The notes beneath the pieces were generated by a model, which worked only from the letters and a program-made list of their open reading frames with translations, made no database searches and was not told the DNA's origin. From Eledone cirrhosa (Eukaryota), in NCBI GenBank assembly GCA_964016885.1, contig OZ024740.1, positions 89,962,001-90,026,000 of the forward strand: DNA of 64,000 nucleotides, written 5' to 3'. The position numbers and the translations under genes are program-made. Positions within the stretch are counted from its first letter, which is position 1, and each line of letters opens with the position of its first letter. Positions 1 to 64,000 of this stretch are shown piece after piece.

Positions 1-812
1 GAGCGACATGTTTCTCTAAGATAGAAAAGAAAGACCTAGGGATGTTAGTTAATACTTCCTGATTATATGGCGGGTTAAAATAAGTATTTAGTCTCCTTCT
101 ATTTCTATCCTTACCAACTCTACCGTTATCTAATATCCCATTATTATTAAGATCTGGGTTACTACGAGGACTAGTTAAAACCACATTGTTATAATCAGCC
201 GAAACTCCATTGAGTCTCTTTCTGTTTCTACCTTTAGTATATCTACTGCTATCTGGAATCATATCAAAAGGATTAGGGCTGATAATAGGATCAGTAGAAA
301 CAACACTATTAGAATTAGATTTAGCATAAGCATCACCACTGAGTGCGCGCTCAGAGCGCCCAACTTGATCCCTAGAACTATTAGATTCACTATTAAGAAT
401 CCGGTGGCTTAACTTATGGATGGGTTCGGATACACCTATCTGATTTCTACGATTCTTATGCATTCTACTCCCATTCATGGTCATATTATGGGATATTATA
501 TTATTATTATATGTAAGCGGAGACTTTCTAAGGTTACTATTATTATAATGTATTTTACCAGAGTAACCGGAGCTAGCTAGGGCGTTATTATAGTACTCTG
601 CATGTGCATTAAATATTCATATGTCCTTAGAGAGTGTGGAAATTCTATTAGATACACCATTAATTATAGAGCTTATCATAGATTTGGGGTGGTTAGAATT
701 GGGACTAACATAAGAGAGTATTTCATTTGGCTTATGGAAGGGTTTAACACTATTAGTGACCAAGTCCAAAGTCACATCTAAAAAGTTGACCGCTCTATCA
801 TTTCTATCTATC
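1..812 (-). mobile_element. Penelope-like element fragment (RT thumb + long linker), Hydra-type, decayed
   Basis: Minus strand encodes VNFLDVTLDL..PFHKPNEILSYV..SNHPKS..SNRISTLS. After a stop it continues FNAHAEYYNNALASSGY...YFNPPYNQEV..FLSILEKH, homologous to the PLEs at 24.5 and 31-33 kb. The 5'-truncated end abuts (TA)n. Confidence 0.85.
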
Positions 813-813
<1 letters not shown>

Positions 814-862
<49 letters not shown>

Positions 863-873
863 ATGTGTGTGTG
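814..873. repeat. (TA)n/(TG)n microsatellite; one of dozens in the window (e.g. 3895-3960, 12639-12794, 18507-18570, 19543-19612, 27743-27830, 30180-30262)
   Basis: Direct reading of dinucleotide tracts. Confidence 0.98.
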
Positions 874-1002
874 TAGATAAATCTACCAAAATATACGGTA
901 GTGTCCAATCCGTATGAAAAGCTCAATGTAATCCAAATACCATGAAGAGAGAAGATGTATTCAAAAATGTTTCGATGTAAATCTCAGGAAAACAGAGTCA
1001 AG

Positions 1003-1273
1003 ATAAATTAATAAAAACAATGAATAAAAACAAAGAGACAGTTCCTTATATTAAAAAATGCATCATTTTACGATCGAAATAATTATTTCTGAAGACAGCA
1101 TATATATGTGTAGGTATGTATATTTCCTCTGATAGTTTTTAAAATGTTTACATATATCTATATTATATACATACCAACACACACATATACATCCTGAAAT
1201 GATCGTAAAATGATGTATTTTTTAATATAAGGAATTATTTCTTTGTTTTTATTCATTGTTTTTATTCATTTAT
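1003..1273 (+). mobile_element. Non-coding PLE pseudo-LTR-like module with ~73-bp inverted terminal copy
   Basis: 1003-1075 is the reverse complement of 1201-1273 with a few mismatches. The arms enclose an HHR and the module ends in (TA)n. Confidence 0.7.
1082..1214 (+). ncRNA. Type I hammerhead ribozyme with long stem II
   Basis: ATTATTT-CTGAAGA-[long hairpin, ggtatgtatat/atatacatacc]-GAAA-TGATCG-TA-AAATGAT. Stem I is 7 bp, stem III near-palindromic, GUA site. Confidence 0.7.
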
Positions 1274-1490
1274 ATATATATATATATAGTATTAAGGATA
1301 CTATTTATGGTTATGTATATACTAAAACCTTTTATAGTTATATATATAGTATACCCTAAATAGTGAAAGACAGCAATTTATTACTATGTTATTAACAGTA
1401 AGATAAATAGCTCAATGTAACAACATCAGTTGTTTTACAGAGGAGTTATATAGAGATTAAATGAAACAAAGTTCTGTTGAAATCATTTAT

Positions 1491-1539
1491 CTGCTTACAA
1501 TTATTTCTTCCAAACCGAGGTTTGGAGTCTTCGGAGCAA
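1491..1539 (-). ncRNA. Type I hammerhead ribozyme, one core substitution (U4C)
   Basis: Minus strand: TTGCT-CCGAAGA-CTCCAAACC tc GGTTTGGAA-GAAA-TAATTG-TA-AGCAG. Confidence 0.65.
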
Positions 1540-3189
1540 TTATTCAGTGATTTTTAACACTACTTGACCTCCTTTTCAACACAAGAGACATATAGAAACA
1601 TATGTATATATTGACCCACAGTGGGGTGACATCCATTATAATAAGATAACATGGTCATTTACATACAAAGATTACAGTCATATTAAAGGACAAAATTAAA
1701 ATTAAAATAAAACATTGGCAGTCTACTAAGATAAAGCAAAAGGAAAGTTTGGAGTAGCCAGTGTATGCAACAGTCACACGTGTGGCATGCACGCGTGTGC
1801 TATTTATATAAGATTATAGTGCGGCAGATTGTTACAAGTAAAACAAGCGGTCAAAGCAGGCAATCAAGAGGATCATGGGGGTGAACTGGTTAAGCATTAT
1901 TTACACACACCTGTACGATATAGAAGCCCGTGTGTGGAGAAATACCAAAAATATCAAAACTATTACAAATGAGAAGCAAAACAGCACCACTGTCATCGTA
2001 CACACCACCACTCTCACAATCCAGGAAACGCAATTTATAGACTACATGCCCATCTCACAATCCACGATGATTCAACATTGGGTGCCTGGTGAACCCTGCT
2101 AGAACATCACAGCTTGTCGTTCTTTAATTCGATTCATAGATCAGGTTGTTTTTGTTGTGAGAGATGACATCGTATTATATTCCGGAAGTGTGTGTGTGAT
2201 TAAGGGGAGTTAATGCGTAAGGGGAGGTAACTAGCTGATTTCTATAGTTAAATTTATTATCCTAAAGTACATTAATGGTGTCTCAAATGAGTTCCCATCA
2301 TATAAGGTTATAAACAATTTCTAAATTTAAGTATCTTATCTATAAATTACAGTGTAGTCTATCGAGAAGTACTAAAGGTGTTCATATTAGGATGAATACC
2401 CTTTATCATAGAGTGCTCCCACCGAATATACCACATGAAGAGTCAGATCTCCAAATCAATGATCTTTGTAAGTGTAGTCTACCCGCAGGACCTGGCAGGG
2501 TCTTATTAGAATCACTTCCATATATGTCTCCTGGTAAGTTCTGGGTCATTGCATGACTGATTGCATGGCAAAGTTAAATATCACTAGGGCAGTCCAGAGA
2601 TTAATACTCACTTACAAATACACCGATCTGACCATCAAGCTATACATGTGTTTATAACTCATACATAACCTGTACATAATTCATTGCACTCAGCATAGAG
2701 ATTATATAGCTCTTTTATGTTAATAAATTAATTACTTAATCTTCCATTTATCCAATGGTGGCACTACCTACACAGGACACGATCGTCTTTCCTGTATTTC
2801 TTCATAACAATTATTTACTAAACAAATGTTAAATGTTCATCCACACACCGCTCTATATATTATGGATAAAAATGATGGTGCATCGTATAATCTACTGTTA
2901 AACTAAATTAACATTACATATGTCTAGACAGATGCACTGATGTGATATATTCTCAGATTTAATTCAAGTTGTCTAGATATTCATGGATTGATCTTCGGAA
3001 AATCTTTATCATTACACAATTATTTTTAGCTGAAAATTGAATATGGCAAGTCCCCAGTCCTCAACATATTTGTTAACTGCAAGTCAACATTCGTTCTATG
3101 TGCACGTAATTAATATTATTTTTCTATTGTTGTTTTTTTAATGAGATTGATTGTAAAATGTTATGTCTTTTGTGCTTGTGAAAACGGAA

Positions 3190-3372
3190 AAGGAAGGGAA
3201 AGGCTCTAGTGTCAGAGAAGAATGGGGAGAGCGAAGAGGTAGGTTGATGGGCTCTAGTCTCTAGAGCGTGGCAGTATCGGCCTGCGCTCCGCGGACGATA
3301 TAGCAGAAGCATTCCCGAGGACAATTGCAAGCGACACCCACTGCAACAGCCACAACACTAGACGGGCTGGTA
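3190..3372 (-). mobile_element. 3' end of CRE-like (RLE-type) non-LTR retrotransposon
   Basis: Minus strand translates LWLLQWVSLAIVLGNASAI, resembling the QRxSxAxxRGNAxxI C-terminal motif of CRE-like elements. Local GC-rich island. Confidence 0.45.
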
Positions 3373-3891
3373 TGGATTTTTCCACAAAATTAAATGACTA
3401 CATGTCTATGACTCAGTAAATAGCAGAAGAAACAAGACAAAATAATGAATGATTAACAATATTATTTAGAAGAAACCATCAGTATTGTTTATACGAGCTG
3501 AATTGGAGAATCTTTAAATAATTTGGACATTAATAAGATATCACGATACAAAAGTATTGTACACAACTCCTTCTACGAAAACGCTGTATAAAAGGATCAA
3601 AAGAAAATTATATGTTGCTCGTTTCATTACCTAAATATTGCGTCAAGATGAAATCCGCCTATTATACCACAAGAGAAATATTATTAATCAGTTAATCAAT
3701 AAAAATACATAGTGGCGTTCACATCACACACTTATGTATGTCTCTCGCTGCCTGAAAGAAAGAGATATTGATATGTAAACATAAAAGTAAATATAATATA
3801 TTCTCTAGAAGACTTTGCAAACCAGCGTGTGTCTTCCTAGGTAATCTGCTTCTCTAATGTTGGTTATTATTATTACTGCATCGTCGTCACT

Positions 3892-3961
<70 letters not shown>

Positions 3962-3963
<2 letters not shown>

Positions 3964-4700
3964 GATACAAGCTAAGGGAACACAAACAAGGGATAGACGT
4001 CAGTTGTCTACTATGGGTGACGGGTATTTCAGCGCATTATAGAAAATACATCTATCCGTAGCAAGCTCATAACTTCTCAATAAGTTTTGAGGGAGGGAAC
4101 GAAAAGACGAAAAAGAGGCGATAGCGCAGGGAGAGAAAGAAATGTAAGTAACCCGACAGGAGAGACAGGAAAAATGTTTAAAAAAGGTCCTGGATCCTTA
4201 TTAACAGCGAGAGAGCTAAGATGAACACATCTATTCTCGGTGAAATCCGTGTAAAGATATAGAGACGAAGAAAACGGAAGTGGTAAGGAGCAGAGATAGA
4301 ATGGATAAAGAGAGAGGGAAGAGAAAGATAGGAGAGAGATGAGGGACGAGAGAGAAAAGATTAATAAAAAAAGGTGGTAAGACGTAAGGCTGACCAGGAA
4401 TAACACAACTAAGCGAGATCGATATAGAGGAAGGAGCGGAGATCAAAGCAATACATACATAAATATGTATTGAGAGAGACGAAGCTGCGGGGTTACTGAT
4501 AACGAGTGCCAGAAAGTTAAGGGAACAAAAACAAGAGATTTTCGCTTCATCAGTTGTCTACTAGCGCTCACGGACGTTTCAGCGCATTATATACAATATG
4601 TCTATCAGGAACGCGCCCTTAGATTGTTATCAATGAGTTATGAGGGAAAGAAAAGACGAAAAAGATGTGATAGCGAAGAGAGAGAAAGAAAGAAACATGT
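3962..4700 (-). repeat. Diverged direct repeat (pLTR-like, ~545-bp spacing) next to (TA)n
   Basis: aagggaaca..tcagttgtctacta..tttcagcgcattata..aaaagacgaaaaaga..gatagcg occurs at ~3973 and ~4519. It shares tagtagacaactga with the 13060 module and has HHR-core remnants (CTGATGA..CGAAA) on the minus strand. Confidence 0.6.
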
Positions 4701-5417
4701 TTGGGTGGGTTTGGGTGAGGATGTGTGTATGTGTGTGTGTATGTGTGTGTGTGTCTTGGTTTCAATCGGGGGTAACCCCAGTAAGTACTCAATACATGGT
4801 AGAATGTATACAACAAAATATAATATATAAATGGCTTCTACGGGACTCTGTCCTTCGAATGAAAATGTTTTGTTCCGATAGAAGACATTTCAATGTTATA
4901 TATATGGAAGATAATTATATAAATGCTATCCAGTTCATTCAAGACGGTATTTAATACCATAAGTCTAAAGGGGAAATAAGAGCAAAATGTCCTGTGGTAA
5001 TCCGTCCTATTATTTAGATGTATATATACAGAGAAAATTGTATAGAGCGTGAAACTAATAAACCTTTGTTCGTACTGCCTCTCTGTTTTGTTCCCGTCCA
5101 ATGTTTTACTATATAGAGATAACATTTCCAATACCTGTAAGATTTATTCCAGTTTCCCAATGAGGGAAGTATCGAAAGATATTAAAGACGCAGGTGCTAA
5201 ATATATTCGATGTAACGGTTGAGAAATAAATTATATATAACGAATAAGGAGACACTGAATATTTCGAAAAAGTAAACGCCACATGAAATAGAAGGAAAAT
5301 ATAAACGAGACACTCCCGCGTATATACCGAGAGAAATTAATTATATTTGTTGTACTAGCTACATCGAGAATTAACGCAAATACGATACATTATATATGTA
5401 TGCCAACTAGCGCGAAA

Positions 5418-5530
5418 CAGACTGTCAGCTTATCGCCCTTCTTTCGCCGAAAAGAAGTAAGTGACAGAGTCACTACTTTAAAACTGATAGCGTATGGTTT
5501 TCTAAATGTTTTTATTGCCAAATATACTAT
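5418..5530 (+). repeat. Dispersed repeat, second copy at ~60380-60510
   Basis: cagactgt.agctt..cccttctttcgccgaaaagaa..aagtgaca.agtcactactttaaaac.gatagcgtatggt..attgccaaatatactata is found at both loci. Confidence 0.8.
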
Positions 5531-5540
5531 ACATACATGC

Positions 5541-5571
5541 AGGTATACAACGTTATTTCATAGCACCAATC

Positions 5572-5625
<54 letters not shown>

Positions 5626-5656
5626 GATTGGTGCTGTGAAATAGCGATGTATGCCT
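5541..5656. repeat. ~35-bp inverted arms flanking a (TA)n spacer
   Basis: aggtatacaacgttatttcatagcaccaatcctaa-(TA)n-ttaggattggtgctgtgaaatagcgatgtatgcct. Confidence 0.9.
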
Positions 5657-5818
5657 TTTTTTATAGATCTTGATCAGCTGGTCTACAGGGACGTAATGCA
5701 CGTGGTAAGTAGCTTGGCAAAAAATATTTCCGTCAATTAAATGAAGAAACAACAGTTTCGTTTTCTGTATATGCTCTGTGAAAACCTAACCATGTATTGA
5801 TTGGATCGTACACATAGG

Positions 5819-5860
5819 ATTAACTGAAGATGGATATTACCATCCGTAGTGCATATTAAT
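5819..5860 (+). ncRNA. Degenerate hammerhead ribozyme
   Basis: ATTAA-CTGAAGA-TGGAT attacc ATCC-GTAG (for GAAA)-TGCA-TA-TTAAT. All stems are present but GAAA is mutated. Confidence 0.5.
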
Positions 5861-7408
5861 GGTCAGTCCTGACAGGTACAAATATGGTATAGTAACCTAA
5901 CTGCAATTTAAAGGGTGATAAGTCCGCTTAGAATATAATTAAGGGACAGTAACTAAATAGATGAAGGCGATGCAACAAAAGGTTAGATAAACAATAAAAA
6001 ATGGAAGATGAACAAGTATAAAAGTAAAGAAGAAATAATCACTTTTTAATGGGATCAACAAACTCATCGAAGGAAGAAGGAATTGTAATACCTAGCACAC
6101 ATATGAGAGATATGCGAGTGGCATATAGAGAAATCAAAATAACCATCGATACTGAATACAAGGCAACTCAGATCAAACGTCACGAGGGGGAACGATTGAA
6201 AAAGTGTATGGTTGCCAGACGGGATTGTCTCATTCTTAGAGTTTGTTACGGAATCCTTCTCTGTGATTATTTCAGGTGCTTCTGAGTTTTACTTTCTACA
6301 CTATAAGGTCTCACAGAGCTAACTAATTCCAATTTATTTTATATTTTTACTCTTTACGTTCCAAACACTTTAGATCGAGAGATATTATATCAGTGGAGAT
6401 CTCACATTTATATACGTCTTTATTTTCAAGCAATCTCCCCTAATAGGGCAAGAATCAAAGACTCAACAATTTGAATCGATTTTTCCGTGGCTATTATCAG
6501 TGAGCCTACTACGTTCAGGTGTATTATAATTTATCAAACCATTAATAGCAGGTAAACTGATTATTTAGATTATTATTGGCCGTCTCCCTATTACTAGATC
6601 CACTATCAAAAAGGCTCAGAAGCCTTACTCGATTATCTAGGATACCCAGAATAGCTCACTTAATGTGAATCATTCTATAAGTATAGAGTGCTAGGAGGTC
6701 GGCCAGATTAGAATATACATATAATAAAGAAACAAACAAACACACCGTTAAACTATTAAACTATCCTTCTCCACTAAACCTAATCGGGCTGATTTCATAG
6801 CGTATTACTTTATTTTAAGAGAACTTACTTTGCTTATGGGTCAGTAAATATTGTAATACCTCTACATTTTGTTTATACTAATGAATATATCAATAAATAT
6901 AATTATCTGAAAACCGTCAAAAAGATGAATTCTCTAATATATACTTTTCTTCAAATAGTTATGTGTGTGTTCAAGAAATGTAAGCTGTTACAATATAAAG
7001 CAATATGCCAACAAACTTAAGATGAAAATAAAACATACTAAGAATTTCAAAGAAAAAAAAAATGCAAGAATTAATACGTAGGAATATAAGGAAGAACATA
7101 GATATTTACGTTGTTACGAAAACATTATTATAATTTCGTAAATGATGAACAAAACAAGCTCCATAAAGTAAAGTAGAATTCAGATTTGTTTAAAGCTAGA
7201 AATATTTGTATACGGTCATGTCGTATCAGTACTGTATTTCTGTGAAAATGACACCCTATACATAGGTATGAATGTATAAACACTATTCCATAAAATATTT
7301 GTAATTAATTAATTTCCAAAGGTAAATCTGATATTGATCAAAGTGTATATATATATATGTGTGTGTGTGTGTATGTGTGTGTATGTGTGTGTGTGTGTGT
7401 ATGTGTGT

Positions 7409-7439
<31 letters not shown>

Positions 7440-7634
7440 CGTATGTGTATGCATGTATATATATATATATATATATATGCCAACACAATATAAAAAAAAT
7501 GACGTATTCATTCCACTGATATGGCTTAAAGAGGCTGTTTGCATATTAATATTCGAACAACTCAGATTACATTTACTAGATTCAGCCATGTAGATCGATA
7601 AACTATTTGTTAGTCACACACACACACACGCGCG

Positions 7635-7693
<59 letters not shown>

Positions 7694-8262
7694 GGGCGTG
7701 GGACCATGAACATAAACGGTTTCGGGACCTAGCGCCCCATTTACACACTGTTAATGAGGCTGTCCATGTTTGGATATCGTTCTCGTATAATGAAATATCT
7801 GATGTAATACTTGGTATAAATTTGATGGGCACCTGTTCGTTTAGGATACCTCTCACATTTATTCCCGGAGTGACTCAATTACAACATCTTTAAGTACAGC
7901 AATAACGTATCAAAAACTCTTTAATGTGTATTGCATTAGCCATGAATCAGTAGGTGTTCAATATTAGCTTGTTGTGTGTGGGGGGGGGGGTAATATCTGA
8001 AAACTCTGTGATGTGAAATTCAAGACCCAGCAACAGTTGGAGGAATTCAGCAGAGTCACCGGCCATAAAATAGCATGTACATATGTATGTGTGTTTTCTA
8101 ACTATATAAACTTTTATGTGAAAGGATAAACAATTATAATTTTTTTCATTTTCTCATTTTCTTTTTAACCTTTTATATGTTTTAACCGATACATTTTCTA
8201 TATTTGTTCTACTAAAGATCACTTCATATTTTATATTTCAACATTTAAGTGGGATCTTTTTC

Positions 8263-8335
<73 letters not shown>

Positions 8336-9039
8336 CGCGTGTGCGTGTGTGTGTGCGTGCGTGTGCGTGTGTGGGTGTGTGTGTGTATGTGGGGGTGGGG
8401 TGGGGGCCGTGTGTGGGGTGGTAGGGGGGGGGGGGGGGTATGTGTGTGCGTATATGTGTGTGTATATCCTTATGTGCCAGTTTGTTTGAACATGAGAACA
8501 CTATAGACATTTACAAGTACCCGCCATGTTGTATGGCTACACATTTGTATTATATTTGTCATGTTTGTTATATTTTGAATGTGTTGGTCATGAGAGTAAT
8601 AGAACTGATGTGTCTCAGATTAAGGAGGAGTAGAGATCCACCGGTGGTATTTTGTACATGGTTCATCACCGTGTTGGCTTTATAACAATCATTATCCCAG
8701 CGTATAGGGAAATACTACCTGTAACAGGCTGCACCTTCGGCCGTATTATCTTTGTTGTGCCAACGGTTTCCAGAGCATCTTGGCCAGGGATGCTGCAGTG
8801 TGCTGGGCAGCATTGCCATCTTTTTTAGCGCATTCTACTATTTTATGAGATGGGTGTCATTGATTCTTCTCCTAATGCTACTGAGTACGAGGTAACCGCT
8901 GAGCCACGTTATATGGTAATAGTAATGCTGGAAAGTGAGAAAAGTTTATGCAGGTCTACTGCTTTCGTTGCAACCAGTTAAAATTCCATTTCAATAAACA
9001 ACAGGGCTTCCAAGACATGGAAGCAATTGCTTAATCTAG

Positions 9040-10370
9040 CAATTGGAAAATTTTGTCTGAAAGGGATATAGCTAATATCTGCAGTGAGATAGAAAGGCAG
9101 GTATTGGCATTTGCGCCTTGAATTAGGTACGGCGTATATGCTTCGCTAACATTAATGAGAGGGACTCTACTATCCCTTGGACCGGAAATGATGACAAAAG
9201 AGCTGGGGTTGGATTTGCTGTCTCGAATAAATTTGGTTACATAAATTCAGTTGCTATTTCTGACAGAATCATGATTGCTCTCATGCAACTAAAGAATAAT
9301 TACAATCTCACATTTCCCAGTATGTATGGACACACCAAGAACGGTTATTAGTTGAGAAGGATTGTTTCCAAGGATGACTTGGTCAATGCATTGTCAAAGA
9401 ATGTGGGGAAGACATTATTGTTCTTTGTGACGTCAACGATCGTGTTGGCAGTAGTCGGTATAAATCGAGGAAGAAATGTGAACTCTAATGATTTTAATTT
9501 GTTAAACCTTTGCACATGATTCAACTCAAATTATGGGCACAATGTACCAACTAAAGAATTATCTGAAGAACACTTGGCATCATCCACGATCCGAACAATG
9601 GCATCAGCTAGATCATGTCCTTGCTAATCGAGTAGGCTGGAAATTCATGAACCTTACCAAATTTGATCCTCGTGCTGATTGTTACACCGACCACACAATC
9701 CTGATCTGCAAGTGCAGCATTGGGATAAAGAAAACAAAGAATAGAACCAATCCCCCTTGCAAGCCTAATACGTACTAGAATGCTGACAACATGGATAAGC
9801 TTGAAAGTTTCCTCAGTGAACAAATCTCAGATTGTGGGATGTCTTGTGATAACCTGACAGAAGCCCTTCAAAGTGCTGGCAAATAATTATTTCATGAGCA
9901 AAACATGACAAATAAAGATAGGATTTAAGATCGGGAGCAATACATTCAAAGGCGTCTGAATGCTAAGAGACAGAAATGTGATTTAATAGGACTACGATGT
10001 GTAATTAGAAAAGACAATAACAACTAGTTTCAACTAAAAGCCTATGACACTGAACAATTTGAGCAGAAAAATGATAGGAAATGATATGCAACTCTCAATG
10101 CAGTGCATGATTCCGAGTCGAACAGTCTACATCTCATGCCGTCGAAGAACAGCCACTCTTTAGGAATAAGGACACAATCAAGGATAATTTGAGAAAAGAT
10201 AACACTCTTTATTGCTGGAAGCAATATGTTGATAACAGACCAGCGGAAACTAATCAATGCTGTAATTATTGATATTGAAGATATTGAAAGCCAAATGAAG
10301 CTGGACAACAAGACAAAAAGGGAGAAATTACACAATAACAAGCCATATCTTTCAAAGTCTGTTGGAGTAA
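9040..10370 (+). mobile_element. RTE-clade LINE fragment (APE endonuclease and downstream), decayed
   Basis: GVGFAV, SDRIM, D.N.RVG, TWHHPRSEQWHQLDHVL and ADCYTDH motifs, with stops and frameshifts. Confidence 0.8.
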
Positions 10371-12032
10371 TAGATCCATCGCTCTATGTGGTGTGAGGTA
10401 TGAAGTGCAGCTCCTTAATGAGAAGGGTACGTTCCAGAGAAAGGAAGATCGGGAAGTTGGCTGACAATATGAGATTTGTGGGAGGGTGGTTGGATAGGCA
10501 ATGTTTGTGGAGAGGGGGATTTGTGGGTGGGGGAGGAGAGAGCGGTTGTGATGAGGTGAGTGGTAAGGGGTCTAGAAGAGTTTGAAGTTGGGCATGTGAA
10601 TGAAAGGAAGGAAACAGTTTAGTTTGTGAAGTTTGTCAGAGGTGAAGAAAGATAATATGCTCGTCATTATATGTGTAATCTTTTCAGAGTACATTTTAAG
10701 ATACCTTTCTTAAAGCTGCAAGTAATCCAACACTTATGTTAAATGTATTAATGGTACCAATGTAAGTACAAGCCATATATTTCATAAATGTTACTCTTGC
10801 ATATATACGCTTTCCTAGTGACGCTGAGTTGCATATAGTTCTATAAATTGATAAGCTGCAAATACATGGAATACCCACGCTCGCATATATATTGAGATTA
10901 ATTAACAATATACCAATATATAGCTATTATAAGAAAGTAAAAAATATTTTCTGGAATAACACTCTGTGTTCTACATATTTTCTACACACATACTGTCATT
11001 ATCTGTCATACTTCTAACACAGAAAAAATAGTGTGAGTATCGGTTTATTATAGATGAGCAATTGTAACTATTAATATGCTCTTTTAAAAGTTTCCAGGTT
11101 GTGTATTGAGCATTCAAAAGTATTCGCTTATATCCCAATATCACTCTTTACCAATGCCGTTATGATCCTCCATACACGTTGTATAATGCAAATGACATAT
11201 TAAAAGGATATAATTACTTATCCCTTTTATTTTCAGAATTTTCTGGGTGTTTCTTGTCATACAGATTTAATATTTGATATATAAACGGCTTCTTTTACCA
11301 CTAGTTATAAGCCAACAAATATAGAAAAATCCATACATCAGGCAGACACTCTTTCACATCTTATTTAGCTCCTCAATATATAGACTTTAACTGCAGACAT
11401 TTTATTACATTATTATATCTATTAATGTGCTTGTCACAACGCATTATTTGATCGATATAGGACCTCTTGGGTCAAAGTCACACGTACAGAAATATTTCGT
11501 TTAGTGATAAGTCATACAAAACTAGATGAAACATTTAATGAGATTATATATTTCAACTTTCATATAAAATACAAGACAGTGAGCCAGAAATGTATTCATT
11601 CAAACTTGAACGAACGATGTAGAAGATTTCTCTTTTAAAGTAACAGTTTTTCATATATTGTCACTGAATATTAACAACTACCGAAAACTCCCAACATAAG
11701 TCTTAATTTGTAAGATATATTGTAACACAAGACATTTTCAGTGTCAAAAATATCTAAATTTAAATAACAACAAATGAGCACACAAAAAAATGAGCACGCA
11801 AAGTGTTTACTTTCATAATATTCTCATATATACACACTCCAATGCACATACGCATACACGCATATATTTGCATTCGTTCTATACGATATCTTCACTATCT
11901 GGAATCATTCGATGCTGGTATTTTTTATTTGAATTTGACCATACAAAACCTAATAGAGTTAAGATAATTTTTTTCAAATTTTGCTCTTCAATGTATCGAT
12001 TTGTGCTATTTGGAATTCACGGATACTACACA

Positions 12033-12226
12033 TATAATCGTTTCTACTTTTTGGCACAAAGCCAGCAATTATCCCAGTGTATTACAGGTGGTTTATTTTA
12101 TTGACCCCGTAAAGATGAATGGCAAATTTAACCGCGGCGAGATTTGAACTCAGAGCATAAAAAGCTGTAACTCTTTGCTGCAAAGCATGTCGTCCGACCT
12201 TCTCCCGATATTGCCAATCTACCGCC
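12033..12226 (-). mobile_element. tRNA-derived SINE family A (Deu/Nin-like central domain)
   Basis: Head ggcggtagattggca, B-box gagttcaaatc, ttgccattcatctttacggggtcaataaaataa core, gtagaaacgattat tail. Confidence 0.85.
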
Positions 12227-12635
12227 TGAAAATCAGCAAGGAAATAAAGACACATGGTCAAGCATATATATCCAAAACCCATCCTACATATGTATGTATG
12301 CATTTATGCACCTGAGCATTCTGAGGGAAACATGATACGGCGTAGTGACATACATAGATTCTAGGGTATTTTAAATCTGGCATTGTCCACCCCTCACAAA
12401 ATATGAACACATGCAATTTATTCAAAAAAGAAGAGAGAAAGTTGTGTGACAGAAAATATGTAAGCAAGAGATATAAAGAGATAACTGTCCCCTGTACTGG
12501 ACTGCATTTATTTCATCAAACATGAAAAGTGACTCGCAATTTTGAAAACAGAGAGGTGAGTTGGAGAGAAAAGACCACAGACAGCCGCAACGAACGAAGT
12601 TCTAAGGAGTCTGCCAATTCTCAGTACAATCCACC

Positions 12636-13110
<475 letters not shown>

Positions 13111-13169
13111 GCTACATATCTGCAACAATACAACTCGCCATATTTGATTTATATATATATGTGTACATA

Positions 13170-13930
13170 TAGTAATAATAATAAATGTGAAAACTAAATC
13201 CGATAAGGGTTCAATAAGGATAAATATATATCAAATTTATAAAAACCTTAGTGCAAATATTTATTGAAATAACAGATTAAATTTTAAGTAAAAAATCGTT
13301 GCTTTCACCCTTAACGGGATCTTGTGAAACTAAAAAAAAATCAATCTGTGAGCGCCGAAGTAAATATTTAGAAAAACGTTGCAACCGATGGAAAACAGGA
13401 AGACCATACTTTGATTCGGGAAGACGTTCCCTTTCTTTGAACGGAAAAAAGCGAAAATAATATGTCATTATGTGGAACGTTGAGAACAATTACACGCAAA
13501 GACAAAACCACGTTTATGGTATAAATTGAATCATTAGACTAATAATCTATTTAGGAAACCGAATGATTCTCAGCGTCTGAGTTAAGAATAATTGTTTCTA
13601 CTTTTGGCACAAAGCCAGCAATTACTCAATGCATTACTGGTACTTTATTCTATCGACCCCGGAAGGATGACAGGCAAAGTTAACCTGAATAATGTAAATA
13701 AATGTGTTGAGCGAAAATGACAGAGGTTATTAAAATCATAAAATTAATAATATTTAAATATATACATACATACATACATCTATAAACATACATACACGTG
13801 CATACGCGAAAATGCACGCCATATGTACAATACATGTACTTACACATAAACACGCGCACATGTACGTAAACCCAGCACGACACATATATGCGCAAATATT
13901 ACAAACGTAGACACCAAATACACAAAATAT
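13170..13930 (-). mobile_element. Non-coding repeat family X (pLTR-like), interrupted by SINE A
   Basis: Reverse complement of the 26877-27642 copy (ctttcacccttaacgggatctt.., gaacaattacacgcaaagac..). Confidence 0.8.
13587..13686 (-). mobile_element. SINE family A, 5'-truncated
   Basis: aataattgtttctacttttggcac..gcattactggtactttatt..cgacccc..ggatga..ggcaaagttaacct. Confidence 0.85.
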
Positions 13931-14689
13931 ATATGTATGTGTGTATACATATAATTATATATACATATATAAACATACACACGCATATGCATATATAACA
14001 CGCAGACACACTTACCTAGGCGTAAATACACATATGTTCAACAAACGTACATATACCAAATCCCTATGTACACATATACACATATACACAAGATACATAC
14101 GTGCAAACACACATACACACTCATGTAGGTTGTTGACCATACATATGATATATATAACAATTAACATGCAAATAAGTGTGTTTTGTATTACATGGGGTGA
14201 AAACCAATATGAGGCCATGCATATAATCTACGAAGAAAACGGAAAATACATAATAACAGGAAAGTATGAATTAAATTGTACTAAACATTTCAATAACTAT
14301 TAAACTCCTGGATAAATTATAGATAGAATTTGTTTCGCCAAAATTTAGTGACTGTGTCACAGAATCCCAGGGCTTTTCAAGAGGTGTAAGGGTTGTATGA
14401 ACTGCAGACCAAGAGATAATTTACGTAACTAAATATCGCACATGACATAGTAACAGAGAAAGAGCCAACGTGTTCAATTTGACTAAAATGAGATTCAACT
14501 CTTCCCCTCATATATCCAATATATTTTCTATATAGTTTAGTATGATCTAATAAGTAACACTGAGGAGGGAGTGCGAAGCCCGATGGTTTCGATGATGCTT
14601 GTGATGTGTTAGGTCTTATAATTAATTTAAAAAGGACTGTCGTAATGCATAACCTGTTCCTGGGAAGAAGAAAACATCCTTGTTATGGG

Positions 14690-15285
14690 GAAAATGTTAA
14701 GGACGTTCAGTCCCTTCGAATTCCTTGGCAGTAGGATGCAAGCTGATGAGAAATTGAATACTGAAATCACATCTCGTATAAAAAAAATGCAGCAAGAGCC
14801 GTTGGGGGGCTAGAATTTAAAGTGAGGTCATAACGTCAGATTAAATTGGAGATAAGGTTTGCGGTATGCTTTTCATCTGTACCCTCAGTACTATTGTATT
14901 TATCCAATACATGGGCGTTGTACACATGGCATGTTAAAATATTTGAGTAGTTTCACTAAAGATGACTCCAGCATGATTCCTGCTGCGGCAAAAGTTACAT
15001 CTGTTCAAGCTACACTTATTAGAAATCAGTAGAGATGGACAGGTCACTAGACGGACGCATTGCCGAGGTATTATTTGGTGGCCAAATTATGCTGGAGAGG
15101 ACAATTATTCTAAGAGGGGATACAGTAACACTCTAAAATGAACTTAAAATGCATTAACGTATCCTACAGAAATCTTGAACCATTCACAGTAGATGGAGAG
15201 GCTCCTAAAATTGCCATTTGGAATGGAGTTAAATAATTTGAAATGGAGATTTCAAAACATATAGGACGGAAGACATGTACGAACG
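14690..15285 (+). mobile_element. RTE-clade LINE RT C-terminal fragment, decayed
   Basis: FLGS..EITSRI.., TWALY..H.K..E.FH, AKVTSVQATLIRNQ.RWTGH remnants. Confidence 0.65.
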
Positions 15286-15300
15286 AATGAGCCCTACAGT

Positions 15301-15548
15301 AATAATTGTTTCTACTTTGGCACAAGGCCAGAAAATACCAAGTGCATTACTGGTACTTTATTTTAAGGGCCCCGTAGGGATCAAAGGCGGGATTTGACCA
15401 CATAATGACAAGGGCCGTAACTCTATGCATCAAATCATTGCGTCCGACCCTCTACCGATACTGCCAACAGTAATAATTGTTTCTACTTTTGGCACAAGGC
15501 CTGCACTTAACCAGTGCATTACTGGTACTTTATTTTATCGACCCCGTA
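15301..15548 (-). mobile_element. Two tandem SINE family A copies (15301-15467, 15472-15548)
   Basis: Repeated acagtaataattgtttctacttt..ggcacaaggcc..gcattactggtacttta. Confidence 0.85.
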
Positions 15549-16227
15549 TAATCAATACGTAAGGAATTGCAATGTTGTTATGTGGAGTTGGTCCCAAAGT
15601 TGATGATACTCGGTGACAAGCATCTATTGTACGATTTGACTGCTTATTGCACTTTTTAACATAAATAAATATATTTTTATATACAGAAAAAAATAATGAA
15701 GCGTAGTCTTCAATTAAAGTTACATGTTTCAGTGAGCATTAGGCTAAACTATTCTCATCAGCTTTATTCAACTGTAGATTTGTATTTCTGTATAAGTCAA
15801 TATTTTTCCTGGGTTGTTTTAGACTTTAATATAGAGTAAATATCAAAATATTTGTTCATTTCACTCTTTTTATAATATTCCATTTCTATTGTCTTGAATT
15901 CTCTCATACACGGATATCAGTATTGTATTGATGAAGTGTGACATGCAATACATAGATGTAATCGGAAACAAATTAAGTGAATTTGAACTTAATTATTTAT
16001 TTTTTTAATTTGCATACTGTCAACAACTTAATGTATTTATTTGTTTGTCACCTATCATTATTAACTGATTTGCATGGTTTCCTTGAGATTTTGTTAGAGA
16101 ATCGTACATGTAAAACTATGCTACAGAATATGACTTTTAGACAGTGTCATTTAAATAACATAGTACTCTTATATGACGCTATATATATATATATTATTCA
16201 TACACAGATCTCCCCCTATATATATAT

Positions 16228-16296
<69 letters not shown>

Positions 16297-17955
16297 TATA
16301 TTTTCTAAGAAATTCTATTGTTCCATTAAACGTTTCATCACAAAATGTCTTTTAATGTCTGATCGCTTCTATTGTTCTTGTTTTTATACTTCTATCATGA
16401 ACTTGTATTATATTGTGACAATACTTCTTTTCCTTGTCTTTAGAGAAAAGAAACATCTATGTATATATTTTGTATACTTAATTTTGACTATTTACATTGT
16501 TACATGCATACTGTTAAACATGTATGCACCCATCTGCCTACTTCCAAAGGAAGGCACTATGATAGTTGCTTGTATCTCAGAATTACATCTGTTTTCATAA
16601 TTTTTATGAGAGTGTATCTATGCAATCTCTTGCCATATTAGAAATGTTTTCCATATCTAAAGCAAACAACTTTATTACATATAGATATATATGTAGATAT
16701 ACGGGATAGGTGTTCGTTTCATGTCATTATTGATAGGTTTGCGTCAACGTAGCGGAATGAGGATTAAATCCTAAAAATATCTACAAGACTCATTATTCGA
16801 AATTACATGTTTGTGAACATAGGTACATAGAGATAGAGAGGAAAAGATAGAGAGAGTGAGATACAGAGAGAATGAGAGAGGACCACAGAGAACGAGAGAG
16901 AGACAGAGTGACACACACACATAGTTTGTAACACATGCCTTCATAGGAGCGTTGAATATTTGCGTGATATCTCTTACATTCGATGTGACTCAATATTTTG
17001 TAAGTGAAAGCTACACAAGACCTTAAATACCTTGAAGTAATGATTATGTATGGTCAAATACACATGCCTTTTTGCACTGAACATTATACGCATATATATT
17101 AATAGCTATGCGCTATATATAAAGTAGGAACAAATGACGATTTAGAAAAAATATAAATTCTCATATAATGCAATTATTTCCTCTTAATGAATAACGGTTG
17201 TGTTTCTCCTGACAAGTTCTCACTCTCTGTAGTGTGACATTTCAGCATGAGAGTGTCTAGAACCATATTTGTTTCCGCACCGTTGTGTCACGCCGTGAAT
17301 CGAGCATATGAACGACATTCTGTCAAGTATTACATCCTATTGACTTTTGTATATTCATGACCAAGACATATACTTAGGTTCCATACTTTATGTCTAAAGA
17401 ATTCATAGACAATCTTGTGGGAAACACATTAAACTCCTGGGCCAATTTATAGATAATATCCTTAATATGGGGGATATTTGCAGAAATCCCTATAATGTCT
17501 GTGCGGGAATTCCCTACGCATGACTGTAAATGTATTTCACCGATATATAATAGCAAATATGTATGCAGTGGAAAGACGTATGTTCTTTGAACAAAGAGAA
17601 CAAGGGAGTGGTCTGATATTCACTAAAATTGATATTCGTAGAGGACCACAGTTAATGGAACAAAATAACACAAAACTATGGTCATTGTTGTCGTTTAGAA
17701 ATCACATGGTCCTGTGTATTTCTATCTAAAGCCATCGTTTTAGTAGGTGGTTGGGTGCGTGTTTAGGAAATCGAACATTTAATGGTGAGAGGATAACGCC
17801 TGCAGAACCAACGTGAAGAGAGTTTTCTTACAATCTCCTTTGTGTAAATCAAACCCTAGGAGAATAAGGTTTGGCTACTGTCCATGTGTGTTGGACAAAT
17901 TATGAAGTAGAATGTCAGTTAATGGTAAAGGCATTGTCTAGGGGCTAGGTTATTA

Positions 17956-18220
17956 GGGGCTAGGTGCTCTATCATGTTAAAAATATTTAACATGATAGGG
18001 CACCCTGCCCCACACTTACACATCCACGTACATCCTATCTCACACACACACGCACACGCACACACACACGCTTACACCTCCACTTATTCTCTGTCACACA
18101 CACGCACAAATACCAGTTTTAACATGATAGAGCATCTAGCCACCACATTTACATATAGACATATCCTCTCACACTCACACACACACGCATACATACACCT
18201 TCACGTATTCTCCCACACAC
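17956..18220. repeat. Short fold-back (17956-18011) plus ~132-bp tandem duplication
   Basis: ggtgctctatcatgttaaa-aata-tttaacatgatagggcacc; tttaacatgatag.gca recurs at ~18118. Confidence 0.7.
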
Positions 18221-18501
18221 TTAAACATAAAGGGAGACAACTCTGTATCAACCTAACCTACACTCTTTGACATTAGAAATAGAATGGAATCTCTATACCA
18301 TTTCCTGTCAGCATGACTTTGCAAGCTAATTAGAACACAGCATTAACCCCTTTACTTCCCTCCAAAGAAGATATATTATCTCGAAAATTAAGGATATTCA
18401 AAAAGATTTAAGGTAAAAGACTAATCCTCAACAATATCTTTTGCATTTGTATTTAAATTCTATATCTATACCTGCATTGTTTTGGCCTTCAAAATCCAAA
18501 C

Positions 18502-18571
<70 letters not shown>

Positions 18572-18677
18572 CGTTTATATATATATGTATATAAAATTGA
18601 GTGAGCGGAACAAGTAAACAATACTTTTAAAAAAATTAAAATACGATTTAAATATTTACGTATCCAAAATGCTTTTA

Positions 18678-18746
18678 CCGACAGTTTCGTTTCACAAAAG
18701 ATTGGAAATCCAGAGAATGTTCAACGGAAATGTCAGCTCTTCAGGA
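18678..18746 (-). ncRNA. Degenerate hammerhead-like motif
   Basis: Minus strand: CTGAAGAG...CGAAACTGTC-GG. The core is intact but stems I and II pair poorly. Confidence 0.35.
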
Positions 18747-19539
18747 AGTTATTTCCATTCTATAGGACGTTAATTCTCACAGTCTGTTTATATATGGCCT
18801 ACTGCCAGCTAGTGTGAGGTCAGGCCGTTAAAGTGACCCACACATGAACTGGTCGTTAGTAAATGCGGGAATATTATAGACATGGTGTGTGCCACGCTAC
18901 TAAAAATAGCAGCAAGGTACAACGCTTTCGTCTCTACACGTGGGAGAATATACATAAGATGAGATTAATATTCCCACAGGTACCAAGTACCTACCGAAAT
19001 ATATATATATATAGTTAAAGAAAAAAGAGTAACATAAAAAAGAAAGAAGAGTAACATAAACTATATAATATATATACATATATACCATATTGTGTATAGA
19101 TTACAAATAAGTAATACTAAAAGTTGCTAAGAGTATAAGGCCAGATTTGCAGGTGGATTAAATATATGCTTCAACATTTTGTTATATCGATTTTAAGGAC
19201 AGGCCATCATTTGACTGCTATAAAAGAGATTATGTGATAAAGCAATGAATACACGTTTTGATTTCTAACGCTACGAACATATTGAATTATATTTGGGAAT
19301 TTCTGTATGAAAACCCAAATCTTAAGGCGCCATCTGCTATGTGGTATTGACGGCAAGTGTAAATATGTTGTTATTTATAGTTATTATCATTGTGCATTGC
19401 TGGTTCCAAACATTGGAATTATGCCATATCGAGCTGTATCTTCGGGAGTTTAATCAATGTTATCGACACATGTAGTCATGCCGAATATGTCCGGGTTTGA
19501 TATAAACCACCCATACGCACTAACAAACTGAAATAGCAG

Positions 19540-19614
<75 letters not shown>

Positions 19615-21314
19615 ATTGTGTGTGGGACGGGGACCAACATATCACAAAGTACTCGATTCCTAGTATAATGCAGAGTGGGTACATCAGTGAAAGTAGAGAT
19701 TCGGCGACGAGAAGAGGTGGCTTCGTCTAGTTACTTTTGATTCTCTACTTTCGTTTTTATACATATTGTAGTTTAAACAATTACGGGGCCCATAACGGCA
19801 TGTCAAACGGGTATTTCTGCGCTTTCGGTACGAGGTATTTACATGAAATATTGTTCCTGGCATAATCTCACAATATATTTCAAAACAAGAAAACATTGAA
19901 TTCCGCACCGTTTTTGAATTATGGGTGAACATCTAGGCAAAAAGAAATTACATATGGCACAATTTCACCGGCATATATAGCGAAAGACATCTGTCAGACA
20001 GAAAAACAAAACATTCATGAAACATTTGCTACTTCAAAATACCTCACATTGGGTCACGTATGTATAATGCTCTTTTCATCATTAGATCGGCTATATTACT
20101 TTCCGTGGTCAATGTATTTAATATTCTACCTATGCTACCGCATATAGTCACGCGTTTCCGGAGGATTGTGAAATGTTTGGTAATATGATATGTGGTACGC
20201 AATTAAAATTATAACTGATTGCCAAGTGCCCTTGCCAGAACGAGCAGACACATCTCTTTGAAATCTCATCTTATTTATTTAAGGGAAACACATTACATTT
20301 TACAATGGCATCCTATTCATACAAACAGTCGAATTCATTATGAGCTGAAATATATGAAAGGCCTTATGTACCTGCTCTCTTATTCATGGCATATGACAAC
20401 AGTCATCATGCATAATTCACAAAATTCACAATTTATTTACACATTGTTCGCATGAACTTTAATTGAAGCGCATGATAATTTGATTCCAGCATGTTCTTTC
20501 TTTAAAGAAAATGTCGGATGATCTCTGATAAATTACGCCATCATTATATACATTTTATTATATCAGTCAGATATTTATTCCAGGATTTAGATAGAAATGA
20601 ATTACAAGTAGGATGCATTAAAATATTTGTTTTGGAAAAAAATATCAGTCGGTATTGACATTTTTTATTTCTATATATCTACAACGAACATAGCTATATG
20701 TATAGCTTTACACATTTTGATTCAACAACAGAAAAATGCAGGGGGTCAGTTCAGAATGATGTATATTTTAATGGAAATAGGGTTGTTCAACATGAAATGC
20801 GCAAGATCCAACTGAATATAAATAAACAGCATTTTTACAGAAATTCCAGTATGAAAGTTACTTCAATTGACCGTTTTCAGATATTGAATGTTTTTGAAGT
20901 GCATGGTATTCTTCGAATAAAGCTCTGAAATATAAGAATCGGGAATATATCGTTAGCCAAATAACAGACGTTGCTAGAAATAATATTGAAATATTATCCA
21001 ATTGTTTGAGAGAGCAAAGTAGATGAAAATAATATAAAATTAAAGAAGGGCGTGATGTTTACTCATTAAAATGCCTTATCTCTCTCCATCTCACCCGCAG
21101 TGTAACCCACGCAGACAAAACACCTGATTCGCAAATATTATTAGACATTTTATGTGGCACATTCGCATGCCATTTTAGAGAACTATGCTTAATATAATGG
21201 GAGTTATAAAGATATTAATTAATCCTGATGGTAAACATCAGTGTGTGTTCGTAAACATAATTCCACATGTAGACATTCGAAACATGAAAAATGCGATTGG
21301 TATTAATATTATTG

Positions 21315-21640
21315 AAACACGATTTCAGAAATTGCTGAGTTGAACAATCTCCACTCTGTCTCATCGCCCTCACTTTGCTCTCGGTCTCTGAATTAGGATG
21401 CAATAGTATCTGCATTCCTGGTCATGACTTCCTTATCCAGCAACGCTTCCCGCTTTTTCCTGTAGGTCATGCAGGAACTGTCAGTTTTGTGAGCTTCTTT
21501 GGATTTAGGCTGTCTGACGTTGCAGAAAACTAGATAACGAGATGGTGATCAGTTGACAACTCAGCCTCTCACTTAACATGAACGTCGGGCACAGAATCAA
21601 ATAGATCAGAGACAATAAAAACAATCAAATATTTATCTCT
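21315..21640 (-). mobile_element. RTE LINE fragment (end of APE domain), same family as 46800-47100
   Basis: IVSDLFDSV.DV.V..AELSTDHHLV..DKEV..ETEWRLFNSAI, with nucleotide similarity to 46810-47090. Confidence 0.75.
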
Positions 21641-21814
21641 AGTCTTCATTCTCCTTACACCATGTATATATATTAATATCTCCATGCAGGAAGGTGTTCA
21701 TAATAGAGATTCTCTTGCTAGAACAGAAATCTAATAAGGTTCCTCAATTCAAATTAGATCGGGGTTTCCGTTTCTTACAATCCCTCTTTTATATGTAAGG
21801 AGTTAATTGAAGTC

Positions 21815-22650
21815 TCACATCATGGTATATGACCGGATGGCATGAAGACACTTTGGTTCAATGAGGAGATCTATGATGCATCCGAGTAACGAAGGAGGTG
21901 TACAAAGCTTGTCTTGGAAATAAGTACTCCTTCTTCCACTTGCGGTAAAAGCAGGCACAACGAATTGCATCAGAAACAGTAAAAACTGCCAAAGTAAAGA
22001 CATGGCCAAAACTGAAATCCGCCTACAGATTAGCAAATAACATATTATGGCAGACAATCCGCCGAAAATGTAATGTCCTTCGCCACACCTGCTATCAGGA
22101 ATGCGCCCGGTGTTCTACTCTCTTTAGAAAGATGCATCGCCGCAAGGTGGTGAGAATAATTTGCTTTTCTGCTGAACCCGATCACAATAGCATCTTCTGA
22201 TGTACACGAGGTTCACCTAGGAGCGTGGACCAATCACTCGGAATCACTGAGGTCGCAAGAGTAGTTAAAGAGTTCACATGTCGCAAGGCCAATGTTGGCG
22301 ATGAAAACTTGGCTGAAATTTTAAAAGCCTTATATAGAAAAGATGATCTCTGGCTGATTAGTATGTTCCGGGTGGTCTGAATCACTTGAAAGGCACCTAA
22401 GAAATAACAACCTAGATTGATTATTCCAATGTTATAAAGGTTAGACAAAAGCGAATGTTGGATTTACAGAGCATCACCCTGTAAAGCGTCTCCAAATCTA
22501 CATATTGAGGCAGATCTTCGAGAAATCGTACTAGTATTGCCAAAAAGTATATCCTTGCATTGTAGAACTCAAAAAGGCGTATTACCACATTACCCAGGAC
22601 TTACTGCAGGAGTATGGGATCTTGTGGAACTGATGTCTCTAATGTGAATG
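21815..22650 (-). mobile_element. Heavily decayed LINE RT 3' half (RTE-like)
   Basis: Remnants SVPQDPIL (GVPQG-like), LPQYVD (YADD-like), LRRCI and FGHV across frameshifts. Confidence 0.45.
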
Positions 22651-22782
22651 CAGCGATTCTTTTCTTAAACTTTAATCTGTTATTTTAATAAATACTTGCT
22701 TTAAGGCTCTAATATATTTGATATAAATGTATCCTTATCGAGCCCTCTTCGGATTTTAGTCTTCAAATTTATTATTATTACT
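22651..22782 (+). mobile_element. Repeat family X 3' end
   Basis: cagcgattctt..aaactttaatctgttattttaataaata..gagccctct..cttcaaatttattattattac followed by (TA)n. Confidence 0.85.
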
Positions 22783-22920
22783 ATATATATACATATATAT
22801 ATGTTTATACATACATATATATATATATAAGTTTATACATACATACATATATATATATCTATAAACTTATATATATATATATATATATATAATTATATAT
22901 ACATATATATATATATATAT

Positions 22921-23313
22921 CATCTTGATCACCTTGACTGACCAGTCTGTCCGGCACCATTCGGCGTCGGCGGTCACAGCTCGTGCTGTTTTAGTCATAT
23001 GATGACGACATCCCACTGGCTGGGCGGTCAGGCCGTAAGTCTGAAGTCTGTCTTAAGCCAGAAGGCTCAATTGGCCGGTGCTTATCCCGGTTTCATGGCG
23101 TGAAGCGACTGAGAGTACAAGACTGTCCCCCCTGAACAGGACGCCAGTCCATTGGTGGGTTAAACCTCCAGCTACTGGTGGTACTCATTTTTAGCTGAGT
23201 AAACTGGAGCAACGTGAAATAAGGTGTCTTGCTCAAGGAAACAACACATCACCCGGTCCGAGAATTGAACCCACAACCTTTCGTGCTCTAACCACTAAGC
23301 CATGCGCCTTCAC
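22921..23313 (-). mobile_element. tRNA-derived SINE family B (CORE-like domain), near full length
   Basis: Head gaaggcgcatggcttagtggttagagc (A box), gggttcaattc (B box), ccttgagcaagacac..gttgctccagtttactcagct core. Confidence 0.9.
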
Positions 23314-23349
23314 ACACACACACGCACACACACACACACACGCACACAT

Positions 23350-23387
<38 letters not shown>

Positions 23388-23415
23388 AACATTTATATAT
23401 GTGTGTATGTGTGTG

Positions 23416-23632
23416 TGAAGGCGCATGGCTTAGTGGTTAGAGCAGTAGGCTTGCAATCGAAAGGTTGTGAGTTCAATTCTCGGACCGGGTGATGTGTTGT
23501 TTCCTTGAGCAAGACACTTCATTTTACGTTGCTCCACTTTACTCAGCTAAAAATGAGTACCGATGGACTGGCGTCTTGTCCAGGAGGGACAGGCTTATAC
23601 GGACAGTCTTGTACTCTCAGTCATTCACGTCA
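23416..23632 (+). mobile_element. SINE family B, head-to-head with previous copy across (CA)n
   Basis: Same head and core on the plus strand. Confidence 0.9.
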
Positions 23633-23658
23633 TATATATATATATTAATATATTTATA

Positions 23659-23686
<28 letters not shown>

Positions 23687-23693
<7 letters not shown>

Positions 23694-24505
23694 ACTAGAA
23701 ATTGATTGACATAAATAAACATATGAAACAATCACAGGGATAATTTGTAAAAGTGTGTAAGCACACATAGCTAGGTAGGTAACTAAATAAAGTTTAACTA
23801 GAACTTCTAAAATAGATACCTTATAAAATGATTAATCTTCCTTGTATATATTCCATTAAAGAAATATATTTCACCAATTAATCGATTGGTAAATGACAGT
23901 AGCCAGATCCTGTATTTTCAACAAGGAAGAGGTCCAACCATCTGTGTTGGACCTCTCAAATTCAAATCAGCGACTGGCTCTTAACAAGTGCTGTATTTAC
24001 TATAAATACACACATCATACCAGCTTTGTCCCGGTGGCGTGAATAGGCTTATCGACAACTAGAAACATCAATCAAGTCCTTTCAACTGAGTTAGCTCTAC
24101 AATCATTTCATAAAGTATCTATTTTTGAAGTTCTAGTTAAACTTTATTGAGTTACCTACCTAGCTATGTGTGCTTACACACTTTTACAAATTATCCCCTG
24201 TAATTGTTTTCTATGTTTATTTATATGTCAATCAATTTCTAGTTGATATAAAATGCTCGGATTTATTCATTAGAATATTGGAGCATATTGTACGGGTGAT
24301 ATGGCACATGTCTATCCGGCATGACACCCTTAATTTAATTTGATTTAATTTAATTCATCTTAATTTTAGATATATATAAATACGGCCCCATAATTGTAGA
24401 GCTAACTCAGTTTAAAGATCTTGTCAGCTGTTTCTAGTTGTCGATAACCCTATTCACGCCACCGGGCCGAAGCTGGTATGATGTGTGTATTTTTAGTAAC
24501 TACAG
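23687..24505. repeat. Interleaved inverted repeats A-B-A'-B' upstream of a PLE
   Basis: A 23687-23833 / A' 24101-24250; B ~23990-24102 / B' ~24393-24505. Confidence 0.85.
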
Positions 24506-24527
24506 GAAAATGTTGTGCAATTTATGT

Positions 24528-25790
24528 TTAACAAGCCGAAATTGCCTCAGATTTGTTGTTTAAGACGACTCGATTTGGATTAAAAAAATCTAATAGTACC
24601 CCATTCGACGTGAGTATGGGCGCCAGCGATACTACAGAGGTTACTGATCTTATCGGCCTTTTCCTTCTTTTCTCTATCAAGGAAGAATTCCCCAACGTGG
24701 GCGGTGGTTTGTACCGTGATGATGGTCTTTTGACCATGACTAAGTGCGGCCCACGTGCTTGCGACAGGTTCAGAAAAGAACTCACAGCCTTCTGTAAAGG
24801 CTTCAACCTCTCCATACAGGTTGAGGCCAACCTCTCGGTCGTTAATTACCTCGACCTTACCCTCAATTTATCGAATGGCTTACATTACCCGTATAGAAAG
24901 CCGAATGATATGCTTAATTACATAAGTATGCATTCTAACCATCCTGGCAGAATAACCAAGAATCTGGTAAGTAACGTTTCTTTGTGTCTTTCCCGTCTAT
25001 TTACTAACGAGCATATTTTCAACGACCATTCCACATATTATAATGAAGCTCTTGCTCGATAAAATAGCATATACAGAGTACGAGAATAGACCTAGAAGAA
25101 ATAGATCCCGACGCATTATATGGTATAATCCACCATATAATATGGAGGTGGCCACACCATTAGCTAAGATCTTTTTATCCCTTATAAAGAAGCATTTTCC
25201 CCCTACACATAAATATAGAATTATATTTAATAGAATTACTATTAAAATTTCTCACTCTACGACTCCTAATTTTGCACATAACATCACAGCTTCAAATTTA
25301 GCTAAACTACCTAGCCGTAGGAACACGTGCAACCCTGTAGGTAGTACTAACTGTAATTGTAGGAATCGGGTTGACTGACCCTATCCGGGAAATGCCTCTC
25401 TAGTAACATTGTCTACAAATGTAAGGTTGAAACACCCACGTCCTGTAGGGCCTACATAGGGTTAACCGCCAATAGATTCAAGCAGCGCTTTACTTGCATG
25501 CCCTTTGTTTTTGTTACCCTTCAACAAGGAATATGACGTCACTTTCAGCTTATATCTGGTGTCTAAATGACAACCAGACCCAATATAATTTACAATGCGA
25601 GATCCTAGTTAGGGCTAGATCGTATAACGGAAATCAATGACCATGTGACCTCTGCGTCGCTGAGGCCCTGGACATACTCTACGCCAATGACCTTATCTTA
25701 AACAAAAAATCTGAGGCAATTTCGGCTTGTAAACATAAATTGCACAAAACATTCCTGTATTACAGCCCCACATTATACCCTAACGGATAG
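24528..25790 (+). mobile_element. Penelope-like element (RT + C-terminal GIY-YIG), Hydra-type, 5'-truncated
   Basis: FDVSMGASD..EV.DLIG, GLYRDDGL, NYLDLTLNL, SNHP, WYNPPY, CNCRNRVD*P (CxCx5C position), NIVYKC..AYIGLT..FKQR, CDLC. Frameshifted. Confidence 0.92.
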
Positions 25791-26195
25791 TACGAACTAT
25801 ACGCGGATATTTTACGCCTTGATGTGGTAGCTAAGTATATGTTATGTTTATGCCATTACGTATATGTTAAGTTAAGTATATACTACCTGTATGTTTTGTG
25901 AAGGTACGTATACTTTCTCGTACGTATATTTGATGTATATGTTATGGTGTATATATTATTTTTTCTGGTACATATGCTTTTGGTTATGTGTATACGTGAG
26001 TTTTGCGTCTGTGTGAGTATGCTGGTTCGTACGTATGTAGGGTATGTGTATATGAGTACTTCGTGTTTTGGTTAACGTGCGTCTCCGAACATAAGTGTAT
26101 TTTAATGTAGGTTTGTGAGTGCGTTTGTTATATACGTATTTATTTATTTATATACGTTTATTTGATTATATGTTTACACGCACACACACACACAC

Positions 26196-26268
<73 letters not shown>

Positions 26269-26272
<4 letters not shown>

Positions 26273-26607
26273 GGGCGGGGAGAACAATTGCACGCAAAGA
26301 CGAAACCACGTAAATGGTATAACTGAAGTCGTAGAGTAAAATTCTAACTAGGAAACCGAATGATTCTCGGCTTCAGAGTTAAGAATAAAGTAAATAAAAT
26401 ACAGAGGTAAATGAAATAAAATAAATACATAGACACGCATCCATATTCGTACATACACAAGCATACGCGAAATCACTCGCCATATGTATACAAATACACG
26501 CACGTACACCCACAACAAAAAAAACCCAAAAAACCGCACGCTCATACAGAACCCACGCAACACCTGTACCCGCACGCATACGAATGTATACACGAAATAC
26601 ACATAGA
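26269..26607 (-). mobile_element. Repeat family X, inverted partner of 26877-27215
   Basis: ~340-bp reverse-complement match; mirror ORFs appear in the ORF track. Confidence 0.85.
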
Positions 26608-26611
26608 AAAA

Positions 26612-26652
<41 letters not shown>

Positions 26653-26745
26653 GGAGGTGAGTTTTATTGTAGTACAATAAAGCAATATGTTGATTTAAAA
26701 CTGCACTATCAACAAGTGTTTTTTAGCCTTCATATCATGTTCTCC

Positions 26746-26816
26746 TGTTTTATCTGATGAAAACACAAATATTATTGCTTGATGATGTTTGTTTTTGAAA
26801 TGCGCATAATAAAATA
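26746..26816 (+). ncRNA. Intact type I hammerhead ribozyme
   Basis: TGTTTTAT-CTGATGA-AAAC ACAAATATTATT gctt GATGATGTTTGT TTTT-GAAA-TGCGCA-TA-ATAAAATA. Stem III is palindromic; predicted cut after 26808. Confidence 0.85.
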
Positions 26817-26876
26817 TATGGAACTCCTTTAACCATCTTTTGATCTTATATTATATATATATATATATATATATAT

Positions 26877-27642
26877 TCTATGTATATTTGGTGTATACAT
26901 TCATATGCGTGCGGGTACAGGGTTTGCGTGGGCTATGTATGTGCGTGCGTTTTTTTTGGGGGGGAGGGGGTTGTGGGTGTACGTGCGTGTATTTGTATAC
27001 ATATGGCGAGTGTTTTCGCGTATGCTTGTGTATGTACATATATCGATGCGTGTCTATGTATTTATTTAATTTCATTTACCTCTCTATTTTATTTACTTTA
27101 TTCTTAACTCTGAAGCCAAGAATCATTCGGTTTGCTAGTTAGAATTTTAGTTTACGACTTCAGTTATACCATTTACGTGGTTTTGCTTTGCGTGCAATTG
27201 TTCTCCCCGCTCCACATATGACGCATTATCTTCGTTTTTTCCCTTCATTGCAAGAGAACGTCTCGATGAACCACCTAATCGAATATTAGTCTACGCCTTC
27301 TTTTATACCATAAACGTGGTTTTGTCTTTGCGTGTAATTGTTTTTCACTGCTCCAAATAATGACGTATTATATTCGTTTTTTCCCCGTTCTTTGCCAGCG
27401 AACGTTTCCACGAACCAAAGTATCGTTTTCCTGTTTTCCTCCGGTTGCAAGGTTTTTTGAAATATTCACTTCTGCGTTCACAGATTGACTTTGTTAGTTT
27501 CAGAAGAACCTGTTAAGGGTGTGCGCAGCGATTTTTTGCTTAAACTTTAATCTGTTATTTTAATAAATATTTGCTCTACGGTTCTTATATATTTATCCTT
27601 ATCGAGCCCTCTTTGGATTTTAGTCTTCAAATTATTATTACT
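26877..27642 (+). mobile_element. Repeat family X, longest copy (internal duplication with ~140-bp period)
   Basis: Matches 13170-13930, 22651-22782 and 29834-30120; 27164-27243 resembles 27303-27385. Confidence 0.85.
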
Positions 27643-27674
27643 ATATATATATGTGTGTGTGTGTGAAGCGCATA

Positions 27675-27708
<34 letters not shown>

Positions 27709-27741
27709 AGCTCGACCTGATGATGATGATGATGATGATGA

Positions 27742-27833
<92 letters not shown>

Positions 27834-27999
27834 GAAAGGTTAAAAGATATTGTAGCAAAAATCCAATATATAGATATATATATATATATATTTCGTTTCT
27901 GAATTTGTTTAGCAAGGTTATTTATCTCGAAACGTGTGTTGAAACCGATACTGTTATGCTTTGAGAAAGGTCATGTTGCCAATAAGAAACACAGGCACC

Positions 28000-29765
28000 A
28001 GATGCTTTCACTTCAATTTATTATAAATTAAATTTATAAATTTCCGGTTGGTTGGTTCCACAACCAGACGATTGTTCATATATTGTCAAAGTTATTTCGT
28101 CACACATGATGTGACCTTTTCAGTGACTGGGGATTATTTTCTTTGTTTTTGTGCCTCTCACTTGTTCTGTCCTATGCCATCTTGTTTTTGTGAGTGTTGT
28201 GTGCTTAGTTTGCGCATGTGTTACATCCGGGTGTCTGTGTGTGTTTATATTTGTTTATTTATTTGTTTATTTACATGTTACTGGTTGGTTGTTTGTTCTA
28301 TGTGTGTGTGTGTGTTTTCATTTTGTCCTTAATTGTAAGTTGTAATGTTGCTGTTCCATACATGTTTTCTATTTAATTTTGATTGGAGTCCATTTATGTT
28401 TATTGCCTCTGTGATTTGTCTAACCATTGCGTCTTTTCTGTGTGTAGATTATATTTGTATTTCTATGTTCTCTAATTTACCCTTATGTTCTATTTTAGCA
28501 TGTTGGTGAAGTACATATGATGCTTTACCCTCTTGAAACTCTCGCCAGTGTTCATTTATACTTTCTCCTACACTACGAGCTGTCTCACCTATGTACACTA
28601 TATTCTTATCTCTACATTGTCTTTCAGTACATCTTATGCTATATACTACATTTCTAGTTTTACAGTTAATATGGGGGCTTAGTTTACAGATTATACATTT
28701 CTTATCTATACAGGGAGGTCTTTGAAAAGGGTATGTATTGCTAATAAGTATTTTTTTAATGGAGGTACCTGGTCTTTCTACAATCTTAATATTGACTTTA
28801 TGTTTATCTAGGGCCCTTCTAAATTTGTAAGCTAATTCACCTGTAGGAGTTGCATCGATGAACATTACACTGGTATTTATTGCTATCATACCATTAGTTT
28901 ATTCTATTAGCCTTATTCTTAGTTCTATCTATTATATTCCAAAATTTGCTCCTATACAAGGGGCAGGTCCCATTTGTATAATTATTTACCATTTTTCCCA
29001 TTTGGTTCTGGCTCCTCTATATACTCTAATTTAATCTCTCTGATTGTAACCGGAGAACTGCATACGGTGGATGAATTGTTGTATGTGTCTCTATAGTCAT
29101 TTGGGGTTGCACATGCGGGACACGTTTCTCATCACTCGTACCAAATCCGCAATCAGTATGTTGATTTTGGTATGGTCCGAAACAGCTGAATTTCGGTGTA
29201 TCAGATATTTGGAAGTCATGGGATTGGCATAATGGGAATGGAGGATTTGCTTTTTGTTATTAATGGTATCTAAGCAGAGCTCTGTGTCTAATACAGGTAA
29301 TCGATGGTTGGGGTGTTTGCTTGGGTAATCTATAGTAACTCTAATACTCTAGTGGATGGAGTTATCTATTTGCTTGATGCTTTCCATGGTGTTTTTCTCT
29401 AATTCCTGACTGTTCTCTAGTGGGGGTGTTTTACCTACGATATATATATCATCAACGTAGCAGGAGTATATTATCAGAGTTAAGAGGCTGTTGTCTTCTA
29501 ATTGTTCTTTTAGTTTAAGTTTAAGTCTATTGTCCCACCATACCATGAATAGGTTTGCTATGTCACCTGCAATGCTAACACCAATCTTATACTAGCTCCC
29601 ACCGCATATGCAAACATTTTCTTTAGCTCATCGTGGTTAACGGGGGTCCGTATGGCTCTGGTCCTCCCATTCCATCTATCTGTGTGTGTGGGTTTTCTTG
29701 GGCATTGAGGTAATGGTAGGTGGTCTGCCGCTTGCTGGTATTGTAGAGCACAGGTTGCTAAGGTC
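28000..29765 (-). mobile_element. Penelope-like element (RT + GIY-YIG), second clade (Nematis/Poseidon-like, uncertain), decayed
   Basis: FMVWWD..YSCYVDDI, DYPSKHPNHRLPVLDTEL, VMFIDATP.GELA, C..C..CKTRNVVYSIRC..C..YIGETARS..H, then a 3' UTR. Confidence 0.9.
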
Positions 29766-29833
<68 letters not shown>

Positions 29834-29836
<3 letters not shown>

Positions 29837-30118
29837 TTAAAATAACAGATTACAGTTTAAAGTTTAAGCAAAGAATCGCTGCTTTCACCCTTAACGGGAT
29901 CTTCTGAAACTAACAAAGTCAATCTGTGAACGCACTGCGTTGACATATTGTCTTTGTTAGTTTCAGAAGATCCCGTTAAGGGTGAAAGCAGCGATTCTTT
30001 GCTTAAACTTTAATCTGTTATTTTAATAAATATTTGCTCTACGGTTCTTATATATTTGATATATATTTTCCTTATCGAGCCCTCTTTCGATTTTAGTCTT
30101 CAAATTTATTCTTATTAC

Positions 30119-30120
<2 letters not shown>
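29834..30120. repeat. Family X fold-back palindrome centred at 29935
   Basis: 62-bp perfect arms (29857-29918 / 29952-30013), 1-nt loop, 3 mismatches near the tip. Confidence 0.92.
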
Positions 30121-30171
<51 letters not shown>

Positions 30172-30175
30172 GTAT

Positions 30176-33220
<3,045 letters not shown>

Positions 33221-33221
33221 T

Positions 33222-33585
<364 letters not shown>

Positions 33586-33616
33586 TATATATATATATAT
33601 ATATATATAGACCCGA

Positions 33617-33680
33617 TGCCTGAACTGTTGCCGTTTCCACAGCTAATTACAAACAGTGGACTAGCTATCTGGTCAGGGCC
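33617..33680 (-). ncRNA. Degenerate hammerhead-like motif
   Basis: Minus strand: CTGACCA-gATAGCTAGT..ATTAGCTGTg-GAAA-CGGCAACAG-TT. G8 is mutated. Confidence 0.35.
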
Positions 33681-35533
33681 GTGGATTTAGGTGATTGACT
33701 TGTGGGTAATATAATAAGCTGTCCATATGGATAAAGGTATATTATATGTTGTGTAGAATAGTTTAGAATAAATTGATAAAATTTAAAAAATAACTTTCAT
33801 ATATATGTTTTTTTACTTGTGTAAATGGGTGTGAGGGTGAGTGATTGCAAGTGTGTTTATTTGTGAGTGCGTATGTATTTCTGTATGTTTCCTAACTTTT
33901 GTGGTCATGGATGTGGAAAACTGTCATATTATGAAGAATTGTCATGGGAAAATGTAAGGAAATGTTTCTATCATCTTGGTGGTGTGATGCATATGTGTGT
34001 GCTTGTATGCGAGGTGTTTGCCATCTCTGGGGTCGGAGGTGTTACACGAAGTATGAACAACCACAACGTTTAAAAGCATTAACGGAAATGCCCCTATTTC
34101 AAATTGGAGGTTTTACCAGATCCAATATAAATAACGATTGATTGTAAAGAACCTCAACCGCCAGTGAAGTCATTCTTCTTTCTTTTTTATTTAAAAAAAC
34201 AAAAGTGTGCACTCTTCCCTAATCGTTGCTAAACATATTGATGATGTGGCAGGTAACATACAACCACATGGACCGGTTTTTTTATTGTTTGCATCGGGCT
34301 GGCCGAAACATTCTAGCATTACAAGCTTCAAACTGGCCATTCCCTTTTATGTCGTAAGATTAAACTCTAACGCTACTCGCTCATTGAGTACTAGGATCAC
34401 TCCGGAGTGGTTGTTGGCCTTACATATATATTCCATGTAGTTGCATTATAATTCAAGCTTAAATATATATAAATAAACATCCATCATATACACACCGAAT
34501 TTTGGAACTGATCTGAAATGCATGCCAGAACGTGAACGGCTTTTTGAATAATATCGTAGTAATGAAATATCGTGACATGGAATCAGGCGAGAATACAAAT
34601 GTGTCATGTATAAGAAACTTTCTTCTGAACACGTTTTCTATGTCATTGGTGGTTATGCTATTGTTATTCTCAGAAGTTTTTTGTATGCAAATAACTTACT
34701 GACAATTTCTTCTGGCACTACATGTCTACATATGGAAAAAAATATTGTCCACACAGTGTGTCATTTACAGATATGTTAAATTTTTCAGTAACTGACCACA
34801 GATATTCAAATCAAATAATTGACATGAACATTATTTTACAATATATGAAATCAAACAATATAATAAAGAAAATGTGTATACTGAAGAAATTATAAAACTA
34901 AATTCTCGACATGCATCTAATTAATTTTACTTTCCTCCTATATTTATCATGGTAACTTCAGCGGTATCACTAGAATATTTATTATGTAAGAAGTTTTTCA
35001 GAACAAAGAATCAAACAAACACGTAATAAGTCTTCTGCTGAACTATGTTAGACTCGGGATTATGAGTTATTGGAAACGAAGAAGCCAATTTATCCATTAT
35101 ATAACGGACATTACTTCATCCGGTCGCTTTGGGTTTCCACTTTTGCACCATTACGTTGACAGAATTATTGAATATATTGTCAAATATGGTTTGATTTTAA
35201 ATCGAAAAACTATATAGAGATGGGTTCGGAATTTATATCTCATCTGTGAATTATTTGGAGTTTGAAAGTAGAAACTGCGACAAAAATAAAAGGTTTTATG
35301 ATTATATTTTTTACGATATCACTTCCCAAAGAAAAAAAAAACATTCGAAAGCATTGGTATCTGTATGTCACCAGTGAATTGCGTCGGTTTTTGAAGTATA
35401 TAAAATCGTTTTATGAATATTTTCCCTATTATTTCCAAAACAATAAACACAAGAATATATATATAATGGTGGAACAGATCTCATCAAGTCAGGGGATGAA
35501 AGAAATACTTATCTGTAGAGTTTTTAAACTTAC

Positions 35534-35668
35534 GGAATTCTCTTTTAGCTTGATGTTTTTGGTGGGTTTTGAAAAAAACCTACGAATGTTTCGGCGAGTG
35601 TTTAGTTTATTATCAGAGATTTCAATTTCTTCTGTTATGCTAGTTCGATTTGTTGTAGTGGACAAGTG
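35534..35668 (-). CDS. Candidate isolated internal exon (135 nt, phase 0-0), unknown protein
   Basis: Pyrimidine tract + ttag acceptor, open frame HLSTTTNRTSITEEIEISDNKLNTRRNIRRFFSKPTKNIKLKENS, GTAAGT donor, in non-repetitive DNA. No homology recognised. Confidence 0.3.
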
Positions 35669-36462
35669 CTAAGGTCTGAAATTAAAAAGAATATTTTTAA
35701 AGAATACGTGGTGAAGTTTATTTCTCTGTATCTTCATATTGTGCGACAAAACTTTCCCGGCTATAAACAATCATATTATCATGTCTACGAATTGACAAAT
35801 TTTGGTATATAATGTTCCATATACATTTGTTGACATCATTCTCATTATATGGCCAAACGAAATATTTTTTTAATTTTGAAGATGTTAAAATAAATGTTTA
35901 ATTAGTACTAACAATGAAATAATATGAGACGGAGTGAGGCAATTTAAAAAAAAATAATTTTCTATAGATTTTTATCATATTTCAATATTTGACAGAATAT
36001 TTAAAACTATATTATTATTAATAATACATATTCAAATTGCTACAGAATATTTTTGCTTGAGGCATCTATACAATAACACGTACATAATATAGAAATAGAA
36101 CCTGCCTACGTCGAAGAAAAGTAATGTTTTATAATGTGTGCAGTCATACAAAATGGCATTAAACAGCTTGGATATTTACAACTATATGTAGCCACAAAGA
36201 TAAATATTTGATCCTAAAAGTCAGTTCCCTCATATAATATTTATTAATATAGTCGCCTCATGCATAACAATAATTTCATAGACTGTATGGCATTCTGCGA
36301 CGAAAGTTTTTTTAGTTAATTTTCAGGGCCAAAATAACAAAAAAATAAGCACATTTCACGCCACACAATATTAAATAACATTTGCCACATACACATACAC
36401 ATACACACACACGCACATACACGCACCCCCCCACACACACACACTCACACACACATACACAC

Positions 36463-36529
<67 letters not shown>

Positions 36530-36843
36530 GTTGATCGATTGGTTATTGATTAGCCGATAACCGCTGATGAAGCCGCATAAGCCGATTGTGCATTGTTGCA
36601 TAATATATGAAGACAGATGGTGCAGTGCACCTTACTTCTGCATTAGTGCTGCAGAAACTCGAGTTCGGGAACCTTATATGCAACCGTTTACGTGTGTTGT
36701 GTTGAGGCAAATAACTATGTGTATACTCTGGTAATGTATCTTACATTGCCCATTGAGTGCGCTGATATACAACCGGTACTGTCATTAATAAATATGCTGG
36801 GTCCGTCAACCTTATTATTATTATATATATATACATATATATG

Positions 36844-37616
36844 TACGAGGGCAATCCCAAAAGTAAGGTCTCCAAAGCGATGGGGACGCAGAGAAACTGT
36901 TGGTACGTCTGTTGGCAACACTGTTGTGATTGGTGCTTCCTTCACTCCCAAACAAACATGCGCGTGCTTCGCTGAGATGCTCAATCTTGACTTGGCAGCC
37001 GTTGAGAAGGGAGCTCCCGTTGAACGATACGGCCAAGTGCGATGTTCGCGCAGTTATACGGTTTTTGACCGAAAAAGGCGTTGAACCTAGAGACCGTCAA
37101 TTTCCGACGAGACAGTCGCAATGTTTCCGTTAAAATCCTCTGGATGGTGCTTCGGGAAACCTCAGGAACCAAAATGCAGAGAGCATCCAGAGTGAACCGC
37201 CGATCCCTACGCATGTGTTACTCAGCCTTTGCGACTGTCTCGTCTGAAATAGACGGTCACCCGCTCATTTGTTCGTCGTGCATATCAGTACAACCGGCTG
37301 TAAACTATCTACACCACTTGCGAACGCATTTGACATCCATGCACGACTGTCCATACACTTCCGTCAATTGGCGATGAATTTCAATCGGTTCAACGCCTTT
37401 TGCGTTCAGAAACCGAATAACTGCGCGAACTTCGCACTTGGCGGTAGCTCCATTCTCAAAGGCTGCCAAGTCAAAATTGAGCACTCCACGAAGCGCGCGC
37501 ATGCTTATTTGGGAGTGAAGGAAGCACCAATCACAACAGTGCTGCCAACAGCCGTACGAACAGTTTATCTGCGTCCCTATCGCTTTGGAGATCTTACTTT
37601 GGGGATTACCCTCCTA
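36844..37616 (-). mobile_element. Mariner-family fold-back derivative (two 5' ends), TA-flanked
   Basis: Termini TACGAGGG../..CCCTCCTA and ~260-bp inverted arms. Minus strand encodes the transposase N-terminal HTH (EVRAVIRFLNAKG..IEIHRQLTEVYG..VRKWCR..DRRFT..STIQRILTE). Confidence 0.9.
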
Positions 37617-37639
37617 TATGTGTGTGTGTATACACACAA

Positions 37640-37712
<73 letters not shown>

Positions 37713-38857
37713 CATATATATGTGTGGGACTGTATGTGTGTTTATCTGTTTGCCTGCCTGTGTATGTGTCCGTGTATGTACCTGTATCTGTGTGTTTTGT
37801 GGGTGGGTATGTTAGTGATTGTAATGGAATGTCATAAGTCAATAAATCTGAAAGTTATTATCAAATCATTTAATTACTTCCTCTACATTATTTTTTTTCA
37901 CAACCATTGTTAATATAATTGCCATCATTCATACTAGTGTATTGGTGCTTGAGACGAGTTCACTATTTTTCATTCCCGATTTAATCTCCAAGAATAAGCG
38001 AAATAATTATGTGATGTCAGAATTAACACTGTCAAGGATTTAGACGTCAGATAAAACATACATATAGATAATTACTATTTTCATTGAAAGCTAAAATCTA
38101 AGCCGCTATATATTAACAGACATTCTATATCCCTACATACAATACCACCATATTTCCACAGCAATATTTGATGGAAGGAATAAATCATTTGTGTGCGCAG
38201 CACACTATTATAATAATACCTTGAATAAAAGCCGATAGAAAAGAAACTTAGAATACATAACACGCTTATTTTCATTCGGTCTACATCTGAACGTAAGTGG
38301 AGGAATACAGATCCAATACGTGGGGTGGGGGCTCACCACCAGGTACACAACACAGGAGTGTGTTCCGTTAATTGAATAAAGGTTAGTTACACTTTTAAAG
38401 GGAAAAATATACCTAGATGATTACCGCAATGAAGATAATAGAGTAGATATTTTGCAACAAGGAAACATTGCCACAGGAATGCAAAACTATACCAAATGTA
38501 CTTTATATTTCTACTCAAAATGCAATATCGAGCGAGAATACTGATGGAAATTATCGGGTAAACAGAAAATATATCTATACATTTAGAAGCTATAGGGTTA
38601 TTTATAAAGAGCATATCCCCATATTCTGAAATAATCATTATCATTATAAACCAAATACTATTCGATTCCATTAAACCAATGCATATTGAACTACTATATT
38701 GAAAACATTACGCAATAGTGTAGCATATCTTTGAACATAAGAAGATGAAAAGCAGAGCAGTTTTTTTTAGTTTCTCGAATAAAAAAAATACGTCCCTATT
38801 AACATAATTGTATGACGTTTTTGTATTAAAGTTTTCCTTTGAAACTATATTCTACTT

Positions 38858-39510
38858 AGGTAGTAACATGTGCTTACGCCGAATTTGACTAAAGAGAATT
38901 AGTCTGTTAGTTGGGATTTAAAACAAAAACAATCTCAGTATTGACGTACAAGGGACACGAAGCTACATCTTTGGTTTGCCGCACCAATATGGTAGCACTA
39001 CACCAACATGCCACCCATGCGCCTCACCCCCTCATTTAATTAGAAGCTATATAAGCATAGCAGTTATGTATACGTATATAAATAGGGGGACACAAAGCAG
39101 CCTTTGTTCAGAAACGGCTAGTGAGTTTGGAAATTAGGTAGTAACATGAGCTTACACCGTATTTGACTAAAGATAATTAGTCTCTTAGGTGGGATTTTAA
39201 AGAACCCTCTTATTAAAAAAAGAATGAATATTGACGTACGTGGGACACGAAGCCACGTATTTGATTGGCCGGACCAATGTGTTACAGTTATACCAATATG
39301 GCAGCCTAAAGATGTGGGTTTGTGTCCTATGTACGTCAATACTCACCTTTTTTTTTAGTCAGAGTGTTCTTTAAAATGCCAACTAAATTACTAGTAGTCA
39401 AATACGGCGTAAGCACATGTTACTACCTAATTTTCAATTCGGTAGCCGTTTCTAAACAAAGCCTGCTTTGTGTGTCCCTATTTATATACATATATTTTAA
39501 TTATAAGCAG
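38858..39510. repeat. ~278-bp unit: two direct copies plus one inverted copy
   Basis: aggtagtaacatg.gcttac.ccg.atttgacta at 38858 and 39136; reverse complement at ~39396-39429. Shared tattgacgtac..gggacacgaagc. Confidence 0.85.
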
Positions 39511-40234
39511 ATCAGTTCTGGAAGTAAAACGTTTTTGTAAACAAGAAATAATGGTTGAAATAGTTGTCCTCTTATTCACTTAAATGGGTTCCGATTTAAA
39601 TCAGAACGTAGATTTACATGTTTGGAAAAAAAAAAAAAAAAAAATACTACTCCAAATAAATCAAACTTTACGTAGTGTTATGTAATAATGACATTGGTGA
39701 AGTCCATGCATTGAAGCTGATGGGTAATTAGTATTTGGAATTGACTTTTGATTACAGATTATGGGTCTTTGAAGGAATGACAAGTAATATACATACTTTT
39801 CTCTCCCTGTTGTTTTGTATGGAACTTATTTTTAGTCTCAAATTTATCTGAATTGTGTTTTTCAATTATAGGTGGGAAATGATTTGCTTAACTTGGTAAC
39901 CCCATTTGTTTGTAGATTATCTAATTAAACAAATGCTTACTGCGAAATGAAAACATGACAGATGAGCTTTCTCTGTCAGCACATGCCATCTTTATTGTAA
40001 TTATATTTCACATAGTGATGTTCAATATTGGTCACTTGGAAAAGCTGCAATAACCTATGATTCTCTTTCAGCGGTTGACTACAACATAGAAGTACATATG
40101 TATTAATTAATTAATAAAAAAAAAAAAGAAAACAAATATGCTCATCGTTAAACTGACGTACTCTATCGCAGTAATAGACACACAGGTACATACAGAAATA
40201 CATACAGAATCTAACACACAACAATATAATGATA

Positions 40235-40445
40235 TATATTGGTTTCTGATTCAGGCACAAGGCCCACAATTTTGGGGGAGGGGAAAATTGATTAAATCGC
40301 CGCCAGTGCATTATTGGTATTTTATCGAACCCGTAAGGATGAAAGGCAAAGGTAACCTCGGCAGGATTTGAGCTCAGATCGCAAAGGTACATAACCATAT
40401 TCCATAAAGCATGTTGTCCGACGCTCTACCTATACTACTAATTCA
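40235..40445 (-). mobile_element. SINE family A
   Basis: ggcacaaggcc..ccagtgcattattggtattttatcgaacccgtaaggatgaaaggcaaagg..cctcggcaggatttgagctcag. Confidence 0.85.
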
Positions 40446-41315
40446 CTGTACTTATATATTTATATACTTTACAAGGATTTACTGCCATAAGTTTGAGGAG
40501 TTCTATTTCGAGAACGAATGCGAAAACAATTCTATTTAGTTTAGATTGGTTCAAATCTTCTTCTACGTGAATGTGATTATACTTTGACTGTCAGACAGGA
40601 TAATCTAGAAAGACGGAAACGGTTTGATGTAACCATGGACAAAAAAGGGTGTTTAGGTATTAATAGTGTGCAGGAGAATGTTGTTTGTATATATGATCAA
40701 TGGTATCTTTGTTATATTTATTTGCTGTTACCTGATACGACGTTAAACATTAATACCCGTTTATGGCTAGGACAGTGTTTTCATTTATTTTAGTCCTCAG
40801 TCATACCCCAAAACAATGTGTCTGAACAAATGTTGCTTACAATGAGTCAACAATATAAAAATATGATTCTTTTCATATAAAACCTTATATATCTGTTTTA
40901 GTGAATGTGTGTGTTGTTTTGTAATTGTATGGGTTTTGTGCATGTCTGTTGTCTGCGTAATCTGCGAGTAATATATGGTGTTTAGTATATAATAAAATTG
41001 CTATGGATTTGGAAATATATAAAGATAATTTCTCCAGGTATATCTGATATATTGTATATGGATAGTGTCTTAGCACTATCTTTATATATATCATAAAGTT
41101 TTATAGAGAGGTATGTGTCATACCGTGTTGTTAGTTGTAATATTTAGGTAAATTTGACTCTAACGTTGTACGTGACGTTGTGAGGGTTTTATGTATGTCT
41201 CGGACTAAAATGTGCAAAGAACCTAAAGTGTAATATTGGTATAAATCATGCGAAAGATAGTGGTCACTGAATGAGCATTTAATAAATATAATTCCTGAAT
41301 CGGGCGATACGTTAT

Positions 41316-43098
41316 GTCTTTGAGCAAGACACTTTATTTCAAGCTGCTCCTTCTACCTGGAGTTTCGAACGATAGATAGTATTAGCAATTTGAAAAAAGC
41401 AATGAAAACATTGTTTCTTCAATTTGACTAACGCCTATTGACTGTCTATAATGGGCAGTAGATATATTATATAAATATCTCCTCTCACCTCAACCTCGTA
41501 TACTTTTGATAAATTGTTTACTTAAAGAAAATTAATATTTATTGATATATAATTTAATCAGTCAAACAAATATTACTCATGAAATAACACGCTGTTATTC
41601 ACATGTTTATGACAACATTTATAGGAGTGGATTATCTCATAAAATATTTGGTGTCGATATAAAAGTTAATGTTTGATTACGAAAATAATATTATTAATAT
41701 ATGGGGAATTATTGTCGTTCCTTTAGATATAACTTAATTATTACTGAAAACAAAATTGTAGTGATACAATGCTCAATATTAATTACATTTTTCTGTAGTT
41801 ATCATTGAAATCTGTATTACGAAATAACTTATTTTATCTATGTGCGATGACGATTTCCTAATTCCAAATCTGCCAAACGTGTAATAAAATATTTTAACAG
41901 TGCTAATCTAAAAATAAAGTCGAAGATGGGAAAGACACCGTAATAAACCAGGCACCGTTGTTTTAAGTTAGACTCGATATGTTTGAAAATGGACCAGGGC
42001 TTGATGTTGTCCCAGCTACGTTATTGTATGCCGGCGTAACGGTACACTCGGTACGCTCTCATTGGGACACCTGCTCCGCCTTGACCATGCACATGCTGTT
42101 AAATAGGAATTGCGAACTCGTTAAATCATGTAGACAGAAAGTATATAAAGCTAAATTCAACCATGAGCTCTTGTACCACCCTTGGATAAAACGATAATTA
42201 ATATTTATCGTTTTATCCAAGGGTGGTACAAGATCTCATGGTTGAATTTAGCTTTATATACTTTCTGTCTACATGATTTAACGAGTTCGCACTTCCTATT
42301 TAACAGCATGTGCATGGTCAAGGCGGAGCAGATGTCCCAAAGAGAGCTTACCGAGTGTACCGTTACGCCGGCATACAATAACGTAGCTGGGACAACATCA
42401 AGCCCTGGTCCATTTTCAGGCATATCGAGTCTAACTTAAAACGACGGTGCCTGGCTTATTACGGTGTCTTTCCCATCTTCGACTTTATTTTTAGATTAGC
42501 ACTGTTAAAATATTTCATTACACATTTGGTAGATTTGGAATTAGGAAATCGTCATCGCACATAGATAAAATAAGTTATTTCGTAATACAGCCATCTGATT
42601 TCAATGATAACTACAGACAAATGTAATTAATATTCAGCATTGTATCATCACTACATTTTTTTCTTCAGTAATAATTAAATTATATCTAAAGGAACGACAA
42701 TAATTCCCCATATATTAATAATATTATTTTCGTAATCAAACATTACCTTTTATATCGACACCAAATATTTTATGAGATAATCCACTCCTATAAATGTTGT
42801 GTCATAAACATGTGAATAACAGCGTGTTATTTCATGAGTAATATTTGTTTGACTGATTAAATTATAAATCAATAAATAGTAATTTTCTTTAAGTAAACAC
42901 TTTATCAAAAGTATACGGGGGTGAGGCGAGAGGAGATATTTATATAATATATCTACTGCCCATTATAGACAGTCAATCAGCTTTCGTCAAATTGAAGAAA
43001 CAATGTTTTCATTGTTTTTTTCAAATTGCTAATACTATCTATCGTTCGCAACTCCAGGTAGAAGGAGCAGCTTGAAATAAAGTGTCTTGCTCAAAGAC
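41316..43098. repeat. ~1.8-kb palindrome (arms 41316-42197 / 42205-43098, 7-nt spacer)
   Basis: Arms are reverse-complementary with scattered substitutions and small indels; mirror ORFs 41979-42197 and 42205-42423; outer ends lie in SINE-B remnants. Confidence 0.95.
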
Positions 43099-43150
43099 TG
43101 ACGATTGCGAATCAAATTCTCTTACCATTCAGCCACGCACCGTCACTGCG

Positions 43151-43332
43151 CGGCAGTATCGGTAAAGGGACGGTCGCCATGATTTGCAGCACCGAGTTAT
43201 GGCCCGTTGCATTCTGAGTTCAAATCCAACTGAGGTTACCATTACCTTTCATCCTTGTGGTGTTGATAAAATAAAGTAAAAGTAATGCACTGGGTAATTG
43301 GTGCCCTTGTGCCAAAAGTAGAAACAATTATA
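43151..43332 (+). mobile_element. SINE family A
   Basis: ggcagtatcggta..ctgagttcaaatcc..cctttcatcctt..gataaaataaagta..gccaaaagtagaaacaatta. Confidence 0.85.
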
Positions 43333-44757
43333 TAAAAGCCTATTCCGGATGTTCAAAAGAGCAGCCTCAGGGTGTACACATTTATATTTCATAATGTGCT
43401 AATTGAATAATTAATATTAAAATATGAAACATATAGTTACAACATGTACGGAGAGCTATTAAAAAGTATTTATTAAGAAGAACCGGTAGAGATAGTAGCG
43501 ATCTTTTATAGATATGTGGTATGAATATCTTTATCGTTAGTTTGGTTAACACATGGAAACAGCATTTTTGCTCGAGGCTAATCAAGCCATCATATCAACA
43601 TTCGAAGATGACTTTATCTCTTATAATGAGAAAGATCATAAACTATACATGAATGTACTCATTTAAATGATTTTGCGAAGTTTGATGCGTAGTACATAAT
43701 AGATTTCAAAATATTAATTAAAGCTTTATATTGAATTATGAAAGGTCTTCGAGATTTTCATAAATTTAACAATATATATGGATGTATACGTGAACTTCGG
43801 TAACATAAATTCAGAAACCTATTCGCAATAAAAGTGAATAGTCAATATCGATAACAGGCAATTAAGCACTGCCATCATATTATGATTGATTGCTAAACTA
43901 GAGATTTAAATCATTGATATATATGGCTTTATACATAGTATATCGATGTGATAATTCATTGAAGATATGGAAATAATTAGCGCATTTATTCGTATCAAGA
44001 AGAGAGAGGAACAGTCTATTACTGATACTAAGGCTTGCATTATATATCGTTTCTGATTTAGATATACGTATATTTCCAATCTATTTCACTGCATCGATAT
44101 ACCTGTGTAACCGCTAATTTTTGTCGTAACTGAATAAATCCAAACCCAGAAATATAAACGCACAAACATGCATGTACATGTATACAAATGTACACACATA
44201 TATACATACACATGTATAGATATGCATACAGTGTTTGAGCCAAGGAGGACATTAGGCTTTACCATGATTGTTGGGCGCTACATATGGAGGCCCACATGTA
44301 TACTTCAAAGGAGATAAGCGACTGAATCATATAAAGTATGTAATTTCCCCAGCCTAATGTTGGATAATCATTTGGATATATTTTACACACACATCTACAC
44401 ACACACACCCACATCCATACCACACACCAATATATATATATATATATATATATATACTATAGAGTAAAGCATGTCCAGAGAATTATTTGATAATATATAT
44501 ACATCATCTCTACTCCCAATCAGCATAATTAACCACACAAAAAATCAATTAGACCAGGCTATAAGAATAAAAGGCACCTATGAAGGAACAGTAAATAAAT
44601 ACGCCACACCAGCGTCTTCGCATCCAACCGCTATATAATATTTACCCAACATTTCAACAGCACGTGGAAACTAATTAAATATACGGTCAACCATACATAA
44701 TTAGGTAAAAATTAAAGTTATAAATTCTTATATAGATACCAGGATTTAATCACTAAA

Positions 44758-44832
44758 TCCCAACCCATGTGTTTCGCTCACATTTTGAGATATCTTATTA
44801 AGGATATCCTGAGTTTCGAGCTCATCAGGGGA
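44758..44832 (-). ncRNA. Type I hammerhead ribozyme in a (TA)n-flanked non-coding module (~44460-45135)
   Basis: Minus strand: TCCC-CTGATGA-GCTC..gatatc..gatatc..GAGC-GAAA-CACATGGG-TT-GGGA. Confidence 0.75.
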
Positions 44833-45135
44833 CAAACTCGCTAGGGCAGATTATTTTCCGAAGTGGCCCCCGCCAAACACGAATTCAAAATGGTTGAGAA
44901 CTGTGACGTGGCAGTGGTCAAGTCAGGAAGGGTGTGATTGGTTGCTTACGGCGAGTGGGTTGGTTGCTAGAAAGCGCAGCCCAATATTGCCCAAATTGTA
45001 TCTCAAACTTATGAGAGATTATTGAATATAAATATTTACCCATACACCAATTAAACAAAGTCACAGGTATATATGTGTTTTGGCAACTATTCACGATGTG
45101 GCTCAATGAAGAATTAATAAATTAAACAATCAGAG

Positions 45136-45197
<62 letters not shown>

Positions 45198-45249
45198 TTT
45201 GTTCCATGTGTGTGGATTATAATCGTTTGTGTCTGTAGGATGGGTGTAC

Positions 45250-46010
45250 ATGTAATTGCATCGTCTTCTTTGTCTAATTATTCTTGAGACTATGGCAGAA
45301 TCCTCAAACCTACTTCCAGCGTGTCTCGTCAGAAACAACATCCTCCAATTGACCCGTGTGGATAATCAAGCAAAACCTGCCGAATTCTTTGATGTTATAC
45401 GTTCAACATCCTCCGTGTCTTCCCCTGGGGCTCCTACGAGTTGGTTCTGCCCTCAAAAGCCGTCCAGTATTAATCTTCTGAGACAGGATACACATAGAGC
45501 CTAGTATCAGAACTGTGATCCATCAATTCGTAGAAGTAGCGGCTTCCATTTCGGCAGCTTATATTCCTGGTCGTAGATTGTCGGTCATTGCCCAAGTTTC
45601 ATTACCGTAGAAATGTTATCGCGGGAGTGACGAACTGAAAACGGCGATTTCGGCTTTAACACCTACCCCATTTCATCTGGTCACCGAACGCTGAATCAGC
45701 GCATTATTGCACTTAATTTATTCTCCTGCCGTCCATCACACAGTAATATGGCACCAATATACTCGAAACTATCCACCTGAATCAATGGAAAACTACTCAC
45801 TGTAGAGTGAACTTTCCAGGCTTCCCTCATATAGCCACTGTTTCAGGCTTCACAAAACTGCTTTTTCTTCCAATCTTTTAGCATTGGGTAACGAATGTAT
45901 CAAGTGCGGGTTTGCAACATTTCTAGATTGGTGACTAACGTGTAAACCTTTGCAATAAGGCACCACAATGCAAAGGTAGTTTTGTCATATCTTCCTTCAA
46001 CCAGAGAGGC
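45250..46010 (-). mobile_element. RTE LINE RT C-terminal fragment, decayed
   Basis: QVDSFEYIGAI..DG, KAEIAV, YGNETWAMT..AAEME..LR. Confidence 0.7.
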
Positions 46011-46189
46011 TTAACAAGAGATTCGCAGACGCCTTAGGTAGAAGGCCCTATTCGAAGAATATATTGCAGTCTCCATCTCATGTTGTTTAAAGATGGTAAT
46101 AGAGCTGCTATCTGTCCTATGTGGCGTCAAATGGACGCACAAAGAATATGTATCCCCAGAAATTAAAGATGGTTCGAGGGAGAGCAAGG

Positions 46190-47340
46190 CGTAACACAAT
46201 TGGAACTTGGAATATTAATACATAGACACCTAAGAGGAAACAACTAGTGGAGCACGCTTATGCTACCGATTAGATAGAGGCGGGATTTCTGAAGGTGAAT
46301 ACCGTGGTTCTGGTACTATATTTATTGATTGATGATAGCGATCTACTATTCAGTTAAGGTCCCACAATTGGATCAAATGTGGGAGTGGGGATATTCGTAA
46401 GTAAACTTCAGTCAGAATGTGCTATGGACTAGATAGAATTGGAAGGGTCGATATGCTTATTGAAGCGTAGGCTGAAAGATAGGTATCTGTGGATGGTGCA
46501 ATTTTATTCACCAAGCAAAGTATCTAAATATGGATCATTCCTTGATGATGTGTCTGCAATGTTAGCTCTAGTTGCGACTGTGTCCTCTATCATAATGTGA
46601 GACTGCACTTTCCACGTGTATCCCAATGGGTGACTTTACTTGACATGGAAAGGAGTGATTGGAAGAAAGGGAAGTCCCGATCTAAATGCCTTATTGGACT
46701 TCTTTTCTAGTAATGGACTTTTTATTACGAACATCTTCTTGCAGCTCACAGATATCCATAAATAGACATGGCAAAAGGGGAACCAGGGACAGAGATCAAT
46801 GATCGATTAAGTCATTGTTTCCGATCTCTTCGATTCTGTGATGGGTGTCAGTGTTATGAGAGGGGCTGAGATGTCAACTATTATCATCTAATTATCTGCA
46901 ACTCGAACCAAATTAAAACCAGATATGTCCCCAAATGTGACAGGTCCAGATCAGCCTACAGGATGAGTTCGAAGCCGTTGGTGGATAAGGAATTCAGAAA
47001 CAGGTGTGCAAATAATATTGCATAAAAATTCAAAGAAAGCAAACTGAGAACTTTGAAACAGTGTAGAAATTGTTTCAATCAGTAGTTTCTGCTTCAGCTG
47101 TGAAAGTCTGCTGTCTAATAAGGTTTGTTGTACTATCGGGTTTCACAAGAAGCACTTGTTTCAAACAACCGATCAAACATGCGCTTCGAGCAAAGAGGTT
47201 GTTCTACAAACTTCGTGTGAAAATAAGTCCTCCTTCTTGAAATGGCAGTACAAGCAGGCTTGGACTGTCGCAGCAGAAAAAGTAAGGGCCTCCAAACTTT
47301 AGGCATGTGTAGACATTGGAAGTAAAAGCAATTTGCTGCT
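46190..47340 (+). mobile_element. RTE LINE APE endonuclease fragment, decayed
   Basis: TIGTWNI, GVGIFV, QFYSP, GVIGRKG, TNIF..HK.TWQK..RSMID..VSDL..RGAEMST. Confidence 0.8.
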
Positions 47341-47833
47341 GAATACTAAGATTTCGTGATTGCTTCTTGAAAATACAGTGACATTTTCGATGCAATCCTT
47401 TGTGTAATATACACATTTGATTAAACACATCAGTTTCAGCTAAAAATGTGATCGTCCAAATCCTAGTGCACTTGGGGAAAACTGATTTAACAAGTTATAT
47501 TAATACGCCAGGATATATATATACATACATACAAGCATACATACATAGATATATACAAGTATATATAAAAAAAGACCTACGGACAGAAATATGAACTTTC
47601 CTCTCTTAATATGTATGTCAGAACTGAAAGAACATTTTTTTTCAATTTTCTTATTATTCATATTAATATGAAATTTGATTGCACTATGCTTTTCCGCCGT
47701 TGAAAAAGCATATACAGCTGTAACCGCATATAAAGCATATACAGGTGTAAATAAATGTGTTGATGTTATTCTGAAAAGATCCCTCTAGTATGTTCTACTG
47801 TGTTCTTTTCCTTTTTTTTCCTTCTTACTGTTT

Positions 47834-47886
<53 letters not shown>

Positions 47887-48151
47887 GGCTCGTAATTTAT
47901 TTTTCTTTGAGCTATTTTAATTATAAGGGACTATAGTGAGTTTTTAACTCAATGTATACTTTTGATAAACTCAGGTCCTAGAATTGTGTCTCGCTTTACA
48001 TGTCGAGTGACTCCGGCGGCTATTTTTTAGTTACGTGCATTTTACAAGACCCGCTAGGTACGGAATACCATGTGCATTTTTTTACTCTCTTAAAACACGC
48101 GAATCATTTAGTGTTTTAAGATGTTTAGGAGTGAGAGGATTACTAATCTCT

Positions 48152-48229
48152 ACATCTACTGAAGAGCAATCGGATTTGTAACTCTCTCCACTTTGTTGCG
48201 AAACAGTTCTACCAAAAGCTGTCCGATGT
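48152..48229 (+). ncRNA. Type I hammerhead ribozyme
   Basis: ACATCta-CTGAAGA-GCAAT..GTTGC-GAAA-CAGTT ctaccaaa AGCTG-TC-cGATGT. GUC site; stem I is imperfect. Lies downstream of (TA)n at 47838-47880. Confidence 0.75.
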
Positions 48230-49427
48230 TGATAGTTATCATGATTCGATTTCTAATTCATAATGTATCCTTTTAATTGAGTCCAGCAAACCGTAAGATA
48301 CGTAAAATAGGTTACAATTCACGGTGAAGTCATGCAAGAACATGTTTAAGCTTAACTTGTTTAAACAGTTAATGTAGCAAACAAATTAAGTCATCGTAAT
48401 TATAGTCAGGAAGTAAACTTTGATTAAATTTATCAGGGGCCTTTTATAGAAACAAAAGATCATTTAAATAATGAAAAGACTAGTATTTGAAGCAAATTAA
48501 TACATTTTATTTTCCTTAAATATGTTCAAACAGCGAATCTCATTGGAAAACCTTCCAAACAACATAAGAACATCATGATCAATGAAATACATTTAAAGCG
48601 TTTAAAACAAGAGACTGACGTGCGAGAGAGAAAGCAACGGATTAAGAAGATATCAAGTACTTAACGAAAACTACGAGAGTTTACTATAAACTATACTAAT
48701 ATCCTATTAATTAATTGTAGGTAAAGATATATCTTGACATGTTTAGGGTTAAGTATTTTATCCAATTTATTATTATTAATCCTTTCATATTCTATATCTT
48801 AATTTTATTTATGTAATGATGTTCTGCATATTTATTTGATAAACTGGGAAATGGAAGTGTTATACAATCAAATATACCCTATATGGCTTCAAGAGAAACT
48901 AATGCTATTATTATTAGACATTATATAATAATGTGTCATCCTATATGTTGTATTCATTATCGTAACAACATTTAAGATTTAACTAATAGAATAATTTAAG
49001 TTTATGAATTGTAATATTTTGGTGTAATTCATTTGTTATACTTATAATGTAATTCTACTATGAAATATATGACTCCCTTGTGACTTAAATAATTGCATTC
49101 AGGGCAATCTTAATGTATCACGCATAGTATTAATTTGCCCTTTAATTAATTTTAATTTATTTGATATTCATCATAGAAATGCCACCACAAACTCAATAAT
49201 AATATATAAAACACTAAGAACACGGTTTCTAATTAAAATTATATATATAATTCAATGTATATATAAATGTATATATATATATATATATATATTTAAAAGA
49301 ATAGAGGTGTAACACACGAGTTATGATATATTGGTAAAAGGAAAATGCTGACAAATTATTCCCAGTGAAAAATAGTTTAAACTATTTTTCACTGGGAACA
49401 ATTTGTCGGCATTTTCTTTTTCTCTTA

Positions 49428-49498
<71 letters not shown>

Positions 49499-49595
49499 AA
49501 GTGTGTGTGTGTATGTGTGTGTATGTGTGTGTGTTTGTATGTGTGTGTGTATGTGTGTGTGTGTGTGTGCCCGTGTGTGCTTGTGTGTTTGTTTC

Positions 49596-51320
49596 AAGTT
49601 CATTCACCCTCCTCGTCCGCAGCTCCCTAAAAGCCCGGTTCGCTTCACTTCTTCAGGCCTCGCTTCTAACCCACGTCGGACAGACTGGACGTCACCTGGC
49701 GGATCGGTTCACGGAGCAACACCGCGATATTCGTATCGGCGGGTGTTCCCCTATCGCCCGCCAGTTTAGCTCCCCTGGATATTCTGCCCACCACCTCACA
49801 GTCTGGGGCCTGATCCAATGCTATGGGACACCCGACACCCGCATCACGGTCGCGCAACAAACCAACTTCACCCTACAGACTCACATACCCCCGGCTTGAA
49901 CTCCCCACCCCTCTTCCTTAGCATTCGACCGCTCATTCCCCCCCCCACACACACACATCCCCCAATAATACAATCCTCAGTTTCAGCGCCCCCACCCCAC
50001 AACAAATAATACTAACACCCCCGACCTGGAAACCCCCTAACTAACAAAACTAACATCCCCCAGCCCACCTTCACCCTCACCCACACACACGAAAACACAC
50101 TATCACACATACACTCAACCACACCTACGTAAACACCCATACACCACCCACCCCACACACACAACCACCTCTAACCCCCACTCACACACCCGCATTCAAT
50201 GTCTTCCACAACACCAGTCATACTAACACCCTCTCTACCACACACACTCATATCCAAACACGAACACACTTAGCAGTACACTACACTCGCTTCTCCATTC
50301 CCCACACATTTTCTCTCCCTCTCTCACCGCTCCACTTCCACCTCATCACACACACATCCCACTAACACCTCCACTAATATACACACGAAGCCCCCACACC
50401 ACCATCTTCTCCCTCCACCTTTCACACCTACCCATCCCCTCCCCTGTCCACCGTACCTCCGCGCACACAGACACACAGCCCACACCACATACATACCCTT
50501 CCTATATTTTCCTGTCATCCTCCTCTACTGCTATCTCTTCACCCTGCCTTGACCCTCTGACCACTTCCTGTTGCGCGCACACCCCACATCCATCCACTTC
50601 CTCACTACAACTCCAGGATTTTACACCACCGATCATCGCATCCAGCCATCCATCCTACGACTCGTGGAATCTCCAACATCTGTTCTCACACTCCGTGGAA
50701 ATACCTTAAGAACATACGCACCAACAAACACTTACATTATTTTCGAACCACGCTGCCTACATCCACTCCACATTTAAACACAAACACACTGGTGCGTATA
50801 CTCACCTACATAACACCTCGCCTCCGGACTCCACACGCCCTCTCTACCCCACTCCTCTGACCCCTCTCCATCCACAGAGACACACTCACAGACTGACACC
50901 CCACCCCATGTACACACCGGTTTCCCTTTTATCTGAACATGGAACGATCTTCATACCCCAACTCTCACATTCACATACACACACACACACACACACACAC
51001 GTACACCTACAAATATACATACACTCCACATTCAGCCTTCCCCACTCATACATCCCCACCTCCCTTTCCCCTTACATCCCCCTCCACCCACCACCACCCC
51101 TACACGCCTCACATCCTTTCACCACTTGTTGCTTTTTATTTTACTTAAAAAAATTTGTTTACTCTCTAAAAAAATTGTTTTACTCCCTTCCCGCCCTTTT
51201 TTTTAAATGTCTTTCACCACTCCCCCTCACCCTCGGAACTTTCTTCCTACCCACTTTTCTCCTGATAAACGGCTTATGCGCGAAATGTCGTCCCCCACCC
51301 CCCACTCTCAAGTGTGAAAC
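49596..51320 (+). mobile_element. Neptune-like PLE 3' fragment: GIY-YIG C-half + long C/A-rich 3' region
   Basis: HVGQTGRHLADRFTEQHRDIR..PIARQFSSPGYS..LTVWGL..FTLQTHIP.GLN; degenerate HHR core CTGATAA..CGAAATGTCGTC at ~51262-51292. Confidence 0.75.
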
Positions 51321-51647
51321 TAATAATTGTTTCTACTTTAGGCACAAGGCCAGCAAACTACTCAGTGCATTACTGGTACTTTATTTTATCGACCCCGTAA
51401 GGATGAAAGGCAAAGTCAACCTCGGAGAGATTTGAACTCAGATAGTAAAGGGACGTAACTATGCTGGAAAGCATGGCGTCCGACACTCTACCGATACTGC
51501 CAATCCACTGATAATTGTTTCTACATTTGGCACAAGTCAATGAATTACCCAGTGCACTGCGGGTACTTTATTTTATCGACCCTGTAAGGATGAAAGGCCA
51601 AGTTAACCTCGGCGAGATTTGAACTCAGAATGGCAAGGGCTGTAACA
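51321..51647 (-). mobile_element. Two tandem SINE family A copies (51321-51508, 51510-51647)
   Basis: Repeated ataattgtttctac..ggtactttattttatcgaccc.gtaaggatgaaaggc..aacctcgg.gagatttgaactcaga. Confidence 0.9.
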
Positions 51648-51832
51648 GTATTCTGTTTTTTTGTTCTATGTTTACTTTTAAATAAAATATATATATATAT
51701 AGTTGTATGGTTGCATGAAAAATGCCTCCGTAGGCGTTATGCCGGTTGAGGACTCGATGCTCGCGCGGAGCTGAATATAATACTATAAGTATAAGGAATA
51801 AGGATTCCGTGTTGCATCATGACATATTTAAT

Positions 51833-51926
51833 AACATATTACATATGTTTCACTCTCGATCAGCTGGAGGCAAGACCTATTATAGATCGAACCTGACTTT
51901 GTAATCGAAAGATCGTCAGATATGTT
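51833..51926 (-). ncRNA. Intact type I hammerhead ribozyme
   Basis: Minus strand: AACATAT-CTGACGA-tCTTTCGATT..GATCGAGAGt-GAAA-CATATG-TA-ATATGTT. Palindromic stem III, GUA site. Confidence 0.85.
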
Positions 51927-52170
51927 TAGTATATGAATTCGTCTCCGATTCTGTGAGTTCAAATCTCTAGCTTTTAGGCATCTACAGCACATATTAATAT
52001 CAGATTATTCTACGCCCATTCACTGTTTCAATTATCACACCATCACATCAGTCTATCCTCGAAGTGGCGGCTGTCTGTCCTCCGGTCAAACTTTCGCGTG
52101 CGTACATGCATGGGAGGTCATGGCTTGCCATTTACTGCTAGATTTAATGTTCATATACCACCGATATCTC

Positions 52171-52207
<37 letters not shown>

Positions 52208-52208
52208 T

Positions 52209-52252
<44 letters not shown>

Positions 52253-52484
52253 CATTTTCATACACATACACAGACAGACAGACACACACACGCACACATA
52301 TATATATATATATATATATATGTAAATCGACACGGACTCATTCGGATACGAGCACATATGTCTACATCCACAAAAGTACACGCATACACCCATACATCCA
52401 TGTATAAATAAGTAATATAAATAGGCACACATATATGTATACATACTCACATATATATATACACATATACCAACATACACACAC

Positions 52485-52557
<73 letters not shown>

Positions 52558-53299
52558 GTTATTCCGGGTTGAATCGGAGGTAACCACAGTAAGTAACGTA
52601 CTCAATACATAGCCGAGTATACAAGTTTTAATATAGAAGAGCTTCTACACGACGAGAACTGTTTCATTCGTGAGAAATCACCAGGAAGCTGGCCGTCCAA
52701 ATAAGTGGTAGTATTTATATATTTCATTTTCTGGTGGTAGGAGAGGATGTGGGTTGGGAGAGGTGGAGGCCATTGGTTGAAGGATTTAAAGAAAAGGGAG
52801 TACATTAAGCTAATTGTTTAAAGCTATAATATTAACAAAGGCAGAAGAAATACTGTAAACAAATTCAAAATCGGAATACCTATCCTTGTTTATCACTTAA
52901 AGAAACAATGACAGCAAAGACAGGTGTCGACAGGATGGGTGTGGGGTCCAATGGTTTAAAGAAATGGCAAATTCTTTAGAAGCTAGTTCTTTAAGGCTGA
53001 AATAAGGGTGACAAAGGCAGAAAGGCTTCCTTCAACAGATTCAAGTGTTGGTTTGAAGCCCCTTATTGTGAAGTTTCACTTAATATATATTCCAGGTGTC
53101 GACAAGCACATTCATACTGACGCCCACTTACACACGTACGCACACATACACGCACGGACACACAGGCAGGCACACACACAACAAATATACATAATGGTGC
53201 ATTTATATATATATATATATTGTTATACTTGGGGAGGGTCATATTTGTGTAATAATATTGCCAGAATTAATAACAGAACACAATCACTGTTTGGTTGGT

Positions 53300-55200
53300 T
53301 TTCGCTTCTGTGTCTTTTATATCAGTTAATTTAATTTATTCGGTCCTCAATGTTGCCATTGACTGACCGACGGTCAAAAATACAGATTCAATATAGACAC
53401 AAACACATATATATAGTCTATCAAAGTTCTTTCGTTGCACATCTACAACATCGTCAGTGTTGCTATTATGTTTCCTCCCGTTGCATTGTATACTTACACC
53501 ATCTTTATTTAGTCTGTTTAGTTATTTATTTAGTTATTGTTTTTTTGTCTTCTCTGCGCACGCGTTTGTCTGTGTGTATAGTGTTTTGTTTGATGTGTGT
53601 TCTTGTTTGGGTGACTGTGTTATGGTTAATGTATTCTATCTTAGTTTACTAGTGTGTGTTTATATGTGTTTGTTGTTATTGTGCTTGTGTATGTATTTAT
53701 TTATTTGTTTATTTATTTATTTATTTATACTTCTCATACGTCAGTGTTGTTTGTTTGGGTGGTGTTGTTATTCCATTCATTGTTTTATGTTTAGCCTTGG
53801 CCTTCTAAGTTCTATTTCGCTGGCCTCTCTGATTTGCCTATCTGCTGGGTCATTTATATGTTTAGATAATATTCTAACTTCTATGTTGTCTATGTGACCG
53901 TTGTGTCGTTGTATGGCATGTTCGTATAGTACTGAACCGTTTTATCGTCCTTTTAGTCCTCAGTGTTGGTCTATCATTTCACCTATGCTACGAGCTGTCT
54001 CGACTATGTATGTTGTTGTCATGTTTCTGTAAGTACCCTCTGTACATCTTATGCTATAGACTAAATTTCTAGTTTTACAGTTTATCCGGGGGTTTACTCT
54101 ACATGTGTTACATTTCCTATTAGTACAGTGGGTTTTCTTAAAAGGGTAGGTTTTGCTGATCAGGGGTTGTATGGTGGTTCCTGGCTATTCTACCACCTTA
54201 ATCTTTAAGTAGGTCTTTCTCAAAGCCTTTCTACACTGGTTAGCTAATTTCCCTCCAGGGGTAGCGTCCACAAACATGACACTCTGGTATCTCTTGTTGT
54301 CGTACCATGAGGTGGCTTTCCCTATCTTATGTCTTGTCCTATCTAAGCTATTCCATGATTTGCTCCTGTATAATGGGCAATTCCTTTCATGTCCAGTTCT
54401 ATGAGGGTCTTATACTTCTCCGTGGCTCCTTCGTATACTCTGATGTTGTCTCTTTGGTTGTAGCCAGAGAACTGAATGCGGTTGATGAAGTGTTGGATGT
54501 GTCTTTCCATTTCTGTTGGGTCGCATATGCGGGACACGTTCTTCATCACACGTACCAAGTCTGCGATCATAATATTAAACTTAGCACTACTGGACATTGC
54601 TGAGTGTTTGAGTATCAGGTATTTGGAGGCCATGTGTTTAGCATTGTGTGAGTGGAGAAATTGGGCTCTCTCGTCTATAGCGTTAATCCAGAGTTCCGTG
54701 TCTAATACAGGTAGTCTCTTATTAGGGTGTTTGGAAGGGTAGTCGATAGTTACAGGTATACTCTGGTGTATGGAATTAGCTATCTGCTAACTGCTTTCCA
54801 TTGTGCTACGTTATAAATCAAACTTGTTAGTGCTCTCTTGTGGGGATGTCCTCATTATTATATTGATGTCGTCTACGTAACGAGAGTACATGATGATGTA
54901 TATGGAGCTCTCATCAAGGAGATCTTTGAGTCTCCTTTCCCACCATACCATAAAAAGTTTGGCAACGTCACCAGCTAAGCTGTCGCCAATGGCTGCTCCC
55001 TCATTTTGAGTGTAGATCTCGTTGTACTTGAATATGTGTTTTCCCAGTGCTCCTCGCTATATTGCTATCTTTTTCTCTGGTAGCGGCTCGATTTTCCTCT
55101 CTTTTGAATGCCTTTTGTTCTATGTGGTCTAAGATGTGTGTATTATGTGATTTTTTATTTGTTCTCTTTCTTTTTTTCCTTTCCCTTTCTTGTGTATATA
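53300..55200 (-). mobile_element. Penelope-like element, same clade as 28000-29765, decayed
   Basis: QNEGAAIGDSLAGDVAKLFMVWW, YSRYVDDI, DYPSKHPNKRLPVLDTELW, ADLVRVMKNVSR, VMFVDATPGG, CKTRNLVYSIRC..YIVETARS. Confidence 0.9.
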
Positions 55201-55206
55201 TTATAT

Positions 55207-55392
55207 TGAATTGGCAGGAACGGTATAGGGTCGGACGCCATGCTTTCCAGCATAATCACGTCCCTTTATTGTCTGAGTTCAAATCTCGTCGGGGTTAACT
55301 TTGCCTTTCATCCTTATAGGGTCGATACAATGATGTACCAGTAATACACAAGAATAATTTCTGGCCTTGTGCCAAAAGTAGAAACAATTATA
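55207..55392 (+). mobile_element. SINE family A
   Basis: ttggcagg..gtcggacgccatgc..gagttcaaatc..aactttgcctttcatcct..gtagaaacaatta. Confidence 0.88.
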
Positions 55393-55937
55393 TTTGTTAG
55401 AATTTTCGTTCTGTAACCATTATATTAAATGAGTTTTTAAAAAAAAACGAGTTAATAAATAGATAAAGAGTTAATGAATAAAGAAAATGTTAAACTTGTT
55501 TTACCTCCCATTTCCAATTCACCGAACGCTGCTATCATGTCTGTATGTGTGTGTTTTTGTAAATGTATATGTATGAATCTATGTATCTTTGTGTGAAAGA
55601 ATGTGTGGATGAATGTGCATCTTTGTGAGAGTGTATTTATATAAGTTTGTGTTTGCGCAATTATAGTTATATACACATACATATAGATGTAGGCACAATC
55701 ATACGCTTCAGCGTGTAGGAAATCATAATCTCTCTATCTATCTTATCACACACTCTCTCTTTCTATATATATGGTAATTGAACTGGTGGTGGTGGCGACG
55801 ATATACCGGAAGTGTAGAAATGTGAAACTTTGAACAGAAGTCAATTTTAAATTATTTATGTTTACGAAATGTAGTTACGAAATTGAGTACATAAATTATG
55901 TAATATTCATTCAAGCATTATTTATTCAAAGTAATCC

Positions 55938-56016
55938 CGCCGAGGTTAACGGGGTCGATAAAATAAAGTACCAGTAATGCACTGGGTAATTGTGGCTTGT
56001 GCCATAAGTAGAAACA
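55938..56016 (+). mobile_element. 5'-truncated SINE A with ~21-bp target-site duplication
   Basis: attatttattcaaagtaatcc (55917-55937) / attatttattaaaagtaatcc (56017-56037) flank the insert. Confidence 0.85.
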
Positions 56017-56272
56017 ATTATTTATTAAAAGTAATCCAACTTGTTTTACTAACTGGATTAAAGAAATAAACCGTACGCAGTCCCGAATCCTTACTTCATT
56101 ATAATTTAGATTGACCTTCTCATTTTTTCAATAATGTCATCTTTTCAATAATGTGTTTGACGAATCAAGGAAGGGAAAAAAAAGAAAAACAGGTCCTAAA
56201 ATATATTTTCCGTGCTATTTTCAACTTAACCATTTCTCTATATCCACTGTTTTGTATAGAACCTTACTTCCC

Positions 56273-56327
<55 letters not shown>

Positions 56328-56472
56328 GTGAGGTTTTTTTTTGGGTTGTTCTTTTACAAAATGAAAAATAACCGAGGTGTCCTACACGAGTGGAAGTATA
56401 AAGAAAAAGGGATGAAATCGAAAATGCAACTGAAGTCTTATTTTTTTTTAAAATATATATATTTATTTGGTT

Positions 56473-56510
56473 CCTTTACCGGTTTCGCAGTTCTTCTGCT
56501 TTTCAAAAGG
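56473..56510 (-). ncRNA. Hammerhead ribozyme, U3-A8 variant
   Basis: CCTT-TTGAAAA-GCAG aagaa CTGC-GAAA-CCGG-TA-AAGG. Confidence 0.8.
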
Positions 56511-57001
56511 TGAGTTGAGATGGAGGGTCTGTGGTTTTTCTCACATCTGGTTGGTCTCTAAATGTTACTTGTTTTATATGGAAAAAGTGGCTCGAAAGCC
56601 AGGTTTTTCGAGAAGTAATTTGATTGGTTTGTCAATAATTATAATAAATTTCGCGCCAGTTCGCGTTACAATAGTTCTTCAAATAAGAGAGGGGGGGTTG
56701 TCACAGGTTGTTTTTTCATATATGAGTGTTTGAATTTCTTTTTACTTGAAAAAATGAGGCTCACGAAGGCTTTTTTTTGGATGGTTATAAATGAAATTTG
56801 GCTGTTTTCATTACATTTTTGCGCCCTTATTTGGAAAACTAAGTCTTTATAGTGAATGTTATGACAATGGAGAGATAGTGGTCAAGGGAAAAGGGATTGG
56901 AAGAAATGTTCTGGTTCAGTGAATATGGCCAGCTGTCAGAGTTCAGGTGTCAGAGTTCAGATTTTCTATTGAGACTGAAGATATGTGTTTATTTGTGTGC
57001 T

Positions 57002-57032
<31 letters not shown>

Positions 57033-57527
57033 ATGTGTGTATTGGAAGATGATTCTATTAGTAGAGATGGGGGAGGGAGTTGTGTGTGTGTATATATGGG
57101 TGTTATGTGTGTGTGTGCGAGTATGTTAGATGGAGAGAATATATATTTTGTGTGTGTGTATATATATATATGTGTGTAGGAAAGTGGTTCTATTAGTAGA
57201 ACTGGGGAGGGTGTTGTAGGTGTGGGGGTTGTTATGTGTGTGTATGGGTGTTATGTGTGTGGGAGTATGGTTAGCATGTTAAGATGAAGAGAATATCTAT
57301 ATATATATATATATATTGTGTGTGTGTGTATGTGTGTGTGTAGGAACATGATTCCTTTAGTAGGAATATTTTTGAATGAACATATTTTCCTGACTTGTTC
57401 GTGTTTGCTGTTGTATCGCCAGTGCAAACGTATGTTAAGGTTTATTTAGTTCGGGTTTTTATTTTCTAAAGTAGAAGGTGTTATGTGTGTGTGTGTATGT
57501 CATATTGTGGTGTTGACATAATGTATA

Positions 57528-58574
57528 TTAAACCTTATTTAATGTTGGTCTATATTTTTGAATAAACATATTTTCCTTATTTATTCGCATTTGTTCTGTT
57601 GTATTGTTAGCGCAAAGGTAAAATGGGAAGACTTGGAATTTGGGTATCTCATTACTTGCGCAAATGTCTAGATGTGCACTTAGTGGTATCTGTCTCATGG
57701 TTGGATCTCGTAATTGTTGGCGATGAACTGTCATTCTGTTTCTGAGTGTGAGTTTAGTTTGTCCTATATAATCTTCATTGCATCCTTTACATTTAATGGC
57801 ATAAAGTAGATTTTTTGATGAGCAAGTGAAGTGATTTTTTACAGTAAAATTTTGTCCTGATTTAAATGTATACGTGTTGCCTTCAATGAGGTGAGTGCAG
57901 GTTCCACAATTAGAGCGACCACATTTTTTGATACTTGGTTGTGGGTTTGTGGTAGGTAATTTGGCATTGGTGAATAATGTTTTCAGTGATTTTGGTTGTC
58001 TTTTGCTTTTGATTATTTTGTGTGTTTCAAGGGCTTTTTTCATTCTTGGGTTTTGTTTTAGTAGTGGGATGTTATTGTGAATAGTGTTGTAAGCTTCCGC
58101 ATTTCTTGGGTTGTGTGTTGAGATATATGATAGAATATTGGACGTACCTTGAATTTGTTTCTGTTTCTGTAATTCATCAATGCCTATTGCTTTAGCCCTT
58201 TCTATTCCATTATTTATTAGTAATAGTGGGTACTCTCTCTCAAGTAGAATTTCCTTTAATTCTTGAAGTCTTTTATTTCGCGTTTCATAATTGGAGACAA
58301 TTGTGCAAATTCTTCTTGCTAGGTTAAAAGGAATGTTCGTCTTCGTGTTCTTTGGATGGTTGGAGGTGAATAGCAGATATTGTTTGAAATCTGTTGGTTT
58401 GTAGTGTATGTCAGTTTCGATATTTGTATCTTTTTTTGTGATTAAGATGTCCAGAAATGGGAGTTGATCTTGGCTGTATTCCATTGTGAATTGGATGTGG
58501 TTATTGATGCCGTTTATTAAGTTTTTGAAATCCTTCAGTTGGTCGAGGGTGTGGGACCAAAGAATGAGGCAATC
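57528..58574 (-). pseudogene. 5'-truncated PLE polyprotein: RT C-half, Cys-rich linker, GIY-YIG endonuclease
   Basis: IQFTMEYS..LPFLDILI..TDIHYKPTD..YLLFTSNHP..IPFNLARRICTI; CGRSNCGTC; NLLYAIKC..C..YIGQT..RMTVH; ~350 codons without a stop. Confidence 0.92.
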
Positions 58575-58847
58575 AACCAAAAAAAAGCCTTCGTGAGCCT
58601 CATTTTTTTCAAGTAAAAAGAAATTCAAACACTCATATATGAAAAAACAACCTGTGACAACACCCCCTCTCTTATTTGAAGAACTATTGTAACGCGAACT
58701 CGCGCGAAATTTATTATAATTATTGACAAACCAATCAAATTACTTCTCGAAAAACCTGGCTTTCGAGCTACTTTTTCCATATAAAACAAATAACATTTAG
58801 AGACCAACCAGATGTGAGAAAAACCACAGACCCTCCATCTCAACTCA

Positions 58848-58885
58848 CCTTTTGAAAAGCAGAAGAACTGCGAAACCGGTAAAGG
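58848..58885 (+). ncRNA. Hammerhead ribozyme, U3-A8 variant (inverted pLTR copy)
   Basis: Identical 38-nt motif on the plus strand. Confidence 0.8.
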
Positions 58886-58954
58886 AACCAAATAAATATA
58901 TATATTTAAAAAAAAAATAAGACTTCAGTTGCATTTTCGATTTCATCCCTTTTT

Positions 58955-59016
<62 letters not shown>

Positions 59017-59815
59017 GCACAAACTGTCTTCATGATAATAAAGGTGGATGCTGTAAATATTTTTAAAATAAAACAAAATTATGATATATTGTCACATCGT
59101 ACATATGCCTTTCCCTCGTGTGAGTTGAAACCAAATTAAGGAAGAAAACAAGCAAGAAGAAAGTAACATATATTGTCACAAAATGTAAGCCATTGCATTA
59201 AATGGGGTAGGGGAGAAGAGATAAACATGTTCGTCACATGGATACATAAACTTAACGCAATTGACAGAGAGGAAAAGACAACGAACGGAAAGAATAAAAA
59301 ACGAAAAACAAATTTATAGGAGGAAACATTTAAAAAAAATATTTTTACAGATAAAATACAAACGCAGGACACAGATCTCCATTGTCATCGGTCTTCGAGA
59401 TGGTGTTTGGTAATTTCAACCTCTCCCAACAGTAGTAAGATTTGCTTTTTATTTTAATTTTATTCTAAAGTTTAATAGCAAATAAAACCTTTCTGAAATC
59501 ACACCGACGCCAAAACTATATTTAATAGGTAAATCATCGCCTAACATAACATCAAATTTTTCTATGAATCCGGATTGATGTTTAAAGTTATGCCTTTTCA
59601 AAGATGCCAATTCAAATATCAGTTAAATTCTCAACTGACACTTAATTATCACTGTACAACATAATTTGGTAAAAAGACCCACCCAGAAAAATATAGTTTT
59701 CTAATGTGTGAAGTGCAATCTTCTTATAGACATTTTAAAATGTGCTTAATTTTGAATTCGTCATATGTTATGCCACACATGTTTTATTTTTCTCTGCCAC
59801 TCTTACTCCGCAGAG

Positions 59816-59816
<1 letters not shown>

Positions 59817-59897
<81 letters not shown>

Positions 59898-59925
59898 TCT
59901 CTCTCTCTCTATCTCTCTCTTTCTA

Positions 59926-59958
<33 letters not shown>

Positions 59959-59980
59959 CCTCTCTCTACCTCTCTCTCTC
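59817..59980. repeat. (TC)n microsatellite
   Basis: Direct reading. Confidence 0.98.
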
Positions 59981-60599
59981 GAATACACCTTCGAAACATA
60001 AAATGAGAGTGTTAAAGGTAAATGCCTAGATAATTATTTATAGCTATAATTTTCTTTCTCAATAATAGAGATTGGGCAAGTTGAAAAATGACGTCCTTTG
60101 GAGATCTTCCCTTTTATTTAATGAGAAAATCATTGATCATTATGAACATATCAACCAACGTAATGACAGATGGCTTTATAGATAACGTAAAGACATTCCA
60201 ACGCTCGTACACACAAGGTTCCCGCCACTGTAATAGTTCTGAGTACCATGTGCAGGGAGTGAGATCTTGCTTCTTGAATTCCTTCATCGAGGATAAGATG
60301 TCAAATCAGCTGAACATAATGAGTTAGTGGGGCACGTTTTCTGGAACTGGGAAGAAATAATGAGCAAACGAAAACCGTACAGACTGTTAGCTTCTCTCCC
60401 TTCTTTCGCCGAAAAGAAAGAAGTGACATAGTCACTACTTTAAAACCGATAGCGTATGGTATTCAACATTTTTTTTATTAAACTTACGGTATATTGCCAA
60501 ATATACTATACATATATACTACACACACACACACACACACGCACACGCACACACACATACACACACACACATACACACACATACACACACACATACACA

Positions 60600-60646
<47 letters not shown>

Positions 60647-60674
60647 ACACACACACACACACATATGTATATAT

Positions 60675-61532
60675 CAAGAAGGACCCGGGTAAATATCACA
60701 ATCATATCTCATTTTGTTTGACCCGTTTTAGCTTCTTCGCTTTTTTGGCTATGGTGGTTAATGGCTTCTTAACCATCCTCTCAGCGTGTATGACCTTTTT
60801 AACTTATGTTTATAGCTCTGGTATCTTCTTCAGTTCCATGGAGCGCTTGCCAGCACAATATGGAAGTTGCCTTTTGCTAATTTCTACCCGCCGAAATGCG
60901 ATTCACGCTAAATTATATTTGTATTAATCTCCCAAGTCAAGCGATTAACCAGTTAATTTTATTTGGCTTTTTAGATATTATATTGACTGATTGATCGCTT
61001 AAGTTTATTTTAAAACGACTCGGTAGAGAGCTTAATTCGTTTTGTGCGGTTTTTGCAAATGTTTGCAATAACTACACATGCTGAATTCACTGGCCAAAAT
61101 AGGGGTTTTCTCCCCTTAGATTCTCGCATGTGCTTTCATAACCTGCAAGAGTCTGCCGACAGAAGAATAAAAATCCGTTGAGAAAGCGATGCCCTGTACG
61201 GTCTCTATACCAAAAGCTTATTTTTATAAGCAGACAGTATTATTGATTTAGGCGTTGCAGAAACCCACTTTCGGAGTATTCCATCTTCCAAGAAGAGTCC
61301 GGTAAATATCACAATCATATCTCATTTTGTTTGACCCGTTTTAGCTTGTTCGCTTTTTTGGCTATGGTGGTTAGTGGCTTCTTAACCATCGTCTCAGCGT
61401 GTATGACCTATTTAACCTATGTTTATAGCTCTGGTATCTTCTTCAGTTCCATGGAGCGCTTGTCAGCACAATATGGAAGTTGCGTTTCGCTAATTTCTAC
61501 CCGCCGAAATGCGATTCTCGCTAAATTATATT

Positions 61533-61537
<5 letters not shown>
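60675..61537. repeat. ~250-bp direct repeat, period 613 bp, flanked by microsatellites (partial-tandem, pLTR-like)
   Basis: 60675-60925 resembles 61289-61537 (duplicate ORFs in the track). Confidence 0.9.
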
Positions 61538-61587
<50 letters not shown>

Positions 61588-61829
61588 ATAAATTAACGGA
61601 GCCATAGGCCATCGCCATTCTCTGTATATAATGTGCTCAAAGGAGAAGAAATCCTGAACTCTTTAAAATACAATATGTTGAAATGGTAACACACCAGAGA
61701 GAGATATACAGTGCGCTATCAATAAAGCAGGGAAAAAACCACCAGTGTATGGAATCTATAACCTATGAAAGGCAGACGATAATTAAAAATATAAATTAAA
61801 GCGTATATAAATACCTCTATAACTATATA

Positions 61830-61911
61830 AGAGACGTAAAAATCCAAAGAGAACTGTTTCGACAGTAATTTGTTGACAGAAATGGAATAACCCGGGTTCC
61901 TCAGCGTGTGT
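61830..61911 (-). ncRNA. Hammerhead ribozyme, array unit 1
   Basis: ACACACG-CTGAGGA..C-GAAA-CAGTT..ATTTT-TA-CGTCTCT; stems partly decayed. Confidence 0.6.
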
Positions 61912-62364
61912 AAGGCTATACATTTCAGACAACACTAAGATAATTTTAAAAGTGACTGTCCAGCTATACATGGGAGAGAGAAGTGACAGCGTGTTTAAGG
62001 GCAGTGAACCAGTGGCCGCTGAGGGACGAGCTGCTAGAAAGGGCAGCCCAAAACCACTCAGAGAAGTGTGCTCAACCAAATAGAGAGATAGGGAAGACTG
62101 TTATAAGGAGCGAAATATCACGCTAAATTAACGGAGGCATATGCCCTCGTCGTTCCCTGTAAATAATGTGCTCAAAGGAGAATAAATCCTGAGCTCTTTA
62201 AAATCCAATATGTTGAAAAGGTAACACACCAGAGATAGATATACAGTGCGCTATCAATAAAACAGGGCAAAAACCACCAGTATATGGAATCTATAACCTA
62301 TGAACGGCAGACGATAATTAAAGATATAAATTAAAGCGTAAATAAATACCTCTATAACTATATA

Positions 62365-62446
62365 ACACACGTACAAATCCAAAGAGATCTGATTCGACAG
62401 GAATTTGTTGACAGAAATGGAATAACCCGGGTTCCTCAGCGTGTGT
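62365..62446 (-). ncRNA. Hammerhead ribozyme, array unit 2
   Basis: ACACACG-CTGAGGA..C-GAAT-CAGAT ctctttgg ATTTG-TA-CGTGTGT; perfect stem I, GAAA mutated to GAAT. Confidence 0.65.
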
Positions 62447-62907
62447 AAGGCTATACCTTTCAGACAACACTAAGAGAATTTTAAAATTGACTGTCCAGCT
62501 ACACGTGGGACAGAGAAGTCACAGCGTGTTTAAGGGCAGTGAACCAGTGGCCTCTGAGGGACGAGCTGCTAGAAAGGGCAGCCCAAACCACTCAGAGAAG
62601 TGTGCTCAACCAAATAGAGAGATAGGGAAGACTGTTATAAGGAGCGAAATATCACGCTAAATTAACGGAGCCATAGGCCTTCGTCATTCCCTGTAAATAA
62701 TGTGCTCAAAGGAGAATAAATCCTGAGCTCTTTAAAATACAATATGTTTAAAAGGTAACACACCAGAGATAGATATACAGTGCGCTATCAATAAAACAGG
62801 GAAAAAACCACCAGTGTATGTAATCTATAACCTATGAAAGGCAGACTATAGACACGATTATTAAAAATATAAAGTAAAACCTAAATAAATACGTCTATAA
62901 CTATATA

Positions 62908-62989
62908 ACACACGTACACATCCAAATAGATCTTTTTCTCCAGTGATGTGTTGATAGAAATGGAATAACCACGGTTCCTCAGCGTGTGT
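62908..62989 (-). ncRNA. Hammerhead ribozyme, array unit 3
   Basis: ACACACG-CTGAGGA-aCCGTGGT..ATCACTGGa-GAAA-AAGAT..ATGTG-TA-CGTGTGT. Confidence 0.6.
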
Positions 62990-63180
62990 AAGGCTATAGA
63001 TTTCAGACAACACTAAGAGAATTTTAAAAGTGACTGTCCAACTACACGTGGGAGAGAGAAGTCACAACGTGTTTAAGGGCAGTGAACCAGTGGCCTCCGA
63101 GGGACGAGCTGCTAGAAAGGGCAGCCCAAAACCACTCAGATAATTGTGCTCAACCAAATAGAGAGATAGGAAAGACTGTT

Positions 63181-64000
63181 AGGTCTGGACCTAACCAGAC
63201 ACCGAGCAATTTCACCGGTCCTTTCGTCCAGCGTCCAACAACTATGTCGGAAGGTATGGGTTTTCCTCTCCATGTGCCGAGTTGCAAACCGACAGACTTG
63301 TTTGGGTTTAGTATTGCTCCTGTCAAAGTTTCGTATTCCTGTAAATTGTTGCCGATTACCCTGATTTCCGAGGTTTTCGACACCATTACGGTTATGTCGT
63401 CGGCATAGGTTGACGCTGCTTTCCGCAGTCCAAATTCGATCGGGATGCCCTGCAACAGCTCCAATTTCCGCAGTAACAGCTTGAGATTCAGTACAGAATG
63501 GAGGAGAGAGGGCATTCCTGGCGGATAGAACGCATGATTTGGAATGGCTCTGAAAGGTAGCCATTCACCTTGACTGCCGGGTAGATGCTGGTGTGCATGG
63601 CAGTGATCCAGCTTCTGAAGACGGGACTGAAGCCGGCCGCATTGAGAACTGCTTCCAAATATTGATGGTCGACCCTATCAAATGCCTTAGACTGATCTAA
63701 ATTGATCAGTGCCCCACCAAAGCCAGGTTTACACGCCCTCTATTATCACAAGCTGCTACATAGTCCCAACGTGCGTCTAAGATGCCATTCCATTCCCCCG
63801 CTAACACTAAGGAGCGAGACGTTCCCAGGAATGGCTCCAAATGCTTCAAGAACTCTGGTCGAGAGTTCCCAGTCGGGGCATATAGGGCCACCAGTCTGAA
63901 AGCTCCACCTTCACTACCATTCACGTCCATGACCACCAGGCTGACCTCCGGGTCCAGGAGAATCGTCTGTATTTTGAGATCGAAGTTTTTTTCGAAACAG
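63181..64000 (-). mobile_element. Tx1/L1-clade LINE ORF2 fragment with internal deletion (APE joined to RT)
   Basis: APE: LDPEVSLVVMDV..FRLVALYAP..VLAGEWN.ILD. RT: GALINLDQSKAFDRVDH..IRQECPLSP..YADDITV..LNPNKS..KLLGVWLGP. Confidence 0.92.

Follow-up and report, generated by a model that had tools for sequence, protein, structure and literature searches.

The window, a 64,000-nt stretch of the Eledone cirrhosa genome (contig OZ024740.1, positions 89,962,001 to 90,026,000), carries three head-to-tail units of 530–534 bp on the minus strand, which are 90–94% identical to one another (Table 1). Each unit bears one type I hammerhead motif, with a distinct core lesion in each of the three, and the longest stop-to-stop reading frame in the consensus of their family spans only 82 codons. 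The original prediction, made from the letters of the window, had described exactly such an array: three tandem, non-coding units of ~535 bp with one differently damaged hammerhead apiece. It had also placed the array within a (TA)n tract, which holds for the 3′ end but not for the 5′ end, where unit 3 is fused through a 2-nt (TA) microhomology to the reverse transcriptase (RT) fragment of a LINE at position 63182. We take this LINE to be of the Tx1 type from its RT motifs. The array could not be explained as the 3′ UTR of the LINE: the element is cut inside its RT at the junction, in contigs of other copies it runs on differently past that base, and the same LINE family adjoins other units in the opposite orientation (L142 and L198).

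Table 1 Features of the trimeric array and its flanks (positions in the window; bases refer to the 543-nt family consensus)
Feature	Position	Strand	Description
Unit 1 (u1)	61583..62116	(-)	3′-most, full length; long 3′ end = consensus base 543; 3.9% from family consensus
Unit 2 (u2)	62118..62650	(-)	Full length; chimera, 5′ part u1-like, 3′ part u3-like; 4.1% from family consensus
Unit 3 (u3)	62652..63181	(-)	5′-most; truncated, begins at consensus base 14; 5.1% from family consensus
Inferred crossover interval in u2	62237..62312	(-)	Consensus bases 348-425; window coordinates derived from marker positions
u1 type I hammerhead motif	61911-61830	(-)	Broken: G16.2>U, two stem I mismatches, stem II; site after 61837
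u2 type I hammerhead motif	62446-62365	(-)	Broken: A15.1>U (GAAA>GAAU), stem II; site after 62372
u3 type I hammerhead motif	62989-62908	(-)	Broken: C11.1>A, C15.2>A; site after 62915
Tail (85 nt) separating the short and long 3′ ends of the family, u1	61583..61667	(-)	Consensus bases 459-543
Short 3′ end (consensus base 458)	61668 (u1), 62203 (u2), 62737 (u3)	(-)	
(TA)28 target microsatellite	61527..61583	n/a	Adjoined on its other side by a second non-coding family, through that family's 3′ end
Degraded L1/Tx1-type LINE fragment	63182..64000	(-)	RT cut at last motif; 5′ junction partner, outside the family; RVT_1 E 5.7e-05, below curated cut-off

Searching the whole genome with the unit and building a consensus, as the original prediction had proposed, revealed an abundant, dispersed, non-coding repeat family in this 3.0-Gb genome (2,688 first-look candidates, 40 of them scored). 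Its consensus, built from 43 units at 28 loci, is 543 nt long with a GC content of 0.40; copies diverge from it by 1.0–5.2%, and the window units by 3.9–5.1%. Exact matches to a 20-mer from the 5′ end numbered 546, as opposed to 2,184 for a 22-mer from the 3′ end (0 for the reversed-pattern controls), indicating a 5′ truncation gradient. Downstream of the long 3′ end, the first 100 of 1,928 matches were followed by a (TA)-type repeat in 64 cases, by the next unit in 36, and by nothing else; upstream of the unit start, 98 of the first 100 of 514 matches showed the unit’s own end. These flanks, together with the lack of any longer reading frame, imply that the unit is non-coding and closed on itself. 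Copies are mostly dispersed insertions of 0.1–1.5 units in (TA)n.

The loci that we analyzed were picked by motif or by best score and lie mostly on one chromosome, so the rates per locus reported here are not unbiased. Duplicate loci of one insertion were dropped throughout. L214 was included in the count of insertion ends over 60 loci, and is absent from the 153-unit and marker counts and from the counts of cDNA runs; L120, L237, and L238, passengers of a larger repeat, were likewise left out of the cDNA-run counts. In contigs of the runs X1–X3 (one sample), many unit variants were observed along with the head-to-tail joint, and contig depth in these runs gives no copy number.

The family consensus contains a hammerhead with a 7-bp stem I, the core strands CUGA(G/U)GA and GAAA, a stem III of 6 bp capped by an 8-nt loop, and a GUA cleavage site. 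A type I descriptor matched this consensus and none of 2,000 dinucleotide shuffles. The predicted stem I and GUA site are thus found at the family level, as is the hammerhead core, the absence of which would have spoken against the original prediction. That prediction had, however, assigned a complete hammerhead to the consensus of the three window copies, and this proved incorrect: units 1 and 2 have the same two lesions in stem II, at unit positions 223 and 255, which leaves the majority consensus of the three broken in stem II. The stem, of 3–4 bp, is restored only in the genome-wide consensus, where it stands beyond an A·C mismatch at positions 10.1–11.1. This mismatch was found in 120 of 153 units and an A-U pair in 28; the family lacks the usual G-C pair. 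Other PLE (Penelope-like element) hammerheads of this genome are also mismatched at this position (U·U); published PLE hammerheads are described as carrying an extra nucleotide after A9 and as conserving G10.1-C11.1 (PMC4209133). Rfam hammerhead models gave no match at E≤10 in positions 56000–64000 of the window and none in six other loci among the 150 of 157 matches listed; these loci included a PLE locus, whose hammerheads were missed as well.

Among units from the fetched loci, the type I core (CUGANGA / GAAA / NUH, with a closing stem I) was intact in 113 of 153, and 75 also retained at least six of seven stem I pairs and three stem II pairs. Core positions carried 2.1% substitutions compared with 4.7% overall, and the polymorphic core position was the free position N7, a pattern that suggests past selection on the ribozyme in the source elements. 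Folding of the isolated motif did not yield the hammerhead as the minimum-energy structure (-13.0 kcal/mol when constrained, -21.2 kcal/mol when free), and stem I reached a pairing probability of about 0.25 in the circular monomer. Ribozyme activity in the family is plausible but probably low, and may be slow or protein-assisted. None of the three window copies has an intact core, and the two consecutive complete hammerheads by which Li et al. would call an array active are not present; since all three ribozymes have lost core bases, the window copy is predicted to be inactive.

The way in which family copies end offered a view of how they are inserted. Copies stop at one of two fixed 3′ sites 85 nt apart, either base 543 (long end) or bases 458–462 (short end). 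In 60 newly fetched, motif-chosen loci, (TA)n adjoined 72 of 75 canonical 3′ ends, and 38 loci were head-to-head inversions. All 24 of the inverted insertions with two canonical ends paired a long with a short end, which independent end use would yield with a binomial p of about 1e-7, while the other 14 had at least one non-canonical end. An earlier set of 77 loci, scored by a cruder leftmost/rightmost rule, contained 32 long/short and 2 long/long inversions among 34, and 14 more with another end. Inversion junctions were often near-mirror, 5′ truncation and partial tandems were present, and both 3′ ends showed 3–6 nt of AT microhomology with the target. The tail between the two ends (bases 459–543) is 85 nt long in the family and about 55 nt in one coding PLE of this genome; a hairpin fold of the tail was unsupported (z = -0.9).

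This anatomy closely resembles that of PLEs. PLE insertions are described as partial tandems with an inverted, 5′-truncated copy and a 30–40-nt tail on one end, with (TA)n as a preferred target of Naiad elements (PMC8557442), and their inversion junctions as palindromic, with 5′ joining through microhomology (PMC3846280). In vitro, an anole PLE protein, predicted to act as a dimer, cuts and extends AT-rich DNA on both strands and begins reverse transcription internally, at two RNA positions flanking the tail, with no requirement for ribozyme cleavage (PMC11167929). Compared with the PLE pseudo-LTRs (pLTRs) and tails of these three reports, the family is alike in 5′ truncation, partial tandems, head-to-head inversion, near-palindromic junctions, the tail at one end, AT-rich or (TA)n targets, a hammerhead upstream of the 3′ ends, and read-through of the ribozyme. 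It differs in having no ORF, in its 85-nt tail (versus 30–40 nt), and in the AT microhomology at both start sites, given that the anole start sites are reported to lack homology to the cut DNA (PMC11167929). Coding PLEs are plentiful in the genome, with 10,597 GIY-YIG PLE candidates (150 scored), and autonomous elements with RT and GIY-YIG ORFs of 844–1096 codons co-exist with the family; one of them, L081, shows matching short and long inverted ends in TA. Taken together, the insertion anatomy, the in vitro biochemistry, and the abundance of coding PLEs suggest that the family was likely moved by PLE-driven target-primed reverse transcription.

We then considered whether the unit is itself a part of a coding element. 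Such an origin, as the pseudo-LTR of a coding PLE outside our sample, would agree with the insertion marks, all of which are PLE-type, and with the scope of our comparison, which covered 40 PLE loci (of 150 listed among the 10,597 candidates). Within those 40 loci, a small part of all candidates, blastn and nhmmer found no autonomous partner and no autonomous PLE family with the end sequence of the unit, and returned only a short unit insertion in TA and weak leader-motif matches. Two of the apparent hits dissolved on inspection: the 70% match at L051 comes from a unit fragment of 65 nt that lies in TA and is lengthened by microsatellite sequence, and the leader match at L077 belongs to a sister non-coding family, with (TA)n between that family and the ORF. 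No RT and GIY-YIG ORF flanked by units as pLTRs was seen in the fetched loci or in the 100 + 100 listed flanks, and neither unit end has a recurrent third neighbor in those matches; the units are therefore not always the pLTR of a coding PLE, the outcome that would have undercut the original prediction. In favor of such an origin, a unit at L130 is joined by its 5′ end to a PLE ORF in the sense orientation. This fusion breaks the endonuclease, lying within its coding part and at unit base 357, and is thus a junction rather than a pLTR. We consider a pseudo-LTR origin very unlikely.

The insertions also inform on the RNA from which they were copied. We examined 189 cDNA runs from 133 loci, each having a canonical 3′ end. 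Of these, 77 extend past the unit junction; at the ribozyme site we counted 139 read-throughs and 8 stops within 10 nt. A strong cDNA stop at this site, considered on the basis of 7 of 85 in an earlier set, could be dismissed, as the stops do not exceed those of neighboring intervals. The cDNAs pass both the ribozyme site and the junction, which rules out a cleaved linear monomer as template. The read-through data fit both an uncleaved multimer and a circle. Only five of the 189 runs comprise three or more segments, and the stop rate between bases 351 and 440 was 0.52 on the second pass versus 0.26 on the first, in samples that are small and biased. A circle as the template of the original dimer at the window locus is possible, if doubtful.

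How the window array reached three units is recorded in the variants that its units share. Relative to the consensus, five variants are found in units 1 and 2 only (24, 223, 224, 255, and a 9-nt deletion at 340), all in the 5′ part, and four in units 2 and 3 only (425, 478, 511, and 538), all in the 3′ part. None is shared by units 1 and 3 only, and a sorted order of 5 + 4 markers has a chance of 1/126. Unit 2 is a chimera, with 5′ markers from the side of unit 1 and 3′ markers from the side of unit 3. The original prediction had envisaged about three turns of rolling reverse transcription. This does not hold at the window locus, because one template copied thrice predicts identical inherited variants and not pairwise sharing sorted by position. 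A crossover within a dimer X-Y, by comparison, yields X, Y5′-X3′, Y, which is the observed marker pattern. Hence, unequal crossover within a dimer, the route by which Li et al. propose that such arrays grow (bioRxiv 10.64898/2026.07.22.740005), most likely produced the trimer, rather than three turns around a circular RNA.

An identical chimeric middle unit could also arise in a single retrotransposition, if the RT jumped back by one period on the linear transcript of a diverged dimer, or if the source array was heterogeneous. Of the five arrays that exceed two units, four show the pattern, more often than a later DNA event would readily explain: L013, L139, and L180 have the same marker polarity as the window array with breakpoints elsewhere in the unit, and several of the sorted markers of L180 are family-wide. 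L026 is a complex mosaic. The window markers, however, are largely private. Although 224 and 511 are common family polymorphisms, four of the five u1/u2 markers are present in 0–1 of about 138 other loci. Moreover, the junction of the 9-nt deletion occurs three times in the genome, twice in the window and once independently, so the assembly holds no source array with this deletion. Only this missing source makes an exchange in the DNA of the locus more likely than a jump of the RT along dimer RNA, and we regard an origin in one retrotransposition as unlikely.

Less probable still is that a hammerhead-made circular RNA of ~540 nt was reverse-transcribed for three turns into the window site. Several observations are compatible with it: cDNA runs pass the junction and the ribozyme site, retrozyme circles have been demonstrated in coral, mussel, and axolotl (PMC7229834), the whole-unit fold is stable (z = -4.2), a variant at base 36 is common to all three units and to 1 of about 138 other loci, and one of the five longer arrays, L016, is star-like, the outcome expected of a single template, whether a multimer or a circle. 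Nevertheless, recopying one molecule could not produce position-sorted pairwise sharing of locus-private variants. The breakpoints of the four arrays (348-425, 157-222, 263-496, and 418-509) do not have the ribozyme site at 280/281 in common, runs of three or more segments are rare, and second-pass stop rates are not below those of the first pass. Finally, that the third unit is an artefact of joining two dimer haplotypes in the assembly is barely credible: while a mis-join would likewise create a chimeric middle unit and no contig of the runs X1–X3 spans the array, unit 2 and its donors are set apart by 17 events over the 5′ 340 nt and by 10 over the 3′ 200 nt, about 5%, which is too high for alleles.

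Combining these observations, we propose the following course of events. Transcription of a multi-unit source locus would yield a head-to-tail RNA. A PLE RT/GIY-YIG protein would nick a (TA)n tract, and cDNA synthesis would start internally at base 543 or 458, as the genomic ends and PLE biochemistry suggest (PMC11167929). As the inserted DNA shows, the cDNA then runs through the ribozyme site and across the junction between units and stops at variable positions, giving 5′-truncated partial tandems; where both target ends are primed, head-to-head inversions with one long and one short end result. At the window locus, about two units would have been inserted, with the 5′ end joined to the LINE fragment through microhomology. 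After some nine differences had accumulated between the two units, a misaligned exchange would have created the chimeric middle unit, to which the shared variants point, and added the third copy; all three ribozymes have since visibly lost core bases. We are fairly confident in the overall reading, by which the window units are decayed copies of a non-coding 543-nt hammerhead repeat, likely a non-autonomous PLE (non-LTR retrozyme), inserted as about two units and extended to three by unequal crossover.

Tandem hammerhead repeats have been published as non-LTR retrozymes, with PLEs as their likely motor (PMC7229834; bioRxiv 10.64898/2026.07.22.740005). Judged by its sequence and insertion anatomy, the family fits this definition, in that its tandem units are non-coding, each carries a type I hammerhead motif, and the GC content is 0.40. 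The original prediction of a non-autonomous, hammerhead-bearing retroelement family is accordingly supported by the dispersed non-coding units, the intact core in most of them, and the PLE insertion marks. Animal non-LTR retrozymes, as described in the same two reports, are similarly non-coding tandem repeats with one type I hammerhead per unit and GC below 45%; they range from monomers to multimers, co-exist with autonomous PLEs, and are proposed to be non-autonomous PLE derivatives whose long arrays are thought to grow by unequal crossover. The unit described here, at 543 nt, is longer than the ~170–400 nt of tested invertebrate retrozymes and within the 51–972 range of Li et al. Unlike animal non-LTR retrozymes as these sources present them, its hammerhead has a 6-bp stem III and the A·C at 10.1–11.1, and the (TA)n docking, the two fixed 3′ ends, and the inversions are absent from the available parts of the retrozyme descriptions.

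Two further groups of elements invite comparison. Non-autonomous Chlamys PLEs, for example MRC1, resemble the family in being non-coding, pLTR-forming, present in multiple head-to-tail copies, and biased toward microsatellites. They are described as lacking canonical hammerheads and as having a 3′ end in common with an autonomous family (PMC8557442), whereas the window family showed no such similarity in the 40 PLE loci. PLE hammerhead variants share with the family the type I topology, variable stems, and an irregular stem II base, but have a minimal palindromic stem III (dimeric fold) and G10.1 (PMC4209133), while the family has a full stem III and no G10.1. Our search of the octopus and cephalopod literature found no prior description of a retrozyme or hammerhead PLE repeat, although Repbase, Dfam, subscription papers, or supplements may hold one; the available text of a 2026 Octopus vulgaris repeat annotation contains 0 occurrences of “ribozyme” or “retrozyme” (PMC13282606).

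The mobility of animal retrozymes, by PLE RT acting on circular RNA, is still a hypothesis. In this context the window locus is a dead copy, and its value lies in its family, whose insertions bear a clean PLE signature and follow a strict pattern of one start site per end. We see an even chance that the family constitutes direct genomic evidence of an animal retrozyme moved by Penelope-type target-primed reverse transcription from an uncleaved or circular head-to-tail RNA. A PLE RT dimer would prime each end of a cut (TA)n tract from its own fixed RNA site, the two sites being separated by 85 nt, as in 56 of the 58 inversions whose ends are both canonical, and the family would head a superfamily of 540–700-nt non-coding units that share one leader motif, with or without a ribozyme. 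The family also carries a caution, in that genomic tandem copy number is no evidence of rolling-circle copying: four of the five long arrays look recombination-made. The PLE insertion signature, present on thousands of copies, links a retrozyme to the biochemistry of PLEs through mechanism instead of sequence kinship. The family also offers a short natural RNA substrate with two well-separated start sites for the existing in vitro PLE assay.

The hammerhead-bearing unit is accompanied in the genome by sister families, non-coding repeats that carry the same leader motif. The sister copy within the window is bordered by (TA)n on either side, and its hammerhead has the canonical G10.1-C11.1 pair. 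Long arrays are formed by a sister hammerhead family, and of these the one at 92.99-93.02 Mb extends over about 28 kb; its leader 19-mer has 470 exact matches, it too has two 3' ends (~100 nt apart), and stem III of its hammerhead is palindromic.

Features in the window and at loci fetched from the genome (G000, L-numbers)
Feature	Location	Strand
Sister-family copy, leader motif in common with the unit	window about 44462-45137	-
Long arrays of a sister hammerhead family, period about 660-674 bp	G000:C1:92.99-93.02 Mb (L100-L116) and C1:375.41 Mb	
Second non-coding family, 614-bp unit, 1.4 copies	window 60675-61537	+
Larger composite repeat carrying one unit insertion	L120, L237, L238	
PLE fragment, 403 codons: RT end, CxxxxCxxC linker, GIY-YIG	window 57528-58739	-
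Inverted coding PLE with minimal hammerhead	L081	
Two further tandem hammerheads	L068:6195 and L068:6654	
Unit 5' end joined in sense to PLE ORF	L130:1776-3017	-

Beside the trimer lies a copy of the 614-bp family, the two sharing a TA tract in a tail-to-tail arrangement. This family, with 4,088 first-look candidates in the genome, forms partial tandems that terminate in (TA)n at a fixed 3' position, and its start resembles those of the sister families. A scan of the sense strand of its consensus found no hammerhead core. It is a relative without a ribozyme.

In one case the unit has multiplied as a passenger. L120, L237 and L238 share both an upstream flank and an internal deletion hitting stem I of the ribozyme, and represent a single insertion amplified within the composite repeat.

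The PLE fragment inside the window shares ~90% identity with a coding family found at other genomic sites, and by its linker motif it is Neptune-like (PMC8557442). The two arms of the inverted coding PLE at L081 end ~55 nt apart in (TA)n, and its minimal hammerhead, with U·U at the base of stem II, lies ~375 nt past the stop codon. At L068, a PLE ORF is followed 1.7 kb later by the tandem hammerheads, which are spaced 459 nt and probably belong to a further non-coding family.

At L130, the unit meets the PLE ORF at a short microhomology, with the breakpoint inside the endonuclease part; the remainder of the PLE is absent from the first 1.1 kb on the other side. This junction arose when a shared RT switched templates or, alternatively, through a target deletion. 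A template switch would name the unit's partner, the autonomous PLE supposed to move it.
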